Positions 1-64,000 of a DNA stretch of 64,000 nt are shown piece by piece. Below the pieces are notes generated by a model. That model was not told the origin of the DNA. It saw only the letters and a list, made by a program, of their open reading frames with translations, and made no database searches. Within the stretch, counting starts at the first letter, position 1, and each line of letters begins with the position of its first letter. Location: assembly GCA_963802185.1 (NCBI GenBank), contig CAWDHU010000017.1, positions 278,759-342,758 on the forward strand. Reading direction: 5' to 3'. This DNA comes from an uncultured Bacteroidales bacterium (GTDB taxonomy: Bacteria > Bacteroidota > Bacteroidia > Bacteroidales > UBA4417). The position numbers and the translations under genes are program-made.

Positions 1-1338
1 ACTCCCGGCCACGAAGCTTTTACCGCTATGCGTGCCCGTGGTGCTCAGGTTACCGATATTGTAATTATTGTAGTAGCAGCTGACGATACTGTGATGCCTC
101 AGACCAAGGAAGCTATCAACCACGCACAGGCTGCCGGTGTTCCAATGGTTTTTGCCATCAATAAAATTGATAAAAACGGTGCTAATCCTGAAAAAATAAA
201 GGAAGAACTTTCAAAACTCAATATTCTTGTCGAAGATTGGGGTGGGAAATACCAGAGCCAGGAAATATCTGCGAAGAAAGGTACTAATGTTACTGAGCTT
301 CTTGATAAAGTTCTTCTCGAAGCTGAGTTACTCGACCTCCACGCTAATCCCGATGCACGTGCCTCAGGAACAGTTATTGAATCTTCGTTAGATAAAGGAC
401 GTGGATATGTTGCTAAACTCCTTGTCCAGAATGGAACGCTTAAGTTAGGTGACTTTATTCTTGCTGGTTCGGTTTATGGCAAAGTGAAAGCCATGTATAA
501 CGAACGCAACCTGCCTATTAAAGAAGCCGGACCTTCGGCCCCTGTACTCCTGCTTGGACTTACAGGTGCACCACAAGCTGGTGATAAGTTTAAAATTATG
601 ATTGATGAACGCGATGCCAAACAGATTGCTACTAAACGTCAACAGTTGCAACGCGAACAAGGCATACGTACACAAAAACATATCACACTCGACGAAATCG
701 GACGCCGTATTGCAATCGGTGACTTTAAGGAACTGAATATTATAGTGAAAGCTGATGTTGACGGTTCGGTTGAAGCTTTGTCAGATTCATTGCTCAAACT
801 ATCAACGCCTCAGGTACAGGTTAATGTAATTCACAAGAGCGTAGGAGCTATTACCGAAAGTGATGTACTTCTTGCATCTGCCTCCAATGCGATTATTGCC
901 GGTTTCCAGGTGCGCCCAAGTATGAGTGCACGTAAATTAGCCGAACGCGAAGAAATTGATATCCGCTTCTATTCAATTATCTATACTGCAATCAACGAAA
1001 TCAAGCTTGCTATCGAAGGTATGCTTGCACCGGAAATTGAAGAAAAGATTGTTTGTAACGTAGAAATACGTGAAGTATTCAAAAATTCGAAAGTAGGAGC
1101 AATTGCAGGTTGTATGGTGCTGGATGGTAAAGTTACCCGTAACACCAGAATTCGTGTTATCCGCGACGGAATTGTTGTTCATGACGGATCACTTGGATCA
1201 CTGAAACGATTCAAAGATGATGTGAAAGAAGTACTTACAGGGTACGAATGCGGTTTAAATATCGACAACTTTAACGAAATTAGAATTGGTGATATAATTG
1301 AAGGTTACGAAGAAGTGGAAGTTAAACGGAAATTGTAA
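1..1338 (+). CDS. infB: Translation initiation factor IF-2, 5'-truncated by the window edge
   Basis: Frame is open from base 1 ([16 protein letters not shown]3 region), then NKID G4 and the IF-2 C-terminal [12 protein letters not shown]...GYECG motif. Confidence 0.98.
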
Positions 1339-1364
1339 TTAAGTTTATAACTTTGAATTTAGTG

Positions 1365-1393
1365 ACGGCTGCCTGTAGGTAGCCGTTTTTTTT
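1365..1393 (+). terminator. Intrinsic terminator after infB
   Basis: Hairpin ACGGCTGCCT-GT-AGGTAGCCGT followed by a T run. Confidence 0.85.
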
Positions 1394-1573
1394 ATTGCTT
1401 TTTTTTATCCTTGCAAATTTATTGTTACAAGATGAACCCAGTTAATTATATAAATATGGTTAAAATGACTTTCTAAATCAGGAAAGTAAATCAGAAAATA
1501 TTTTCATTAAACATATTCGATTTTTCATGATATGATCGTAAATTTACAAAACAAACCCCAAAAACTAATTATT

Positions 1574-2212
1574 ATGAAAACAAAAGTCGTATTAGCATTG
1601 ATGCTATTTTTGTCCTCAACAGTAGTGTTTGGACAATTGGATAAAGGAAATATTTTTATACAGGGAGCTAGTTCCTTAGGATTTAGTACTGAAAAATATA
1701 CCTACATTCATGGTGGAACTTCAACAGAATCATCAAAAACAACGTATTTTGATTTTAATCCCAAAGTTGGCTACTTCATAATTGATAATTTGCCGGCAGG
1801 ATTGGCAATAGATTTAAGTACAACAAAAACCAAAGCTATTGATAGTGATGATGAAAGTACAAGTAATAGTATTACAATTGGTCCGTTTGTCCGTTATTAT
1901 TTCTTACCACAGGGCAAACTTAAACCTATGGGAGAAGCATACATAGGTTTCGGTAGTTCGAAAAACAAATCTAGTTACTCAAGCTACACCTACGAAACAA
2001 AATACGGAATTATACAATATAGCATAGGTGTTGGCGGAAGTTACTTTTTAACTGATAATGTTGCTTTTGATTTACTAATAGGCTATAAATCATGTAAATA
2101 TAAGCTAAAATCAGAAAGCAGTCCTGCCAAAAGCACAGCAGCAGAAGATAGCAGCGATAAATATACAGGCATTGCTTTTAACTTTGGAATTGTTGTAATA
2201 ATTCCGAATTAG
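1574..2212 (+). CDS. Outer membrane beta-barrel protein (OmpA/PorT-like small barrel)
   Basis: Signal peptide MKTKVVLALMLFLSSTVVFG, alternating beta-strand pattern (PKVGYF, GPFVRYY, GGSYFL, FNFGIVVII). Start moved to the ATG at 1574. Confidence 0.8.
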   Translation: MKTKVVLALMLFLSSTVVFGQLDKGNIFIQGASSLGFSTEKYTYIHGGTSTESSKTTYFDFNPKVGYFIIDNLPAGLAIDLSTTKTKAIDSDDESTSNSITIGPFVRYYFLPQGKLKPMGEAYIGFGSSKNKSSYSSYTYETKYGIIQYSIGVGGSYFLTDNVAFDLLIGYKSCKYKLKSESSPAKSTAAEDSSDKYTGIAFNFGIVVIIPN

Positions 2213-2316
2213 CAAAAACCGGCTTCAGCTAAAGTTACCCGCGTAACCTAATGTTTTCTGAATGCCATTTATGATACAACAGGAAAGTAATAATTTACAC
2301 AAAGAGGCTAACCATT

Positions 2317-3606
2317 TTATTTCAGAATGGTTTCTTCCCTTCCCGGACCAGAAGAAAGTATCTTCACGGGAAGACCGACAGTTTTTTCGATAAATCCGGT
2401 ATATTCTTTTAACTTCCCTGGCAAAAGGTTGTAATCGCTTATTCCATGGAGTGAGTGTTTCCAACCGGGCAAAGCAGTGTATAAAGGTTTCACCGGGTTA
2501 CTCAGGGTTTCGTATGTAAGATCCTGGGTAGTTTGTCCGTTAACTTCATAACCGGTACAGATATTGATCGTTTCAAAGTCGTTCATCACATCCGCCTTCA
2601 TCATAACAAGGTCGGTAACACCATTGAGCATAATAGCATAACGCAGTGCAGGCAGATCGAGCCAGCCACAACGACGAGGGCGTCCTGTTGTGGACCCAAA
2701 CTCTTTTCCGCTATCCCGCAGGTTTTCACCGGTTTTATCATTTAATTCAGTGGGGAATGGGCCGCTACCAACGCGGGTACAATATGCTTTAAAAACACCG
2801 TAAACCTTACCAACCGCTGATGGTGGGATACCTAAGCCTGAGCATACTCCTGCCGTAATGGTATTTGAAGAAGTAACATAAGGATAAGATCCGAAATCCA
2901 CATCGAGTAGACTTCCCTGTGCGCCTTCAGCAAGAATTGCTTTCCCTTCGGCTAGCGCTTTATTAATATATAACTCACTGTCAATCAAAGGAAATGAACG
3001 AAGTTCCTCAATGGCTGCAAACCAGTTTTTCTCGTATTCTTCGAAAGAAACCTTATCGATAAGCTGAGCCTGGTAATCAAAGTTATAGGACGCTAAAATC
3101 TTGAGGTGACGTTGTTTGAGGTTATTATATTTCTCAGTAAAATCAGACGCCAGAATATCGCCGAATCGAAGACCGTACCGTGCAGTTTTGTCCGTATAAC
3201 ATGGACCAATGCCTTTGAGGGTAGAACCTATTTTTCCGGCACCCATAGCTTGCTCGTATGCTGCATCAAGCATCCGATGCGTTGGCAAAATAAGATGTGC
3301 ACGCTTCGAAATCCGCAGGTTCACTTTTGGATTAACTCCTTTAGACACCAATTGGGCAAGTTCCTGTGAAAGAATATATGGATCGGCTATTACACCATTG
3401 CCAATAATATTAATTTTTTCAGGATGAAATATTCCGGATGGAATGGTATGCAAAACATGCTTGTCGCCTTCAATTTGTAGTGTATGTCCGGCATTGGGTC
3501 CACCCTGGAACCTGGCAATTATATCATACTGGGGCGTAAGCACATCCACAATTTTTCCTTTTCCTTCGTCGCCCCATTGCAGGCCTAACAAAACATCTAC
3601 TTTCAT
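2317..3606 (-). CDS. purA: Adenylosuccinate synthetase
   Basis: GLQWGDEGKGK, GGPNAGHT, EGAQG and TTGRPRRCGW motifs. Confidence 0.98.
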   Translation of the reverse strand: MKVDVLLGLQWGDEGKGKIVDVLTPQYDIIARFQGGPNAGHTLQIEGDKHVLHTIPSGIFHPEKINIIGNGVIADPYILSQELAQLVSKGVNPKVNLRISKRAHLILPTHRMLDAAYEQAMGAGKIGSTLKGIGPCYTDKTARYGLRFGDILASDFTEKYNNLKQRHLKILASYNFDYQAQLIDKVSFEEYEKNWFAAIEELRSFPLIDSELYINKALAEGKAILAEGAQGSLLDVDFGSYPYVTSSNTITAGVCSGLGIPPSAVGKVYGVFKAYCTRVGSGPFPTELNDKTGENLRDSGKEFGSTTGRPRRCGWLDLPALRYAIMLNGVTDLVMMKADVMNDFETINICTGYEVNGQTTQDLTYETLSNPVKPLYTALPGWKHSLHGISDYNLLPGKLKEYTGFIEKTVGLPVKILSSGPGREETILK

Positions 3607-3804
3607 CTTTTTTTATTTTTTACGGGTCTCAATAACACTTCACAATCAGGAAAATTTATCTGTGAAAAGATATTGACAATCCTGGCAGCTTCAGCTATAC
3701 ACAAATTAAGCAACCTTGCAGAGGTTGCTGTCGATAGTATTGCAAAGATAAATTAATTATTGAAAGCACTTCAAAAAAAGAGCTGACACATGAGGAATGA
3801 AATG

Positions 3805-4266
3805 TTAATTAACGGCTTCTGGCTTTATACGTGTGCCATAAAGTGTAAGGGCATGATGCGTTACTTTCACACCAAGTGCCTTTTCGGCTGAAATAATAAT
3901 ATCCTGGATACGTGGATCACAAAATTCAAGAACTCCCCCATTTTCAATGTCAATAAAATGGTCATGTTGTTTAAATTTGAACGATTTTTCAAATTGAGCA
4001 CAGTTATTACCGAACTGATGTTTTGTTACCAGGTGGCAATTCAGTAATAATTCAATTGTATTGTATAGTGTTGCACGACTAACCCTATACTTATTATTCT
4101 TCATCTGGATATAGAGAGATTCAATATCAAAATGACCTTCGGTAGAATAAATTTCCTTAAGTATGGTAAACCGTTCAGGCGTTTTGCGGTGCCCCAGTTT
4201 CTCGAGGTAGTCAGTAAATAACTTCTTGACAGCTTCGTAATTAAGTTTCTTTGAATCAGAGATCAT
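3805..4266 (-). CDS. fur: Fur-family transcriptional regulator
   Basis: [30 protein letters not shown] and HDH metal motif. Likely start MISDSKK at 4266; adjacent to purA as is common in Bacteroidota. Confidence 0.92.
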
Positions 4267-4306
4267 AGCATTGAATTTTGTGTAAAAATATAAAAATTTC
4301 CAATTA

Positions 4307-4329
4307 CTATTTAGAATAAATAAAAATAG
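4307..4329. promoter_or_regulatory. AT-rich imperfect palindrome upstream of fur, candidate Fur box
   Basis: CTATTTAGAATAAATAAAAATAG with CTATTT/AAATAG inverted ends, about 40 nt upstream of the fur start. Function is inferred. Confidence 0.4.
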
Positions 4330-4598
4330 GTATAAATTTATATCCATTACCATAAAGAGAAATAAAATCTGGTTCCCGGTTCCGGGTTCAAGTTTCCAGA
4401 TTATGGCTCAGGAATTTGTCGGTATTTAAAAGTCGATATAAAACATAATGGATTAGTACAAGCCATACGGAGCAAACAACAAAGGTTTTCGCGAGCGTAG
4501 CAGATAAAGGCACTATGATTTGAAATGAACGGCATATTCTTAAAGTTAAAGCGGCTTTATATGATATTTTTAAGAATAAAAAAAGGATAGAAAACCAT

Positions 4599-6827
4599 TT
4601 ACGTTTTCATAAATTTCAGCATGCGTGAAGCCGTTGATACACCTTCTATTTTTTTTATCTGCTCAATTGTGCTATTAATATCGATTGTATCTCGAACAAA
4701 AAAGCTAATATATGCTTCGAAAAGATCACCTGAAGTATCAATATGAAACGACCTTACATTAAAATGCATCTCATCACTAATCACTCTTATTATATCTGAA
4801 ATCATGCTCTTACGATCAAACCCCCCTATTTTAGCGCCCCCCAGAAATGTATTCATTTGTTTATTGTTCCAGCTGGCATGAATTATCCTGTTAGAAAGGC
4901 GAGCCATAAGTTCAATTGCCTCCGGACAATTAGTGCGGTGTACAATCCATTTTGTACCATCGGGAGTATAGGCTATTATTTCATCTCCTGGTAAAGGATG
5001 ACAACATATTGCAATTCCAAAGTCGAGTTCCTCCAGATCATGCGAAATGCCTTGTTTTGATTTAAGTTTTGGCGCTGATCCAGTTTCCTCAAACTGATCT
5101 TTTTTATAGCCAGATCGTTTACGGGAATTTATTTCAGTTTTTTCTAAAATAATAAATTTCTCTACCTGTTCAACGGATATATTGTCCAGATAAGCATTAT
5201 AGAATAAATCCGCCGGACCCGAAAATCCCAGATATTCACAGAAACGTGCAATATGGGTTTTACTGATTGGAAAATCATGCTTTTTGAATGTTTCTTCCAG
5301 TTTAATTCTGCCTGTTGTTGCCAGCTCTTTTCGCTGGTCTTTCAATGCTTCTTTAATACTGTACCTGGCTCGGGGCGTAATGGCATATTCAAGCCATTCT
5401 TCTTTGGGAAAACTCTTCTTTGATGCTATAACTTCAACCTGGTCGCCGCTTCGAAGTTTATGATCTAAAGGAACCAGGTTTCTGTTAACTTTAACACCAA
5501 TGCAATGGTTACCTAATTCAGTATGAACCAGGTATGCAAAATCGAGAACAGTGCTTCCTGCTGGCAATGATTTAAGATGTCCTTTTGGAGTCCACACAAA
5601 AACTTCGTCACTGAAAAGTGTAAGTTTAATATCGTCAAGGAAATTCAGTGTGTTTGCATCAGGTGATTTCAGAATCTTGCGTATCTCAGCCAACCAATCA
5701 TCAAGACCTGATTCCTGTGCCTTGTCCTTATCAATCTGTTGTTTATATTTCCAATGTGCGGCATATCCTCTCTCAGCTATTTCGTGCATCCGTCGCGTAC
5801 GTATCTGCACTTCGACCCATTGCCCTGTAGGACTCATCACCGTTGTATGCAGCGACTCGTAGCCATTTGCCTTTGGAGTGGATATCCAGTCGCGGAGGCG
5901 GTTTTGTTTTGGGTTATAGGTATCAGTTACCAGGGTATAAACCCGCCAGCAGTCGATTTTCTCTAATTCAGGAGGTGATTCAATTATAATACGGACTGCA
6001 AACAAGTCGTAAACTTCCTCAAATGGGATTTCCTTAACCTGCATTTTTTTATAAATGGAATATACTGACTTAGCCCGTGTATCAATTTCAAAATTTATGC
6101 CTTGCGAAGCCATTGCTTTTTTAATCGGAAATATGAATTTCTGGATGAAACTCTTACGTTCATATTCCGTTTCCTGCAATTTCGTTGATATGGTCCGGTA
6201 AATTTCCGGTTCATTATATTTAAGAGCCAGGTCCTCGAGTTCACTTTTGATCACATATAAACCAAGCCGGTGCGCTAAAGGAGAATAAAGGTAAAGGGTT
6301 TCGGCTGCGATGTTCTGCTGTTTTGAGGCTGGCATTGAATCGAGTGTGCGCATATTGTGTAACCGATCGGCCAATTTAATCAGGATTACCCTTACATCGT
6401 CACTCAAAGTTAAAAGCATCTTTTTTATGCTCTCAACTTGCGCTGTCGATTCAAGTCTTTCATAACCATCCTTAATTTTGGTAAGCCCGTCGACAATATA
6501 AGCAACTTTATCGCCAAATTTCTGCCTGATCATATCGATGGTGTAATCAGGGTTATCCTCCACCACATCATGAAGTAATGCACTGATAATGGCAGTTTCG
6601 CCCAGTCCGATCTCTTCGGCTACTATACGGGCAACTTCGAGCGGATGATAAATGTATGGCTCACCGGTGCGGCGACGCATAGTGAAGTGTGCCTGGGAAG
6701 CCATAATAAAAGCTTTGCGAACCTGGTTGTCTCTTTTAACCCCCTTTTTCGCATTCCATGCCCTCATCAGAGCACGGTATCGTTTTACAATTTCTTTTTT
6801 CTCCTTCTGCAGATCAATATTATACAT
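4599..6827 (-). CDS. relA: RelA/SpoT (p)ppGpp synthetase/hydrolase
   Basis: HD domain (PYIYHP, LLHDVVED, KLADRLHNMRTL), synthetase (DLFAVRII, NGYESLHT, EVQIRT), TGS and ACT domains. Likely start MYNIDL. Confidence 0.95.
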   Translation of the reverse strand: MYNIDLQKEKKEIVKRYRALMRAWNAKKGVKRDNQVRKAFIMASQAHFTMRRRTGEPYIYHPLEVARIVAEEIGLGETAIISALLHDVVEDNPDYTIDMIRQKFGDKVAYIVDGLTKIKDGYERLESTAQVESIKKMLLTLSDDVRVILIKLADRLHNMRTLDSMPASKQQNIAAETLYLYSPLAHRLGLYVIKSELEDLALKYNEPEIYRTISTKLQETEYERKSFIQKFIFPIKKAMASQGINFEIDTRAKSVYSIYKKMQVKEIPFEEVYDLFAVRIIIESPPELEKIDCWRVYTLVTDTYNPKQNRLRDWISTPKANGYESLHTTVMSPTGQWVEVQIRTRRMHEIAERGYAAHWKYKQQIDKDKAQESGLDDWLAEIRKILKSPDANTLNFLDDIKLTLFSDEVFVWTPKGHLKSLPAGSTVLDFAYLVHTELGNHCIGVKVNRNLVPLDHKLRSGDQVEVIASKKSFPKEEWLEYAITPRARYSIKEALKDQRKELATTGRIKLEETFKKHDFPISKTHIARFCEYLGFSGPADLFYNAYLDNISVEQVEKFIILEKTEINSRKRSGYKKDQFEETGSAPKLKSKQGISHDLEELDFGIAICCHPLPGDEIIAYTPDGTKWIVHRTNCPEAIELMARLSNRIIHASWNNKQMNTFLGGAKIGGFDRKSMISDIIRVISDEMHFNVRSFHIDTSGDLFEAYISFFVRDTIDINSTIEQIKKIEGVSTASRMLKFMKT

Positions 6828-7242
6828 ACACTTTAATCCTTCCTGCTTGAACACTTCAAAAATACTAAATAAATCTGATTCTCAGAGGCCGTGCCTTCAT
6901 TTCATGCTAGCTATCAGAGGGCAGAGATGTAAATGATTTTTATTACATTATTAAATGAAGATCTTCAGATGAACATTCGCTTGAAAATAATATCTGCCTG
7001 TAACAAAACAAGGGTTGATATTCTTTTAGCAGGCTGGCATTTTCAGCAAAACTTTTAATAACTTATGTCCATATCTGTTTAATCCTGATAAAATGAAAAA
7101 CAAATAAATTCAGTACTATAATATTAACGTTTAAAACTTCAAAATTAAAGGCTTATATAAATCATAATTTGTACTTTTGATGTTTGGATGCATGCCATGG
7201 CCGATTGCCATCAGGTGAAGCTCTCCCGCACTACAGATTGTC

Positions 7243-9842
7243 ATGAAAAAATTCTTTATACTGTTTATTGTATTGATTTGGTTTTCAGGCCCTTTATTGG
7301 CTACACATCAGCGTGCAGGTGAAATCACATTTAAATATATATCGGCACTAACTTACGAAATAACTATTGTAACCTATTCATATGCTCCCAGCCCCGCCGA
7401 CAGGTATGAACTTACCATCAACTGGGGCGACAATACAAGTGCCGTTCTGCCGCGATCCAATGGTCCGACAAATCAGCAGGGACATACCGGAGAGATTGTA
7501 GGTCCTGACATTAAGAGGAATCTTTATGTCGGAGTTCATACCTTTCCCGGAGCAGCCACTTATCATATCACCCTCGAGGATCCTAACCGGAACTATGGTG
7601 TACAAAATATCCCCAATTCAGTTGAGGTTCCTTTGTTTATTGAAACACTACTTATTATAAATCCTTTTATCGGAAACAACTCTTCACCGCAACTTTTACT
7701 GCCTCCGATCGACCAGGGTTGTGTGAACCAGCCATTCCTGCATAATCCAGGTGCATACGACCCCGATGGCGACAGCCTGTCATTCCGCCTGGTGACGTGC
7801 CGAGGTGCAAACGGCGATAACATTCCGGGCTTCCAGCTTCCCAACCAGGTAGGGGCCAACGTAGGAGGCACTTTTACTATAAATTCATCAACTGGAGAAA
7901 TCCTGTGGCAGAAACCTGAAATGCAGGGCGAATATAATATCGCTTTCCTGATTGAAGAATGGCGTAACGGGCTGAAAATCGGTTTTATTACACGTGACAT
8001 GCAGATCACCATTGTAACATGCGACAATCATGCACCGGTAATAAGTCCAATTAATGATACCTGTGTAGAAGCCGGGTCTACTTTACAATTCAAGGTTATT
8101 GCAACAGATGCTGATTCGAATGGCATTAAACTAACTGCTGCCGGTGCTCCATTTCAAATTGCTGATCCAGCTGTTTTTACATCACCTGCTGACTCTATTG
8201 GGCGAAACACGGGTATTTTCACGTGGAAGACAAGCTGTAGTCATGTCAGGAAGAACCCATACCAGGTATATTTTAAAGCTACAGATAACGATACTCCTGT
8301 CAATCTTTTCGATTTAAAAAGCATGAATATCACTGTAGTTGGCCCGGCACCCAAGAACCTGACTGCCTCAGCCTTAGGCAATAGTATTCAGTTAAAATGG
8401 AATAAAAACCAATGTTCTAATATAAACGGGTACAAAATCTACCGGCGAAATGGTTTTTATGGTTATGTAGCAGGATATTGCGAAACAGGTGTTCCTTTAT
8501 ATACCGGTTATCAATTGATTACCACTCTGACAACGACTGATACTTTGTTTACAGATAGTGAACTTTCGCGTGGAATTGATTACTGCTATATGGTGGTTGC
8601 TACATATCCTGACGGGGCCGAAAGCTATGCTTCCAATGAGGCTTGTTCACAACTTAAAAAAGATGTTCCTGTTATAACAAATATCAGTATTCAGAAAACA
8701 GGAATCGCCGACGGACGCGTTTATATTGCCTGGTCGAAGCCAACAGAATTAGATCTTGTACAAACTCCAGGCCCTTACAAATACCTCATTTACAGATCTG
8801 ATGATCTTACTGGAGCTGCCCTTAACCTTATTGATTCCCTGTCCATCAATCAACGATACTACTTACACAAATGATCTCATAAATACTAACGATCATGGAT
8901 TAAACTACCGGGTTGATTTTTATAATGATACCCCCGGAAACCGCTTCCTTGTTGGTCCTTCACAAAAAGCTTCATCTGTATTTATTACTTTTACTCCGGG
9001 AGATAAAAAAGTCAGGATTAATATCAACTTTGCAGTTCCGTGGACTAATGAACAGTACGTTATTTTCAGAAAGAATGAAAGCACATTGCTTTTCGATTCT
9101 ATTGGTACATCTATTACACCATTTTATATTGATTATGATCGTATAAATGGCCAATCATACTGTTATAAGGTAAAAGCTGTTGGAACATATGGAACTGCAG
9201 GAATTACTGATCCTCTCATTAACTTTTCACAAGAAGCATGTGCGAGTTCCAATTGACAATGAAGTACCATGTGCTCCAACACTTTATGCACATGCGGATT
9301 GTGATAATTTTGAGAATGTGCTTACATGGGAAAACACTGAACCGGATTGTTCATATGATATTATACAGTACGTAATATATTACAGACCTCCGCAGGCTGA
9401 GAGCCTTGTGCCGCTGGACTCAACACAGGCATTCACCTATACACATTCGAACCTTACCACTATAGCAGGATGTTATGCAATTCTTGCAGTAGATTCAGTT
9501 GGGAACAGGAGTGCAATGAGTGATACTGTCTGCATCAATAGTGATGCTTGCGGTACATATCGGCTGCCAAATATATTTACGCCAAATGGCGACGAAAGAA
9601 ATGACTTCTTTGTTCCATTTCCATATTCAGGAGTCGAAAAAATCGACCTGCAAATTGTTAACCGATGGGGTAACCTGATTTTCAACACCCAGGACCCTGC
9701 TATTAAATGGGATGGAAAGATTCAAGGTACAAATCAGGAGGTTAGCGATGGAGTATATTATTACGTATGCGATGTATATGAACTTACACTGAATGGCACA
9801 GTGAAAAGGACATTAAAGGGAAGTATAACGGTGATAAGGTAA
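7243..9842 (+). pseudogene. T9SS type-B sorting-domain (gliding-motility CTD) surface protein, split by two +1 frameshifts (about 8845 and about 9245)
   Basis: ORFs 7243-8874, 8756-9256 and 9180-9842 read as one protein: signal peptide plus THQRAGEI, DPDGDSL repeats and FN3-like domains, ending in the CTD PNIFTPNGDERNDFF...IVNRWG...WDG...GVYYY...KGSITVIR. Removing one base at each site gives 865 aa. May be an assembly error. Confidence 0.8.
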
Positions 9843-9910
9843 AATGAGATCACATCGTAGGAGACTTTTATTCAACAAAGTGAAGTGTCATAGTCTCTCA
9901 AAAGGTAAAC

Positions 9911-9943
9911 AAAAAAAGAGCCACTCGAAAGCAGCTCTTTTTT
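9911..9943. terminator. Bidirectional terminator between the convergent T9SS gene and gap
   Basis: A7-GAGC...GCTC-T6 hairpin. Confidence 0.7.
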
Positions 9944-9962
9944 ATTTTGGATAGAAACTGTA

Positions 9963-11060
<1,098 letters not shown>

Positions 11061-11402
11061 TTAAAATGATAGCTAAAGCTACGGAATGTTTTTTTTGAGG
11101 GGTGAGTTTTAATTAAAAGATCATTTAAGAATTGAAGATTGAGTTTTTTTGAATGTGGAAAGGGGTTGTGGCTGTTAATTTGTTATTCAAAAGTTGACAA
11201 CAGATGTTATGGACTTTCTGAACAGGAATAGTGGTCATTCATTGACGTTATTGATAAATAATCCATGAAATGTGAGTGACTTGGAATTATTTGATGCAAT
11301 TTTATCATCAGAATATAAAACCAACTTTTTTGAACTTTTGTTTTTAAAAACCATCGTTTAGCATATGTTAAAAATTGTTCCCTTTTTCATACCTTTGCGG
11401 CA

Positions 11403-13190
11403 ATGAAACACATCAGAAATTTTTGCATCATTGCACATATCGACCACGGCAAAAGCACGTTGGCCGACCGCCTGCTCGAAACCACCGGAACCCTTACCGA
11501 ACGCCAGCTTCAGAACCAGGTGCTCGATGATATGGATATTGAACGCGAACGTGGTATTACTATAAAAAGCCATGCTATCCGGATGGATTATTTGTACAAT
11601 GGCATCAAATATGAGCTAAACCTTATTGATACACCAGGGCATGTCGATTTTTCGTACGAAGTATCACGCGCCATTGCAGCCTGTGAAGGCGCATTGCTCA
11701 TAGTTGATGCTACGCAGGGCATCCAGGCTCAAACCATTTCCAATTTGTACCTGGCTTTGGAACACGACCTGGAAATCATCCCGGTAATGAATAAAATGGA
11801 TATGGATTCGGCCATGCCCGAAGAAGTTGAAGATCAAATTATTGAACTTATAGGTTGTAAACCAGAAGATATTATCCGCGCCAGTGCCCGCACAGGGATG
11901 GGGGTTCAGGAAATTCTTGATGCTATAATCAGTCGCATTCCGGCACCGAAAGGCGATCCCGAAGCACCTCTGCAAGCTCTTATTTTTGATTCCTTGTTTA
12001 ATCCATTCAGAGGAATTGTAGCTTATTTCCGTATTTTCAATGGCAAGATACGTAAAGGTGACCTCGTTAAATTTGTGAATACCGGCAAAGAGTATAAAGC
12101 AGAAGAGATCGGCTTACTCAAATTACAACAAAAACCAATGGATACCCTTACTACCGGAGACGTTGGTTATATAATATCGGGGATTAAAACAGCCAAAGAG
12201 ATAAAAGTCGGCGATACTATCACTCATGTGGACCGGCCATGTTCTGCCGCTATAGAAGGATTTGCCAATGTAAAACCTATGGTTTTTGCCGGGCTTTATC
12301 CCATAGATGCTGATGATTATGAAGAGCTTCGCGTTGCCATTGAAAAACTGCAACTTAATGATGCTTCTCTCAGTTTTGAGCCTGAATCATCCTTAGCTCT
12401 CGGATTTGGATTCCGCTGCGGATTTCTTGGACTTCTGCATATGGAAATTGTCCAGGAACGCCTCGACCGCGAATTCAATATGGACGTAATCTCAACAGTA
12501 CCAAACGTAATGTATAAGGTTATTACCACAAAAGGCGAAGAAATTGAAGTTCACAATCCTTCGGGAATGCCTGATACTACCTGGGTGGATGATATTTACG
12601 AACCTTTTATTTCGGCCCAGGTAATTTCAAAATCAGATTACCAGGGTGCTATCATGAAATTATGCCTCGAAAAACGTGGCACACTCAAAAATCAGATTTA
12701 CCTGACTCAGAACCGTGTTGAACTTAGTTTTGACCTTCCACTGGGCGAAATCGTAATCGATTTTTATGATAAGCTGAAAAGTATCTCGAAAGGATATGCT
12801 TCGTTCGATTATCATATTTCTGATTATCGTAAAGCTGACCTGGTAAAACTTGATATTCTCCTGAACGGTGATCCTGTTGACGCACTTAGTACACTAATTC
12901 ATCGCGATAACGCCTACAATTTCGGTCGTCGGATCTGCGAAAAGCTAAAAGAGCTTATTCCCCGGCAACAATACGAAGTAGCCATCCAGGCTGCCATTGG
13001 TGCAAAAATCATATCGCGCGAAACCATTAAGCCACTTCGCAAGGATGTTATTGCCAAATGTTATGGTGGGGATATTTCGCGAAAACGTAAACTACTCGAA
13101 AAACAGAAAAAAGGGAAGAAACGTATGCGCCAGATCGGAAATATAGAAGTCCCGCAAAGTGCATTCCTAGCAGTGTTGAAACTCGATTAA
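11403..13190 (+). CDS. lepA: Elongation factor 4 (LepA)
   Basis: [48 protein letters not shown]. Confidence 0.99.
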
Positions 13191-13234
13191 ACTTATTCTT
13201 TCGTATTAAAAAAAGCTTTTCTAATAAAAGAAAT

Positions 13235-13265
13235 CTCCGGGCAATCATCGTTACCCGGAGTTTTT
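13235..13265 (+). terminator. Terminator between lepA and the convergent cysK
   Basis: CTCCGGG...CCCGGAG hairpin plus T run. Confidence 0.7.
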
Positions 13266-13287
13266 CGTATAAAGAATCACAGCAACT

Positions 13288-14202
13288 TTAACTGAACAGC
13301 CCTTCAACAGATAAGTATCGTTCCCCCGTATCATAATTAAAGGTAAGAATTCGGGATCTTGCAGGAATTTCAGATATCTTTTTAGCCACGGCGGCGAGCG
13401 AAGCTCCTGTCGAGATTCCTACAAAAATACCTTCCTGTCTTGTTATTTTTCGGGCATATTCAAAAGCAGCTTCTTTGCTTACCTGGATTACTCCATCGAT
13501 AAATTCACTTTTGTAAATTTGTGGTACAAACCCAGCACCTATACCTTGTATGGGATGAGGACCGGGAGCTCCCCCACTAAGAACGGGCGAAAGTTCAGGC
13601 TCCACAGCAAATACTTTTAACTTTGGAAACTTAATTTTCAGCACTTCAGCAATCCCTGTTATATGCCCGCCCGTTCCAACTCCAGTTATTATGTAATCAA
13701 GACCATCCGGAAAATCAGCCGCAATTTCGAGGGCCGTCGTCCTTTTATGCACTTCAACGTTAGCCTGGTTATTGAATTGCTGCGGTATCCATGAATGAGG
13801 GGTTGCTTCGGCCAATTCATTCGCTTTTTCAATAGCGCCTTTCATACCTTTTTCCCTGGGAGTCAGAACAAAATCAGCGCCATAAACCGACATCAGTTTA
13901 CGCCTTTCAACGCTCATCGATTCAGGCATAACCAGGATGATTTTATATCCTTTTACTGCAGCCACCAACGCCAGGCCTATACCTGTATTTCCGGATGTAG
14001 GCTCTATTATCACACTATCTTCTTTCAAAATGCCTCTTTTTTCAGCGTCTTCAATCATGGCTAAAGCGATTCTATCTTTAATGCTGTTGCCGGGATTGGT
14101 TCTTTCGAGCTTGATCCACACTTCATGTGAATGCCCAAAGAGCTTATTTATCCTTACATGCGGGGTGTTCCCTATGGTTTCTAAAATGTTATTTGCTTTC
14201 AT
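13288..14202 (-). CDS. cysK: Cysteine synthase A (O-acetylserine sulfhydrylase), copy 1
   Basis: PLP lysine motif [37 protein letters not shown]. Confidence 0.96.
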
Positions 14203-14281
14203 TTTTTAATGATTTTTAAGTGTTACTATTAAAATGTTAAAGGTTTTGAATTTTTCTTGATGAGAAACCTGCCGTTTTGTT

Positions 14282-14710
14282 TCAAAAAAACCTGGCATAC
14301 AACGTATATATTTTGCATCCAACACAAAATGCTAATGCCGACTCAAGTGAAGCAAAAAGGACAAGAATTCCTCCCAGTGTAAGTGTTACAAATGAGAATT
14401 GCAGAAAAACGGAAACGGTGAGTACAGCAGAGAGAATAAATCCCACTTTTGAAGCAAATTTTTTCCCGCCTGAATCGATTAGTTTTTCTTTAACATCAAT
14501 GATAGCAATAGTTTTTATTCCAATAAACCGGAATAAACTCCATTCTTTTTTATTGAAACCTCGTACGAAGAAATCAAATGCGAGAAACAGAAAAATCACA
14601 GGTGATTGAAAATAAATACCAATTGCGGCCGTAATTGCAACAAGTGCTGCTACTACTCTCACTGTTGGTTCGTTTATGAGGGTTCCCTCGATTGGACAGA
14701 TATGTGCCAT
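14282..14710 (-). CDS. DUF4395-like small membrane protein
   Basis: N-terminal CP...INE..VR, four hydrophobic segments, KKFASKVG and C-terminal ESALAFCVGCKIY, which fits DUF4395 as I recall it. Confidence 0.75.
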   Translation of the reverse strand: MAHICPIEGTLINEPTVRVVAALVAITAAIGIYFQSPVIFLFLAFDFFVRGFNKKEWSLFRFIGIKTIAIIDVKEKLIDSGGKKFASKVGFILSAVLTVSVFLQFSFVTLTLGGILVLFASLESALAFCVGCKIYTLYARFF

Positions 14711-14763
14711 GATTTATTAATTCGAAAGTGAATGATTTACTTGAATTATTTAAGGTTTGTTTG

Positions 14764-14804
14764 AAAACGAAAAAGCCCTTTCACACTGTTGCGGAAGGGC
14801 TTTT
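14764..14804 (-). terminator. Attenuator terminator 2 (proximal)
   Basis: Minus strand GCCCTTCCGCA-ACAG-TGTGAAAGGGC followed by TTTTTCGTTTT, about 55 nt before the DUF4395 start. Confidence 0.85.
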
Positions 14805-14833
14805 AAAATTTATACTTGTTGCAAATATTTCTT

Positions 14834-14938
14834 TCAACAGAGCATAGAATAACCAATCCGCAATTGCAGACTCATACAACAACAGCAGCTATTTACTGAT
14901 CCAGATGAATGATTGGTGATTATGGATTGTGCTACCAT
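14834..14938 (-). CDS. Cys-rich leader peptide 2 (34 aa) MVAQSIITNHSSGSVNSCCCCMSLQLRIGYSMLC
   Basis: Manual translation of the minus strand: four consecutive Cys codons (TGC TGT TGT TGT), located between two terminators upstream of cysK. Confidence 0.8.
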   Translation of the reverse strand: MVAQSIITNHSSGSVNSCCCCMSLQLRIGYSMLC

Positions 14939-14961
14939 AAAGTAAATTTTGACTGATGGAA

Positions 14962-14993
14962 TAAAAAAAAGGCTCCCCGTTTTCGGAAAGCCT
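14962..14993 (-). terminator. Attenuator terminator 1 (distal)
   Basis: Minus strand AGGCTTTCCG-AAAA-CGGGGAGCCT followed by T7. Confidence 0.85.
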
Positions 14994-15036
14994 GTTTCTT
15001 TAAAAAAATCTTTTTATTTAAGAAAAGCTCTCCATA

Positions 15037-15108
15037 CTAAATACTCATACAACAACACATCATTATGCTGTTGAAAGGATTTAGAATAACCAGAGCTTTG
15101 TGAATCAT
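15037..15108 (-). CDS. Cys-rich leader peptide 1 (23 aa) MIHKALVILNPFNSIMMCCCMSI
   Basis: Manual translation: ATG ATG TGT TGT TGT ATG AGT ATT TAG, with an A-rich start context about 20 nt downstream of a TAnnTTTG promoter. Confidence 0.82.
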   Translation of the reverse strand: MIHKALVILNPFNSIMMCCCMSI

Positions 15109-15127
15109 TGTTTCAATTATTGAATTG

Positions 15128-15135
15128 CAAAAATA
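15128..15135 (-). promoter_or_regulatory. Bacteroidota primary-sigma -7 element for the leader-DUF4395-cysK operon
   Basis: TATTTTTG on the minus strand matches TAnnTTTG. Confidence 0.7.
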
Positions 15136-15624
15136 CAGATTACTTTTAAGCAAAAACATTAATTTTTTGAGTTTAAATCCTTCTGATAGCTACATCCTAA
15201 TGATATCAATGGTTTGCTAAATAAGTTAATGTTTTGTTAATCCTATAAAAGCCGGTCTGTTTCAACAGTTTACCTCTGGTTAGGATTAATTACATGGGAA
15301 TAATAATCGTTTATAAAAGGGTGTTATGCAAGAAAAGGGGTATATAACTGAAAGCTATAGTGAGCATGAAAGCTGCAAGAATTCAGGCTTATGCATTATT
15401 ATTTGGAGTTAATTCTCCTGATCAATTTAAATTGCCAGCCAGCCTGGATAGACAACATGTATACTAATCAACTACTTTTGCATAAAATTACCAGTAAAAT
15501 TCCTCACTAATAGCTCCTCAAATTCTATCTCATACTTTTAAGCAAATTTTGGCCCTGCTGAACAAAGGCCGGAACCTGCTGTTAATCCACTAGGATATAA
15601 ATTAATATTCAATATATTTCACTG

Positions 15625-16464
15625 ATGAATCCATTATCTCAATTACCCAAAGAAATTTACCGGAGTTATGTAATTTCTCATGCCAATCTTCCGCCGGTTG
15701 AGAGCACCCAGCAGTTTGTGGATGAGCTTGTCATGTTTTTATTCCCGCTAAAAGGTAATCGTACGGTTTCCTTAAAATCATTACAGGTTGAATTGCGCAG
15801 GTTACGTTTCCGGCTCAGCGAACTTCTTTTCCCGTTGCACGATGATGCAGAAGAAGAAGTAACAAAGGTGGTAGAATCATTTTTTAACCGCCTGCCCGAT
15901 ATTTATGAAATGATGCTGAATGATGCAGATGTGTTTCTGAACAGCGATCCATCAGCAAAAGGGATTGAAGAAGTAATAATGTCATTTCCGGGATTTTATG
16001 CCATATCCGTTTACCGGATTGCACATGAACTTTGTTTATTAAAAGTGCCGTTGCTACCCAGGATTATGAGTGAATACATTCATGGTAAAACAGGTATTGA
16101 TATTCATCCGGCAGCCAAAATAGGAAAGAATTTCTTTATCGATCATGGAACCGGAGTTGTAATCGGTGAAACAACAGAAATTGGTGACAATGTTAAAATA
16201 TACCAGGGAGTAACACTGGGAGCAATGTTTGTTGAACGTGCACTTCGCGATCAGAAACGGCACCCAACTATTCAGGATAATGTAATTATTTATGCCGGTA
16301 GTACTATTTTAGGCGGGAAAACTGTAATAGGACGTAATTCGGTAATCGGCGGTACTGTATGGCTTACCGAAAGTGTTGAACCATTTTCTTTGGTTTATCA
16401 TAAGCCCCAGATCGTAATCCGCGATAAAAAAGATTTTGTTGAACCAATTAACTTCTTTATCTAA
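15625..16464 (+). CDS. cysE: Serine O-acetyltransferase (CysE/EpsC type)
   Basis: DPSA, YRIAHEL, GIDIHPAAKIG, FFIDHGTGVVIGET, QGVTLG, KRHPT. C-terminal Ile; the stop abuts the cysK ATG. Confidence 0.95.
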   Translation: MNPLSQLPKEIYRSYVISHANLPPVESTQQFVDELVMFLFPLKGNRTVSLKSLQVELRRLRFRLSELLFPLHDDAEEEVTKVVESFFNRLPDIYEMMLNDADVFLNSDPSAKGIEEVIMSFPGFYAISVYRIAHELCLLKVPLLPRIMSEYIHGKTGIDIHPAAKIGKNFFIDHGTGVVIGETTEIGDNVKIYQGVTLGAMFVERALRDQKRHPTIQDNVIIYAGSTILGGKTVIGRNSVIGGTVWLTESVEPFSLVYHKPQIVIRDKKDFVEPINFFI

Positions 16465-17379
16465 ATGAAAGCAAACTCAATACTTCAAACCATAGGAAAC
16501 ACGCCTCATGTTCGTATCAACAAGCTTTTCCCTTCGCAATACGAAGTGTGGATCAAGCTCGAACAAGCCAATCCTGGTGGTAGCATCAAAGACCGCATTG
16601 CACTCTCGATGGTGGAGGACGCTGAAAAACGTGGTATATTGAAACCAGGTTCCGTAATCATTGAGCCAACATCCGGAAATACTGGAATCGGGCTCGCAAT
16701 GGTTAGCGCAGTTAAAGGTTATAAGCTAATACTGGTAATGCCCGAATCTATGAGCATTGAAAGGCGTAAACTGATGTCGGTTTATGGTGCTGAGTTTGTA
16801 CTTACGCCACGTGAAAAAGGGATGAAAGGCGCCATAGAAAAAGCAAAAGAACTTGCCGAAGAAACTTCCATGTCGTGGATTCCGGGGCAATTTGAAAATC
16901 CTGCCAATCCAAACATTCACTTCGAAACAACGGCTCGTGAAATTGCGGCTGATTTCCCTGATGGACTTGATTTCATAATAACCGGAGTTGGTACAGGAGG
17001 TCACATTTCGGGTGTGAGCAAATACCTGAAATCACTCTGGCCTGATTTGAAAGTATTTGCCGTTGAGCCGGAACTATCGCCCGTAATCAGCGGAGGAGCG
17101 CCTGGCCCCCACCCGTTACAAGGTATTGGTGCAGGTTTTGTTCCAAAAAATCTTGATACAAGTCTTCTTGACGGAGTAATTGGTGTATCGAAAGAAAGCG
17201 CTTTTGATTTTGCCCGGCGCCTGGCAAAGGAAGAGGCTATTTTTGCCGGGATTTCTACAGGTGCTTCGTTGGCAGCAGTAAGTAAAAAACTGGCTGAAAT
17301 ACCTGAAGGCTCACGAATACTGACATTTAATTACGATACAGGCGAACGATATCTTTCCATTGAAGGGTTGTGGGAATAA
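16465..17379 (+). CDS. cysK: Cysteine synthase A, copy 2
   Basis: [41 protein letters not shown]. Confidence 0.96.
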
Positions 17380-17416
17380 TAAATAAATCCCTCATTTCAT
17401 ATCGTATATAAAATCC

Positions 17417-17467
17417 AATCAAATTTCGGATGACTAAAAATCAGTTGCCCGGAGTTTGATTTTTTTT
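17417..17467 (+). terminator. Terminator after cysE-cysK
   Basis: AATCAAATTTCGG...CCGGAGTTTGATT imperfect hairpin plus T run. Confidence 0.6.
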
Positions 17468-17521
17468 CTTTAAGCTCATCTTCCAGGGTTATGTTAACAC
17501 TGATTTGCCAATTTCCTAAGC

Positions 17522-17586
17522 ACTCCTGACCCTTGAAGGGGCAAACCTGTGCGCCGATTTCCCCTATAGGGGATTAAGGGGGGTGA
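17522..17586. repeat. REP-like GC-rich inverted repeat element
   Basis: CTCCTGACCCTTGAAGGGG ... CCCCTATAGGGGATTAAGGGGG: two small palindromes in degenerate inverted arrangement. Confidence 0.5.
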
Positions 17587-17707
17587 GAAGGAGATACATC
17601 ATTGTATTGTTACCATACCGCTAGTTGCTTAAGTCTAAATGTTTACAGGAAATCTGAACACTATTACTTCAATTTATTTTAAAAATTAAAAATATTTTTA
17701 AATCTGT

Positions 17708-17737
17708 TGTAACTTTATAGCACCGTTAAACGTATTA
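17708..17737 (+). promoter_or_regulatory. ECF-type promoter, copy 1 (autoregulatory)
   Basis: TGTAAC-N17-CGTATTA upstream of the ECF sigma gene. Confidence 0.75.
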
Positions 17738-17769
17738 CATTCGAAAACCTACAACCGAAAACCAAAAAG

Positions 17770-18258
17770 ATGACAGCAGCCGAGTACAATTCATGTGCTG
17801 ACTTATACTCCGACGGAGTGTATCGCTTTATCCTGAAGAATATCAAGGATAGGGATACAGCCCAGGACATAGTACAGGAATCCTACGTCAGGATGTGGGA
17901 AAGAGTGAAGGAAGTATCATATGAAAAAGCACGCGCATACCTTTTTACAACGGCCTATCATACCATGATCGACCACATTCGTAAAAATCAGCGGCTTAGT
18001 TCTTTGGCAGACGACTACTCCGAAATACGAGATGAAACGCCGGGAAATTACAACGACCTGAAAGAAGTAATTAATGAAGCGGTTGCAAAACTACCCGAAA
18101 TACAACGATCGGTAATTATGCTCCGCGACTACGAAGGGTACTCTTACGAAGAAATAGGTGATATTTTAAAACTCAGCGAATCACAGGTAAAAGTCTACAT
18201 TTTCAGAGCACGGACTTTTTTGAAACAATACATTGGCAGCCTCGACTTAGTACTCTAA
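17770..18258 (+). CDS. ECF-family RNA polymerase sigma factor
   Basis: Region 2 (DIVQESYVRMW...YLFTTAYHTMIDHIRK) and region 4 (LPEIQRSVIMLRDYEGYSYEEIG...VKVYIFRAR). Confidence 0.95.
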   Translation: MTAAEYNSCADLYSDGVYRFILKNIKDRDTAQDIVQESYVRMWERVKEVSYEKARAYLFTTAYHTMIDHIRKNQRLSSLADDYSEIRDETPGNYNDLKEVINEAVAKLPEIQRSVIMLRDYEGYSYEEIGDILKLSESQVKVYIFRARTFLKQYIGSLDLVL

Positions 18259-18286
18259 TAAAAACTGCTTAAAAAAATCAAACAAA

Positions 18287-19678
18287 ATGAAAATCAACAG
18301 GGATAATTACGAAGCATATTTTCTCGACTACCACGAAGGGCAGCTAAGCCCGGAAATGGTTGAGGAAGTATTAATTTTCGTCGATCAAAATCCCGACCTC
18401 AGGAATGTATTTGAGGAGTTTGAAGCAGTAATGCTTGTTGCTGATCAGGATATTGTATTCGAGAAAAAGTCATCCTTAAAAAAAAATCACGTATTCGTCA
18501 CATCGCAGGTTAATGAACTGAATTATGAAGAATACCTGGTTGGCGAAACCGAAGGATTATTAAATACTGAACAACTTGCATCCATCGAAGAATTTATAAG
18601 TATTAATCCACAATTTGAAAAAGATCGAAGATTATATTCACTTGCTCATCTCTCAGCTAATGATAAAATTGTATTTGAAGCCAAAGATTCGCTAAAACAT
18701 AAGGCTATTCCTGTTGGACTGATAACTGAAGATAATTTTGAAACTTACCTGGCACGCGAACTGGAAGGCGATCTGAACCCGGATGAAAAAATTCAGCTTG
18801 CTGAGTTTATGCAATACAATCCACAACTTGAAAAAGATCGTAAACTCTATAAACATACAGTTCTTACTGCTGAAGCTGATGTAGTTTTTGAGGATAAAGC
18901 CGGGCTGAAAAAATCTGTAACTCCAATCCGTAGGATTGTGTTTTACGCACTTTCTGCCGCTGCATCACTTGCACTTATTTTTAGTGTTTATTTCTTACTC
19001 GACCGCAATGATATCCCACAAAGTATAGTTGAACAGGGTAAAGTTAAAAATTCAATAAACTCGATAAATACCCAGCCATCTATCATAATACCTGACGAAC
19101 AGATTGCTTCAAATATAGAAAAGCCAGCTGTTGTAAAATCAACTCCTGATAAGAAAATCACTAAGAAAACAAATACTGCTTCTATAAATACCACTGTTTT
19201 ATCAGATCAAAGCAAGAAATATACAGCTACGGTTGAACGCCAAAATATTGAATCTTTACAAACCAGGTCAGCCGTTGAAATTACTACACGTTCCTACGTC
19301 GATCCTCAGTTTACGTTTATCCGCTCCAGCCAGATGTATATAAACCAGAACCGGGAGTTTTATTATAATATTAAACTCGCTGAAGAAATACAATTTGCCG
19401 AACTAAACTCGAAAGATAAAGCACCGGCACAAACCATATTAAATGCTGTAACAGCAAAAGCAAAAGGTTTATTCGCATCGAACCAAAAAGTGGCTCCACC
19501 AAAGGAAGAGAAGAAAAATCTCTCACTCTGGACATTTGCTGAACTCGGAGTTCAAACTATCAATACAATTACTTCCAGCGAAATGGAACTAAAATTGCAG
19601 AAAGACGAAAAGGGAAAAGTAGTTGCTTATGACTTTGAAAGCGGGCTTTTTGATTTTGAAAAGGAAGTGAAAAAGTAA
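18287..19678 (+). CDS. Putative membrane anti-sigma factor with three N-terminal repeats of about 70 aa
   Basis: Directly follows the sigma gene. Repeats NYE/NFE..EG.L..E......F...NP......VFE.K..LK, then a TM helix (IVFYALSAAASLALIFSVYFLL) and a periplasmic tail. Confidence 0.75.
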   Translation: MKINRDNYEAYFLDYHEGQLSPEMVEEVLIFVDQNPDLRNVFEEFEAVMLVADQDIVFEKKSSLKKNHVFVTSQVNELNYEEYLVGETEGLLNTEQLASIEEFISINPQFEKDRRLYSLAHLSANDKIVFEAKDSLKHKAIPVGLITEDNFETYLARELEGDLNPDEKIQLAEFMQYNPQLEKDRKLYKHTVLTAEADVVFEDKAGLKKSVTPIRRIVFYALSAAASLALIFSVYFLLDRNDIPQSIVEQGKVKNSINSINTQPSIIIPDEQIASNIEKPAVVKSTPDKKITKKTNTASINTTVLSDQSKKYTATVERQNIESLQTRSAVEITTRSYVDPQFTFIRSSQMYINQNREFYYNIKLAEEIQFAELNSKDKAPAQTILNAVTAKAKGLFASNQKVAPPKEEKKNLSLWTFAELGVQTINTITSSEMELKLQKDEKGKVVAYDFESGLFDFEKEVKK

Positions 19679-19699
19679 AACTGATAAAGTAATTTAAAG

Positions 19700-19724
19700 A
19701 TCCGGGCTTGTTCCGGATTTTTTT
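19700..19724 (+). terminator. Terminator after the sigma/anti-sigma pair
   Basis: ATCCGGG-CTTG-TTCCGGAT plus T run. Confidence 0.75.
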
Positions 19725-19823
19725 TGCTTGGGCAAACCAATATTAGTCGGGTATGAAACAACTCCGTCCGGGCCCCAGGTTTCTATAGGATTTCTCTATA
19801 ATATTCTTTTTTATTCACTTTGC

Positions 19824-19853
19824 TGTAACAATATGCCCATAAATTCCGTCTTA
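19824..19853 (+). promoter_or_regulatory. ECF-type promoter, copy 2
   Basis: TGTAAC-N17-CGTCTTA. Confidence 0.75.
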
Positions 19854-19895
19854 TATCCTGAATTCATATTTACAAAACCGCATAATTTCAATCCT

Positions 19896-20657
19896 ATGAA
19901 AACCCTGAAACTAGCATTAGCAGGAATGATGCTCCTTACACTGACAGTTGCCGGTGTTAAAGCTCAAACAAATGGAAATGGTAATGTAACGACTCAGGAG
20001 AGACAAGTTTCCTCTTTTGATGCCATCAAAGTTGGCAGCGCAATTAACCTGGTTATTAAACAAGGAAATCAACAATCGGTTTCTGTTCAAACAGATGAAA
20101 ATCTGCAAAGCCATTTGATTACAAAAGTTTCAAACGGAATATTGACGTTGAGTTGCAAGGATATACAGAATCCTACAAAGATGAATGTATATGTAACTGC
20201 AGTAAAACTAAAAAGATTAGATGTCAGTGGTGCTTCCAAAGTTACGGGTGAAACACCCTTTAAAAGTGATGTTTTTAGCCTCAAAACCTCAGGAGCTGCC
20301 AAAGTTGAAATGCAAATTGAAACCGGGGCATTCGACAACGAAACCAGTGGTGCCGCAAATAACACGTTAACAATTGCAGCCAAAACTGCAACATCCGAGA
20401 TCAGCGGAGCCGGCAATGTTATTTTAAAAGGCTCAGTTGAAAAACATAATGCTGAAATATCGGGCGCAGGGCACCTGAAAGCAATAGAATTTATTACCGA
20501 CTATACTGATGCCAGCGTTTCCGGAGCCGGCAGTGCCGACGTGTTGGCACGTAAACAATTAAAAACGGATCTTTCGGGAGCAGGAAGTATCACGTACATA
20601 GACAAGGGTAAAACTAAAACAATAGACCAGCATGAAGAACTCCAGATCAACTTTTAA
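19896..20657 (+). CDS. DUF2807/GIN-domain (adhesin head-like) secreted protein
   Basis: Signal peptide MKTLKLALAG..., GNGNVTTQERQVSSFDAI and repeated SGAG/SGAA beta-roll units. True start is the ATG at 19896. Confidence 0.85.
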   Translation: MKTLKLALAGMMLLTLTVAGVKAQTNGNGNVTTQERQVSSFDAIKVGSAINLVIKQGNQQSVSVQTDENLQSHLITKVSNGILTLSCKDIQNPTKMNVYVTAVKLKRLDVSGASKVTGETPFKSDVFSLKTSGAAKVEMQIETGAFDNETSGAANNTLTIAAKTATSEISGAGNVILKGSVEKHNAEISGAGHLKAIEFITDYTDASVSGAGSADVLARKQLKTDLSGAGSITYIDKGKTKTIDQHEELQINF

Positions 20658-20714
20658 AGAGATTTATTCAATTTACATTCATAATCTTTAATAAGTAAGT
20701 TGATTGCTTTTTTG

Positions 20715-20742
20715 AAAACCGGGGACTACCCCGGTTTTTTTT
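20715..20742 (+). terminator. Terminator
   Basis: AAAACCGGGG-ACTA-CCCCGGTTTT plus T run. Confidence 0.85.
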
Positions 20743-20878
20743 GATATAACTCGTTACGCAACGGATTCACAAAATAATATTTCACCAATCTTAAATAAAA
20801 TCATCTATCACTGATATAGCAACATTTATTATATTCAAAAAGATTGTTTTATAAATATTCATCTTTTTTTTTCTTAAC

Positions 20879-20908
20879 TGTAACATTATACTAACTTATT
20901 CCGTCTAG
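20879..20908 (+). promoter_or_regulatory. ECF-type promoter, copy 3
   Basis: TGTAAC-N17-CGTCTAG. Confidence 0.75.
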
Positions 20909-20953
20909 TTACCAGAATCAACAAAAAAAAACAAACAGCATAATCTCAATCCT

Positions 20954-22594
20954 ATGAAAACAATAAAACTAACACTCGCAGGAATAATGCTCCTTACACT
21001 CGCAATAACCAGTGTTAAAGCACAAACCAGAGGGAACGGCAACGTTACAACACAGGAGCGCCAGGTTTCCGATTTTAATGCAATAAACGTTGGCTGTGCT
21101 ATTCATCTGTATGTATCTCAGGGCGATCAACAATCTGTAAAAGTTGAAACAGACGAAAACATTCAGAATAAAATCATTACTAAAGTTAATAACGGAACCC
21201 TTAACCTGAGTTGCGACAACATTAAAGATGCAACAAAAATGGATATTTATGTAACGGCCGTAAACCTTTCTAAAATTGATGCAAGTGGAGCATCGAAAGT
21301 CACAGGCAAAACTCCTCTGAAAAATGAAGAATTCGAACTTTATGTTTCAGGAGCAGCCAAAGCAACCCTGGATATTGAAACTGGTACTTTTATAAATGAA
21401 ACCAGTGGAGCTGCAAATGCTACCCTTAACCTGATTGCAAGAAATGCCAAAACCGAAATAAGTGGAGCCGGCAATATGAAACTTAAAGGTTCAGCCGAAA
21501 AGCACACTACTGAGGTTTCAGGAGCCGGAAACCTGAAAGCGCTTGAATTTGTTACCAACAATACCGATGCTGACATTTCCGGGGCCGGCAATGCTTCCGT
21601 AATGGCCCGTCATCAACTTAAAACAGATCTTTCAGGTGCAGGCAATTTATCCTACTTCGAAAAAGATAACATTAAAAAAATCTCAAAACAGGGAGAATAC
21701 CAGTTCACCTTCGATGGGATGGATAATGTTAAAAGTCTTATAATTGAAGATGATAAGGATGCAGATAGAGATACAGATGATCGTGAATCAGTTGATATTA
21801 ACCATGGAGGTGCATGGAATGTGTATGAGAATGACGATTCAGTAACTGTTATTATCAATGATAAAAGAATAGTTGTTGTAACCGATGATTCAGTAAGAGT
21901 AAACATCGGGCAACGCGACCTGGTTGTAACTGATGATGGCGTAAGATTTGAAAAACGCGACAAAAAGCCTAAATTTAACGGACATTGGGCAGGTTTTGGA
22001 TTAAGCGTAAACGGACTGTTAAACCAGGATCATATGATTGATTATCCTGAAGACGCGCCTTACCTTGACCTCAACTACAACAGATCAACAGGGGTAAATA
22101 TTAACTTCTTTGAGCAGAATGTTAACATTTATAATCAAAACCTGGGTCTTGTTACCGGCTTGGGAGTAACCTGGAATAACTATCGTTTTGCTGATAATGT
22201 TATACTTACTGATAATGGCGAACTTAGTGGACGATTCGATGAAACACCCGGATATAACTATCAGAAAAGTAAGCTTATGGTAGCTTCGCTCAGGATACCG
22301 CTGATGCTTGAATATCAAACTAACAGCAAAATGCAAACCAATAGTTTTCATATAGGCGCTGGTGCTTTAGGACAAGTACGTATGTGGTCGCATACCAAAA
22401 ATGAAATTAATGATTCAAAATCAAAAAATAAAGGCGATTTTTACATTAATCCATTCATTGTTCAAGGTATTGGAACAATAGGCTGGGGAATTATTAACCT
22501 GTATGGAACATATTCCTTCAGCGAGATGTTCCGTCATGAAAAAGGACCTATTGCATATCCTTTTGAAGTAGGTATCACACTCATCGGATTCTGA
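20954..22594 (+). CDS. DUF2807/GIN domain fused to a C-terminal outer-membrane beta-barrel
   Basis: N-terminal half is paralogous to 19896-20657. Acidic linker, then KFNGHWAGF...GLGVTWNNYRF...KSKL...IPLMLEY...GITLIGF with a terminal Phe. Confidence 0.8.
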   Translation: MKTIKLTLAGIMLLTLAITSVKAQTRGNGNVTTQERQVSDFNAINVGCAIHLYVSQGDQQSVKVETDENIQNKIITKVNNGTLNLSCDNIKDATKMDIYVTAVNLSKIDASGASKVTGKTPLKNEEFELYVSGAAKATLDIETGTFINETSGAANATLNLIARNAKTEISGAGNMKLKGSAEKHTTEVSGAGNLKALEFVTNNTDADISGAGNASVMARHQLKTDLSGAGNLSYFEKDNIKKISKQGEYQFTFDGMDNVKSLIIEDDKDADRDTDDRESVDINHGGAWNVYENDDSVTVIINDKRIVVVTDDSVRVNIGQRDLVVTDDGVRFEKRDKKPKFNGHWAGFGLSVNGLLNQDHMIDYPEDAPYLDLNYNRSTGVNINFFEQNVNIYNQNLGLVTGLGVTWNNYRFADNVILTDNGELSGRFDETPGYNYQKSKLMVASLRIPLMLEYQTNSKMQTNSFHIGAGALGQVRMWSHTKNEINDSKSKNKGDFYINPFIVQGIGTIGWGIINLYGTYSFSEMFRHEKGPIAYPFEVGITLIGF

Positions 22595-22683
22595 TCTACT
22601 TAAAATAATTCTGAACAACATACTGAATATCAGTGCATATAAACTTATTTCTTTTACTAAAGTTGATTATGGTTAGTTGACTG

Positions 22684-22713
22684 ACTGCCCCTACAAGGGG
22701 CAGTTTTTTTTTT
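22684..22713 (+). terminator. Terminator
   Basis: ACTGCCCCT-ACA-AGGGGCAGT plus long T run. Confidence 0.85.
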
Positions 22714-22792
22714 ACAATCAAAACAGTAACTTTGCCCCCAATACCAGCATCGAAAACATATTATTAATACCTAATCTGAAAAACAAAATCCT

Positions 22793-23533
22793 ATGTCGGG
22801 ACATAATAAATGGTCGACCATTAAACGTAAAAAAGGCGCAATAGATGCCAAAAGGTCGAAAATTTTCTCAAAAATCAACAAAGAAATTACTGTCGCCGTC
22901 AAGGAAAGCGGCCCCGATCCTGATTCCAATCCACGTCTGAGGCTTGCCATCGCCAATGCCAAAGGCGCCAGTATGCCGAAAGACAATATTCAGCGTGCCA
23001 TCAGCAAAGGCTCGGATAAGGATGGAGCTTCATTTATTGAATGTACATTCGAAGGATATGCCAATGGTGGTGTTGCTATTTTCCTCGAAGCTACCACCGA
23101 TAATCAGCAGCGGACTATTGCCAATGTCCGTATGTATTTCAATAAATTTGGTGGAAACCTGGGGACCAACGGATCTTTAAGTTTTATTTTCGACCGTAAA
23201 GGTATTTTTACAATTCCTCAAGGCGATCTCAATCCGGATGATTTCGAAATGGAAATGATTGAAGCAGGCGCTGAAGATATGCAACTTGAGGAAGGTTATT
23301 TTACAGTTACGACAGCTATGGAAAACTTTGGCGCGATGATGAAAAGGCTCGAAGCCCTGAATATTGAACCGGAAAATGCCCAGCTGCAGCGCATTCCAAA
23401 AGATACTTCCAAAGTTGACCTGGAAACTGCTAAAAAAGTAATGCGCCTGGTCGAAATGTTTGAAGAAGACGATGATATTCAAGCCGTTTATCACAACCTG
23501 GAAATGACGGATGAATTGATGGATTCGTTATAA
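22793..23533 (+). CDS. yebC: YebC/PmpR-family protein
   Basis: MSGHNKWSTIKRKKG, NPRLR, MPKDNIQRAI, TDNQQRT, EEDDDIQAVYHN. Confidence 0.97.
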   Translation: MSGHNKWSTIKRKKGAIDAKRSKIFSKINKEITVAVKESGPDPDSNPRLRLAIANAKGASMPKDNIQRAISKGSDKDGASFIECTFEGYANGGVAIFLEATTDNQQRTIANVRMYFNKFGGNLGTNGSLSFIFDRKGIFTIPQGDLNPDDFEMEMIEAGAEDMQLEEGYFTVTTAMENFGAMMKRLEALNIEPENAQLQRIPKDTSKVDLETAKKVMRLVEMFEEDDDIQAVYHNLEMTDELMDSL

Positions 23534-23556
23534 AACTGTAAATAAATTAATTAAGC

Positions 23557-23592
23557 AAACCCGAAGGCTTTTAGAGGCTTTCGGGTTTTTTT
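23557..23592 (+). terminator. yebC terminator (degenerate copy near 24932-24965)
   Basis: AAACCCGAAGGCTT-TTAG-AGGCTTTCGGGTTT plus T run. Confidence 0.8.
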
Positions 23593-23886
23593 ATTGGGAT
23601 TTTGTGAATTGTACAATAGTTCCATGCCAAAAAGATCCCCCGTGTCTGTAATAATGGCAGGATATTTGATTTTGACAAGCCAGCCGCGGATGTTTAGTTT
23701 TCTAAGGCAGGCTCGAAAAAAGCACCTCCACCTGTGCAATAATTTAGATAAGACTAAGGAAAGGGATAAAATTATCGTAATTTTGCATAAATGCCTGTTG
23801 TTAATGGACATAATGCGACATAATTCCTCTGGTTTTAGTACCAGCATTGAAATATCAGGTTTTTTGATAACTAAATAATTTATGTA

Positions 23887-24093
23887 ATGAAAGTATTATT
23901 AGACATACCCGACAATAAAGCGGCTGCCCTGATGGAAGTACTAAGCAGCATTTCCTACGTTAAGGCTAAAACCCTCACAGATACCAAAGCACAACTAATG
24001 AGTGAAATCAGGGAAGCCGTTGATGAAATGAAACTGATCAAAGCCGGCAAAAAGCAAGCCCAAAGCGCTGAAGATTTTTTAAATGAGTTATAG
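23887..24093 (+). CDS. Putative type II antitoxin
   Basis: 68 aa, overlaps the downstream RelE-like gene by 11 nt; acidic C-terminus SAEDFLNEL. Confidence 0.7.
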   Translation: MKVLLDIPDNKAAALMEVLSSISYVKAKTLTDTKAQLMSEIREAVDEMKLIKAGKKQAQSAEDFLNEL

Positions 24094-24412
24094 TGTAAAA
24101 TCCATTTCTGTTTTTGAGAAGCAAGCCAAAAGGCTTATAAAAAAATATGCTTCACTTAAAAATGAACTGTTTGAACTTGTTCAGGAACTTAAAGTTAATC
24201 CTGACATGGGAACACCTATTGGGAAAAATTGTTTCAAAGCCCGCATTGCCATTGCGTCCAAAGGAAAAGGAAAATCAGGCGGTGCAAGGGTAGTTACAAA
24301 CTTTATGATTTCAGGCGCAACTGTTTACCTGCTAACGATCTACGATAAATCTGAAAAAAGCAACATTTCTGACAAAGAATTAGAAGAACTGTTAAAGGAT
24401 ATACCTGAATAA
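24083..24412 (+). CDS. RelE/HigB-like type II toxin
   Basis: FEKQAKRLIKKY, CFKARIAIASKGKGKSGGARV, VYLLTIYDKSEKSNIS. Confidence 0.88.
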   Translation: MSYSVKSISVFEKQAKRLIKKYASLKNELFELVQELKVNPDMGTPIGKNCFKARIAIASKGKGKSGGARVVTNFMISGATVYLLTIYDKSEKSNISDKELEELLKDIPE

Positions 24413-24480
24413 TCCTGGCTCATGAGGTTTAATAACCACAGCTGGCGCGGATTAATCTTAAAATATTTATTCTGATAGCA

Positions 24481-24762
24481 TTATTTCTTATTCATTTTTT
24501 TAAATAAGAAGTATGAGCATAAAAAACAAACAAACCCACCAAAGAACATAATATAAGAATTCACAATGAATGGTTGTGTTTTGTAATTCATCGTTTCAAT
24601 TATAGTGCCATTTATTTGAAATACAAATCCTCCAAATGTCAACAGTAATCCAAAAATAAAAGCGATCCAAAAGGAATTTTTCTTCTCTCTTTTCTTTTCA
24701 TTTTCCATTTCATTATATAAACTCATAATTCTTTCTTTTATTGATTGTCTGTGGGATAACAT
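24481..24762 (-). CDS. Small two-TM hypothetical protein, possibly a fragment
   Basis: Two hydrophobic helices, very AT-rich, flanked by REP-like copies. Confidence 0.5.
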   Translation of the reverse strand: MLSHRQSIKERIMSLYNEMENEKKREKKNSFWIAFIFGLLLTFGGFVFQINGTIIETMNYKTQPFIVNSYIMFFGGFVCFLCSYFLFKKMNKK

Positions 24763-24772
24763 TCTGGTCCCC

Positions 24773-24919
24773 CGCTGGCGCGGATTTGTAATCCGTGCTT
24801 TGAAATATTTTTCATTTCTATTCTATAACAAATATATCAAACATTTCAAGTTCATAGAAAGTAATCCAGACTATTTCCTAAATCATATCGGCACGGATTA
24901 CAATTCCACGCCTACAGCG
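24773..24919. repeat. REP/MITE-like inverted repeat pair, with a partial copy at 24441-24453
   Basis: CGCTGGCGCGGATTTGTAATCCGTGC (24773-24798) and its degenerate reverse complement GCACGGATTACAATTCCACGCCTACAGCG (24891-24919). Confidence 0.7.
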
Positions 24920-25050
24920 TTTAATAGACATACCCAGATGCTGAGATAAGCTTTCGGGTTCTTTATTTGATAAATTAATCATGTAAGAATTCTACTTTTA
25001 CAAATATCTCATTTACTTATAGATATAAGATATTTTCATTTAAATTAAAC

Positions 25051-25087
25051 TTTTAGTTGTATAACTATGTTTTTAGTTGTATCTTTG
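25051..25087 (+). promoter_or_regulatory. Candidate BlaI-type operator overlapping the -7 promoter element
   Basis: AACTA-N6-TAGTT palindrome (25063-25078), direct repeat TTTTAGTTGTAT x2, and TATCTTTG at 25080-25087. Confidence 0.6.
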
Positions 25088-25105
25088 TTTCATAATCTGA
25101 AAGTC

Positions 25106-25489
25106 ATGAAGAAATTAACCAAAGCCGAAGAACAGATCATGCAGGTACTCTGGGAACTGGAGAAAGGATTTGTTAACGACATTGTAAGCCTCCTACCCGA
25201 TCCAAAACCTGCATATAATACGGTATCGACCATTGTACGCATCCTCGAACAGAAAGGATTTATCGCTCATAAAGCCTATGGAAGAACACATGAATATTAC
25301 CCTTTGGTTCAAAAAGAAAACTACTCCCGCGAATACCTGAACAATTTCACGAAGAATTATTTCAGCAATTCGTATCAGGCCCTTGCATCCTTTTTTGCAC
25401 AAAGCGAAACTCTGAGCATTAAGGAACTTGAAGAAATAAAACTGCTGGTTGAAGAACAAATTATTAACCATAAAAAAGTAAAAAAATGA
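25106..25489 (+). CDS. BlaI/MecI/CopY-family repressor
   Basis: MKKLTKAEEQIMQVLW...PKPAYNTVSTIVRILEQKGF; start at 25106. Confidence 0.93.
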   Translation: MKKLTKAEEQIMQVLWELEKGFVNDIVSLLPDPKPAYNTVSTIVRILEQKGFIAHKAYGRTHEYYPLVQKENYSREYLNNFTKNYFSNSYQALASFFAQSETLSIKELEEIKLLVEEQIINHKKVKK

Positions 25490-26817
25490 ACACGCTCATC
25501 ACATATATGGTTGCTGCGATAGTATCGATGGGTGTTTTCTACTCAGCTTTTGTTGTTTTCCTCCGCAAAGAGCCACTGTTCCGGTTCAACAGGATGTATC
25601 TGCTTTCGGCATTGCTTCTGTCGTATCTTATTCCGCTTATCATGCTTCTGCCTGATACTTTTTCATTTATAAAGACAAATGCCTCCGGGACCGGCTTTAT
25701 GCAATCAATCACTTTAACTCCGGTAGTGATAACCGCAACAGCAAGTAAAATAACAGCACTTCCCAAAATACTTGAATATATCTATCTTATAGGAGTTATA
25801 TTCTTTGCTGCCAGATTATTAATACGGCTATTAAACATTTACAATCTTGGCAAAAACGGAATCAGGTCAGAGAATAATGATGTTTCTATTCTTTGGAGCC
25901 AATCCAATATCCCTCCGTTTTCATTTTTCCGGACCATGTATTTGCCTGCAAACCTGAAAGATACTGTTCACCTAAAAGAAGTTTTAAGACACGAACAAGT
26001 GCATATTAATTCATGGCATAGTTTCGACATAGTTTTCACGCAGGTAATGCAAATCGTTTGCTGGGTAAACCCTTTTATTCCATTGATTGAGAAATCATTA
26101 CGTGAACTCCATGAATTTGAAGCCGATAAAGCAGTTATAACCGCCGGTACTGATCCTGTAATGTATACCAAAATCTTATTTTCACAAAATAAAACAGCCC
26201 TGGCAATAGTGCTGGGGAATAATTTCAATTATTCACTAATAAAAAGGAGGTTAACCATGTTTTACAAAAAAAATACACGATATGCCCGGCTGAAAGCTAT
26301 TGTTGTATTGCCATTAGCTATCTGCATAGTAATGATTTATGCAATAGGCTGCGAACAATCAGCAACTAAATCTACATCTACCGAAACAACCGTTGCCTCC
26401 GAAGCTCCGGCACAGGCTGCTCCTGCAGTTCAGCCGGATGGCTCAGTACCTCCTCCTCCACCTCCTCCTCCACCGCCGCCAGTTGACACTAAGGATGCAA
26501 ACCAGGTTTATACTGTTGTTGAAAATATGCCGCAATTTCCGGGTGGAGATGAAGCCAGGACTAAGTATATGATTAACACCATTAAATATCCTGATGAAGC
26601 TAAAAAGAAAGGTCTTCAGGGAACCGTTTATGTTGGTTTTATTGTAGAGAAAGATGGAAGTATCAGTAGCACTAAAGTTCAAAGAGGAATAGGTGAGCCT
26701 TGCGATTTGGAAGCAATACGTGTGGTGCAATCTATGCCAAAGTGGACGCCCGGTACACAGAATGGTAAACCGGTGAGGGTTTCGTTTACAATGCCCATTA
26801 GTTTTAAACTCAATTAA
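25486..26817 (+). CDS. BlaR1/M56 peptidase fused to a TonB C-terminal domain
   Basis: FRFNR.YLL, PFSFF, HEQVH zinc motif, HSFD, HEFEAD, KRRLTM, Pro11 linker, then VENMPQFPGG...YPDEA...QGTVYVGF...WTPG.QNGKPVRV. Confidence 0.9.
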   Translation: MNTLITYMVAAIVSMGVFYSAFVVFLRKEPLFRFNRMYLLSALLLSYLIPLIMLLPDTFSFIKTNASGTGFMQSITLTPVVITATASKITALPKILEYIYLIGVIFFAARLLIRLLNIYNLGKNGIRSENNDVSILWSQSNIPPFSFFRTMYLPANLKDTVHLKEVLRHEQVHINSWHSFDIVFTQVMQIVCWVNPFIPLIEKSLRELHEFEADKAVITAGTDPVMYTKILFSQNKTALAIVLGNNFNYSLIKRRLTMFYKKNTRYARLKAIVVLPLAICIVMIYAIGCEQSATKSTSTETTVASEAPAQAAPAVQPDGSVPPPPPPPPPPPVDTKDANQVYTVVENMPQFPGGDEARTKYMINTIKYPDEAKKKGLQGTVYVGFIVEKDGSISSTKVQRGIGEPCDLEAIRVVQSMPKWTPGTQNGKPVRVSFTMPISFKLN

Positions 26818-26825
26818 TTGGCAAC

Positions 26826-27266
26826 ATGTCAGCATTCATCAGGCTAATTCTACTGTTCCTTTTTGTAAGTGTATCTGTTGACCTTTTTCCACAAATCTGC
26901 TTACACAAAAAGAACCAGTCAGATTCTGATGGTAAGAAGCATGGCTTTTGGATTGAAGTTTCAAAATCTGATCCCAGCAAAAAGACTTTTAAAGGCTGGT
27001 ATGATCATGGAAACGAAACCAAGAGGTGTATCTATTACAATAATGGAGTCAAGTGGTCAAAGTTTCGTTATGTGAACGATAGCCTGATGCGAATGAAACG
27101 CTATACAATTGAAGGTAATATCGACTACAAAGGATCTGCGCTCATGCTTAGGAATAACGATGAAATTCGGTTTTGCTGGGATGGTGAATTTGTTTTTTAT
27201 GATTCACACAGGCACAAGATAAAAAAAGTGACCTATGTACGCGGTGTGGAACAGGATCTGGAATAA
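26826..27266 (+). CDS. Hypothetical exported protein (MORN-like GxW repeats)
   Basis: Signal peptide; KKHGFW, FKGWYDHG and WDGEFVFYD patterns. Confidence 0.6.
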   Translation: MSAFIRLILLFLFVSVSVDLFPQICLHKKNQSDSDGKKHGFWIEVSKSDPSKKTFKGWYDHGNETKRCIYYNNGVKWSKFRYVNDSLMRMKRYTIEGNIDYKGSALMLRNNDEIRFCWDGEFVFYDSHRHKIKKVTYVRGVEQDLE

Positions 27267-27331
27267 CTCTATAATCATTTGGACTTTCAGTAAACTTGCT
27301 TTCAATCTAAATCATAAGCATTTAAAACAAC

Positions 27332-27356
27332 AAAAGGCAGCCTTTGGCTGCCTTTT
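27332..27356. terminator. Bidirectional terminator
   Basis: AAAAGGCAGCC-TTT-GGCTGCCTTTT. Confidence 0.85.
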
Positions 27357-27379
27357 AACTTATAATATTTACCAGTATA

Positions 27380-28579
27380 CTAAGTAGTTACAATTCCAAA
27401 TGTATCTTCTGCAATAACCAGTTCTTCATTGGTCGGAACTACCATTGCAGTAACTTTAGACCCAGGTTTGCTAATGATTGCTTCTTTTCCGCGGAGTTTG
27501 GTGTTTTTTGCAACATCAAATTCAAGGCCCATGAATTCAAGGCCTTCACAAACTTCCTGGCGGGTTTCCCAGCCATTTTCGCCTACTCCACCTGTAAATA
27601 TTACTACATCAACGCCACCCATCGCAGCAGCATACGATCCCAGGTATTTTTTAATCCTGTAGTGATAAATATCAAGCGATACTTTTGCCCTGTGATTGCC
27701 CTCAGCAGCGGCAGTTTCGACATCGCGCATGTCGCTCGATACTCCCGAAAGGCCAAGAATACCACTGTGTTTGTTAATTAATGTGCTGGTATATGGGATG
27801 CTGATTTCTTCCTTATCAGCAATATATAAAAGTGCACCTGCATCTAAATCACCACTTCGGGTTCCCATTACCAATCCTTCAACCGGCGTCATTCCCATCG
27901 AAGTGTCAATTGACTTACCATTTTGAATGGCGCACATTGAAGCTCCATTACCAAGATGGCAGCTAACAATTTTAAGGTCTTCGATATTTTTACCCAAAAT
28001 TTCGGCAGCACGCTGCGAAACAAAACGGTGGCTTGAACCATGGAATCCATAGCGACGCACTTTATATTTCTCGTACAACGAATAAGGAATGCCATACAAG
28101 TATGCCTGCTCCGACATGGTTTGATGATAAGCTGTATCAAAAACTGCAACCTGGGGAACTTCAGGAAGAAGTTTTGTGATGGCATAAATACCTTCGAGGT
28201 TAGGTGGATTATGTAATGGCGCAAGGTCGATACATTCAACAAGAGCTTCAATTACTTCTTTGGTAATTGCAACACTTGTATTGTATTTTTCACCAGCATG
28301 AACCACCCGATGCCCAACGGAACCAATTTCGTTCAAATCTTTTACACAACCATATTCCTTGTGTGTAAGTATACCAAGTACGAACTCAATACCGGCCTGA
28401 TGATCCAGAATTTCACCTTCAAGTTTAAGCACATCTCCATTTGCCATATTGTGCTTTATGGATGCGCCTTTTAACCCGATTTTATCGACCAGGCCTTTTG
28501 CAACTACTTCAGCCGAAGGCATTTCGAAGAGTTGATATTTTATGGATGAACTTCCGCAGTTCAGAACTATAATCTTCAT
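27380..28579 (-). CDS. ackA: Acetate kinase
   Basis: LNCGSSSIKYQ, GHRVVH, APLHNP, YGFHG, HLGNGAS, FTGGVGEN, PTNEE. Confidence 0.98.
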   Translation of the reverse strand: MKIIVLNCGSSSIKYQLFEMPSAEVVAKGLVDKIGLKGASIKHNMANGDVLKLEGEILDHQAGIEFVLGILTHKEYGCVKDLNEIGSVGHRVVHAGEKYNTSVAITKEVIEALVECIDLAPLHNPPNLEGIYAITKLLPEVPQVAVFDTAYHQTMSEQAYLYGIPYSLYEKYKVRRYGFHGSSHRFVSQRAAEILGKNIEDLKIVSCHLGNGASMCAIQNGKSIDTSMGMTPVEGLVMGTRSGDLDAGALLYIADKEEISIPYTSTLINKHSGILGLSGVSSDMRDVETAAAEGNHRAKVSLDIYHYRIKKYLGSYAAAMGGVDVVIFTGGVGENGWETRQEVCEGLEFMGLEFDVAKNTKLRGKEAIISKPGSKVTAMVVPTNEELVIAEDTFGIVTT

Positions 28580-28612
28580 TTGATAATCTTTTTATAGAAT
28601 GGAATTAAATAA

Positions 28613-29587
28613 TTACCTGTACTCAGGACATGTGATTGTACTTTCGATAATTTTGCCTTTGGCATCGTATTTATAAAACCCCTGTCCGGAGGCTTTCCCT
28701 AAATAATTGGCACGAACCAGCCGTTTCAGTACGGGTGATGTTTTGTAAACATGTTCTCCGAATTCATTGTACAGGTTATCCATCCATTTTTGTAGCTTAT
28801 CTAAACCAATTTTGTCGGCACGTTCAAAAGGGCCAAACTGGTGGCCAAGGCTGGTTCGCATCAACTCATCAATATCCTGTGCCGAGGCGATTCCTTCCAT
28901 CAGGATCTCGCATGCCTGGTTTATAACAACACACATCATGCGGGTGGTAACGTTGCCGGGAGATTCCATCAAGGTAATAGGCTTTTTCTCAATCATCCGA
29001 ACAAAACGACTTGCACGTTCGAATGCTTCTTCTGAAGTACGTGAACTACGCACTACTTCAAGCACCTTTACATCATCAGTAGGCGACATAAAATGGAGTC
29101 CTACGGCGCGATCAGGAAATTCAAGTTCGGCTGAAATATCGGATACCATAAGAGTTGCTGTATTTGAAGCCAAAACTGCATTGCGGTGAACAAATTTTTC
29201 GGCCTTCTGAAGTATTTCTTTCCTGATTTCGCGACTCGTACCAGGTTTGCGCGAATTAATCGCCTCTATAACGATATCACAATCAGCCAGATCACTATAT
29301 TCTATCGTGCCTTTTATACGCGACATGATAAGGCGTTTCTCGCTATTGGTCATTCCCCAACGGCGGATTTCAATATCAATCATGCCTGTAATGCCTTCGA
29401 GGCCAGATGATACCCGTTGCTCATTCAGATCGAGTATTACTACATCAAAGCCATGCTGGCTTATTGTTTTTGCTATCTCCTGGCCCATGGCGCCACAACC
29501 AATGATGCCAATCTTATGAATAGAGCCATGCACTTTGGGACTTTTGGTGAGATTGAAATCTTCCAGTTTTCCGATAATTTCTGACAT
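28613..29587 (-). CDS. 3-hydroxyacyl-CoA (3-hydroxybutyryl-CoA) dehydrogenase family protein
   Basis: GIIGCGAMGQEIA Rossmann motif, CDIVIEA, LASNT, GLHF, GPFERADKIGLD, LGKASGQGFY. Confidence 0.88.
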   Translation of the reverse strand: MSEIIGKLEDFNLTKSPKVHGSIHKIGIIGCGAMGQEIAKTISQHGFDVVILDLNEQRVSSGLEGITGMIDIEIRRWGMTNSEKRLIMSRIKGTIEYSDLADCDIVIEAINSRKPGTSREIRKEILQKAEKFVHRNAVLASNTATLMVSDISAELEFPDRAVGLHFMSPTDDVKVLEVVRSSRTSEEAFERASRFVRMIEKKPITLMESPGNVTTRMMCVVINQACEILMEGIASAQDIDELMRTSLGHQFGPFERADKIGLDKLQKWMDNLYNEFGEHVYKTSPVLKRLVRANYLGKASGQGFYKYDAKGKIIESTITCPEYR

Positions 29588-29946
29588 TTTCGTAAAATAT
29601 ATTTAAGAGTTAATTTATGCTAAATAAGATCCACTAATCTCTGAATCAACATCTTACAAATAAAGACACTGAATTCAGGTGCAAAGGTAAAATTTATTTA
29701 GCGGTTAACGAATGGAATCTGTTAATATTTTCACAATAGAGAGAAATATGGCTGGCTGCTGGTTTTCTGATTTCTTGATTCTGGTTTGCCAGATACATGT
29801 TTCAAGTTACTGTTTTAAAATCCCAAGTTGCAAATCAGAATTCACGAATTATAAACTCACTCACTAATTGTTGATAATTATACTTTCAGGCTTAAAAAAA
29901 TGAAACACCGACCCATTCAATTTATGTAAATTTGCATTTCTCAATT

Positions 29947-30834
29947 ATGAACGACTCTATCATTCGATATCAGTATAACCCGATGCTTACCGATACGGTA
30001 AGTTTCTTCGATTTATGCATTCCGATGATTAATGAGAGCTTACATCCAACCGCAGATTCATTAAAGAAATATTACGATAACAGCATTTACAATTATATAA
30101 CTCCACCGCCTCCTCAAAAGCAATTTATCCAAACTACTTCTGTTTTCAAACCCCATAACCTGGAGCCAAAGCATACAGGGCCATTAGCAATTAACCACCA
30201 AGCCACCAATTGGATCACTCTGGTTTTTCTGGTTTGCATTTTTATATTTGCATGGATACAAACTTCCTATTCGAGAAGACTTCATCAGATATTTCGCGCT
30301 GTTGCCCAACCTCATCATGTTAACCAAATGGAGCGTGACGGAAATATTTTTAAGGAACGAATTGCACTTGGTTTGGGGGTGAATTTTTACCTGATAAGTT
30401 CTATTTTCATTTTCCTTATAATAAATGAATTTAATGCGGTTCCTGTTGGAATACCGAATATGGTTTTCGCGGGAGTCATTTTTATGGGTCTTGTCTTATT
30501 TCAATTAGTAAAATCAACTGCTATCCAAGTTTCAGGTTATATTTTTGGCACATCCGAATCTGCCAGAAAATATCTACTTATCATACTGATATTCAATTAT
30601 ATGATAGGTATAATATTGCTTCCGGTTACTATAATTGCATTCTATTGGAGTAGCTTTAATACGTTAATTGCAGGGATCATAATCATATCATTATTAGCAT
30701 TTTATCGAATTTTAAGAGGCTTTTTAACAGGGCAGGATAACAAGAATTATAGTTTGTTTTATTTATTTTTATACCTTTGCACCCTCGAAATTCTACCCTT
30801 GTTACTTTTATTTAAAGTTTTCACCAAAATTTAG
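29947..30834 (+). CDS. DUF4271-like membrane protein
   Basis: Multiple TM helices, C-terminal FLYLCTLEILP, upstream of hemD. Confidence 0.8.
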   Translation: MNDSIIRYQYNPMLTDTVSFFDLCIPMINESLHPTADSLKKYYDNSIYNYITPPPPQKQFIQTTSVFKPHNLEPKHTGPLAINHQATNWITLVFLVCIFIFAWIQTSYSRRLHQIFRAVAQPHHVNQMERDGNIFKERIALGLGVNFYLISSIFIFLIINEFNAVPVGIPNMVFAGVIFMGLVLFQLVKSTAIQVSGYIFGTSESARKYLLIILIFNYMIGIILLPVTIIAFYWSSFNTLIAGIIIISLLAFYRILRGFLTGQDNKNYSLFYLFLYLCTLEILPLLLLFKVFTKI

Positions 30835-30879
30835 AGCAAAGCCTGCAAATTTTTCTAAACTGTAAAAAACATCATTAAC

Positions 30880-31638
30880 GTGTCGAAAATCAAGAACATA
30901 CTGGTGTCACAACCTGTACCAGCAGATTTGGAAAAATCACCTTATGGTGAAATTATCAAGAAACACGGAGTGAACATTGAATTTGTCAAATTCTTCAAAA
31001 TTGAAGGTGTTTCAGTCCGTGAGTTTCGTGATGAAAAAGTTTATATCAACGAACATACAGCAATCATTTTTAACAGCAAGCACGCTGTTGATCATTTTTT
31101 CAGCATTGCCAAGGATGTCAGGGTTGATATTCCTGAAACCATGAAATACTTCTGTATGTCGGAATCAATTGCTTTCTACCTGCAGAAGTATGTACAATTC
31201 CGCAAACGTAAAATCTTTTTCTCAGAAAATGACGTTTCTCAATTGATGGATCTGATTAAGAAACATAAAACGGAACGTTTTCTATTGCCATGTTCCGACA
31301 ACCGCAGCCGGGAAATGCCTGATTTATTGGATGCTGCAAAAATTAATTACAGCGAAGCTGTATTATACCGCACTGTCCCTGTAGAAATGAGCAGTACTGT
31401 TGACATTACAAAATTCGATATGATGGTTCTCTTTAGCCCTCAGGGAATACGTTCGCTTTTCCACAACTGGCCTGATTTCAAACAAAACAACATTGTAATT
31501 GGTACTTTTGGCGCAACCACAACCAAAGCAGCAACTGAAGCCGGACTAAAAATAGATCTTTCAGCTCCCAGTCCTGCCACTCCATCGATGACAATGGCAA
31601 TTGATGCATATCTGGCAAAATGCCAGAAGAAGTCATAA
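30880..31638 (+). CDS. hemD: Uroporphyrinogen-III synthase (Bacteroidota HemD-like)
   Basis: ILVSQP, SPY, HAVDHFF, FYLQKYVQFRKRKIFF, YRTV, FSPQGI, APSPATPSM; GTG start. Confidence 0.88.
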   Translation: MSKIKNILVSQPVPADLEKSPYGEIIKKHGVNIEFVKFFKIEGVSVREFRDEKVYINEHTAIIFNSKHAVDHFFSIAKDVRVDIPETMKYFCMSESIAFYLQKYVQFRKRKIFFSENDVSQLMDLIKKHKTERFLLPCSDNRSREMPDLLDAAKINYSEAVLYRTVPVEMSSTVDITKFDMMVLFSPQGIRSLFHNWPDFKQNNIVIGTFGATTTKAATEAGLKIDLSAPSPATPSMTMAIDAYLAKCQKKS

Positions 31639-31657
31639 AGACTACTGCAAACTTATT

Positions 31658-31693
31658 AAAACCCCGTTTATCCCTTTATAAACGGGGTTTTTT
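31658..31693 (+). terminator. Terminator after hemD
   Basis: AAAACCCCGTTTAT...ATAAACGGGGTTTTT. Confidence 0.85.
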
Positions 31694-31773
31694 AATGATA
31701 TTTAACTTTAAAATACTCATAAACCTCAAAGTTGGCTCGGGAAATCATTAATTTTGCATTGTTATAAAACCCG

Positions 31774-32181
31774 ATGATTAGCTCTGTTAAAATAAACACT
31801 TTCAGGAAACCAGAAAAAATCTGCAATCAAAACCAGATCGACAATCTGTTTCATGATGGCAAATCCTTTAAATCAGGAGTATTTAAACTGATCTTTGTGG
31901 AAACTGAAACTCTGGGAAGGCCACCAGTCCAGGTGTTGGTAGCAGTTCCAAAAAAAAATCTTCGCCATGCAGTGGATCGCAATAGGATGAAACGCTTGAT
32001 ACGTGAAGCATACAGATTGAACAAACATACAATCCTGGATAAATATTCAGAAACTGGAAACCATGTGGATATTGCATTTATCTTTCTGGGCAAACAGCCT
32101 GTTTCACAGGCAGAAACCATAGCAGCAATAAATATCTTACTGGATCGTTTAATAAATGAGCATGAAAAAAATTCTGAGTAA
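31774..32181 (+). CDS. rnpA: Ribonuclease P protein component
   Basis: [27 protein letters not shown] (RNR motif). Confidence 0.93.
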
Positions 32182-32383
32182 AATAATGATAGGTGGCATC
32201 CGGTTTTACCAGTATGCCATTTCTCCGTATTTGCCACCATCGTGTCGTTATACACCATCCTGCTCTGCCTATGGAATTGAAGCACTCAGGAAACATGGAC
32301 CTTTTAAAGGTGGATGGCTTACCATTAAAAGAGTCGCTTCATGCAATCCATGGGGAGGAAGTGGATATGATCCTGTGCCTTGA
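32162..32383 (+). CDS. yidD: Membrane protein insertion efficiency factor
   Basis: [17 protein letters not shown]...HG..KG.WL...[13 protein letters not shown]. Confidence 0.95.
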
Positions 32384-32533
32384 AAGGGAGTTTACAGAAA
32401 ACAGTAATTAGGAAAATAGTTAAAAGATATATTTTACCAAAAACAAAAAGTGCTGATAGTTTGTTTTTTGGAGTTGTATACAGAAGCCTGTATAAAGTAG
32501 TTAAGAATGAATTACACTTTAAAAATCACCGAA

Positions 32534-34252
32534 ATGAAACATAGAATTATTTTAGGGTTGAATGCAATTGTGCTCATGACGATATTAGTCGCATTTACCC
32601 CAACCTCAACACTTAAAGCTCAAACTTCACCTGATTTTGAAATTTCAAAAAACCTTGAGATCCTGTCAACACTATATAAAGAACTCAATGTCAACTATGT
32701 AGACGGAGTTAATCCCTCTGATCTGATGAAAACTGGTATTGATGCCATGCTCGACAAGCTGGATCCTTACACTGTATATATACCGGAATCAGAAATTGAA
32801 GATTACAGGTTTATGACTACCGGTGAATATGGTGGAATCGGCTCGCTTATTCACAAACAAGGTGACTACGTGATTATTTCAGAACCTTACGAAAATTCAC
32901 CGGCACAAAAATCAGGGCTTAAAGCAGGTGACAAAATATTGAAAATCAATGACAAGAGCGCTTCAGGAAAATCTGTCGAAGATGTTAGCGCTGTGTTGAA
33001 AGGACAGCCCGGAACCAGTTTTAAACTTCTTATCGAGCGCGCAGGTGAACCTAACCCTCTGACTTTTGACATTGTACGCGAAAAAATCACTATTGATCCG
33101 GTTCCATATTACGGCATGGTCGAAGGCAGCAAATTTGGTTATATTAAACTCAACAGTTTCACCCAAACTGCTTCTGAAGATGTAAAAAAAGCCCTGCTCG
33201 ATCTTAAATCAAAAAATGCGCTCACTGGCCTTGTACTTGACTTACGGGACAACGGCGGCGGATTATTAACTGAAGCCGTCAATATTGTTAATCTATTCGT
33301 GAAGAAAAATGAATTGGTAGTTTCAACTAAAGGAAAACAAAAAGATAAAAACCGCAGTTATCAAACCAGCACGGAGCCAGTTGATACAAATATTCCTTTA
33401 GTAGTTCTTGTAAACGGCAATAGTGCTTCTGCATCTGAGATTGTTGCCGGCGCTTTGCAGGATCTTGACCGTGCCGTAATTGTTGGCCACCGTACTTATG
33501 GGAAAGGATTGGTTCAAAATGTTTTTCCGCTCAGCTACAATACTCAGGTAAAAATAACTGTTGCCAAGTATTATATTCCAAGTGGCCGCTGCATACAGGA
33601 AATTGATTATGCACATCGTAATGCTGCAGGTGTTACCGGCAATGTTCCCGATTCGCTGATAACTGCCTATAAAACCTTACATGGGCGTACAGTATATGAT
33701 GGAAAAGGAATTGCTCCTGATGTTGAAACAGATTCATCAAGGCTTAGCACGATTTCGTATAACCTGATAATCCAGTATATGCTGTTTGATTATGCCACCA
33801 AATATGCCGCTTCTCACCCAACTATCCCACCAGCAAGCGATTTCAGACTGAGTGATTCCGATTACAATGACTTTATTGCTTTTACTGAAAAGAAAGGCTT
33901 TGAGTTTAAGACTGTTGCCGAAAAAGAACTGGAAACGGTCAAAAAAGCAGCTATTTACGAAAAAAGCTGGGATTCTATGAAATCACAATATGATTCGATG
34001 CTTGAAGCTATAGTTTCGCATAAGAAAAAAGATATCATGGAAAACAAACCGGAAATTGAAGATATCCTGCAACAGGAAATTGTAAGCCGTTATTATTATC
34101 AGAAAGGGCGTATTGAATCCACATTGAGTGATGACCCTGAACTGAAGAGTGCCGTTAAAGTATTGAATGACACTGGTACATACACCTCAATACTGGATGG
34201 AACTCTTATAAAAGCTGATAAACAGTCGAAACCTTATAAATCTCAGAACTAA
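32534..34252 (+). CDS. S41 C-terminal processing peptidase (CtpA/Prc-like)
   Basis: LDPYT, PDZ (GGIG), DLRDNGGG, SASASEIV, TYGKGLVQ, KYYIPSGRCIQ. Confidence 0.94.
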   Translation: MKHRIILGLNAIVLMTILVAFTPTSTLKAQTSPDFEISKNLEILSTLYKELNVNYVDGVNPSDLMKTGIDAMLDKLDPYTVYIPESEIEDYRFMTTGEYGGIGSLIHKQGDYVIISEPYENSPAQKSGLKAGDKILKINDKSASGKSVEDVSAVLKGQPGTSFKLLIERAGEPNPLTFDIVREKITIDPVPYYGMVEGSKFGYIKLNSFTQTASEDVKKALLDLKSKNALTGLVLDLRDNGGGLLTEAVNIVNLFVKKNELVVSTKGKQKDKNRSYQTSTEPVDTNIPLVVLVNGNSASASEIVAGALQDLDRAVIVGHRTYGKGLVQNVFPLSYNTQVKITVAKYYIPSGRCIQEIDYAHRNAAGVTGNVPDSLITAYKTLHGRTVYDGKGIAPDVETDSSRLSTISYNLIIQYMLFDYATKYAASHPTIPPASDFRLSDSDYNDFIAFTEKKGFEFKTVAEKELETVKKAAIYEKSWDSMKSQYDSMLEAIVSHKKKDIMENKPEIEDILQQEIVSRYYYQKGRIESTLSDDPELKSAVKVLNDTGTYTSILDGTLIKADKQSKPYKSQN

Positions 34253-34264
34253 CTGTAGATACAA

Positions 34265-35956
34265 ATGCAGATTAAAACTGGGGAATGGTGGCCTCCGCGA
34301 TACATTACAATGTACTTCATCTCCTTGGCATTACTTGTAGCGTCGTTGCCCTTGTCGAAATTCACAATGAGCTTCTTCCAGTTCAGCACTTTGGTTTTCT
34401 GGTTATGGCATGGCGTAGATACTGATTTCCTTAAAAAATATCCTTCATCCAGTTTATTAAATCCGGTTAACCTGGCCATGTTTCTTGGCGAAGTTATAAA
34501 AAACGGGTTTCATGCCCTGCTACAGAAGTTTGTTCAGTTTTTCAGGAACAAACCAGCAATGGTTATTTCGTCAATCCTGGTTTTACATGTAATCGGCCTT
34601 ATTTATACTACCGATTTCAATTATGCGCTTAAAGATCTTCGCACAAAATTACCGATTTTCATTTTACCGCTGTTTATAGCAACCGGCCCACGTATAAGCA
34701 CACGAACATTTTATTGGCTTCTGGCTGTCTTTGTTGCTGCTGTTGTCGGGGGAAGCATATACAGGCTTATCCTCTTCCTTAATCTGCCGGTGGCCGACAG
34801 CCGGGCAATGGAAGCGCACACCTCGCATATCCGGTATAGCCTCAATGCGGTTTTCGCTGGATTCATACTTATTTTCTTTGTTTATAAGAAAGGCATATTA
34901 AATACACGCCTTAAAATCGCATTGATTCTAGTTGCAACATGGCTGGTTGGATTTATGATTTACATGAATTACTCCACTGGAATATTACTGTTTGCTTTTA
35001 TAAGTTTCCTGTTACTGCTCTATTTTACTTTTAAAATAAAAGGTATAATATTGAAAGCAGCTATGCTTTTGGTGATTGGAGCAGTAATCATTTTACCGTT
35101 AACCTATGTTTTGCTCATGGGTAATAAATATATGAATACGCCTGCTGTTGAATTTTCGAAACTGGACAAGTTTACGCCTCGCGGCAATTCATATTACCAC
35201 GATACCGTAAATTTCAAATCTCATAACGGCAAATGGATAGGGCTCTATATCTGTGATAAAGAGTTACGGCAAGAATGGACCCAAAGAAGCAAACTTCCAC
35301 TCGACGGTTACAATCAAAAAAAACAAATGAACCGTTATACGCTGATAAGGTACCTTTCTTCAAAAGATCTGAGAAAAGACGCGGATGGCATTAACCAACT
35401 TAATGATTCTGATATACTTAACATTGAACAAGGAATCGACAGGTTCGATTACAACCATCTGCCAGGGCTCAGAAGCCAGGTTGAAGACTTTATTATAAGC
35501 TATCACCGATATGTTAACCTGAACGACCCAAACTCAAGTTCGATGATTCAACGTTTCGAATATTGGCGCACGTCCCTTTTACTAATAAAGCAACATCCTG
35601 TTATCGGCGTTGGCACAGGCGATCTGCCGCAAGCTTTTGAAAATCAATACCATAAAATGAATTCAAACCTGGCCAGTCAATACCGGTTGCGTTCACACAA
35701 TCAATACCTTTCCATAACAGTGGCATTTGGAATATTCGGCTTAGCCTGGTTCCTGTTTGCTATGTTTTACCCGGGTCTGAAAACCGGAAATTTCAATAAT
35801 TACTTCTATCTGATATTCTGGCTCATATTTATGATTTCGATGCTGACTGAAGATACCATTGAGAGCCAGGAGGGAGTTACTTTTTATGTTTTGTTTACAG
35901 CACTTATGATTTTAGGAAGAGAAAAGGAAGAACCATCAGAATTTTTAATTGATTGA
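34265..35956 (+). CDS. O-antigen ligase/Wzy_C-family membrane protein
   Basis: Many TMs, R..YW, GVGTGD, SHNQYL..G..G. Confidence 0.8.
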   Translation: MQIKTGEWWPPRYITMYFISLALLVASLPLSKFTMSFFQFSTLVFWLWHGVDTDFLKKYPSSSLLNPVNLAMFLGEVIKNGFHALLQKFVQFFRNKPAMVISSILVLHVIGLIYTTDFNYALKDLRTKLPIFILPLFIATGPRISTRTFYWLLAVFVAAVVGGSIYRLILFLNLPVADSRAMEAHTSHIRYSLNAVFAGFILIFFVYKKGILNTRLKIALILVATWLVGFMIYMNYSTGILLFAFISFLLLLYFTFKIKGIILKAAMLLVIGAVIILPLTYVLLMGNKYMNTPAVEFSKLDKFTPRGNSYYHDTVNFKSHNGKWIGLYICDKELRQEWTQRSKLPLDGYNQKKQMNRYTLIRYLSSKDLRKDADGINQLNDSDILNIEQGIDRFDYNHLPGLRSQVEDFIISYHRYVNLNDPNSSSMIQRFEYWRTSLLLIKQHPVIGVGTGDLPQAFENQYHKMNSNLASQYRLRSHNQYLSITVAFGIFGLAWFLFAMFYPGLKTGNFNNYFYLIFWLIFMISMLTEDTIESQEGVTFYVLFTALMILGREKEEPSEFLID

Positions 35957-36096
35957 TATAATGTAACTTAAAATAATATTTGTGATCCTTTAAGATATTT
36001 ACATAAATATCAGGAACAGATTACTGCTGTTTTTATACGTATATCTATAGAAACCTGATAATTTTCAAGTACATTTATCCCCTATTTTATCATCCT

Positions 36097-36585
36097 ATGA
36101 CAAAACACACATTAACAGTAGCGTACACAGAGTTTTCGGAGCTTTCACAACTGGCTGCAGAAGACAGAAAACTTCTGAAAGAAGCCTGGGGTGCGTGCGA
36201 CTCCGCCTATGCTCCTTATTCGCAGTTTCATGTAGGCGCTGCAGTTCTACTGGCCAATGATCTGACTTTCAAAGGGAACAACCAGGAAAATGCAGCATAT
36301 CCTTCGGGAATATGTGCTGAAAGAGTAGCTGTTTTTTCTGCTTCAGCCACTTATCCCGGCATCCCTATTAAAACGATTGCTGTAGTTGCTAAAACGAGTG
36401 TTTTTAACCATGCAAACCCTGTTACACCATGTGGCGCTTGCAGACAAGTGATTGCTGAATACGAAAAACTGGCGGGCGAGCCAATCAGGATCATCTTACA
36501 GGGAAACTCAGAGAAAGTATGGTTGATTGACGGAATCACTAATCTTCTGCCATTGATGTTTGATGGCGGAGGACTTAAGAAATGA
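36097..36585 (+). CDS. cdd: Cytidine deaminase
   Basis: AYAPYSQFHVGAA, NQENAAYP, CAERVA, PCGACRQ. Confidence 0.95.
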   Translation: MTKHTLTVAYTEFSELSQLAAEDRKLLKEAWGACDSAYAPYSQFHVGAAVLLANDLTFKGNNQENAAYPSGICAERVAVFSASATYPGIPIKTIAVVAKTSVFNHANPVTPCGACRQVIAEYEKLAGEPIRIILQGNSEKVWLIDGITNLLPLMFDGGGLKK

Positions 36586-36837
36586 AATTACTTAATCTAA
36601 AAAGATAGAAGTTATTTTTTGTTTCAGCGTTTCAGAGGTTCACGTTGTCCAATCCGTAACATAACAACTCTAACCTGAAATAAATTATTTTTTGATCTTT
36701 GTAACCTCTTCCAAAAAAATCACTTTTATAATCCAGGAATATTCCTAAATAGTAAATAAACCAAACCCTAAAGCTCTTTAACTCTTAATCATTATTACTT
36801 TTGTTTAAGCCACTTAACTCTTAAATTTTAAATCAAA

Positions 36838-37704
36838 ATGAAAAAAATCCTCCTTCTAAGTATTGCGATAATCACGCTTCTATCCATGAAAAACGATAAA
36901 CCGGCTTACCGGCTGTTTGATCAGAATGGTAAAAATGCTTCGTACAAAGATTTGTTGAAAGAAGCCTCAAAGGCTGATATTGTATTTTTTGGCGAGTTGC
37001 ATAACAACCCGATCTGTCATTGGCTAGAATATGAACTGACTGCCGACCTGTATGCTGCAAGAGGTAAGAACCTTATACTTGGAGCTGAGATGTTTGAGGC
37101 AGATAACCAATTGATTGTGAACGAATACCTCGCCGGGTTAATAAAAGATAAAAGCTTTGAAGCAGAAGCCCGACTTTGGCCAAATTACAAGACCGATTAC
37201 AAACCGCTTCTCAACTTTGCACGCGACAGCAGTATTGCTTTTATCGCCACCAATATTCCCCGCCGTTATGCGGCAATGGTAAATAAAAGTGGGTTCGAAG
37301 CGCTGAATACACTTGATAAAGAGGCATACCAGTTTATTGCTCCCTTACCACTTAAGTACGACTCGACACTGAGCTGTTATGCCGACATGTATAAAATGAT
37401 GGGTGATTCGCCTTCTCATGCTACCAGCAACCTGGCCTGTGCCCAGAACAGCAAAGATGCTACTATGGCATATTTTATCTTGAAGAATTTTACCAAAGGG
37501 AAGACTTTCCTTCATTTTGACGGCAGCTACCATAGCGATCGGTTTCAAAGTATTATCTGGCATTTGAAGCAGGCAGATCCATCCCTTAAAATCGTAACTA
37601 TTTCATCTGTAGAACAAGCAGATATGGATGAACTAACAAAAGAATCAGAGGGTCTTGCAAATTTCATTATTGTCGTGCCTGAATCAATGACGAAAACGCA
37701 ATAA
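36838..37704 (+). CDS. ChaN-like (iron-regulated) exported protein
   Basis: FFGELHN, GAEMFE, WPNYKTDYKPL, TNIPRR, KDATMA, GSYHSD. Confidence 0.75.
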   Translation: MKKILLLSIAIITLLSMKNDKPAYRLFDQNGKNASYKDLLKEASKADIVFFGELHNNPICHWLEYELTADLYAARGKNLILGAEMFEADNQLIVNEYLAGLIKDKSFEAEARLWPNYKTDYKPLLNFARDSSIAFIATNIPRRYAAMVNKSGFEALNTLDKEAYQFIAPLPLKYDSTLSCYADMYKMMGDSPSHATSNLACAQNSKDATMAYFILKNFTKGKTFLHFDGSYHSDRFQSIIWHLKQADPSLKIVTISSVEQADMDELTKESEGLANFIIVVPESMTKTQ

Positions 37705-37749
37705 GTTTCTGCTGTAGCTAAGTGGAGATAAATTATCAATCCTAAATAC

Positions 37750-37782
37750 AAAAGCCGGCCCATTTTATTGGACCGGCTTTTT
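37750..37782. terminator. Bidirectional terminator
   Basis: AAAAGCCGG...CCGGCTTTTT. Confidence 0.75.
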
Positions 37783-37839
37783 AACTTGTTTTATTTGTAT
37801 TTATGAAACCATATCTTTCCCGTTCGTAAAAAATTCTGA

Positions 37840-38307
37840 TCAGGTATATTCTACGCCCTTTTCCTTTGCAATATATTCAATAGTAGCTTTAATATCTTTT
37901 ATTAATAAATAGTCAAGCTTCGATAAATTCAAAGTTAGTGATGTACCTTCATTCCTGGTTATCTGGCATCTGACGGGTTTGTTAGAAATTGATTTAATTT
38001 CCTGCCAGGCAATGTTTTGCTCTTTGGCAAAAATGCTCGTCTTAATAGCAATTCCTGCATTATCTACCAAAACGAAAGCTCTGCCAAATAGCCGTGCTAA
38101 CGAAAACCCAAAGCCTTCAACTGAATGAACAACCCCATTTAATATAAATATTCCAAAAAACACCCAATCGAATGGCCTGATCAGTTGCAGATTAATTTCC
38201 TTTTCAGCAATCCATATAACAGCAATTATAAGAAAAAGTAATCCCAGGATAATTCTAAAAATTGATTTTTTTTCAATTTTCAATAAATCACGTTTTAATT
38301 CCATCAT
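37840..38307 (-). CDS. Hypothetical two-TM protein with a PH-like C-terminal domain
   Basis: Two TM helices followed by the I.WQEIKSI pattern. Confidence 0.65.
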   Translation of the reverse strand: MMELKRDLLKIEKKSIFRIILGLLFLIIAVIWIAEKEINLQLIRPFDWVFFGIFILNGVVHSVEGFGFSLARLFGRAFVLVDNAGIAIKTSIFAKEQNIAWQEIKSISNKPVRCQITRNEGTSLTLNLSKLDYLLIKDIKATIEYIAKEKGVEYT

Positions 38308-38397
38308 TCTTCAAAATTAAGGGATGTTTCAATTATATCGAGACAAGAGCAGGGCTTTAAAAGCAAAAAATAACTATATAAAGGAAGTCTTTTATAA

Positions 38398-38793
38398 TTA
38401 AACGAATGTGAACATCAGGTTAACAAAGAAATTCCAGAATGTTACCAGCCCCATTGCAAAAAGTTTGGATGTATAGAAATTCCGGTTTCGTTTGCTGACA
38501 AGCAACCAGATGATCGCTGTATTCATTCCTAATCCCACAAGAGACACTAATAGAAACCTCGAATACTCCATTGCCAGTTCCGGATTATTGCTGTGAAATG
38601 TCCACCAACGATTCAGAAAATAATTACTTGTCGCTCCAAATGTAAAACCAATGGCATTGGCAATATATTTTTGAATTTTTATCTGTTCCTTCGATACCCA
38701 GGTAAATCCAAAATCAACAACTACACCTGTTGCACCAACTGCTCCGAACTTTAAGAATTTAACTAAAACGGCCTGGGTAAAATATTGTAGCAT
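38398..38793 (-). CDS. GtrA-family membrane protein
   Basis: KFLKFGAVGATGVVVDF, ANAIGF, NYFLNRWWTF, WNFFVNLMFTF. Start at 38793. Confidence 0.9.
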   Translation of the reverse strand: MLQYFTQAVLVKFLKFGAVGATGVVVDFGFTWVSKEQIKIQKYIANAIGFTFGATSNYFLNRWWTFHSNNPELAMEYSRFLLVSLVGLGMNTAIIWLLVSKRNRNFYTSKLFAMGLVTFWNFFVNLMFTFV

Positions 38794-38947
38794 AGGCGGC
38801 AAAGATATGGAAAAACTTTTTTCTGTTGAGTACTTGGAATTAAACCATATCATTCAGTGTCGCCTGGTTAATGGAAAAAGTGTGTCTCAACTACTCTTTC
38901 ATGCTGAAGTCCAATAGGACGGCAAACGCAAGTTATTGTATTTAGCA

Positions 38948-39961
38948 CTATAACTTTTGGTATTCAAACGAGGGATATCCTTTTTGCAGCCTGTTATTCA
39001 GGAATTTATAAAACCCGATAAACCTGAGTTTATACAGAAATCCTTTGTTGTCGCGTATTATATAGCTGAGGTCAGAATTTACAGAATAGGTGCCAGCGTC
39101 AAAATCATATTTTTTCCAATCGTACCCTATTTTGTCCGCTTGTTTAGTGAAATCCATCGATTGTGCCATTTCAAAGTTTATATCCTGGAATGGAGTAACC
39201 GAATCTAAAGCAACATAGGTTAATTTAGGATTAAGTAAAACACCGGTAACAAGATACGGATATGGATCACCTACATCAGTATACAGCAGTGTAGTATATT
39301 GGCTGAACAACAAATCCCAGGAATTATTAGCGGGTTCATTAATTATTGTCGTAGGACTGGAAATTGAAAACAACTTATGATTTACATCGCTCTGTTTCCT
39401 TATGGAGTATGATTGCGGATTCGTTCCGTTAAAAGCAGCCAAACGGAAATAATAGGTTCCATTAACCAGGCTATCTATGACCAATTGATTAAAACCTCGT
39501 GGATTACCATTCACATCAACACCCCTATCGATCAATAACAGCCGGCTGGTTCCTATGGTATCATTGCCATTTACATTAAACCACTGGCCAATTGCCACAG
39601 AATCAGCGCTACCATCCGAAGGGTTAAACAGCCAGGTGGCTCCTGTTGTATCAACCATTGAGCCAAAAACCTGTCCGGCCAGGTAAGCTGATTTCATAAA
39701 ACAACTGCTATTCAGTATTACACGCCAACCGGAAGGAGAGCCTTCGAATCCAAGGTCCCAGACTGTTCTGATATTTGAACTCTCCACCGCACTATCGTAC
39801 AGGTTGTAATAAACCTGGTATTTATACGAATCAGTAAGTGAAACGGTATCTGTAATAAAATTTCCCGGCGTATGAGGAGTGATAGGTTCATCCTCTTTAA
39901 AACAAGATGATACCAGTATGGTAAGTGCTAGAATTGTGAAGCTAAGGAGGAGTCGTAACAT
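38948..39961 (-). CDS. HmuY-like lipoprotein (two HmuY-type modules)
   Basis: Lipobox LVSSC; WDLGF and WDLLFSQY; IGYDWK; YKLRFIGFY...GYPSFEYQKL. Overlaps the TBDT stop. Confidence 0.8.
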   Translation of the reverse strand: MLRLLLSFTILALTILVSSCFKEDEPITPHTPGNFITDTVSLTDSYKYQVYYNLYDSAVESSNIRTVWDLGFEGSPSGWRVILNSSCFMKSAYLAGQVFGSMVDTTGATWLFNPSDGSADSVAIGQWFNVNGNDTIGTSRLLLIDRGVDVNGNPRGFNQLVIDSLVNGTYYFRLAAFNGTNPQSYSIRKQSDVNHKLFSISSPTTIINEPANNSWDLLFSQYTTLLYTDVGDPYPYLVTGVLLNPKLTYVALDSVTPFQDINFEMAQSMDFTKQADKIGYDWKKYDFDAGTYSVNSDLSYIIRDNKGFLYKLRFIGFYKFLNNRLQKGYPSFEYQKL

Positions 39962-42207
39962 TAGAATTTCTTAAAGTTATATGTAAGTTTTAAAAAAAAC
40001 GTGCGTCCCCAGGCTACGCTTGTAGATCCGTTGCCGCCTCCGCTGTGTGCACCACTGTTAACAATGGAGGAATTAACATTACTAACGTCCAGAAGATTTT
40101 TACCTCCGACAGTAACCGAAAACATGTTTTGTTTAAAACTTTTCATTATGCTGATATCGAGGTTTGAATAACCTTGAATATAATCATTTTCGAAAGTCCC
40201 CCCGGGAGTTAACAATGGGAATCGGCCTGTATATTTATAATTTGCAGTTAGTGAGGCGTTATGCTTCACAAAGTTATAAGTAGCCATTGTATTAAAATCA
40301 GTGCTGTACTGGAATTTCGGATCGGCCTGATCAGCTGTGTTGTCGGGGAATTTACGCCCAACATAAGAAATCCCTGCCCGTAATGTCAGCTTCGGATAAA
40401 AACTGATAGTAGTATTAGCCTGAATACCCTGTGAAATAAATTTTGAAACATTTCCATATGTATATGTCGTAATATCATTCCCCACCTGGAAAAGCCAAAT
40501 CATATCGTTCACATAATTATAAAACAAGCCCAATTCCGTATTCAGGTATGCTTTCGAGGTTTCCCTGTTATAGCTAAAATTCAGATTCACATTGTGCGAA
40601 TATTCGGCTTTAAGGTCAGGATTGCCATGCAGATTGTGGTTGATATCCACAAAATCAAGGTATAGCTCTTTAATGGATGGTGCCCTGAATCCCCTGGCGT
40701 AGGTTGCTCTTATTGCCGAATTAGCAGTAGCGCCGTACTTTACATTCAATGAATAAACAACCGGGGCATCATACTTGGTATTGTGAGTAACCCTTGCACC
40801 AGGTTGAATCGTTATTTTTGTTGTAGGATCGTATTTCAAGCTTACAAATCCGGCATAATCGCCAATTTGCTGCGTCCCGCCTTCGATACGTTGCCCTTCA
40901 TTGATTTCAAGATTACCATCAAATCCTACCTGGTAATTTATTTTTTGTTCAGGATAATTACGGTTGTACCAGGCTCTAAGCAAATAACTTCCAACTGAAG
41001 TGGTATCGCCACCTGCCAGTTGTTTTTCAGTTATGGTAAGATCATTGTAATAAACTTCCCGTTTACGGTTGTAGGTTGAATAAGCTCCTACCAGGCTGAT
41101 CTGCCGTTTTTCAGAAATGGTATACGATGTTTCAATTTTTGATGTCTGGCGTATCGTATGATAATAATTATCGATGGCGGTTTCAAAATAAGGTGCAATC
41201 AGATTTCCTTTATCCTGTATCATTTCATCGAAATACTGGAAGGATAGTTTTACCCTTGTTTTTTTTCCTGTAAACAGGTAATACGAATCAGCATTATATT
41301 GAAGCTTTGGTTTCCAGATCATTGATCTTAAAGAATCAACTGTTGAATATCCATCAAAGAAATTCCGGGCCAGATCGAGTGAAAAGCTACTTTTTTTCTT
41401 GTGAAATGACCCTCCACCATTAAAATTATATACGCCGACAGATTCAAGGTATGCATTGGCATAAGCAGTAAGTGATGTATTTCTGTTTTCTTTAGTGATG
41501 ATATTTACAACACCGGCTATAGCGTTGCTGCCATAAATAACTGACATTGGGCCTTCAATAATTTCGATATGGTCGACATTATAAAGATTTAACTGGTTAA
41601 GATCGATATTGCCATTTAAGCGGCCTACTACCGGAACACCATCAATCAGAAATTTTACATTTTCGCCTGATAAACCTTGCAGACTTAAACTGGTTCCTAA
41701 AACCCCGCCCTGCGAAACCCGCATATTACTTTCGGAACTAAGCAAATCTGTAAGATTAGTAGCCGATTTGAGTTCAATCTGGCGGCTATTGATAACGTTT
41801 ATTTTGTAAATGGATTTATCCGCTTTTTCAGGCAGATATTGCGCAGTTATTACAACCTCGTCCATATTTAGCACTGCAGGAACCAACATCAGGGTTTTTG
41901 TCTCCCCTTGTTTTACGGTATCAGTAAGTGTGCTATATCCAACAAAAGTAACCATAACTGCACTGGTCTCTTTTACTTCGTTATGCACCTTGCCTGCAAT
42001 ATCGGTAACAGCATATTTCTGCGCAGATGATTTTAGCCCCTGAAAAGACACGGTTGCATAAGGAACAGGTTCTTTGGTTTTAGCATCAAGGATAATAATG
42101 GCAGCCTGCTGACCGAAGATTTGACCCCCGATCAGCAGCAAAACCATTAACCCTGATAACCTGATAAACAAACTTTTCAACATTACTTTATAAATCGAAT
42201 TATGCAT
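39961..42207 (-). CDS. TonB-dependent receptor (HmuR-like), probably for heme/iron
   Basis: CarboxypepD-like N-domain, plug (LIDGVPV, IEIIEGPMSVIYGSNAIAGVVNIIT), GFRAPS..ELY, GNPDLKAE, terminal Phe. Start may be 42183. Confidence 0.92.
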   Translation of the reverse strand: MHNSIYKVMLKSLFIRLSGLMVLLLIGGQIFGQQAAIIILDAKTKEPVPYATVSFQGLKSSAQKYAVTDIAGKVHNEVKETSAVMVTFVGYSTLTDTVKQGETKTLMLVPAVLNMDEVVITAQYLPEKADKSIYKINVINSRQIELKSATNLTDLLSSESNMRVSQGGVLGTSLSLQGLSGENVKFLIDGVPVVGRLNGNIDLNQLNLYNVDHIEIIEGPMSVIYGSNAIAGVVNIITKENRNTSLTAYANAYLESVGVYNFNGGGSFHKKKSSFSLDLARNFFDGYSTVDSLRSMIWKPKLQYNADSYYLFTGKKTRVKLSFQYFDEMIQDKGNLIAPYFETAIDNYYHTIRQTSKIETSYTISEKRQISLVGAYSTYNRKREVYYNDLTITEKQLAGGDTTSVGSYLLRAWYNRNYPEQKINYQVGFDGNLEINEGQRIEGGTQQIGDYAGFVSLKYDPTTKITIQPGARVTHNTKYDAPVVYSLNVKYGATANSAIRATYARGFRAPSIKELYLDFVDINHNLHGNPDLKAEYSHNVNLNFSYNRETSKAYLNTELGLFYNYVNDMIWLFQVGNDITTYTYGNVSKFISQGIQANTTISFYPKLTLRAGISYVGRKFPDNTADQADPKFQYSTDFNTMATYNFVKHNASLTANYKYTGRFPLLTPGGTFENDYIQGYSNLDISIMKSFKQNMFSVTVGGKNLLDVSNVNSSIVNSGAHSGGGNGSTSVAWGRTFFLKLTYNFKKF

Positions 42208-42239
42208 TTGTAAACACTTAAGTTGTTTGAAACTTTAAT

Positions 42240-42463
42240 GTGGCAGGCTGCTGGCCGAAGAAACTTCTTCGGGCCGGCAGCATTGCCATTAGCCCTACTA
42301 ATCTATTAAACAAAACAACCAACATTAAGTATTTACATATCTTGTTATGAGAGGATAAAGATTAAAAGAGACCTGTAATTTTGATGGTCAACCGCCAACC
42401 GGAACTTTTACTTCCGGTCGGCAGCATATCCATCAATCCCTATATAATCTAATAAACAAAACC
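42240..42463 (-). repeat. Two tandem related structured RNA elements (42240-42320 and 42381-42463)
   Basis: Both read GTTTTGTTTA.TAGATTA..TAGGG..ATGG..ATGCTGCCG.CC.GAAG on the minus strand, then complete a long hairpin with different sequence. Confidence 0.7.
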
Positions 42464-42474
42464 CTCTGCATTAA

Positions 42475-43767
42475 TTATTTCACAATCATTTTACGAGCAA
42501 TCATATTTTTTCCTGCTTGTATTCTAACCATATACATTCCTGAAGGTAGTTCTGAAACAGGAATTTTTAATGTGGATAAATCTTCTGCCTGAATTTCAAA
42601 TTTCTGATTCAGTACCATACGGCCTGACATATCAAGTACCGAAATCATAGCAACCCTTGATTTCCCCGGATTAATTACAAGATTCATTACATCACTTACC
42701 GGATTTGGATAAATCGCAGCATTGAAACCCGATTTCTCAATTCCCTTAACAGCGGTTAAAGATACCTGCTGTGTTTCCATTTTGATGCGACCAGTAGAAC
42801 TTCCAGCAAAATTTGTAAAAACGAGTTTATATATGTTTCCCGCTCTATTCTGAACAAAATAGGCTACAGAATCAGCTATTTCATATGCAAATGTTGTCAT
42901 ATTGAATGATTTCCATTCCCATCCTATTGGTGAACGGGTCGAATCCATAACCTGTGGTTCTGTCATTAGGAAATCAGGAGCAACATTTTCGAATTTAGCA
43001 ACCTTTACTTTATAGTTATTCAATACTCCGGTAACAGGGTAAAGTGACCCTGCATTAGGACTTGTTAAAGGGTAAGTGTACATATATTTGGTAAAGAGAA
43101 TATCCCATTGATCGGAAACAACAGGTTCAAAATCAACCACCTCATTAGATTTAATGGAGAAACCGACAAAGTTTTTTAAAGCATATGGGTTACAATCAAG
43201 TTGATTTGTAATTTCACCGGTTCCATCAAGCTTAGCGAACCGGAATTCAAAAATGTTTTCGCTTGAATATTTTTCCATAATCCAAAGTTTCCGAAAGGTT
43301 CCATCACGTAGTTTGATAATGAACAATGAATCGCCCATAACATTATGAGATACAGAGTTGTATTTACCCCAACCATAATCAGGATGACCTTTCTGATTCC
43401 TGCAAAACGCACCTTCTTCCCAGTCAGTGGTTGAATTTACCATCACCTTCCAGCTACTAAGCCCGCTGGTATCAACTGTAGCCCATCCGCTGGTATCAGT
43501 TTTGGGGTAGGAATATAATTCAACGCCCGAACCATCATTGGTAAGTATGCTTGCGCTCATCCTGTTTGCCCTGAAAGCGATATCCCATTGAGCGCGGGCA
43601 ACCGAACCCTGTTCGCCGGCCGACATGCTGTAATATATTTCATTACTATAACTTGCGCCCATAAATACGGAATCAGTTACTGTGCCGGCAAATTGACCCA
43701 TAGCAGGGACTATTCCGGCAAAAGTGGTTGCTAGTAAAGCAACAAAAGTGTAAACCTTAGTTTTCAT
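42475..43767 (-). CDS. HmuY-like protein with a T9SS type-A C-terminal sorting domain
   Basis: Sec signal; QWDIAF and QWDILFTKY, YPVTGVL, IGWEWK, YKLVF shared with 38948-39961; CTD IYPNPVSD...LPSGMYMVRI...KMIVK. Confidence 0.8.
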   Translation of the reverse strand: MKTKVYTFVALLATTFAGIVPAMGQFAGTVTDSVFMGASYSNEIYYSMSAGEQGSVARAQWDIAFRANRMSASILTNDGSGVELYSYPKTDTSGWATVDTSGLSSWKVMVNSTTDWEEGAFCRNQKGHPDYGWGKYNSVSHNVMGDSLFIIKLRDGTFRKLWIMEKYSSENIFEFRFAKLDGTGEITNQLDCNPYALKNFVGFSIKSNEVVDFEPVVSDQWDILFTKYMYTYPLTSPNAGSLYPVTGVLNNYKVKVAKFENVAPDFLMTEPQVMDSTRSPIGWEWKSFNMTTFAYEIADSVAYFVQNRAGNIYKLVFTNFAGSSTGRIKMETQQVSLTAVKGIEKSGFNAAIYPNPVSDVMNLVINPGKSRVAMISVLDMSGRMVLNQKFEIQAEDLSTLKIPVSELPSGMYMVRIQAGKNMIARKMIVK

Positions 43768-43902
43768 TTATATTAATTTTTAGTTTGTATTTTTTAATGA
43801 ATTTCAGCTTTTCCCGCCTGGGTAGAAACTCAAAATCGCAATGCGATACATACGTCATACACAAAACTGAATTTGTGCAGTAACAATATCGATTCTAAGA
43901 AA

Positions 43903-44274
43903 TTATGCTGAAGGAGGGCCTCTGAGAGTTAAGGCCTTGAGTCCCTGGTAGAGAACCGGGGAATCGGACAAAATGGGTTGAAATGAAACTACTTCAATAT
44001 AAGCAACTTCTGAAACATGCTGATCAGGTGTAGTAAAATCAAACTGCAATCCTGAATTGAAGTTTATTGTCTTGCTATCATTTTTGAAACCTATTGAAGA
44101 ATTTTCATCTTTATATCTTGTAGATGAACAAGCTACAGGAATAAGTTGCTTACCCCAGATATGATGTTGATGAAAATTAACCAGGTTACCCAGGTAAATC
44201 CAAACCACTGCCACAGCCCATCCGATTAGGATAGTTTTGCGAAGTACAGATTTGGTTGAACTTAAGTAACTCAT
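43903..44274 (-). CDS. Putative regulatory uORF/arrest peptide (TM + HQHH + C-terminal RGPP)
   Basis: 123 aa: N-terminal hydrophobic helix, NFHQHH, ends LRGPPSA*. First gene of the TBDT operon. Confidence 0.75.
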   Translation of the reverse strand: MSYLSSTKSVLRKTILIGWAVAVVWIYLGNLVNFHQHHIWGKQLIPVACSSTRYKDENSSIGFKNDSKTINFNSGLQFDFTTPDQHVSEVAYIEVVSFQPILSDSPVLYQGLKALTLRGPPSA

Positions 44275-44649
44275 AATTAATCTCTGATTGAGGGTGCAAA
44301 GTTGTTTATTTTTTAGAAGTAAAAAACATTTTGACGAGTTTTTTTTAAGGGAATATTAAAAAAAACAAATTGAATGACATATATCAATGAAAACGAAAAT
44401 AAAAGCTACTACAATAATGATTTATAACATACAAAATTATTCAAGATGACTATTCAGAACAGAAATTAAAAGCAATAGATTTAATATAAATATCTGTATT
44501 TCATGTGATTGAATAATATTACAATAACCAACAGATTGGTTAAACACTATTTCATCAGAATAAATAAAAAAAAATCCATCAATTGAAATTTTTTCCTCAA
44601 CTGATGGAAAATATGTATTAAAATCTTACAAATCAGGAAACCCCGAGGC

Positions 44650-45156
44650 CTATAATTTAGCTTCTTTTTTAATTTGTTTTACCCAATTCTTAATTCTTTC
44701 CTCCGTCAATTCCTTCTGTGTATCATCATCGATTGCCAGACCAACGAACTTTCCGTCTTTTTCTGCTGTGGAATAATAAAAATTATATCCCTTTATTGAT
44801 GTGTACCCTACGACATTTTCTTTATGTGGCAAGCGGCAGAATATAGTACCCATACCGTCTATAAAACTCTCGGGATACATTTTCTGATCTCCAAGGCCAA
44901 ATAATGCGATTTTTTTGCCGGCAAGGTCTGATTCGACAAGCTTATCAATAAAGCGTTCCCAATCCGAATGCATTTCGCCTATACCCCATGCTGCTGTTCC
45001 TAATACAAGGAAATCATATTTTTCAACATCGAGTTTTGTGGCACTTGCAACATTGTGAACAGTAGCCTGGTCACCTAATAATTCCTGTATTTTACGGGCC
45101 ACTTTTGCAGTGCTCCCGTTATCTTTACCCCCAAAAAAAATTCCAATCTGTGACAT
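44650..45156 (-). CDS. Long-chain flavodoxin
   Basis: IGIFFG, LGTAAWGIGE, IALFGLGDQKMYPESFIDGMG, FVGLAIDDDTQ, ERIKNWV. Confidence 0.93.
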   Translation of the reverse strand: MSQIGIFFGGKDNGSTAKVARKIQELLGDQATVHNVASATKLDVEKYDFLVLGTAAWGIGEMHSDWERFIDKLVESDLAGKKIALFGLGDQKMYPESFIDGMGTIFCRLPHKENVVGYTSIKGYNFYYSTAEKDGKFVGLAIDDDTQKELTEERIKNWVKQIKKEAKL

Positions 45157-45288
45157 ATCCGGTTTTTATTTCTATTTATTCAATATGCAAATCTAACGAA
45201 AATCAAACTTACGTGTTTATCTGCACCTATTTATTTTCTCACTAATTTTGAGGCTCGGCCCGGAAGCCTTTAAAATCAAACCCGATTT

Positions 45289-46269
45289 ATGAAACAGCTT
45301 TACTTCTATTTTGTTTTACCTCAACTCTTAATTTCGCTTTTACTTTGGAGTGTTATAGTTTGCGAAACAGGTATTAGTTTAAGCAGCGCTTTAGGGTTAT
45401 TCCTGATAATTGTTTTAATTTTACTAAATCTTAAAACAGCCAGCCATATTCAGCGTTTGCGGAAAAACCTGATTAATATCGAAAATGGGTCATTAATTAA
45501 TATCGATAGTAAAGGGAATGGGATTTTTGCTGAATTAAATCAAACTTTAAAAAGTATTTTTCAACGAATAAGAAAACAGGAAACCGAGCTGCAGCGCGAA
45601 AAACTACGCAGGCTTCGCTCGGTGATTGATGGACAGGATCAGGAACGTAACCGCCTGTCGCGCGAATTGCACGATGGTATAGGTCAGTCGCTTATTGCTA
45701 TAAAACTGCAACTCGAAAATGCTGAAACACAGAATTATTCAATGATGCGGGCCGGGATTGATTCAGCTAAAAACATGATCGACATTACTATTGAAGAAGT
45801 ACGCCATGTTTGTAATGCATTGTTACCGGCTGCGCTCAACGAGTTTGGGATAGTATCTACGTTAAGAGCACTTTGCTCCGAATTAGGATCATTAGCCGGA
45901 TTTAAAGCTGTTTTTGAAAATACGGGTTCCCTGGATCGCATCTCTAAAAAGTCGCAAATATATTTATACCGCATTGCACAGGAAGCCCTGAATAATGTAA
46001 CAAAACACGCCAGAGCCAATGAAGTAATCATGAAACTATGCCGGATTAATAATATAGTTACGCTGGAAGTGACGGACAACGGAAAAGGCTTTATATTTGA
46101 CCCGGTTTCTTTTGCACAGCGAAATGGCCTGCAGAATATGCGAGAACGTACTCAATTGCTTGAAGGTGAATTTATAATTAACAGCCTGCCAGGTAAGGGC
46201 ACAACAATAAAGGTTTCAATACCTTATGATACTGGAAATGGAAAAAATCAAACTATTATTGGTGGATGA
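45289..46269 (+). CDS. Sensor histidine kinase (HisKA_3, NarX/LiaS-like)
   Basis: ERNRLSRELHDGIGQ, YRIAQEALNNVTKHA, DNGKGF, GLQNMRER, GKGT. Confidence 0.93.
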   Translation: MKQLYFYFVLPQLLISLLLWSVIVCETGISLSSALGLFLIIVLILLNLKTASHIQRLRKNLINIENGSLINIDSKGNGIFAELNQTLKSIFQRIRKQETELQREKLRRLRSVIDGQDQERNRLSRELHDGIGQSLIAIKLQLENAETQNYSMMRAGIDSAKNMIDITIEEVRHVCNALLPAALNEFGIVSTLRALCSELGSLAGFKAVFENTGSLDRISKKSQIYLYRIAQEALNNVTKHARANEVIMKLCRINNIVTLEVTDNGKGFIFDPVSFAQRNGLQNMRERTQLLEGEFIINSLPGKGTTIKVSIPYDTGNGKNQTIIGG

Positions 46270-46897
46270 CCACCAGCTTGTACGGACAGGAATTGCAAAT
46301 TTGCTGACAGGAGAACCAGGTTTTGAAATCATCGGGGAAGCTGCTGATGCAAAGGATTTGTTTGAATTACTTAAAAAGTCACACCCCGACATCACCGTAC
46401 TTGATATTGCTTTACCAGGAATGTCGGGCATCGAAATCACAAAAAAACTTCATTCTGATTATCCTGGTATCCGTATTCTCATTCTCTCGATGCACACATC
46501 TGAAGAGTTTATTTTTAATGCGATAAATTCGGGGGCAAGGGGCTATTTACCCAAAAACACTTCGCGCAAAGAGTTGATTGAAGCTATATATGCAATCCAT
46601 CGTGGTGAAGAATACTTTGCCGAAAGCATTTCGAATGTGATTTTAAAAAGTTACATTAAAAAGGCGAAATCTGACTCCACTGAAGATGAAAACAAGGAGA
46701 GTCTCCTGTCAAAACGCGAGATTGAAGTACTGAAACTATTTGCCGAAGGCATGACCAACCAGCAAATTGCTGATAAGTTATTTATCAGTATCCGAACCGT
46801 TGAGTCGCACAAAAACCATATCATGGCAAGGCTCGAATTGAAAACTACGGTTGACCTGGTTAAATTTGCTATCAGGAATAATATCGTTTTGCTCTGA
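46238..46897 (+). CDS. NarL/LuxR-family response regulator
   Basis: LVDDHQLVR, LDIALP, GYLPK, LSKREIEVL...IADKLFISIRTVESH. Confidence 0.95.
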   Translation: MEKIKLLLVDDHQLVRTGIANLLTGEPGFEIIGEAADAKDLFELLKKSHPDITVLDIALPGMSGIEITKKLHSDYPGIRILILSMHTSEEFIFNAINSGARGYLPKNTSRKELIEAIYAIHRGEEYFAESISNVILKSYIKKAKSDSTEDENKESLLSKREIEVLKLFAEGMTNQQIADKLFISIRTVESHKNHIMARLELKTTVDLVKFAIRNNIVLL

Positions 46898-46979
46898 AAA
46901 GGACATTTTGATTTGTTAAAGAAGCCTGATACCGTATTAAAACAGACAAACCCCAATTGCAAATCTAACAACAGACAAC

Positions 46980-47492
46980 ATGAAAAAACTGTTATTTCTT
47001 GCTTTGATTCTGATTCCGGCGATGCTATCTGCCCAGGAACTGAATCAAAAAACAGCCGATGAAAAGAAAGGTAACGAAATGCTGATTGGGTACTGTAACC
47101 GCGATGGTTTTGCTACTGTCAACAGCAATTTTGATTCTGCTTTTAAAGCCGAATATCCAATTTACAAAGCAGATGATGCCACTTTGAAACAGCTGGCTGA
47201 TAAGATTAAAGGTGTAGTAGTTACAGTTGTAATGGCAACCTGGTGCAGCGACAGTAAGGAATGGGTACCAAGGTTTTATAAAATTATGGATAACCTGGAC
47301 TTTGCCTATAAAAACATGACCCTGATATGTGTTGACCGCTCAAAAAAAGCTCCGGGAACCAATGTTGATGAATTGAAAATTGAACTTGTTCCAACATTTA
47401 TTTTTTATCGTGATAAAGTTGAACTCGGCCGAATTGTTGAAGTTCCCGGGGATTTGATGGAGAAGGAAATTTTGAAGATTTTATCGAATTAG
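46980..47492 (+). CDS. Exported thioredoxin-like protein
   Basis: Signal peptide, TWCSDS (CxxS-type) motif, VPTFIFY...ELGRIVE. Confidence 0.85.
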   Translation: MKKLLFLALILIPAMLSAQELNQKTADEKKGNEMLIGYCNRDGFATVNSNFDSAFKAEYPIYKADDATLKQLADKIKGVVVTVVMATWCSDSKEWVPRFYKIMDNLDFAYKNMTLICVDRSKKAPGTNVDELKIELVPTFIFYRDKVELGRIVEVPGDLMEKEILKILSN

Positions 47493-47561
47493 TTTTATTA
47501 AAACCAACCTGTTTATAGTTTATTTTGATATACATTGTAATTCATTTTAGTTAAAAGAATA

Positions 47562-48923
47562 ATGAAACTTCTATATTTATTCATCGCTATTTTAGTGATT
47601 TCATCTTGTAAAAAAGAGAAAAATCCGGATACGCCAGAAACTAGTGATACTCTGAAATCTAAATATAAAATTGAGATAGTATCAGGTAATCAACAAAATG
47701 GTTTTATTAATCAGGAACTGGTTAATCCAATAAATATTAAGGTCACCAATCCGGAAGGTGTGCAATATAACAAGGCCAACATATCATTCATTACAACTGA
47801 TGGTAATTTGCTCTGCCAATATGGGCCTTTTTTGTCAGGCACTTACCTGGTTTATTGGATGTTGGGTTGTAAGGAAGGCATTCAGAATGCGTCAGTCGTT
47901 GTATCTGATACAGCCGGCAAAGCAATTGATACACTTCAAATATCGGCTAATGTTACGAAGGATACACCCTGGAACAGGGTATGCGGATTGCCTGTAAAAG
48001 TTGATGGGTATAAATTCTATCTCTCAAATACATTGAAATTGATAGAACATCCTGACGGGACACTTTATTCCTTGATAAACTCATATTCCGACTGCTTGTT
48101 GTATTCATCATCAGATCAAGGAGAATCCTGGACTAAAATATCCAATCTTAAAACATACAGTTGGGTACATGATCTTACTTTGGATGATGATGGAAATTTC
48201 TTTCTGTCAACCGATAAAGGACTATATAAATCATCTGATTGTAAAAACTGGAGAAAAGTATTGGATGGACTAATGAATAAGTGTTTTAGTATTGATAATC
48301 AAACACTATTCGCGTGTGAATACTTATTTAAAACTATTTATCGTTCGGATGATAAAGGTGAGACATGGCAAAAAGTATTAATTTCTCATATTAATGAATC
48401 CAACACCCCATGGTATTCAGAAGGTATCAGGCAAGTGAAACGGTTAGACAACAACAGGATACTTTTGCTTGATGATAATCAAGATTTGCTTCTTTCGAAG
48501 GATAACGGCACAAACTGGGAAGTATTTTCCAATAGCAATACATTTTTTGACAAAACAGGATTTATTTTGAAAGGAAACAATGTTTTCCTGGTTAATATTC
48601 GCGGTGGCGAATCAATTCCGGAGGTTTATAAATCTGACGCTTCCAATGTATCGTGGTCTTTGTTTTGTACATTGAGACACACACCTCATATAAGTGATGA
48701 TATTAGGGAAATATCCGGCACAATAGATAACCTGTATTTCTTAACGTCAAGCTGCATTTATAAGGTAAATCAAAATGGAGACACTTTAAATATTACAAAT
48801 AAAATTTGGGAGAAAATAGGAAATATAAACAACTTTATAGTTTCTAAACAAGGTTTTTTTCTTGTTGGCTCGGATTTTTCTGATGGTAAAGGTATATTCA
48901 GAAGTACCATTGATCAGCCCTGA
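47562..48923 (+). CDS. Lipoprotein with an Ig-like domain and a BNR/Asp-box beta-propeller
   Basis: Lipobox ISSC-KKE; Asp boxes SSDQGESW, SDDKGETW, SKDNGTNW. Confidence 0.75.
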   Translation: MKLLYLFIAILVISSCKKEKNPDTPETSDTLKSKYKIEIVSGNQQNGFINQELVNPINIKVTNPEGVQYNKANISFITTDGNLLCQYGPFLSGTYLVYWMLGCKEGIQNASVVVSDTAGKAIDTLQISANVTKDTPWNRVCGLPVKVDGYKFYLSNTLKLIEHPDGTLYSLINSYSDCLLYSSSDQGESWTKISNLKTYSWVHDLTLDDDGNFFLSTDKGLYKSSDCKNWRKVLDGLMNKCFSIDNQTLFACEYLFKTIYRSDDKGETWQKVLISHINESNTPWYSEGIRQVKRLDNNRILLLDDNQDLLLSKDNGTNWEVFSNSNTFFDKTGFILKGNNVFLVNIRGGESIPEVYKSDASNVSWSLFCTLRHTPHISDDIREISGTIDNLYFLTSSCIYKVNQNGDTLNITNKIWEKIGNINNFIVSKQGFFLVGSDFSDGKGIFRSTIDQP

Positions 48924-49029
48924 TTAACAACAGATCATTAACTATTCTATCAAAAAGCTTCTGACTTCGGTAAACAAGGTAAGATTGAAAGTCTCAAAAT
49001 CTGAAACATTAACATTACAACTAAAACAA

Positions 49030-49875
49030 ATGATTAACCTTACGCACAAAATTACTGAAACTCAGATTGCCCTTCAGAAACAGATTTCAGAAGGGAAAAC
49101 TATAGGGCTAGTCCCAACTATGGGGGCGTTACATGAAGGCCATCTTGTACTTATAAAGCGGGCTGTGCTCGAAAATGACTTTGTGGTGGTAAGTATTTTT
49201 GTAAATCCCATTCAGTTTAACAATCCGGAAGACTTAGTTAACTATCCCCGGTCACTGGAAGCGGACTTACAGAAACTTGAAGTGGCTGGATGCAATCTTG
49301 TATTTGCGCCTTCTGTAGAGGAAATGTATCCTGAGCCTGATTTAACAGAGTTTGATTTCGGACAACTTGACAAAGTGATGGAAGGCAAATTCAGGCCAGG
49401 CCATTTTAAAGGTGTAGCTATTGTAGTAAAAAAACTTTTCGAAATAGTAACTCCACACAAGGCTTATTTTGGCGAAAAAGACTTTCAGCAGCTGGCTATC
49501 ATTAAAGAGATGGTAAACATATTACAAATACCTGTTGAGATAGTCCCATGCCCTATTGTACGTGAAGCCGACGGATTGGCAATGAGCTCGCGCAATGCAC
49601 GGCTAACAGTGGAAGAACGCATGGAAGCACCTCTTATTTATAAAGCACTTTCCGATATTAAAGAGAACTATTCCTGGTTTATTCCTGACGGCGTCAAACA
49701 ATTGGTACGCGGCGCAATACAGGACAGCCCCTATTTCAGGGTAGAGTACGTGGATGTGGTGGATACTGAAACGCTTCAACCTTTTGACGATTGGCAGGAT
49801 GTAGAACATGCTGTGGTATGCGTGGCAGTATTTATTGGATCCGTAAGGCTTATTGACAACATTATTTTGTTTTAA
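49030..49875 (+). CDS. panC: Pantoate--beta-alanine ligase
   Basis: VPTMGALHEGH, SIFVNPIQF, RPGHF, FGEKDFQQ, GLAMSSRN, RLIDN. Confidence 0.97.
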   Translation: MINLTHKITETQIALQKQISEGKTIGLVPTMGALHEGHLVLIKRAVLENDFVVVSIFVNPIQFNNPEDLVNYPRSLEADLQKLEVAGCNLVFAPSVEEMYPEPDLTEFDFGQLDKVMEGKFRPGHFKGVAIVVKKLFEIVTPHKAYFGEKDFQQLAIIKEMVNILQIPVEIVPCPIVREADGLAMSSRNARLTVEERMEAPLIYKALSDIKENYSWFIPDGVKQLVRGAIQDSPYFRVEYVDVVDTETLQPFDDWQDVEHAVVCVAVFIGSVRLIDNIILF

Positions 49876-49940
49876 ACGTTTATATTCAAAAATAATACAA
49901 ACAAATCACAACTATTTTATTCATCTAAACTTTAACTATA

Positions 49941-50540
49941 ATGAAAAAAACTTTCATTCAGGTCTTTGCAGTTATCCTGATCGGCAGCTTGCTGGTAGCA
50001 AGTTGTAAAAAAGACGAAACCACTCCGGCCAACTCATTTAAATATAACAGCAAAGAATCGGTTATAGGAACTGCTTTTGCCGGTAATCTTGGTGAAATTT
50101 CTGATGGAGCATATGGATACTATGTATATTTTCTGGAGAACACCATGACAGTTCATTATGACAATTCTTCAATTGATTCAATTTCAGGCATTGGTGATTT
50201 ATTGGAGATAGCCATGGTGAGCTCCGATTCAGCCGGAATAAAACCGGGTGTTTATAATTTCAGTTCCAGTCAAACTACATTTAACACATTCACTTTTGGG
50301 TATGAATCCGGTCTTTTAATAAATTATGACGATACCAGTGAAACTCCTCCCACTGTGTTGTATTTCAGTGGAGGTAAAATTACTGTGGCAAAAAATGGTG
50401 ACATATACGAAGTTACCTTATCTATAACAACAACCGCAAACACGACTATTACGGGCTTTTACAAAGGGGAAATTGTTGTTTATCAGATGGGCAAGAAAGC
50501 TTCTTCCAGAAATCCTTTTTCCTCTCCATTATTTAAATAG
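49941..50540 (+). CDS. Hypothetical lipoprotein
   Basis: Lipobox VASC-KKDE, beta-rich, followed by its own terminator. Confidence 0.75.
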   Translation: MKKTFIQVFAVILIGSLLVASCKKDETTPANSFKYNSKESVIGTAFAGNLGEISDGAYGYYVYFLENTMTVHYDNSSIDSISGIGDLLEIAMVSSDSAGIKPGVYNFSSSQTTFNTFTFGYESGLLINYDDTSETPPTVLYFSGGKITVAKNGDIYEVTLSITTTANTTITGFYKGEIVVYQMGKKASSRNPFSSPLFK

Positions 50541-50563
50541 AACTTATTTCAGTTTCTATGGCA

Positions 50564-50602
50564 GATCAAGCCTGTGTTTTATTACCAGGCTTGATCAGTT
50601 TT
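50564..50602 (+). terminator. Terminator
   Basis: GATCAAGCCTG...CAGGCTTGATC followed by AGTTTT. Confidence 0.7.
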
Positions 50603-50669
50603 GCTTTTTATAAGTTTTGGTTTGGCCAACGAGCAGAGTAGAATTAATATTGCGTAATTTTGCATTGTT

Positions 50670-51017
50670 ATGGTAATTGAAGTTTTAAAATCAAAAATAC
50701 ACAGGGCCACCGTTACACAGGCCAGCCTGAATTATATCGGCTCCATTTCCATTGATGAAGATCTGATGGATGCTGCGAACCTTATTGAATTTGAAAAAGT
50801 TCAGGTTTTAAATATTAACAATGGCGAAAGACTCGAAACCTATGTAATAGTTGGCGAAAGAGGTACAGGCGTTATTTCCATTAATGGCGCTGCTGCCCGC
50901 AAAGCCCAGGTTGGTGACATTATAATAATTGCCTCATATGCCCAAATGGATTTTGAAGAAGCAAAAAAAAATAAGCCTGCTATCGTGTTCCCCACTGCAC
51001 AAAACAAACTAAACTAA
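50670..51017 (+). CDS. panD: Aspartate 1-decarboxylase
   Basis: [15 protein letters not shown] cleavage site, [15 protein letters not shown]. Confidence 0.97.
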
Positions 51018-51023
51018 ACGTCT

Positions 51024-52043
51024 TTGAATCCAAAACTCAAGAATTTCATCCGTTTCACAGTATTCCTGGGAATCGGCATTTTTTTTATCTGGATATTTCT
51101 ACGTAATCTCACTGCTGAACAAAAGCAGGAGATACTAAACTCTATGGGTAATGCTAACTACTGGTGGATAGCCCTTGCTATTCCATTAGGTGTTCTGAGC
51201 CATTACATTCGAGCTATACGATGGAAAATGCTGATTGAAACCATGGGGTACAAACCAGGAAACAACAATATGTTTTTTGCTGTTATGGTTGGTTATTTTG
51301 CAAATCTTGCCTTGCCCCGCCTCGGCGAAGTCAGCCGCTGCACTATTCTTACTAAGTACGAAAATGTGCCGTTCCAAAAATCGTTTGGTACAGTAATAAC
51401 TGAACGGGTTCTGGACATGATGGTTTTCTTCTTTCTTTTCTTCCTCAACCTGGCGATGCAAGCTGAACGTCTTTCGGGTTACATAGATGAAAATATATAC
51501 AAACCTCTTCAATCCAAACTTCATCTGAGTTACAACCTCTCCGGAGCCGTTACAATTATTGCAATATCTTTTATTGTCATTTTTGGAATCATTGCCCTGG
51601 TTTTCGGAAAAAAAATTAAAGCAAATAAATATTATAAAAAAATCAAATTGATGGCTCTTGGCTTTATTGAAGGCATGAAATCGCTCACCAAAGTCAGGAA
51701 TATCTGGTTATTCTTTTTTTATACAATTTCGATATGGGCATTATACTTACTCATGGCTTACGTTGTATTCTTCAGCATACCGGCTAGCAGTGAAGTAGGG
51801 ATTGATGCCGGCCTGGCTGTGCTGGTTTTCGGATCAATCGGAATTATGGTTGTACAGGGCGGAATAGGAATTTATCCTGCCATTGTTGCCGAAACTCTTG
51901 CACTTTATGGTGTTGCCAGTTCACAGGGATATGCATTGGGATGGCTGATCTGGACTTCGCAAAACCTGACTATTGTTGTTTTTGGAATTATTTCATTAAT
52001 TTTATTACCAATTCTAAATAACCGTAAAAATGAAAAGACTTGA
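51024..52043 (+). CDS. Lysylphosphatidylglycerol synthase TM-domain (flippase-like) protein
   Basis: RAIRWKML, GYFANLALPRLGEVSR, GTVITERVLD, QGGIG; TTG start. Confidence 0.85.
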   Translation: MNPKLKNFIRFTVFLGIGIFFIWIFLRNLTAEQKQEILNSMGNANYWWIALAIPLGVLSHYIRAIRWKMLIETMGYKPGNNNMFFAVMVGYFANLALPRLGEVSRCTILTKYENVPFQKSFGTVITERVLDMMVFFFLFFLNLAMQAERLSGYIDENIYKPLQSKLHLSYNLSGAVTIIAISFIVIFGIIALVFGKKIKANKYYKKIKLMALGFIEGMKSLTKVRNIWLFFFYTISIWALYLLMAYVVFFSIPASSEVGIDAGLAVLVFGSIGIMVVQGGIGIYPAIVAETLALYGVASSQGYALGWLIWTSQNLTIVVFGIISLILLPILNNRKNEKT

Positions 52044-52533
52044 AATAATCCGGAAAAAGATTTTCAATTATAATGACGCCGATTTCAGTCGTATGCTAGC
52101 CATATGGCGGTTCCAGGGCAAGAAAATAGTGTTTACAAACGGGTGTTTCGATATTTTGCATCTCGGGCATATTGATTACCTGTCGACGGCTTCTGATTTA
52201 GGAGACCTGTTTATTATCGGCCTGAATACAGATCAATCCGTTAGCCGGATTAAAGGAAATAACCGGCCTTTACAGGACGAAATATCAAGGGCGTTTGTCC
52301 TTGCATCCCTGGGTTTTGTGGATTATGTGGTTTATTTTGGCGAAGACACACCCTACAATCTAATAAAAACTATTCAACCCGATATCCTGGTTAAAGGCGC
52401 CGATTATAAACATGAAGATATTGTGGGGTATGATATTGTAAAAAATAAAGGAGGCGAGATTGTTACTGTTGAATTTCTCGAAGGGTACTCGACTACTGCT
52501 ATAGAGAAAAAAATACTTAGAGAAAAGACATAG
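52030..52533 (+). CDS. rfaE2: D-glycero-beta-D-manno-heptose 1-phosphate adenylyltransferase
   Basis: VFTNGCFDILHLGH, GLNTDQSV, KG..RP, PDILVKGADY, GYSTT. Confidence 0.93.
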   Translation: MKRLEIIRKKIFNYNDADFSRMLAIWRFQGKKIVFTNGCFDILHLGHIDYLSTASDLGDLFIIGLNTDQSVSRIKGNNRPLQDEISRAFVLASLGFVDYVVYFGEDTPYNLIKTIQPDILVKGADYKHEDIVGYDIVKNKGGEIVTVEFLEGYSTTAIEKKILREKT

Positions 52534-52540
52534 TGGTTGT

Positions 52541-52618
52541 TGAATTTCGGATTTCGGATTGTGGATTTCGGAATGAATTCTCCATTTGATAAATCCGAAA
52601 TCGCACATCAGCAATCCG
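52541..52618. repeat. Heptamer tandem repeat with an inverted counterpart
   Basis: (ATTTCGG)2-ATTGTGG-ATTTCGG, then AATCCGA-AATCGCA-CATCAGC-AATCCG. Confidence 0.7.
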
Positions 52619-52640
52619 GGATTCTCCCTACCTTTACACC

Positions 52641-54005
52641 ATGGCAAAAACGAAAACCGTATTTTTCTGTCAAAGTTGCGGAGCTCAATCTGCTAAATGG
52701 ATGGGCCGTTGTACTTCGTGTGGCGAGTGGAATACTTTTGTGGAAGAAGTAGTGCAACGCGATGATTCTGCAGCTAAAACAACAGGAAATTTTAAAACTA
52801 CTGAGTCTCGTCCGCGGAAACTTAAAGAAATTGAACAAGGCAACGAAACCCGTTCAACTACTAATAATGGGGAACTCGACCGGGTGCTTGGAGGTGGCCT
52901 GGTTGAAGGATCACTGATATTAATTGGTGGTGAACCCGGAATAGGAAAATCGACACTGATGCTTCAGATTGCCCTGCATATGGAGAATATACGGGTACTT
53001 TATGTTTCGGGAGAAGAAAGTGAACAGCAATTACGTATGCGTGCCGACCGTCTGGGTTATAAAGACCCCGATCTGTATATACTTACTGAAACCAATACCC
53101 AAAGCATTTTTCAGCATGTACTGTCGGTAGAGCCTGGTTTGGTTATTGTCGATTCCATCCAAACCCTGCAAACCAACCTGATAGAATCATCGGCTGGCAG
53201 TATTTCACAAATACGTGAAACTGCTGCGGAGATGCAGCGTTTTGCGAAAACTACCGGAGTTCCCGTAATCCTGATAGGGCATATAACAAAAGATGGAGCT
53301 CTTGCCGGTCCGAAAATACTGGAACATATGGTTGATGCCGTGCTGCAATTCGAAGGCGACCGAAACCATGGATACAGGATTCTGCGTGCTGTAAAGAACC
53401 GTTTTGGGTCAGCATCAGAACTTGGTATTTTTGAAATGCGTGATACCGGTTTACGCGAAGTTACCAATCCATCCGAAATACTGATCTCACAACGCGAAGA
53501 ACCTACCAGCGGAGTGGCCATTGCCAGCACAATCGAAGGTATGCGACCCATGCTAATCGAAGTACAGGCCCTGGTAAGTTCAGCTGCTTACGGTACGCCG
53601 CAACGATCGAGCACAGGATTCGACAGCCGCCGGCTGAATATGCTCCTGGCTGTGCTCGAGAAACGATGCGGTTTCCGGTTGGGAATAAAAGATGTATTCC
53701 TGAATATTGCAGGTGGAATCAGTGTTGATGATCCGGCTATAGATATGGCAGTTATTAGTGCAATACTTTCTTCAAACGAAGATATCCCGGCCGATCAGCA
53801 GATTTGCTTTTCAGGCGAAGTCGGACTTTCGGGCGAAATACGACCTGTAAACCGCATTGAACAGCGCATTGCCGAAGCTGAAAAACTGGGCTTCAAACAA
53901 ATACTTGTTTCACGACATAACCTGAAAGGTCTGAAAACAGATAAATGGGCAATTAAGGTTACCGGCGTTGGAAAAGTGGAGGAAGTTTTCGGGATATTAT
54001 TTTAA
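52641..54005 (+). CDS. radA: DNA repair protein RadA/Sms
   Basis: C4 zinc finger, GEPGIGKST, KNRFG, GEVGLSGEIR. Confidence 0.98.
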   Translation: MAKTKTVFFCQSCGAQSAKWMGRCTSCGEWNTFVEEVVQRDDSAAKTTGNFKTTESRPRKLKEIEQGNETRSTTNNGELDRVLGGGLVEGSLILIGGEPGIGKSTLMLQIALHMENIRVLYVSGEESEQQLRMRADRLGYKDPDLYILTETNTQSIFQHVLSVEPGLVIVDSIQTLQTNLIESSAGSISQIRETAAEMQRFAKTTGVPVILIGHITKDGALAGPKILEHMVDAVLQFEGDRNHGYRILRAVKNRFGSASELGIFEMRDTGLREVTNPSEILISQREEPTSGVAIASTIEGMRPMLIEVQALVSSAAYGTPQRSSTGFDSRRLNMLLAVLEKRCGFRLGIKDVFLNIAGGISVDDPAIDMAVISAILSSNEDIPADQQICFSGEVGLSGEIRPVNRIEQRIAEAEKLGFKQILVSRHNLKGLKTDKWAIKVTGVGKVEEVFGILF

Positions 54006-54010
54006 TCACA

Positions 54011-55684
54011 TCATCTTACATCAATCCTGATTAATTTACTGTTCATTGGTTTACTCAGGGATGTTTTTAATGAAAATCCAAACTGATATTTTCCTGCTTT
54101 TAATTTCGGAATTGTAAATTTCAATTGACTTTTTTTGCTCTTTCCTGCTCCGATTAATCCAATGGGTGAATCAACCGCAACAGGCTGGAAAACAATTGAA
54201 CTTTTATTAATAAAAACTGCTATTATATTGACTGGAAACTGCGTATGATGGAAATCGATTGTATATGAGTACGGGTTGTTAATCGAAATTTGTATCACAA
54301 TTGTATCTCCTTGTTGGAAGAGAGTTTCCGGTAATTCAAAAGCAACAACCATCCGGTTCACAGTTTGTAATCTGCCCGTAACAAACCCATTGATAAAAAC
54401 ATCTCCATCTGTAATTTTTTTTGATCGTCCGATTATTTTTGAGCAAACAAACACAGGTTTATTATGATATTGTTTTTCCCATTGCCACATATCGAATTGA
54501 GTGTATCTGCCCTCCAGGGAACTCAATGTGAATGCATTTTTTGAAGTAAAATAATGATATCTTGATGGATTCTGGAATGATCCGAGGAATACTACCGGCA
54601 ACTCCCCGGCTACTTTGCTGATGAGTTGCATACGTGGATTCTCTTTTTCAAAACTACATTTCGAAGCTATAAAATAATTATCTGCAATAAGCATACGAGC
54701 TACCATTAGCAGGAAAACTGAAGGAAGAATGAATCTTATAGAATAATCTTTTAGCTTTTTGTTCTCCTGAATCCGGTTATAAAGAAGAATAATCATAGGG
54801 ATTGTGGCGGCTACAGACCATTGTGGCTGAACATGCCCTCTGAAACCCGTAGTCCAGAAAAATAGAAGAAACCCGATTATTAAAAAGTACAAAGCACGTT
54901 CGAATAAGTCTCCAGGCCTGTACTTGATTAAGATATAAAGAATAGCAACAAATGTAAACGGATTAAAAGCTACAAATGTATTAGGAATATATCCGATGAT
55001 ATACTGCCATGTAAATTCACTTGCCCTGTCAATCAGGTGATAGTCAAATGTTGGAAAATCGTGATCATATTGCCAATAAAAATGTGGGATAAGTAATACT
55101 AATCCTAAAACTGCTGAAAACCCGAATTTCCCGTTGAGTAACAAACGAATGTTCGAGAGTACGACTAAACCAATAACCAGGGAAGCCTGGTATTTGCTGT
55201 AAACCAGTCCTGCCATTGCGATGCCAAGGAAAAATGCGATTTTCAGGTTTGCCTCTTTTAAAAACTGCTTATACAGGTATAAAAATAAAGCCGTGAAGAA
55301 TAGAAGCGGCACATCAGGAGTTGTAACAAATCCATAAACAGTAAACAACACGAAGGAAGATACCACTAAAAAGAAAAATAAAACCTTATTAGTATCAGGG
55401 TGCTTCTCATCAACAACTTTCCAGATTATATATATTGTAAATGCATGGACCAGTGTCGTTATAAACCGAATTCCAAGCGCTCCTGAAAAGAGGATTGAGC
55501 TTACCCGGGTTAAAATTCCAACTAAAGGTGGATGGTCGAAATACCCCCAACTTAAATGTTCACCATATAATGCATAATAAGCCTCATCACTGATGATTCC
55601 AGTATAATATGCCTGGAACAAATTCACAACAAACGTTGCGATCAGCAGCGCAAAAAACCAATATTTATAATGAAGATTCTTCAT
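54011..55684 (-). CDS. ArnT/GT39(PMT)-family glycosyltransferase
   Basis: DEAYY, WGYFDHPPL, TPDVPLLFF, SKY, multiple TMs. Confidence 0.85.
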   Translation of the reverse strand: MKNLHYKYWFFALLIATFVVNLFQAYYTGIISDEAYYALYGEHLSWGYFDHPPLVGILTRVSSILFSGALGIRFITTLVHAFTIYIIWKVVDEKHPDTNKVLFFFLVVSSFVLFTVYGFVTTPDVPLLFFTALFLYLYKQFLKEANLKIAFFLGIAMAGLVYSKYQASLVIGLVVLSNIRLLLNGKFGFSAVLGLVLLIPHFYWQYDHDFPTFDYHLIDRASEFTWQYIIGYIPNTFVAFNPFTFVAILYILIKYRPGDLFERALYFLIIGFLLFFWTTGFRGHVQPQWSVAATIPMIILLYNRIQENKKLKDYSIRFILPSVFLLMVARMLIADNYFIASKCSFEKENPRMQLISKVAGELPVVFLGSFQNPSRYHYFTSKNAFTLSSLEGRYTQFDMWQWEKQYHNKPVFVCSKIIGRSKKITDGDVFINGFVTGRLQTVNRMVVAFELPETLFQQGDTIVIQISINNPYSYTIDFHHTQFPVNIIAVFINKSSIVFQPVAVDSPIGLIGAGKSKKSQLKFTIPKLKAGKYQFGFSLKTSLSKPMNSKLIRIDVR

Positions 55685-55808
55685 TGAAGGATCTTTATTA
55701 ATATAGAAAACGGTAAATATAACTAAAAAAAGAAGATATGATTACATTATAGATATAAAAAGTCATATGATCAGGTTGTGCTGATCAATAATATTGAGCA
55801 TTCATTTC

Positions 55809-58800
55809 TCAATACTCATCCCAACTCAAAATCGCAATATCCTCCGGCTGCAATTTGCAGATAGCATATATAAATGCACTGGCTAAACGCGCATTAGTTA
55901 TTAACGGTATATTGAAATCTACAGCAGCCCTTCGGATCTCGTAATCGTTGTAAAGCTCGGTTTTTGAAAGATTTTTCGGGATATTAATGACCAGATCTAT
56001 TTTCCGGCTCTTCAGGTATTCCAATGTATTGGGTGATTCAGCTTCATCAGGCCAGTATAAAGTAGTAACCGGAACATCATTATCCGAAAGGAACTTTGCC
56101 GAACCACGGGTTGCAAAAAGATTGTATCCGCGTTCAACCAGCATTCGCGCACTTGTCAGCAATTCAATTTTGGAACGGGTATCGCCTGATGAGAAGAGGA
56201 TATTCTTTTCAGGAATCCTGTATCCAACTGATAACATTGCTTTTAAAAGTGCTTCGTAATAATTTTCACCTATGCAGCCCACTTCGCCTGTACTTGCCAT
56301 TTCGACACCAAGCACAGGATCCGCCTTCTGAAGCCTTGAAAACGAAAACTGAGAAGCTTTGATGCCCACGTAATCCATTTCAAAAGCAGATTTGCCGGGT
56401 TTTTCCACTTCAATGCCGAGCATAATTTTGGTAGCAAGTTCAATCAGATTAATTTTAAGAACTTTGCTTACAAACGGGAAACTCCTGGATGCACGCAGGT
56501 TACATTCAATAACTTTAATATCATTGTCCTTTGCAAGGAACTGCATGTTAAAAGGCCCACTAATATTAAGTGCGCGGGCAATATCGCGTGAAATCTTTTT
56601 AATACGGCGAGAAGTTTCGAAATACATTTTTTGTGCCGGGAATACGATGGTTGCATCGCCTGAATGCACTCCTGCAAACTCAATATGCTCCGAAATGGCA
56701 TAAGCAATTACTTCCCCTTTGTCGGCAACAGCATCAATCTCGATTTCCTTTGCATTCTGAATAAACTCTGAAACCACAACAGGGTATTGTTTCGACACCC
56801 TTGCAGCCAGCGTAAGAAAGAAATCAAGCTCCTCCCGATTGGATACAACGTTCATTGCTGCTCCAGAAAGCACATAAGAGGGACGGATCAGAACCGGGAA
56901 ACCTACTTCATCCACAAAATCATAAATCTGCTCAACCTCTACAAGTTCTTTCCATCGTGGCTGATCAATTTTCAATGTATCCAGGAGTGAAGAGAATTTA
57001 TGACGATTTTCGGCATTGTCGATACTTTCGGGAGCGGTTCCTAAAATCGGGACTTTTTCCCCGTGCAGGCGCATCACCAGGTTATTTGCAATTTGTCCCC
57101 CGGTACTTACAACCACTCCTTTGGGCTGTTCCAGTTCAATAATATCCATCGTTCGTTCAAAGGATAGCTCATCGAAAAAGAGCCTGTCGCAGGTATCGTA
57201 ATCAGTGCTTACAGTTTCGGGATTAAAGTTGATCATTACACCACGATAACCTTCGTTTCTTGCAGTAGTCAGTGCATTTACCGAGCACCAGTCAAACTCA
57301 ACAGAACTACCAATCCGGTATGCGCCTGAGCCAAGTACGATAACCGATTTGCCATCTTTTTCCGGTATAATATCATGAGCTGAACCATTATATGTCAGGT
57401 ACAGATAATTGGTTTGCGCAGGATATTCGGCTGCCAATGTGTCGATTTGTTTAATATAAGGCACAACTCCTAGTGATTTCCGATAGTTACGGACTTTGAG
57501 CATTTCCTCATGCATATTACCCGGATTCTTTTTAATGAAACGGGCAATCTGAAAATCAGAAAAGCCTTTCTGTTTGGTCTCTTTCATCATTTCTGATGAA
57601 ATATCTTCAATTTTATTGATGGTTTTAAGTTCAACCATATGATCGAAAATCGATTTCAGTTTAACAAGGAACCAGTTATCAATTTTTGTAAGTTCATGGA
57701 TCCTGTCAACGGTATAACCTGCTCCGAATGCGCTAGCTATGGAATAAATACGCATATCTGTAGGTGCCGAAAGGGCCTGGTCGATATCCGGAAATTCCAG
57801 GTCGTTGTTCCCGACAAAACCATGTGTCCCCTGCCCTACCATGCGCAGGCCTTTTTGAATGGCTTCCTCAAAAGTTCGACCGATTGCCATTATTTCACCC
57901 ACACTTTTCATACTTGAACCTATTTCCTTGGATACGCCTGTAAATTTATTCAGGTCCCAACGCGGAATCTTGACAACGATATAATCTAATGCCGGTTCAA
58001 AAAAAGCAGTGGTAGTCTTGGTTACAGAGTTTTTGAGTTCATGAAGTCCATATCCTAAAGCCAGTTTGGCGGCTACAAATGCGAGCGGGTAACCCGTTGC
58101 TTTTGATGCCAGTGCCGAGGAACGAGATAAACGGGCATTGACTTCGATAACCCGATAATCTTCTGAATTGGGATCTAGGGCGTATTGCACATTGCATTCA
58201 CCGACAATGCCTACATTGCGAACAATTTCAATGGAAAGGCTGCGTAGTTTATGGTATTCCCTATTGGTAAGCGTCTGTGAAGGAGCTACCACAATGCTCT
58301 CTCCTGTATGAATCCCGAGAGGATCGAAATTCTCCATGTTACAAACAGTGATGCAATTGTCGTAACAATCACGTACCACTTCATATTCAACCTCTTTCCA
58401 GCCTTTGAGTGATTCTTCTACCAGAATCTGAGATGAATAAGAGAATGCAGTTCCAGCCAGTTTCAGCAATTCATCGCGGTTATAACAAAACCCGGAACCT
58501 TGTCCTCCCAGTGTAAATGCCGCCCTGACAATAATCGGGAATCCAAGCGTTTCAGAAGCTTTGAGGGCATCATCAATACTTGTTACAGCTATGCTTCGAG
58601 GGGTTAATATATTGATTTTACGAAGGTTATCAGCAAATATTTCGCGATCTTCGGTATCGATAATGGATTGAACCGGCGTGCCCAAAACTTCAACATTGTA
58701 CTTTTTCAGTACGCCTGATTTAAATAGTGCTATACCACAATTTAAAGCTGTTTGCCCGCCGAACGACAACAATATTCCTTCGGGCCTTTCCTTTTCAATA

Positions 58801-59021
58801 ACTTTTTCAATAAAAAAAGGCGTAACCGGAAGAAAGTAAATTTTATCGGCAACCCCTTCGGAAGTTTGCACTGTCGCGATATTGGGATTGATAAGTATAG
58901 TAAAAATTCCTTCTTCACGTAAGGCTTTTAATGCCTGAGAACCGCTGTAATCAAACTCACCGGCTTCGCCGATTTTCAGAGCTCCTGAACCAAGGACTAG
59001 TACTTTCTTTATTTTCATCAT
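55809..59021 (-). CDS. carB: Carbamoyl-phosphate synthase large subunit
   Basis: GSGALKIGEAGEFDYSG, NPNIAT, GIHTGES, second ATP-grasp GSSVEFDW/NPETVSTD, MGS domain. Confidence 0.99.
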   Translation of the reverse strand: MMKIKKVLVLGSGALKIGEAGEFDYSGSQALKALREEGIFTILINPNIATVQTSEGVADKIYFLPVTPFFIEKVIEKERPEGILLSFGGQTALNCGIALFKSGVLKKYNVEVLGTPVQSIIDTEDREIFADNLRKINILTPRSIAVTSIDDALKASETLGFPIIVRAAFTLGGQGSGFCYNRDELLKLAGTAFSYSSQILVEESLKGWKEVEYEVVRDCYDNCITVCNMENFDPLGIHTGESIVVAPSQTLTNREYHKLRSLSIEIVRNVGIVGECNVQYALDPNSEDYRVIEVNARLSRSSALASKATGYPLAFVAAKLALGYGLHELKNSVTKTTTAFFEPALDYIVVKIPRWDLNKFTGVSKEIGSSMKSVGEIMAIGRTFEEAIQKGLRMVGQGTHGFVGNNDLEFPDIDQALSAPTDMRIYSIASAFGAGYTVDRIHELTKIDNWFLVKLKSIFDHMVELKTINKIEDISSEMMKETKQKGFSDFQIARFIKKNPGNMHEEMLKVRNYRKSLGVVPYIKQIDTLAAEYPAQTNYLYLTYNGSAHDIIPEKDGKSVIVLGSGAYRIGSSVEFDWCSVNALTTARNEGYRGVMINFNPETVSTDYDTCDRLFFDELSFERTMDIIELEQPKGVVVSTGGQIANNLVMRLHGEKVPILGTAPESIDNAENRHKFSSLLDTLKIDQPRWKELVEVEQIYDFVDEVGFPVLIRPSYVLSGAAMNVVSNREELDFFLTLAARVSKQYPVVVSEFIQNAKEIEIDAVADKGEVIAYAISEHIEFAGVHSGDATIVFPAQKMYFETSRRIKKISRDIARALNISGPFNMQFLAKDNDIKVIECNLRASRSFPFVSKVLKINLIELATKIMLGIEVEKPGKSAFEMDYVGIKASQFSFSRLQKADPVLGVEMASTGEVGCIGENYYEALLKAMLSVGYRIPEKNILFSSGDTRSKIELLTSARMLVERGYNLFATRGSAKFLSDNDVPVTTLYWPDEAESPNTLEYLKSRKIDLVINIPKNLSKTELYNDYEIRRAAVDFNIPLITNARLASAFIYAICKLQPEDIAILSWDEY

Positions 59022-59099
59022 TTTTTGAATTCAATTTTATTAGAAAAGAGGGGCAAAATGGTGACAGGGTGACAAAGCGAAAATGTGGATTCCACCGAC

Positions 59100-60182
59100 T
59101 CAGGATTTCGTTTTATTGACTATGGCTAAAAAATCATCAAACAAATACTCACTATCTGTTGGGCCGCTGGAAGCTTCAGGGTGGAACTGAACGGAGAAAA
59201 CAGGCCGGGTTTTGTGCCTGATGCCTTCGTTGGTTCCGTCGTTAAGGTTTTCGAAAAACGGTTCCCAGTCGCTGGAGAGAGATTTGTTATCGATTGCAAA
59301 ACCATGATTTTGTGAAGTCACCATTGCTTTGTTGGTTCCACATTGCAACACCGGCTGGTTATGACTTCGATGCCCGTATTTAAGCTTATATGTATCTGCT
59401 CCTGAAGCCAATGCCAGCAATTGGTTCCCCAGGCAGATCCCAAATATCGGAGTGTCCTGTTTAAGTGATTCAGCAAGATGATTAATGGTTGCATCGCACA
59501 TTTTAGGATTACCTGGCCCGTTCGAAATAAACAACCCATCAAACTTTTCTTTTGAATAATCATAATCCCACGGAACCCTGATCACTGTTGTATTGCGTTT
59601 TACAAAATGCCGGATGATATTATATTTAACACCGCAATCAACGAGCAATATCCGGGTAGAGCCATTTCCATAAGCAATTATTTTATCAGTACTAACCCCT
59701 GCAACCAGGTTTTCTTTATTCGGATCATGGAAACCAGGGTCATTTTCATTAAAAATGATTTTACCCATCATCGCACCTTTTTCGCGGATAATCTTGGTTA
59801 ATTCACGTGTATCGATACCGTACAATCCAGGAATCTGATTTTCAGTCAGCCAGTCGCCAAGGCTTCGCTTAGCACTCCAATGGCTGTATTGTTCTGAATA
59901 ATCCGAGACTATGAGAGCAGTAACCTGTATGCGATCCGATTCAAAGAAATCAGGCAATCCATCTGATACCACCGACTCAGGAACGCCATAATTACCAATA
60001 AGCGGATAGGTAGCAACCATGATCTGGCCGGCAAATGAAGGATCAGTGAGACTTTCGGGATATCCGGTCATGGAAGTATTAAAAACTACTTCTCCTGCTA
60101 CCGATGCTTCAAATCCAAAGGATTTGCCTGTAAAAACGGTACCATCTTCAAGGATGAGTTTTGCGGTGGTTTGTTTTGCCAT
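59100..60182 (-). CDS. carA: Carbamoyl-phosphate synthase small subunit
   Basis: GEVVFNTSMTGY, SNGPG, GICLG, SQNHGF, VQFHPE. Start likely MAKQTT at 60182. Confidence 0.98.
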   Translation of the reverse strand: MAKQTTAKLILEDGTVFTGKSFGFEASVAGEVVFNTSMTGYPESLTDPSFAGQIMVATYPLIGNYGVPESVVSDGLPDFFESDRIQVTALIVSDYSEQYSHWSAKRSLGDWLTENQIPGLYGIDTRELTKIIREKGAMMGKIIFNENDPGFHDPNKENLVAGVSTDKIIAYGNGSTRILLVDCGVKYNIIRHFVKRNTTVIRVPWDYDYSKEKFDGLFISNGPGNPKMCDATINHLAESLKQDTPIFGICLGNQLLALASGADTYKLKYGHRSHNQPVLQCGTNKAMVTSQNHGFAIDNKSLSSDWEPFFENLNDGTNEGIRHKTRPVFSVQFHPEASSGPTDSEYLFDDFLAIVNKTKS

Positions 60183-60430
60183 TATACTGTTATTCAATAT
60201 TATACATTTAAGAAACGATGATCTGTTTCAAAATATCCTGTGCAAAATTTTTTCAGACTAGAGCCTGATCATCCTTATAAAAACTTTACTTGTCTTATAT
60301 CGTAGTTGATTTTTTTACACACAATCAGGGATTGCTGACAACATCAACAATCCCCGGTTTATTCTGAAATCTGATACTTGCCTGCCTGGTTAATACAGTG
60401 CAAATTTACGCTTTTAAAAGATGGTAAGGT

Positions 60431-61390
60431 TTATTTGCTTCCAATAATCTGCAAAAGTTCATCAAGTTTTGGCGACAGGATTATCTCAGTTCTGCGGTTT
60501 TTGGCTTTGTTTGCAGCCGAAGTATTAGGTTCGACAGGCAAAAACTCACCACGGCCTGAGGCAACTAAACGGGTAGGGTTAATTTTGCCATTATTGAGTA
60601 TTATTTTCACGATCGAAGTTGCGCGCATCACACTCAGGTCCCAATTATCTGAAACCTGGTTTTGGCTGTTTAGTGGCACATTGTCAGTATGACCTTCGAT
60701 AAGTACATTAATATCAGGATTATTCTCCAATACTTTTGCGAGATCTTTTAACGCAACAATACCATCTTTACTTACATCCCACTTACCTGATGCAAAAAGA
60801 AGTTTCTCTTCGAGCGAAACATAAACTTTACCATCTTTTATGTGCACTGTAAGTCCTTTACCTTCAAATCCCATGAGTGCATCTGAAACTGCCTTGCGCA
60901 AAGCATTGGTTATTGAATCTTGTTTATGCATAGCAGCCTTAAGTGTAGCAAGGTTTTTACCTTTAATATCAAGTTCTTTCTGCAAGGCGTTTACACGGTC
61001 CTCCCTTGCCAACAAACTGTCTTGTAAGGATTTTAATGCCATCAGACCTTTGGCTGCATCTTCGAAATTAGCTGCAAACTGAACTTTGAGCAATTCGTGC
61101 GAACGATCAAGTTCGTTGTAATCGGCAGTAAGTAAACGTAGCACAGATCCCAGACGGGATGTATCTGCTTTGAGCTGGGCAATTTCTTTCTTATACCGTT
61201 GGTTATCAGATGAAAGTTCATTAACCTGGGTACTAAGTTCGTCAACCTTAGCATTGAGAGTGGAACTTTCTTCGTTGCATTTCGCTGTAAGGGCGTTGTA
61301 TTTTTTTGTAGAAACGCATGAAGTGAAAGTAGCTGCAACTAAAACAATAACCAATAACCTGGTTATTTTTTCGAACATTTTTAAATTCAT
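60431..61390 (-). CDS. OmpA/MotB-family lipoprotein with a coiled coil
   Basis: Lipobox FTSC-VSTKKY, coiled coil, IEGHTDNVP, NWDLSVMRA, NRRTEIIL. Confidence 0.88.
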   Translation of the reverse strand: MNLKMFEKITRLLVIVLVAATFTSCVSTKKYNALTAKCNEESSTLNAKVDELSTQVNELSSDNQRYKKEIAQLKADTSRLGSVLRLLTADYNELDRSHELLKVQFAANFEDAAKGLMALKSLQDSLLAREDRVNALQKELDIKGKNLATLKAAMHKQDSITNALRKAVSDALMGFEGKGLTVHIKDGKVYVSLEEKLLFASGKWDVSKDGIVALKDLAKVLENNPDINVLIEGHTDNVPLNSQNQVSDNWDLSVMRATSIVKIILNNGKINPTRLVASGRGEFLPVEPNTSAANKAKNRRTEIILSPKLDELLQIIGSK

Positions 61391-61426
61391 AAAAAAGAGT
61401 TAAAGATTTGAAATGATATTTGAACT

Positions 61427-62191
61427 TTAAAAATTTATTTCCAGTAAGGATGGGCAATGATCGGAATGAACCGCTAATGGCAAAATAGCTGCTCTCTCCA
61501 TGTTTTGTTCAAGTTCATCACTCACCATATGATAATCAATACGCCAGCCCAGGTTCCTGCTGCGGGCGCCGGAACGATAGCTCCACCAGGTATAATGATG
61601 AGGTTCCTTCACAAAGTACCTGAACGAATCGATAAATCCGCAATTGAGAAATCCAGTGACCCATTCTCGTTCTTCGGGGAGAAAACCACTGCTGGTTGCA
61701 TTGCGAATCGGGTCATGAATATCAATTGCACGGTGGCAAATGTTATAATCACCGGAGATTATCAGGTTTGGACGCGTTTTTTTTAATTCCAGGATGTAGT
61801 TTTGAAAATCTGCAAGCCATTGCATTTTAAATGCCTGGCGAAGATCACCGGTTGTTCCTGATGGATGATATACAGAAATCACACTTTTATCGCCATAATC
61901 AGCGCGGATAAGTCGTCCTTCGAAATCATATTTTTCGATACCCATTCCATAGACTACCTTATCAGGTTCAGTTTTGGATAATATGGCTACACCACTATAA
62001 CCCTTCTTTTCAGCCGGAAACCAGTAAGTGTGGTAACCTATTGCTTCGAATTCAATTAACGGAATCTGGTCAACCTGGGCTTTAATTTCCTGCAGGCAAA
62101 CTATATCAGGATCAGCAGCTTGTAGCCAATCCAGGAAGCCTTTGCTTATTGCAGCCCGTATCCCGTTTACATTATAAGTGATAATTTTCAT
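61427..62191 (-). CDS. xth: Exodeoxyribonuclease III
   Basis: YNVNGIRA, LQEIK, GYSGV, GDYNICH, YTWWSYR, GWRIDY, SDHCP. Confidence 0.97.
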   Translation of the reverse strand: MKIITYNVNGIRAAISKGFLDWLQAADPDIVCLQEIKAQVDQIPLIEFEAIGYHTYWFPAEKKGYSGVAILSKTEPDKVVYGMGIEKYDFEGRLIRADYGDKSVISVYHPSGTTGDLRQAFKMQWLADFQNYILELKKTRPNLIISGDYNICHRAIDIHDPIRNATSSGFLPEEREWVTGFLNCGFIDSFRYFVKEPHHYTWWSYRSGARSRNLGWRIDYHMVSDELEQNMERAAILPLAVHSDHCPSLLEINF

Positions 62192-62874
62192 TTAGGTCCA
62201 GTTTCGCGTACAAAATTAGAAAATTTAGCGGTGGGGACTCCCCGTTATTATGATAAGTTATACAGTAATAATCAACAACAATTAAAACTACTTCCTGCAG
62301 AGAATGAAAAATGTGAATGTCATTTATTACTGTACTATTGGTGTTTTGATTATAAAGGAAGAGATCATAGATTCCGGGTAGCAGTACCTACTAATAAGTA
62401 TTTAAGATTTTCAATTTATTTTAAAAATTATTTGTGTATGAATACAAATAACATTTATTATATTTGAGACCTATTTAGATTGACTTTTGCTATTGACGTT
62501 ATTTATTTGAGCTGTAAACCTACGTCGTGGCAAATGTATTAGTTCGTATGCCTTTTTGAGTGATCATTAAGGGAATCAATGTGAGGTGAAATGTTTGCAA
62601 ATGCAAATAACTTTACTTATCATGCCTATCCCTGATTGATTACATCAATGATTGTGTATGGATATTAGGGTGTTGAGGTACAATTAAAATGCTTTTTAAG
62701 CATTGATTGAGAAATGACTGTTATGGTTTCCCGTGATGTGGAAAGGATATGCCTATTCTGAATTGATGTATAAAAGTGTTTGCTCCAAAGAATAAATTAC
62801 TAAACCCGGTCAGAGTTTTTTGCTGACCAAATATTTGCTGCTCCCAAGGTGTCTGCTAACTAGTATTTACTATT

Positions 62875-64000
62875 ATGAAAATGGAAGAATCTGAATCAAA
62901 ACTGAACTTATCGGAAAACCCGTATCTGGACATAATCAATAGCCTGAATGATGCTATTTATATTTTGGATAAAGATGGATATTTTCTGGATGTTAGTGAT
63001 GCTGCTGAAAGATTGTATGGTTATAAAAAGGATTATTTCATTGATAAAAATCCAGAATTTTTATCTGCCCCAGGCTTTAACGATATAGATCAGGTATTAA
63101 ATTACATAAAAGAAGCCTACAATGGGAAGACTGTACTATTCGAATTTTGGGGATTAAAGAAAGACGGTACAGTTTTTCCAAAAGAAGTTAGCCTTACGCC
63201 AGGTTCATGGTTCGGAAAGAAAGTGGTTATTGCCGTTGGTCGCGAAATGACGGAACGCAAAAAAGCCGAAGAAGCATTAAAAATTAGTGAAGAAAAATAC
63301 CGCTTACTTGTTCAGTATTCCAGTGACCCTATTTTTAGCTTTAATCCCGACGAATCCTATAGGTTTGTAAATGAAGCATTTGCGATCCAGTTCGGCAAAA
63401 AGCCTGAAGAAATTATAGGGAAAACACCCTTTGATATTTTTCCACATGATGAAGCTGAAAAAAGACTCAGGCTTGTGCGGCAAGTATTTCAAACAGGTGA
63501 AACAGGTGAAATTGAAGTAAAAGTCATCAATGCCCAGGGAGAAGAAAAATTTTACCTAACCATAGTTGACCCGATAAAAGACACAAAGGGTGATATTTTG
63601 TGGGTTACCTGTATTTCGAAGGAAATAACCTTGCGTAAAAAAGCGGAAGAAGAACTGAAGCTGAAAAATGAATTACTCAATGCAAGTAATGCTGAGAAAG
63701 ACAAATTCTTTTCGATAATCGCCCACGACCTGCGGGGCCCAATGAATGGATTCCTCGGCCTTACAGGTATAATGGCCGATGATATTGAGAGTTTATCTGC
63801 GTTCGAACTTAAAGAAATTGCAACTACTATGCGTTCGTCGGCAGTCAATATTTACCGGCTGATCGAAAACCTGCTCGAATGGTCAAAGATGCAGCGTGGC
63901 AAAATTAAATTTGAACCACAGCCAATGTTCCTTAAATCGTCTCTGACAAAAAGCATTGAGCTTATGAATGATTCTGTCCATAAAAAAGAAATTGAGCTCC
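62875..64000 (+). CDS. PAS-PAS sensor histidine kinase, 3'-truncated by the window edge (absent from the ORF track)
   Basis: Manual translation MKMEESESKLNLSENPYLDIINSLNDAIYILDKDG...KKDGTVFPKEV...ERKKAEEALKISEEKYRLLV...EKDKFFSIIAHDLRGP...ENLLEWS, open to the window end. Confidence 0.9.
   Translation, partial: MKMEESESKLNLSENPYLDIINSLNDAIYILDKDGYFLDVSDAAERLYGYKKDYFIDKNPEFLSAPGFNDIDQVLNYIKEAYNGKTVLFEFWGLKKDGTVFPKEVSLTPGSWFGKKVVIAVGREMTERKKAEEALKISEEKYRLLVQYSSDPIFSFNPDESYRFVNEAFAIQFGKKPEEIIGKTPFDIFPHDEAEKRLRLVRQVFQTGETGEIEVKVINAQGEEKFYLTIVDPIKDTKGDILWVTCISKEITLRKKAEEELKLKNELLNASNAEKDKFFSIIAHDLRGPMNGFLGLTGIMADDIESLSAFELKEIATTMRSSAVNIYRLIENLLEWSKMQRGKIKFEPQPMFLKSSLTKSIELMNDSVHKKEIEL

What the first reader, a model, noticed from the sequence alone, without database searches (positions are those of the whole stretch)
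14764..15135. Tandem poly-cysteine leader-peptide attenuators upstream of a DUF4395-cysK operon
Seen in sequence (minus strand, in order): TAnnTTTG promoter (15135-15128); leader 1 MIHKALVILNPFNSIMMCCCMSI* (15108-15037); terminator 1 (14993-14962); leader 2 MVAQSIITNHSSGSVNSCCCCMSLQLRIGYSMLC* (14938-14834); terminator 2 (14804-14764); then DUF4395 and cysK. The two leaders share an identical 15-nt core, TGTTGTTGTATGAGT (CCCMS, 15057-15043 and 14884-14870), but are otherwise unrelated. Established: ribosome-mediated attenuation is classical for trp/his/leu-type operons, and poly-Cys uORFs control cysteine genes in mycobacteria. Inference: this is a Cys-tRNA-sensing attenuator with intrinsic terminators, wired twice in series, which would sharpen the response as tandem riboswitches do. 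Met codons next to the Cys run may add a second sulfur input. I am not aware of a characterised equivalent in Bacteroidota.
Basis: partly seen in the sequence, partly recalled or inferred. Interest (0 to 1): 0.92.

Follow-up and report, generated by a model that had tools for sequence, protein, structure and literature searches.

The report
Tandem cysteine-sensing leader-peptide attenuators
Two short cysteine-rich reading frames, each followed by a transcription stop signal, sit in series before cysteine-synthesis genes and probably let the genes be read only when cysteine runs short, a classical type of switch not yet reported for this bacterial group.

Summary
On the minus strand lie a TAnnTTTG promoter box, a 23-codon ORF with CCC, an intrinsic terminator, a 34-codon ORF with CCCC, and a second terminator. 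DUF4395 and cysK follow.

New here: each unit also has an antiterminator strand that pairs with the 5' arm of its terminator.
- Unit 1: it starts 3-5 nt after the stop codon in 18 of 18 sequences.
- Unit 2: it lies inside the ORF, just after the Cys run, and is partly sequestered by a small hairpin.

The tandem is conserved in 13 of 45 genomes of the family and on 4 distinct metagenome sequences. It precedes metY, DUF4395-cysK or cysE-cysK.

Single-unit poly-Cys ORF plus terminator elements precede cysE/cysK in 7 of 89 loci from other families of the order (reverse-strand control 0 of 89). They also occur in 4 of 11 loci from other orders of the class.

No Rfam family matches, and nine full-text searches found no description in Bacteroidota.

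Best reading: two ribosome-mediated, Cys-tRNA-sensing transcription attenuators in series (confidence about 0.8, no expression data). This is a new variant of a known kind. Cys-codon leaders are already known in Actinobacteria and predicted in Rhodobacterales.

The parts
15128..15135 (-). Bacteroidota-type -7 promoter box, TATTTTTG
   Evidence: Read. A TAnnTTTG box lies 18-19 nt before the leader-1 ATG in 12 of 13 loci and 28 nt before it in L049. That this motif is the Bacteroides -7 consensus is recalled knowledge.
15037..15108 (-). Leader ORF 1: 23 codons plus TAG; peptide ends MMCCCMSI
   Evidence: Homologous 21-24-codon ORFs occur in all related loci.
15049..15057 (-). Three Cys codons of leader 1 (TGT x3), the proposed stall site
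   Evidence: Across the 13 unit-1 ORFs there are 49 Cys codons (39 TGT, 10 TGC), so variation at these codons is synonymous.
15092..15099 (-). Unit 1, region 1: 5' strand of the long leader hairpin, which pairs with region 2
   Evidence: RNAfold MFE and RNAalifold consensus. Only partly conserved in the more distant loci.
15025..15033 (-). Unit 1, region 2: antiterminator strand GGAGAGCTT, starting 3 nt after the stop codon
   Evidence: Duplex with the terminator 5' arm is -16.5 kcal/mol; 1 of 300 shuffles is as good. 94% of cells are paired on alignment A4. 7-9 of 9 pairs form in 18 of 18 sequences.
14962..14993 (-). Terminator 1: region 3 at 14993-14984, region 4 at 14979-14970, then the T run
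   Evidence: hairpin -19.6 kcal/mol.
14834..14938 (-). Leader ORF 2: 34 codons plus TGA
   Evidence: Homologous 27-36-codon ORFs occur in 12 of 12 tandem loci.
14876..14887 (-). Four Cys codons of leader 2 (TGC TGT TGT TGT)
14866..14875 (-). Unit 2, region 1: the 10 nt directly after the Cys run, which pair with region 2
   Evidence: Local fold -9.3 kcal/mol. The helix is 70.5% paired on A5, against 37-55% for slid controls.
14851..14863 (-). Unit 2, region 2: antiterminator strand inside the ORF
   Evidence: Duplex with the terminator 5' arm is -16.4 kcal/mol; 1 of 300 shuffles is as good. 81.8% paired on A5, against 40-49% slid.
14764..14804 (-). Terminator 2: region 3 at 14804-14790, region 4 at 14785-14771, then the T run
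   Evidence: The terminator helix is 95.8% paired on A5.
14282..14710 (-). DUF4395 membrane protein, first regulated gene
   Evidence: Pfam PF14340, E 5.7e-27. No NCBIfam match.
13288..14202 (-). cysK, O-acetylserine sulfhydrylase
   Evidence: TIGR01139, 404 bits against a cut-off of 351.
13235..13260 (-). Terminator-like hairpin after cysK, probably the operon end

Best explanation
The 5' leader of the DUF4395-cysK operon carries two ribosome-mediated transcription attenuators in series. Both read the supply of charged tRNA-Cys.

Transcription starts a few bases after the TAnnTTTG box.

Unit 1:
- With ample cysteine, the ribosome runs through the CCC codons to the stop codon. There it covers the antiterminator strand, which begins 3-5 nt downstream. 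The terminator hairpin then forms and transcription ends.
- With scarce cysteine, the ribosome stalls on the Cys codons, 5-7 codons short of that strand. The strand pairs with the 5' arm of the terminator as that arm emerges, and the polymerase reads on.

Unit 2 repeats the decision with the classical 1:2 / 2:3 / 3:4 layout:
- The 10 nt right after the CCCC run (region 1) sequester the antiterminator strand (region 2), which lies inside the ORF.
- A ribosome stalled on the Cys run covers region 1 and frees region 2. Region 2 then pairs with the terminator 5' arm (region 3).

Unit 2 has no promoter of its own. Expression should therefore be roughly the product of two read-through probabilities: low when cysteine is plentiful, with a steeper rise on starvation.

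Shown: the sequence parts, their conservation, their geometry and their gene context.
Inferred: translation of the leaders, stalling, termination, and the effect of the tandem.
For: (1) All parts are present at the stated coordinates.

(2) The tandem is conserved.
- Model R1 hit 15 places in 12 of 45 genomes of the family.
- Twelve places are intact tandems, one is a single unit 1 (L053), and two are decayed.
- A 13th genome (G189, L065) has the tandem with a GTG start for leader 1. R1 missed it.
- Of 11 metagenome loci, 5 (4 distinct sequences) carry unit 1 and unit 2 in tandem.

(3) The first gene downstream differs among the 13 intact tandems but is always a sulfur-amino-acid gene.
- metY (TIGR01326, 675 bits) in 6.
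- DUF4395-cysK in 6.
- A cysE-like gene followed by cysK in 1.

(4) Unit 1 antiterminator.
- Duplex energies are -11.1 to -16.8 kcal/mol in 13 of 13 loci, and at most 3 of 300 dinucleotide shuffles do as well.
- 94.0% of cells are paired, against 33-71% for slid controls.
- 7-9 of 9 pairs form in 18 of 18 sequences. The strand starts 5 nt after the stop codon in 17 and 3 nt after it in the window.

(5) Unit 2 antiterminator.
- Duplex energies are -11.6 to -20.1 kcal/mol in 12 of 12 loci.
- 81.8% paired, against 40-49% slid.
- The region 1:2 hairpin is 70.5% paired, against 37-55% slid.

(6) Folding of the nascent RNA cut just before region 4. Mean pair probability of the antiterminator:
- Unit 1: 0.88-0.95 with a ribosome footprint on the Cys codons, 0.17 with the footprint on the stop codon.
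- Unit 2: 0.81-0.89 against 0.36.

(7) There is no TAnnTTTG box in the 13-23-nt spacer between the units in 12 of 12 loci.

(8) Cys codons vary only synonymously: 80 TGT and 27 TGC over both units.

(9) Where the operon has decayed (L054, L055: a cysK fragment next to lepA), terminator 1 is weakened and terminator 2 has lost its T run.

(10) Single-unit relatives occur elsewhere.
- A poly-Cys ORF plus terminator lies directly upstream of cysE or cysK in 7 of 89 loci of other families, against 0 of 89 on the reverse strand.
- The same is seen in 4 of 11 loci of other orders.
- The unit 2 model scores two of them clearly: L093 at E 1e-6 and L082 at E 1e-4.

(11) In the 5.5-Mb genome, only these two Cys-cluster ORFs with a terminator are intergenic.
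Against: - There is no expression, 3'-end or ribosome data. No RNA run was listed for the organism.
- Every genome with the tandem whose record title was shown is an uncultured metagenome-assembled genome.
- Covariation is weak because the sequences are close relatives. Each antiterminator has only 2 pairs with changes on both sides (39 and 38 of 500 shuffles reach that). Native region 2/3 combinations beat swapped ones only slightly: 8.44 against 8.26 pairs, and 150 of 5000 permutations do as well.
- For unit 2, the antiterminator duplex stands out from shuffles in only 7 of 12 loci (5 or fewer of 300). In the other five, 11-77 of 300 shuffles are as good.
- At equilibrium on the full-length RNA, the terminator stays dominant in most sequences whatever ribosome mask is applied. 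The switch therefore has to be kinetic, which I could not test.
- In the cut nascent RNA, the antiterminator also forms without any ribosome (means 0.80 and 0.75). Thermodynamics alone does not predict termination in the absence of translation.
- In unit 1, region 1 lies far upstream of the Cys codons and is poorly conserved in the distant loci.
- Bacteroidota lack Shine-Dalgarno-led initiation (recalled knowledge), so translation of the short ORFs cannot be predicted from sequence.
Confidence: 0.8

Rival explanations
1. The two short ORFs are genes for small Cys-rich peptides, or dual-function small RNAs, with a role of their own (for example metal or redox chemistry). Each would have its own terminator and merely lie next to cys genes. 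They would not be regulators.
For: The peptides keep a recognisable sequence, such as ILN...MMCCCM in unit 1 and ...RNG/KGF... in unit 2. Each ORF is followed by a strong terminator.
Against: - The conserved bases outside ORF 1 (region 2, 3-5 nt after the stop) pair with the terminator arm in 18 of 18 sequences.
- Unit 2 has no promoter box.
- The element travels with different sulfur-amino-acid genes.
- It decays when the downstream genes are lost.
- The N-terminal halves of the peptides vary freely.
- The conserved KGF and RNG codons coincide with the RNA pairing strand.
Confidence: 0.06
2. [quoted passage not shown] They would not act on transcription termination.
For: This is the only experimentally shown mechanism for poly-Cys leaders (10.1101/834739, abstract read). 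At equilibrium the terminators are not displaced by ribosome masks.
Against: - Both units end in G+C-rich hairpins followed by T runs of 5-9, the form of intrinsic terminators.
- The strand freed by a stalled ribosome pairs with the terminator arm, not with a start region.
- The DUF4395 start lies about 54 nt beyond terminator 2 and is not part of either alternative structure.
Confidence: 0.06
3. The conserved RNA structures are controlled by a ligand, protein or small RNA (a riboswitch-like or protein-mediated attenuator), and the Cys-rich ORFs are incidental.
For: The alternative terminator/antiterminator structures would serve any such mechanism. Without a ribosome the antiterminator already forms in the cut nascent RNA.
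Against: - No Rfam family reaches its threshold.
- There is no conserved ligand-pocket-like multi-helix structure, only the leader hairpin and the terminator.
- Runs of 3-5 Cys codons are kept in frame, with start and stop codons, in every copy despite indels.
- The spacing from stop codon to antiterminator is fixed.
- The same Cys-ORF-plus-terminator design recurs with unrelated sequence in other families and orders.
Confidence: 0.05
4. Chance: a fortuitous pair of short ORFs and hairpins in an A+T-rich spacer.
For: Short ORFs and hairpins are common. The terminator-like site count in the 3-kb region (3) is close to the shuffle expectation of 2.1.
Against: The element is conserved in 13 genomes and on further metagenome contigs, and it is the only intergenic case in the genome. 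The reverse-strand control gave 0 of 89.
Confidence: 0.01

Closest known systems
Classical leader-peptide transcription attenuators of amino-acid operons (trp, his, leu, thr, pheA, ilv of enterobacteria). Textbook knowledge, recalled.
   Same: A short translated leader ORF carries a run of codons for the amino acid that the operon makes. An intrinsic terminator stands before the first gene. An antiterminator competes for the terminator's 5' arm. The ribosome's position decides which structure forms. Unit 2 has the full 1:2 / 2:3 / 3:4 layout.
   Different: - The amino acid sensed is cysteine.
- The host is an uncultured member of Bacteroidales (record titles).
- In unit 1 the Cys codons are 2-3 codons from the stop. 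The antiterminator strand lies just behind the stop codon, and region 1 is far upstream.
- Two complete units stand in series under one promoter.
Polycysteine leaderless short ORFs of mycobacteria (Canestrari et al., 10.1101/834739; abstract and outline read).
   Same: Runs of Cys codons in a short upstream ORF report cysteine supply through ribosome stalling. Several cysteine-related loci share the device.
   Different: [quoted passage not shown] Here each ORF is followed by an intrinsic terminator with a competing antiterminator. No sequence similarity is expected, and none was tested.
Candidate Cys leader peptides upstream of cys operons and cbs in Actinobacteria (Seliverstov et al. 2005, PMC1262725; passages read).
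   Same: Short ORFs with runs of Cys codons near the stop codon lie upstream of cysteine genes, and were found by comparative genomics.
   Different: That paper states that no conserved terminator hairpins are present and suggests Rho-dependent termination. Here both units have canonical hairpin plus T-run terminators.
uORFC-8-2 motif upstream of cysS in Rhodobacterales (Brewer et al. 2021, PMC8632094; passages read).
   Same: A predicted ribosome-mediated attenuator with tandem Cys codons in a uORF and an intrinsic terminator stem with a U run.
   Different: It has two Cys codons and a single unit. It controls the Cys-tRNA synthetase gene in alphaproteobacteria, not biosynthesis genes. Its sequence and structure are unrelated. 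It is likewise not experimentally tested, according to the passages read.
Tandem attenuators of the Salmonella mgtCBR leader (PMC3641672; search listing and start of abstract only) and tandem riboswitches or T-boxes (recalled).
   Same: Two sensing units lie in one leader ahead of one operon.
   Different: The two mgtCBR ORFs are reported to answer to different signals (recalled). Here both units carry Cys runs, so the tandem would multiply one signal. The two units also use different layouts.
Bacteroid-trp RNA, and leader-peptide attenuators predicted in Bacteroidetes for other amino acids (Weinberg 2010; Vitreschak 2004; both recalled, not read).
   Same: They indicate that leader-peptide attenuation is used in this phylum.
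   Different: They concern Trp, His, Leu, Thr and branched-chain operons, not cysteine. No Rfam family, Bacteroid-trp included, reached its threshold here.

Membership tests
Ribosome-mediated (leader-peptide) transcription attenuator | A short ORF with start and stop codons in the 5' leader, upstream of and separate from the first structural gene | tested here: met
   Leader 1 at 15108-15037 and leader 2 at 14938-14834. Both are kept in frame in all related loci.
Ribosome-mediated (leader-peptide) transcription attenuator | A run of codons for the amino acid whose synthesis the operon serves | tested here: met
   CCC and CCCC runs stand upstream of cysK. Each ORF has 3-7 Cys codons across 13 unit-1 and 12 unit-2 copies.
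Ribosome-mediated (leader-peptide) transcription attenuator | An intrinsic terminator (G+C-rich hairpin plus U run) between the leader ORF and the structural gene | tested here: met
   Terminator 1. Hairpins of -11.1 to -20.1 kcal/mol (unit 1) and -14.6 to -22.8 kcal/mol (unit 2). Helix 95.8% paired.
Ribosome-mediated (leader-peptide) transcription attenuator | An antiterminator that shares the terminator's 5' arm, so that the two structures exclude each other | tested here: met
   The evidence is computational, and covariation is modest.
Ribosome-mediated (leader-peptide) transcription attenuator | Geometry such that a ribosome stalled at the regulatory codons frees the antiterminator, while a ribosome at the stop codon (or no stall) prevents it | tested here: inconclusive
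   - Unit 1 meets this. The antiterminator starts 3-5 nt after the stop codon in 18 of 18 sequences, and its probability drops from 0.88-0.95 to 0.17 with a footprint on the stop codon.
- Unit 2 is only partial (0.81-0.89 against 0.36).
- Equilibrium folding of the full-length RNA does not discriminate.
Ribosome-mediated (leader-peptide) transcription attenuator | The leader is translated, and read-through rises when the cognate charged tRNA is scarce | not testable with these tools
   No RNA run was listed. This needs Term-seq, Ribo-seq or reporters.
Mycobacterial polycysteine leaderless sORF attenuators | [quoted passage not shown] | tested here: not met
   Both units end in intrinsic terminators. 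The DUF4395 start is about 54 nt beyond terminator 2 and outside the alternative structures. The mechanism of that family is taken from the abstract.
Any curated Rfam family (including His, Leu, Thr, Trp and Phe leaders and Bacteroid-trp) | A score at or above the family's gathering threshold | tested here: not met
   In the window (14000-16000), the best hits are PyrG_leader at 27.1 bits against 65 and Phe_leader at 26.2 against 55. Ten related loci gave 0 hits at gathering thresholds.

The most novel reading that the evidence does not exclude
Poly-Cys leader-peptide transcription attenuators would be a so far undescribed, class-wide way in which Bacteroidia control cysteine synthesis.

- A single unit before cysE-cysK is seen in several orders.
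- The window's clade has stacked a second, differently built unit in front of the ancestral one. In the added unit the antiterminator is guarded by the stop codon.
- The clade has also spread the device to metY, DUF4395 and a SusC/RagA-type TonB-dependent receptor. This defines a ribosome-read cysteine (and perhaps methionine) regulon.
- That regulon would assign a sulfur-related role to DUF4395.
Probability: 0.45. Interest if true: 0.72.

Novelty: new variant of a known kind. Interest (0 to 1): 0.62.

Why it matters
- How Bacteroidota regulate cysteine synthesis is, to my knowledge, largely uncharted. My searches found no paper on it. A sequence-recognisable attenuator would give a direct, testable handle.
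- It would add cysteine to the amino acids controlled by classical termination-based leader-peptide attenuation. It would also be a natural case of two such units in series, and so a test bed for whether stacking sharpens a ribosome-read signal.
- Co-regulation marks DUF4395 and a TonB-dependent receptor as candidates for sulfur or cysteine acquisition.
- The short ORFs are invisible to gene callers, so annotation pipelines and Rfam would gain a new leader family.

Tried and rejected
Rfam:
- An E-value search of window 14000-16000 gave only sub-threshold hits.
- A gathering-threshold search of 10 related loci gave nothing.

Model R1 on one genome per family of the order (151 genomes):
- It gave 14 weak hits (E 4e-4 to 9e-3) besides the window.
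- A script found no Cys-cluster ORF in 11 of them.
- Two of the other three (L031, L037) are terminators at the ends of long genes. The Cys ORF in L039 is on the strand opposite the hit.
- I count all 14 as false.

Folding:
- Equilibrium folding of full-length units with ribosome masks left the terminator dominant in most sequences. I dropped it as a test because attenuation is kinetic, and I report it under evidence against.

Alignments:
- MAFFT alignment A3 of whole unit 1 misplaced region 2 of the window row, so I realigned from the stop codon onward (A4).
- In A4 the L052 row is still one column off in region 3, which lowers the counts. An anchor-based count was added.

Model R2 on cysK loci of other families:
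- It also gave off-target hits at E 0.004-0.03. Only L093 and L082 are taken as support for relatedness.

Other searches:
- The metagenome scan with the DUF4395 alignment gave only 11 loci. Six of them showed no leader. Five have at most 1569 nt upstream of the gene. L187 has 3000 nt upstream and no hit.
- RNA evidence: no RNA holder was listed.

Literature limits:
- Lopatovskaya et al. 2010 (pmid 20198868), which might list Bacteroidetes attenuators, is not held.
I therefore could not check two possible sources of a Cys leader: Table S7 / Appendix D9 of the Flavobacterium psychrophilum transcriptome paper (PMC9723704, passages read), and the sORF table of the Bacteroides thetaiotaomicron paper (PMC7366714, passages read).
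- The claim 'not described in Bacteroidota' rests only.

Not attempted: structure prediction, complex prediction and the large protein searches. The question is about RNA.
Full report
**What is there.**
- On the minus strand I read a TATTTTTG box (15135-15128) and a 23-codon ORF (15108-15037) ending MMCCCMSI.
- Next comes a 10-bp hairpin with a T run (14993-14962).
- About two dozen bases later starts a 34-codon ORF (14938-14834) with CCCC in the middle, followed by a second hairpin with a T run (14804-14764).
- Then come DUF4395 (14710-14282) and cysK (14202-13288), with a terminator-like hairpin after cysK.
- A genome-wide script for Cys-cluster short ORFs followed by a hairpin and T run gave 21 candidates. 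Nineteen lie inside ORFs of at least 150 aa. Only these two are intergenic.

**Conservation of the tandem.**
- The DUF4395 protein led to five close loci in Bacteroidales metagenome-assembled genomes. All five carry both leader ORFs and both terminators.
- In two of them the tandem lies upstream of a 434-aa O-acetylhomoserine sulfhydrylase gene (metY; TIGR01326, 675 bits), which precedes DUF4395-cysK.
- A covariance model of unit 1 (R1) hit 15 places in 12 of the 45 genomes of the family.
  - Twelve are intact tandems.
  - One is a single unit 1 in front of a SusC/RagA-type TonB-dependent receptor gene (L053).
  - Two (L054, L055) are decayed copies next to lepA, followed by only a C-terminal fragment of cysK. 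The leader ORFs survive there, but terminator 1 is weakened and terminator 2 has lost its T run.
- A 13th genome (G189, L065) has the tandem with a GTG start for leader 1. R1 missed it even with filters off.
- Of 11 metagenome loci found with a DUF4395 alignment, five (four distinct sequences) have unit 1 and unit 2 in tandem. Of the other six, five have at most 1569 nt upstream, and one (L187) has 3000 nt and no hit.
- The first gene behind the 13 intact tandems is metY in 6, DUF4395-cysK in 6, and a cysE-like gene followed by cysK in 1.
- The TAnnTTTG box lies 18-19 nt before the leader-1 ATG in 12 of 13 loci, and 28 nt before it in one.
- The spacer between terminator 1 and the leader-2 ATG is 13-23 nt and holds no such box in 12 of 12 loci. 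Unit 2 therefore depends on read-through of unit 1.

**The missing piece: antiterminators.**
Each unit also has a strand that can pair with the 5' arm of its own terminator.
- Unit 1:
  - A 9-nt strand (GGAGAGCTT in the window, 15033-15025) pairs with the terminator arm (14993-14985).
  - Duplex energies are -11.1 to -16.8 kcal/mol in 13 of 13 loci, and at most 3 of 300 dinucleotide shuffles reach them.
  - On alignment A4, 94.0% of cells are paired, against 33-71% when the partner is slid by 1-3 columns.
  - With five more sequences and anchor-based alignment, 7-9 of the 9 pairs form in 18 of 18. The strand begins 5 nt after the stop codon in 17 and 3 nt after it in the window.
  - A ribosome at the stop codon would therefore cover this strand. 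A ribosome held on the Cys codons, 5-7 codons upstream of the strand, would not.
- Unit 2:
  - The strand lies inside the ORF, 6-17 nt after the last Cys codon of the run. Duplex energies are -11.6 to -20.1 kcal/mol in 12 of 12 loci.
  - 81.8% of cells are paired, against 40-49% slid.
  - Its 5' part is also paired with the 10 nt that directly follow the Cys run. That helix is 70.5% paired, against 37-55% slid.
  - This is the classical 1:2 / 2:3 / 3:4 arrangement.
- In the three most distant loci the antiterminator uses a different register. Codons for K-G-F pair with the start of the terminator arm. The pairing is kept while the sequence changes.

**How strong is this?**
- Covariation proper is modest because the sequences are close. 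There are two pairs with changes on both sides in each antiterminator (39 and 38 of 500 shuffles reach that).
- Native region 2/3 combinations give 8.44 pairs against 8.26 for swapped ones, and 150 of 5000 permutations do as well.
- For unit 2, the duplex beats shuffles clearly (5 or fewer of 300) in 7 of 12 loci, and less clearly (11-77 of 300) in five.
- Folding the full-length RNA at equilibrium with ribosome footprints leaves the terminator dominant in most sequences. This is expected for a kinetic switch, but it is not support.
- I also folded the nascent RNA cut just before region 4. Mean pair probability of the antiterminator:

| Condition | Unit 1 | Unit 2 |
|---|---|---|
| Footprint on the Cys codons | 0.88-0.95 | 0.81-0.89 |
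| Footprint on the stop codon | 0.17 | 0.36 |
| No ribosome | 0.80 | 0.75 |

- Termination in the absence of translation is therefore not predicted by energy alone.

**Beyond the family.**
- R1 found nothing real in one genome from each of about 148 other families of the order.
- A protein-led survey gave a different picture. It covered 89 cysK loci from 79 other genomes of the order (upstream DNA; one place at a contig edge was left out).
  - Nine loci have an ATG ORF of 8-60 aa with a Cys cluster outside long ORFs on the cysK strand.
  - Seven of these also have a hairpin plus T run within 170 nt, directly upstream of cysE-cysK or cysK (L075, L082, L088, L092, L093, L137, L155).
  - On the reverse strand of the same DNA, five loci have such an ORF and none has the terminator.
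  - All seven are single units with a candidate antiterminator strand 11-27 nt after the Cys cluster. Six to 124 of 300 shuffles are as good, so this is weak individually.
- In a class-level sample, 11 loci from other orders had a close cysK.
  - Five have an upstream ORF with three or more clustered Cys before cysE-cysK, and four of these have a terminator.
  - The reverse strand shows only two-Cys ORFs.
- A model of unit 2 (R2) scores two of the single units well: L093 at E 1e-6 and L082 at E 1e-4. One of them shares the M-x-CCC...KGF pattern with the distant tandem loci. Off-target hits at E 0.004-0.03 mean that the weaker matches do not count.
- I infer that unit 2 is the local form of a widespread single-unit Cys attenuator, and that unit 1 is an addition in the window's clade.

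**Mechanism proposed.**
- One promoter feeds two decisions in series.
- Each decision is taken by the position of the ribosome translating a Cys-rich leader at the moment the polymerase makes the terminator.
- A stall on the Cys codons when charged tRNA-Cys is low favours the antiterminator and read-through. Free passage favours the terminator.
- Because unit 2 has no promoter of its own, output would be about the product of two read-through probabilities. That the tandem lowers the basal level and steepens the response is inference, by analogy with tandem riboswitches (recalled).
- Met codons flank the Cys run closely. A Met lies within two residues of the run in 11 of 13 unit-1 ORFs and 9 of 12 unit-2 ORFs (my count from the contexts printed). 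Half of the tandems control metY. A second, methionine input is therefore possible but untested. In unit 1 these ATG codons also form the loop of the leader hairpin.

**Comparison with what is known.**
- The design is that of the classical enterobacterial attenuators (textbook knowledge).
- Cys-codon leaders are known from Actinobacteria. There they were reported without terminators (PMC1262725, passages). In mycobacteria they act by unmasking a ribosome-binding site (10.1101/834739, abstract).
- A two-Cys-codon uORF with an intrinsic terminator was predicted upstream of cysS in Rhodobacterales (PMC8632094, passages).
- Tandem leader-ORF attenuators exist in the Salmonella mgtCBR leader (PMC3641672, listing only).
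- For Bacteroidota I found only general remarks on leader-peptide attenuation, in a Flavobacterium transcriptome paper and a Bacteroides one.
- No Rfam family matches.
- I therefore file this as a new variant of a known kind: termination-based Cys attenuation of cysteine and methionine biosynthesis genes in Bacteroidia, here doubled.

**Limits.**
- There is no RNA data. No RNA holder was listed.
- Every carrier of the tandem whose record title was shown is a metagenome-assembled genome.
- The claim that this is not in print rests on nine full-text searches of open-access papers and preprints only.

Noticed in passing
window 15625-17379 (+): A cysE-like serine acetyltransferase gene lies divergent from the leader. 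It scores 155.7 bits on TIGR01172, below the 210.65 cut-off. It is directly followed by a second cysK, 77% identical to the first. No Cys-cluster ORF precedes this pair in the window, although in other families and orders the Cys leader sits exactly before cysE-cysK.
   Followed up: partly
L054 and L055 (second copies in G173 and G170), oriented coordinates about 1500-2200; also L069 (G175): These are decayed versions of the locus next to lepA, the same neighbour as in the window. Both leader ORFs are still open. Terminator 1 is weakened, terminator 2 has no T run, DUF4395 is gone, and only a C-terminal cysK fragment is left. L069 keeps a DUF4395 fragment beside lepA.
   Followed up: partly
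L053 (G182), oriented coordinates 1500-3169: A lone unit 1 stands about 210 nt upstream of a SusC/RagA-type TonB-dependent receptor gene. It has a leader with five Cys, an antiterminator strand and a terminator. The receptor may import a sulfur compound.
   Followed up: partly
window 14282-14710 (-); L008-L026, L068, L070: - DUF4395 is co-regulated with cysK or metY throughout the clade.
- It keeps Cys residues near both ends (C5, and C129 with C132 in a CxxC).
- More distant homologues (27-37% identity) occur mainly in Campylobacterota genomes such as Sulfurimonas and Sulfurovum.
- In the distant family locus L068, an ORF two genes downstream carries a WxxWC motif that I take, from recall, to be thioredoxin-like.
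- A sulfur-related membrane function seems likely.
   Followed up: no
L065 (G189), oriented coordinates 1011-1082: Leader 1 has GTG where the other loci have ATG. The only in-frame ATG would give an 8-codon ORF that still contains the Cys codons. Model R1 does not score this copy even with filters off.
   Followed up: partly
window 14834-14938 and related unit 2 ORFs: Several unit 2 peptides carry a second Cys or Cys pair near the C terminus, for example ...MLC...SCCK and ...PGCK. These codons lie in a conserved small hairpin (TGTTG with CAACA) that spans the stop codon. Its role is unexplained.
   Followed up: no

Follow-up and report, generated by a model that had tools for sequence, protein, structure and literature searches.

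The window, i.e. the whole 64,000-nt stretch of Bacteroidales DNA analysed here, encodes a 123-aa protein that is probably a leader peptide acting in cis as a sensor and belonging to the RAPP/RGPP arrest type, placed in front of genes for HmuY-like proteins and a TonB-dependent receptor (TBDT). Most likely, it operates as a stall-operated sensor switch and represents a new family of the kind described for copper. For its own signal, the cargo genes suggest haem, another tetrapyrrole or iron as the most likely candidates. The original prediction had read this open reading frame as an arrest peptide sensing a metal or haem through an HxHH cluster and a Cys. Its position at the head of the operon and, on comparative evidence, its resemblance to a RAPP/RGPP-type arrest leader were upheld by our analysis, but the sensor was not supported in the form proposed. 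Coordinates of the features are compiled in Table 1.

Table 1. Features of the leader locus, with positions counted from the first letter of the window.
Feature	Position	Strand	Details	Basis
Second HmuY-like protein	38948..39961	(-)	337 aa	Pfam HmuY, 43.4 bits
TonB-dependent receptor	39961..42207	(-)	748 aa	Pfam Plug, beta-barrel and CarboxypepD_reg-like domains
HmuY-like protein with T9SS C-terminal sorting domain	42475..43767	(-)	430 aa	Pfam
Leader-to-HmuY-like spacer	43768..43902	(-)	135 nt	
Hairpin of the original prediction	43835..43847	(-)	ATCGC-ATT-GCGAT, then TTTGAGTTT	
Conserved RNA hairpin	43858..43879	(-)	TGCACAAA-TTCAGT-TTTGTGTA; begins 23 nt past the leader stop	28 loci
Leader ORF	43903..44274	(-)	123 aa, LRGPPSA* end	ORF reading and homologues
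RGPP codons, predicted arrest site	43912..43923	(-)	AGA GGC CCT CCT	Conservation and PMC12992588
Variable, predicted-disordered protein spacer	43939..44103	(-)	Leader residues 58-112	Alignment and AlphaFold2
Membrane-interface motif	44134..44172	(-)	HQHHIWGKQLIPV, leader residues 35-47	Column identity and dN/dS
TM helix	44173..44238	(-)	Leader residues 13-34, predicted N-in/C-out	AlphaFold2 and K/R bias
Predicted promoter -7-like motif	44297..44304	(-)	CAACTTTG	Conserved in aligned loci
FNR/CRP-type box	44374..44387	(-)	TTGATATATGTCAT, ~84 nt upstream of the -7-like motif	Alignment
Terminator-like hairpin 3' of the flavodoxin gene	44575..44608	(-)	14-pair stem, then T-run	

The 123-aa leader is a real and conserved gene. 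Its product starts with MSYLSSTKSVLRKTILIGWAVAVVWIYLGNLVNFHQHHIWGKQLIPVACSS and ends with LTLRGPPSA* (stop codon TAA at 43905-43903), and the features initially named, i.e. the ORF itself, a basic N-terminus, one TM helix, NFHQHH and the terminal LRGPPSA*, were all found in place, together with a tail predicted to be disordered. The databases contained 154 homologues, most of them of exactly 123 aa. The protein matched no Pfam or NCBIfam family, and a search of the published literature found no description of any member of the 123-aa family. Approximate dN/dS was 0.29 overall and 0.08 for residues 13-47, which comprise the TM helix and the interface motif.

AlphaFold2 returned a single confident helix at residues 5-40 (block pLDDT 83-96 over 11-40) and predicted coil outside it (block pLDDT 51-71). 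The K+R count was 3.15 in the N-flank of the TM segment versus 1.51 in its C-flank, with N exceeding C in 167/190 homologues, a bias that points to an N-in/C-out topology. The interface motif showed a column identity of 0.70 across 61 distant members, with F34, H35 and L44 invariant, against 0.18 for the protein spacer and 0.88 for R[GA]PP. Initially described as low-complexity, this spacer was instead recognised as a poorly conserved, predicted-disordered stretch (block pLDDT ~51-66 over residues 58-112). Despite its hypervariability, the distance from the His to the Arg of the C-terminal motif was kept at 76-85 residues in 69/73 distant representatives. Among close relatives, the approximate dN/dS of the spacer was 0.43 and an FDF motif was conserved; the spacer is non-neutral there, and the mature peptide may therefore have a function of its own.

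The original prediction called for RGPP to be conserved in the upstream ORFs of homologues, and R[G/A]PP was indeed kept in 188/190 of them (RGPP in 152, RAPP in 36). The tail after the motif consisted of two residues in 178 of these 188 sequences, three in 8 and four in 2. Furthermore, the R and both P residues were invariant in 29/29 and 61/61 aligned sequences, and 33/33 syntenic loci ended with R[GA]PPxx*. Among 34 loci, the Arg was encoded by AGA, AGG, CGG, CGA or CGT, the Gly by GGC, GGT or GGG, and each Pro by four codons; because the codons vary synonymously, selection must act on the peptide. RGPP and RAPP are described as the two versatile, EF-P-refractory arrest cores, RGPP being the most robust (available part of PMC12992588), and ribosomes translating the leader would presumably be arrested at this site. 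In the window genome, RGPP and RAPP occurred 0 and 0 times in 3031 ORFs of at least 200 aa; since AGPP (1 found vs 11.0 expected) and KGPP (1 vs 10.3) were depleted too, this proteome-wide absence is weak evidence in this one genome. A six-frame inspection of the whole 5.5-Mb genome for ORFs of 50-250 aa revealed only two in which R[AG]PP falls among the final 10 residues; each of these has a hydrophobic N-terminal segment and precedes a TonB-dependent receptor operon.

Conservation of the HxHH cluster was partial. His35 was invariant in 29/29 and 61/61 aligned sequences, but the full FHQHH form was present in only 67/190 homologues. Cys49 varied among homologues, the leader has no CxxC, and L084, a very divergent RGPP leader, has Gln at the position of His35. 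With His35 as the sole invariant residue of the proposed set, the HxHH cluster plus Cys is not supported as the sensor, and the ligand site is left undefined.

The proposed position of the ORF at the head of a HmuY-like/TonB-receptor operon was supported by synteny. A HmuY-like gene lies directly downstream of the leader in 33/36 related loci, on the same strand and at a distance of 94-264 nt, and most related loci have the order HmuY-like gene, TonB receptor, HmuY-like gene. Divergent leaders precede TBDT-HmuY, TBDT-HmuY-PepSY_TM (one locus) or TBDT-MFS-HemN-like radical SAM-amine oxidase arrays. The upstream neighbour is flavodoxin in 27/36 loci, and since a strong hairpin and T-run follow the flavodoxin gene of the window, the leader ORF is the first gene of its own unit.

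Both downstream HmuY-like genes exceeded the PF14064 gathering score (41.4 bits for the 430-aa protein and 43.4 bits for the other vs a cut-off of 27), and the 430-aa protein also matched Por_Secre_tail with 57.6 bits (cut-off 27). Plug (77.1 bits) and barrel (87.3 bits) matches in Pfam identified the 748-aa protein as a TonB-dependent receptor. NCBIfam substrate models gave B12 and haemin receptors as its best matches, all far below their cut-offs. Searches of PDB sequences returned matches to the sorting domain only for the HmuY-like protein and matches at the level of the plug domain only for the receptor, from which no substrate could be inferred. We consider it probable that the three genes form an operon for the uptake of haem or iron.

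In a phylum-wide sample, the family profile hit 1/401 genomes, namely the window's own, and in an order-level sample it hit 16/201. Operons of this type can do without the leader: 12/14 further loci with related receptors had no R[AG]PP-terminated ORF on the same strand up to 3.5 kb upstream. In a genome of the same genus that does not have the leader, a close homologue of the receptor is missing as well, the best match showing 26% identity.

Upstream of the leader, the near-consensus promoter reported before is present as CAACTTTG, which we take to be a -7-like motif according to the Bacteroidota consensus TAnnTTTG; ACAACTTTG-like sequence is retained in 23/23 aligned loci. The box TTGATATATGTCAT is presumably of the FNR/CRP type (consensus TTGAT-N4-ATCAA). 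Its core ATTGATATATGTCA was near-invariant in the 23 aligned loci, and elsewhere in the genome similar boxes precede two genes for multihaem cytochromes c and two Crp/Fnr-family regulator genes.

Small hairpins had also been noted in the 135-nt spacer that follows the leader. The spacer and its ATCGC-ATT-GCGAT hairpin are indeed there, but this hairpin was not conserved in other loci. A different hairpin, the one with the TTCAGT loop, was conserved in 28 loci, with 88.9% of cells paired and 7/9 pairs changing on both sides, values reached in 0/500 shuffles. This hairpin was detected in the individual sequences and then tested on a more restricted alignment; RNAalifold, applied to a MAFFT alignment of the leader 3' end and spacer, returned only a 5-pair GGCCU/AGGCC hairpin located in the coding region, with no compensatory change. 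In the clade of the window, the conserved hairpin has no proper U-tract. We also considered the spacer hairpin as a promoter and rejected this, as its loop is not conserved and thus no TAnnTTTG is kept. A C>G bubble spans the last ~160 nt of the leader, with C > G at -80 in 34/34 loci, a second one is located at +80 to +140, and Rho is encoded in the window genome.

At the start of the HmuY-like gene, a TTTCAT/ATGAA hairpin was found in about 11/25 aligned loci, but the window does not have it. In the MFE fold of the window, AGUUUCAUUU inside the leader pairs with the start region of the HmuY-like gene, a pairing that was not found to be conserved. Masking of the RBS or start codon, as in CutF, was rejected on these grounds as a general mechanism. 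Start sites of Bacteroidota are largely without Shine-Dalgarno sequences, and a read-out based on such sequences is unlikely in this host phylum.

In the mechanism we propose, the N-terminal signal-anchor helix would direct the growing chain to the inner membrane in an N-in/C-out orientation and would thereby place the interface motif N-F-H-Q-H-x-I-W-G-K-x-L-I-P at the periplasmic face. A tether of ~80 residues, variable in sequence and fixed in length, would join this motif to the peptidyl-transferase centre. The ribosome would be arrested at R118-G-P-P121, where, by analogy with ApdA and ApdP, its A site presumably holds Pro-tRNA, and the duration of arrest would be set at the membrane-side motif by ligand binding, folding or pulling. 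The length of arrest may then decide on transcription and translation through the 135-nt spacer into the HmuY-like, TonB-receptor and HmuY-like genes, most likely by controlling whether termination occurs early, within the spacer; this would depend on Rho, as it does for CruR, on help from the conserved hairpin, or on both. Such coupling of arrest to operon expression is presumed; the read-out is unexplained by the anatomy of the locus, because neither a stalled nor a terminating ribosome would reach the hairpin 23 nt past the stop.

The leader has much in common with CruR (Bp2923, DUF2946/PF11162) of Bordetella pertussis, which, according to the available part of PMC9426467, sits upstream of the TonB-dependent transporter BfrG. 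In both cases, the small first gene of an uptake operon encodes an N-terminal export signal or TM segment and a conserved motif (here a candidate sensor) at a set distance from a C-terminal R-x-P-P near the stop. Likewise, in both the TonB receptor is preceded by a long intergenic region (here the HmuY-like gene comes next), the leader is C>G-rich towards its 3' end, and the genome has Rho. The same source maps the rut site of CruR to a C>G bubble inside cruR and reports that regulation was impaired by five additional residues in the CruR spacer, which is an analogous spacing rule. Unlike CruR, the leader has no CxxC, and the candidate sensor is the membrane-interface N-F-H motif. The spacing is 76-85 residues (His35 to Arg118) in the leader family vs 45 (CxxC to RAPP) in CruR, the tail after the motif has two residues vs three, and RGPP is used besides RAPP (CruR values from the available part of PMC9426467). 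Cargo and host differ as well, being HmuY-like proteins and Bacteroidota here, and searches for DUF2946/PF11162 gave no match in the leader (E<=0.1), in 61 family members (E<=1) or in the whole genome.

CutF of Rhodobacter capsulatus is a co-translationally exported sensor; its periplasmic motif influences how ribosomes are arrested at a proline motif in the C-terminus and in this way controls the next gene (available parts of PMC9973294 and bioRxiv 10.1101/2025.02.05.636593). As described there, CutF melts a stem-loop to unmask a Shine-Dalgarno site, whereas no such pairing is conserved in the leader family. The list of CutF-like proteins in the available part of PMC9973294 includes many from Bacteroidota, TonB-like neighbours and clusters made of His only, the latter adjoining HupE/UreJ and not HmuY. 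The earlier claim of an undescribed variant with His instead of CxxC is therefore to be narrowed to its other half, the link to HmuY: our search of the published literature found no RAPP/RGPP leader linked to HmuY-like genes.

ApdA, ApdP and ApcA, too, have an R-[A/G]-P-P core at the C-terminus of a small protein, secretory or membrane-bound, whose gene lies upstream of the regulated one (available parts of PMC12992588, PMC10951233, PMC10987492 and PMC7897499). Small ORFs with RAPP or RGPP are reported to be enriched upstream of TonB-dependent receptors and are called universal in Gram-negative bacteria (PMC12992588, as far as available). The present leader differs from the TonB class of that survey in that its next gene is annotated as HmuY-like or hypothetical, so that a classification by next gene may not file it under TonB. 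From these sequence comparisons, the most fitting reading of the leader is a variant of the CruR/CutF-type RAPP/RGPP arrest leaders that is new at the level of the family.

The second RGPP leader of the genome (G000 C22:51641-51970, 109 aa) resembles the first in its TM helix, a conserved H-R-I-x-G-H after it and an LRGPPxA* end. It is followed by a 229-nt spacer and a TonB receptor of 815 aa, with no HmuY-like gene present. Profile-profile comparison of this leader with the 123-aa family gave a match with a probability of 88% and an E-value of 2.9e-6 over 35 columns covering the TM helix and the His motif. It has an invariant C-x-V-C separated from the Arg by 44 residues, which is a CruR-like spacing, while the 123-aa leader is without it. 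This CxxC/RGPP leader is a better copper candidate than the 123-aa one.

Readings other than a ligand-sensing arrest leader were weighed as well. It is rather improbable that the product is a stable small inner-membrane protein acting in trans in uptake, with RGPPxA serving the mature protein for binding or processing and the TonB/ExbBD machinery, an inner-membrane transporter or the HmuY-like proteins as possible partners. Strong purifying selection on the TM helix and interface motif, the non-neutral spacer of close relatives with its conserved FDF, and the fact that the leader gene always travels with the operon would fit such a protein. These have to be set against a spacer that is hypervariable family-wide and predicted disordered, a tetrapeptide that alternates only between the two strongest reported arrest cores and is fixed two residues before the stop, and a long structured spacer in the place where a coupled gene start could stand. 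An arrest leader without ligand sensing, in which SRP/Sec/YidC-driven insertion releases the arrest and which reports insertion capacity or sets a fixed delay coupling transcription and translation, we regard as improbable. A signal-anchor with a C-terminal RAPP-like motif is the architecture of Sec/YidC monitoring substrates (available parts of PMC10987492 and PMC7897499), and, apart from one His, the family keeps no clear motif for binding metal or haem. However, the downstream genes, HmuY-like and TBDT, are for uptake and are not sec, yidC or secDF, which separates the leader from the monitoring substrates SecM, MifM, VemP, ApdA and ApdP. Moreover, conservation of the interface motif goes far beyond what a generic signal-anchor would require, and the TM helix, at ~85-105 residues from the arrest site, is probably too far away for a pull exerted by helix insertion.

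Sensing of copper or another transition metal, as by CruR and CutF, with a receptor that imports the metal or a metallophore and not haem, appears very unlikely for the 123-aa leader. The characterised members of the class found in the literature are all copper-responsive, and His is a possible ligand of Cu, Ni or Zn. In addition, the divergent TBDT-HmuY-PepSY_TM locus recalls the PepSY_TM genes that also follow cruR homologues (available part of PMC9426467). On the other hand, the leader has one invariant His and no CxxC, Met-rich or His-rich cluster, and the separate CxxC/RGPP leader with CruR-like spacing stands in the same genome before a different TonB receptor. The cargo is of the HmuY family, with HemN-like and amine-oxidase (protoporphyrinogen-oxidase-like) genes in one clade, and flavodoxin is the conserved upstream neighbour.

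The preferred reading, a stall-operated sensory leader, bears on arrest-peptide sensors of extracytoplasmic small molecules, which so far have been characterised for copper only (CruR, CutF); many RAPP/RGPP leaders before TonB receptors are known already from large surveys, with their signals unassigned. The family is compact, consisting of one helix, an invariant motif of a few residues, a tether whose length is kept, and RGPP. The cargo speaks for haem, tetrapyrrole or iron rather than copper. The family may serve as a test case for the signal of such leaders, for the coupling of a membrane event to the peptidyl-transferase centre by tether length, and for the conversion of arrest into gene expression without an anti-SD switch. 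A bolder version, which we hold to be speculative and somewhat unlikely, would make it the first nascent-chain sensor of haem or tetrapyrroles: a single interface His (N-F-H-x-x-x-I-W-G-K), facing the periplasm on a chain that an 80-residue ruler still connects to the ribosome stalled at RGPP, would report periplasmic haem or porphyrin and switch the HmuY/TonB-receptor operon, under FNR/CRP-type control shared with multihaem cytochrome genes. If this were true, then, taken with the CxxC-type leader, it would show that sensors for different nutrients have evolved in Bacteroidota from a single TM-plus-R[AG]PP chassis. It should be added that annotation pipelines label the members of this unannotated gene family as 'hypothetical protein', and a second such leader exists in the same genome.

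DUF6769 (PF20558), an uncharacterised Bacteroidota family, came up as a lead from a protein atlas, in which the other clusters were unnamed. PF20558 gave no match in the genome or in 61 leader-family members, and homology was rejected, as hhalign aligned only the last 13 columns with a probability of 65%. Nevertheless, architecture and phylum agree: three DUF6769 examples are small proteins with a TM segment, directly followed by a PHHHH that the leader does not have, and with GLRAPPxx at the C-terminus. Members of DUF6769 are rich in Cys and His, and in two of these three cases the next gene reads like one for a His-rich lipoprotein.

The leader ORF had been described in the original prediction as a 123-residue product ending in RGPP, preceded by the promoter motif CAACTTTG and followed by HmuY-like and TonB-dependent receptor (TBDT) genes, and this description agreed with the sequence throughout. 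Both the terminator hairpin of the flavodoxin gene and CAACTTTG are situated upstream of the leader, which therefore heads a unit of its own. Basic residues (K7, R12, K13) mark the N-terminus of its product; a hydrophobic stretch (residues 13-34) comes next, with NFHQHHIWGKQLIPVACSSTR directly C-terminal to it, and the protein ends, about 60 residues further, in LRGPPSA. A histidine kinase and LuxR-type response regulator pair (45289-46897, forward strand) is divergent from the flavodoxin gene.

Positions of the leader, its neighbours and related elements (window coordinates unless a contig or locus is named)
Feature	Position	Strand	Basis or remark
Flavodoxin gene	44650-45156	-	Pfam; upstream of leader
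Strong terminator at flavodoxin gene end	44608-44575	-	Hairpin, 14 pairs and T-run
FNR/CRP-type box ATTGATATATGTCA	44374-44387	-	Near-invariant, 23 loci
Promoter -7-like motif CAACTTTG	44304-44297	-	Sequence
Leader ORF	43903-44274	-	ATG start, 123 codons
RGPP codons AGA GGC CCT CCT	43923-43912	-	Sequence
Leader stop TAA	43905-43903	-	Sequence
Intergenic spacer, 135 nt	43768-43902	-	Between leader and HmuY-like gene
Conserved spacer hairpin	43879-43858	-	25-locus alignment
HmuY-like protein with T9SS sorting tail	42475-43767	-	Directly after intergenic spacer
TonB-dependent receptor	39961-42207	-	Second gene after leader
Second HmuY-like protein	38948-39961	-	Third gene after leader
Second RGPP leader	C22:51641-51970 of the window's genome (G000) = L066:8142-8471	-	109 aa, ends LRGPPEA*
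DUF6769 examples	L068, L069, L070 (genomes G299, G031, G131)		Pfam

The leader is a real gene. A word-indexed search returned 154 homologues, most of them exactly 123 aa long and 53-86% identical, all without annotation or 'hypothetical' and encoded in MAGs of Bacteroidales or Lentimicrobiaceae. When 1.84 billion cluster representatives were searched exhaustively with phmmer, 73 matched at E<=1e-3, 25 of them at E<=1e-10. Approximate dN/dS (Nei-Gojobori, 130 locus pairs with pS 0.05-0.6, near saturation and thus rough) was 0.29 for the whole protein, 0.08 for residues 13-47, 0.43 for the variable protein spacer (residues 58-112) and 0.61 for the N-tail. No Pfam or NCBIfam model matched the leader, not one of 61 diverse members hit DUF2946 or DUF6769 at a threshold as loose as E<=1, and PF11162 and PF20558 had no match anywhere in the window's genome. 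Judged by sequence, the family is placed outside DUF2946 and DUF6769.

The arrest motif is the most constant part of the leader. An F/M/I-H motif was detected in 190 of 193 stored proteins (by a loose pattern, misplaced in a few), and 188 of these 190 carry R[AG]PP (152 RGPP and 36 RAPP), followed by two residues in 178, three in eight and four in two; the other two look truncated or frameshifted. Among the 69 of 73 representatives that were measurable (two are without the N-terminus and two without the C-terminus), RAPP and RGPP are about equally frequent (36 vs 33) and the His35-to-Arg distance is 76-85 residues. Mean column identity in representatives is 0.18 for the protein spacer, 0.70 for the His/IWGK motif and 0.88 for R[GA]PP. 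Across 34 loci, the arrest-motif Arg is encoded by five codons from both codon families, Gly by three and each Pro by four; it is therefore the peptide that is conserved, not the RNA. As a separate observation, pS is 0.35 in the last 11 codons vs about 0.55 elsewhere, and this lower divergence hints at RNA-level constraint there. The codons of Ala114 and Gly119 (43912-43935, reverse strand; columns 16-33 in the alignment of leader 3' end and spacer from 25 loci) form a GGCCU/AGGCC hairpin spanning the arrest codons, in which no covariation was found.

The second element of the original prediction, a His cluster with a Cys that senses metal or haem, was retained in part. Invariant among 29 close relatives are R118, G119, P120, P121, A123, H35, I39-W-G-K-Q-L44 and P46, and among the 61 diverse members only F34, H35, L44, R118, P120 and P121. 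H35 is thus kept in every aligned sequence, but FHQHH is present in only 67 of 190 proteins (common alternatives are FHQNR, FHQHR, FHQHK, FHMNH and FHLNR) and Cys49 is substituted in several close relatives, which reduces the candidate sensor to one invariant His, at the predicted membrane interface and inside a conserved motif. AlphaFold2, run on the 61-sequence alignment, predicted a single helix at residues 5-40 (block pLDDT 83-96 over residues 11-40) and coil for everything after residue 40 (block pLDDT 51-71). Since K+R favours the N-terminal flank (3.15 vs 1.51 in the C-terminal flank; N > C in 167 of 190), we predict a signal anchor oriented N-in, C-out, which would place His35 at the interface on the periplasmic side.

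The association with the operon is likewise conserved. In 33 of 36 leader loci from species-representative genomes a HmuY-like gene lies directly 3' of the leader, and in most loci the order is complete (leader, HmuY-like, TonB receptor, HmuY-like); one of the remaining contigs stops 233 nt past the leader and two loci are without a match downstream. All 33 HmuY-preceding leaders end in R[GA]PPxx*, with intergenic spacers of 94-264 nt, mostly about 145 nt. In 27 of 36 loci the upstream neighbour, encoded on the leader's strand, is flavodoxin with a strong terminator, which would fit an iron-limitation island. Divergent members still end in R[AG]PP, and most have the three cargo genes unchanged; the leader precedes TBDT-HmuY at L059 and TBDT-HmuY-PepSY_TM at L061. 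Furthermore, a divergent leader ending LRGPPTA* (L053, G546:C37) is followed by TBDT, MFS, radical SAM/HemN-like and amine oxidase (protoporphyrinogen-oxidase-like) genes, in what looks like a cluster for porphyrin salvage.

The family profile matched one of 401 genomes in a phylum-wide sample, namely the window's own, and 16 of 201 genomes (15 of 167 genera) in an order-wide sample, with one copy per genome. A receptor relative at E<=1e-80 was found in 27 of these 201 genomes, 12 of which also carry the leader by profile; of the other 15, one contig was too short and 14 were examined. Two of the latter, L084 (G593:C1) and L090 (G407:C17), have TM ORFs that end in RGPP (123 and 117 aa, respectively) in leader position before related HmuY-like/TBDT genes; both are very divergent and were missed by the profile, and L084 reads SNFQVK where NFHQH is expected, i.e. 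Gln at the His35 position. The remaining 12 of 14 receptor loci had no R[AG]PP-ended ORF on the same strand within up to 3.5 kb upstream. The leader is thus a regulatory add-on that operons of this type may lack. One genome of the same genus has neither the leader nor a close homologue of the receptor (best 26% identity).

The conservation of motif, position and operon context strongly supports the proposed role, and on this comparative evidence the leader is probably an arrest-type regulatory leader of the HmuY-like/TBDT uptake operon. RGPP and RAPP were reported by Fujiwara et al. as versatile arrest cores refractory to EF-P, RGPP being the most robust; their survey located these motifs close to the C-terminal end of small proteins of the secretory or membrane type, and found an enrichment of such uORFs ahead of TonB receptors that holds 'universally' among Gram-negative bacteria (PMC12992588). 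CruR, a DUF2946 protein with CxxC and with RAPP three residues before its end, stalls at RAPP and so prevents Rho-dependent termination ahead of a TonB transporter gene; copper releases the stall, and regulation depends on the CxxC-to-RAPP spacing (PMC9426467). [quoted passage not shown] The 5,334 reported 'CutF-like' proteins (Bacteroidota 19%, or 40% after normalisation) frequently neighbour TonB-like proteins, and two His-only clusters adjoin HupE/UreJ (PMC9973294). The available portions of the CruR, CutF and survey texts (PMC9426467, PMC9973294, PMC12992588), supplementary lists excepted, make no mention of HmuY, and literature searches for HmuY with stalling, and for HmuY, DUF6769, arrest or leader peptide, returned nothing relevant. 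The leader would most likely work like CruR or CutF.

In a control set of 3031 six-frame ORFs of >=200 aa from the window's genome (1.38 million residues), RGPP and RAPP were both absent vs 5.7 and 5.6 expected from composition, and AAPP and KAPP occurred six times each. This depletion backs the arrest reading weakly, because AGPP (1 vs 11.0 expected) and KGPP (1 vs 10.3) are likewise rare. It is more telling that only two ORFs of 50-250 aa in six frames of the whole genome have R[AG]PP in their last 10 residues, the leader and the second RGPP leader. The latter, without a Pfam family match, has a TM helix, HRIFGH and then CAVC, and a TonB receptor of 815 aa is encoded 229 nt downstream. Its 10 homologues keep CxVC and LRGPP, with 44 residues between CxxC and Arg, as compared with 45 reported for CruR (PMC9426467). 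Profile-profile comparison of the two leader families (probability 88%, E 2.9e-6) matched 35 columns that span the TM helix and His motif, and so suggests a common chassis. DUF6769 (PF20558), to which a protein atlas pointed, was also considered as the leader's family and rejected: the three examples compared, small proteins of Bacteroidota in which a TM segment, PHHHH and a stretch rich in Cys and His are combined with GLRAPPxx, resemble the leader in having a His motif after the TM segment and R[AG]PP near the C-terminus, but only the last 13 columns align and the leader has no PF20558 match. DUF6769 is probably another uncharacterised arrest-leader family. Two of the examples, L068 and L069, are immediately followed by what reads like a gene for a His-rich lipoprotein.

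How an arrest would be read out was considered from the intergenic spacer. The stop context TAATTTC is conserved in the 25-locus alignment, and 20-31 nt past the stop begins a hairpin of consensus (T)GCACAAAA-loop-TTTTGTG(T). In a 28-sequence alignment 88.9% of its cells pair, seven of nine pairs change on both sides, 0 of 500 shuffles reach the observed values and slid controls pair at 31-71%, these statistics resting on related sequences. Distant loci have different hairpins at the same place, several with U-runs after them (L034, L056, L063 and L066, the second leader, whose GATCA-loop-TGATC hairpin and T7 run lie ~20 nt past its stop). From known footprints, an arrested ribosome that has Pro120 in its P site would cover the mRNA to about the stop codon only, and a terminating one to about +10; since both footprints end short of the hairpin, neither would melt it, and an arrest read-out through this hairpin is not explained by the anatomy. 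A Rho site is possible: a C>G bubble extends over the last ~160 nt of the leader (mean (C-G)/60 = 0.158; at -80, C > G in all 34 loci), a second one lies at +80 to +140, and Rho is encoded in the window's genome. Moreover, about 11 of 25 loci (alignment columns 201-217; L005, L010, L014, L021, L023-L025, L028, L029, L032) have TTTCAT 4-6 nt before the ATGAA at the HmuY-like start, and the two could pair into a small hairpin across the start codon; TTTCAT is missing in the window and L013.

The promoter region is better conserved than the coding region (mean column identity 69% over 23 loci) and contains the near-invariant ATTGATATATGTCA, which precedes the -7-like motif by ~84 nt and matches the FNR/CRP box consensus, TTGAT-N4-ATCAA. 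Elsewhere in the window's genome the palindrome TTGAT-N4-[AG]TCAA is found at C26:357429, 359161 and 378687 and at C22:580601; two multihaem cytochrome c genes have such a box upstream, a further box separates a cytochrome c gene from the gene of a Crp/Fnr-family regulator, and another precedes a second Crp/Fnr-family regulator gene. The genes sharing the box resemble a small regulon related to redox or haem. Haem, tetrapyrrole or iron is the favoured candidate ligand class in view of the cargo genes, the flavodoxin neighbour and this cytochrome-linked box; for haem or a tetrapyrrole specifically, the probability appears rather low. A conserved half-site, ATCAAT, is situated ~27 nt upstream of the FNR/CRP-type box.
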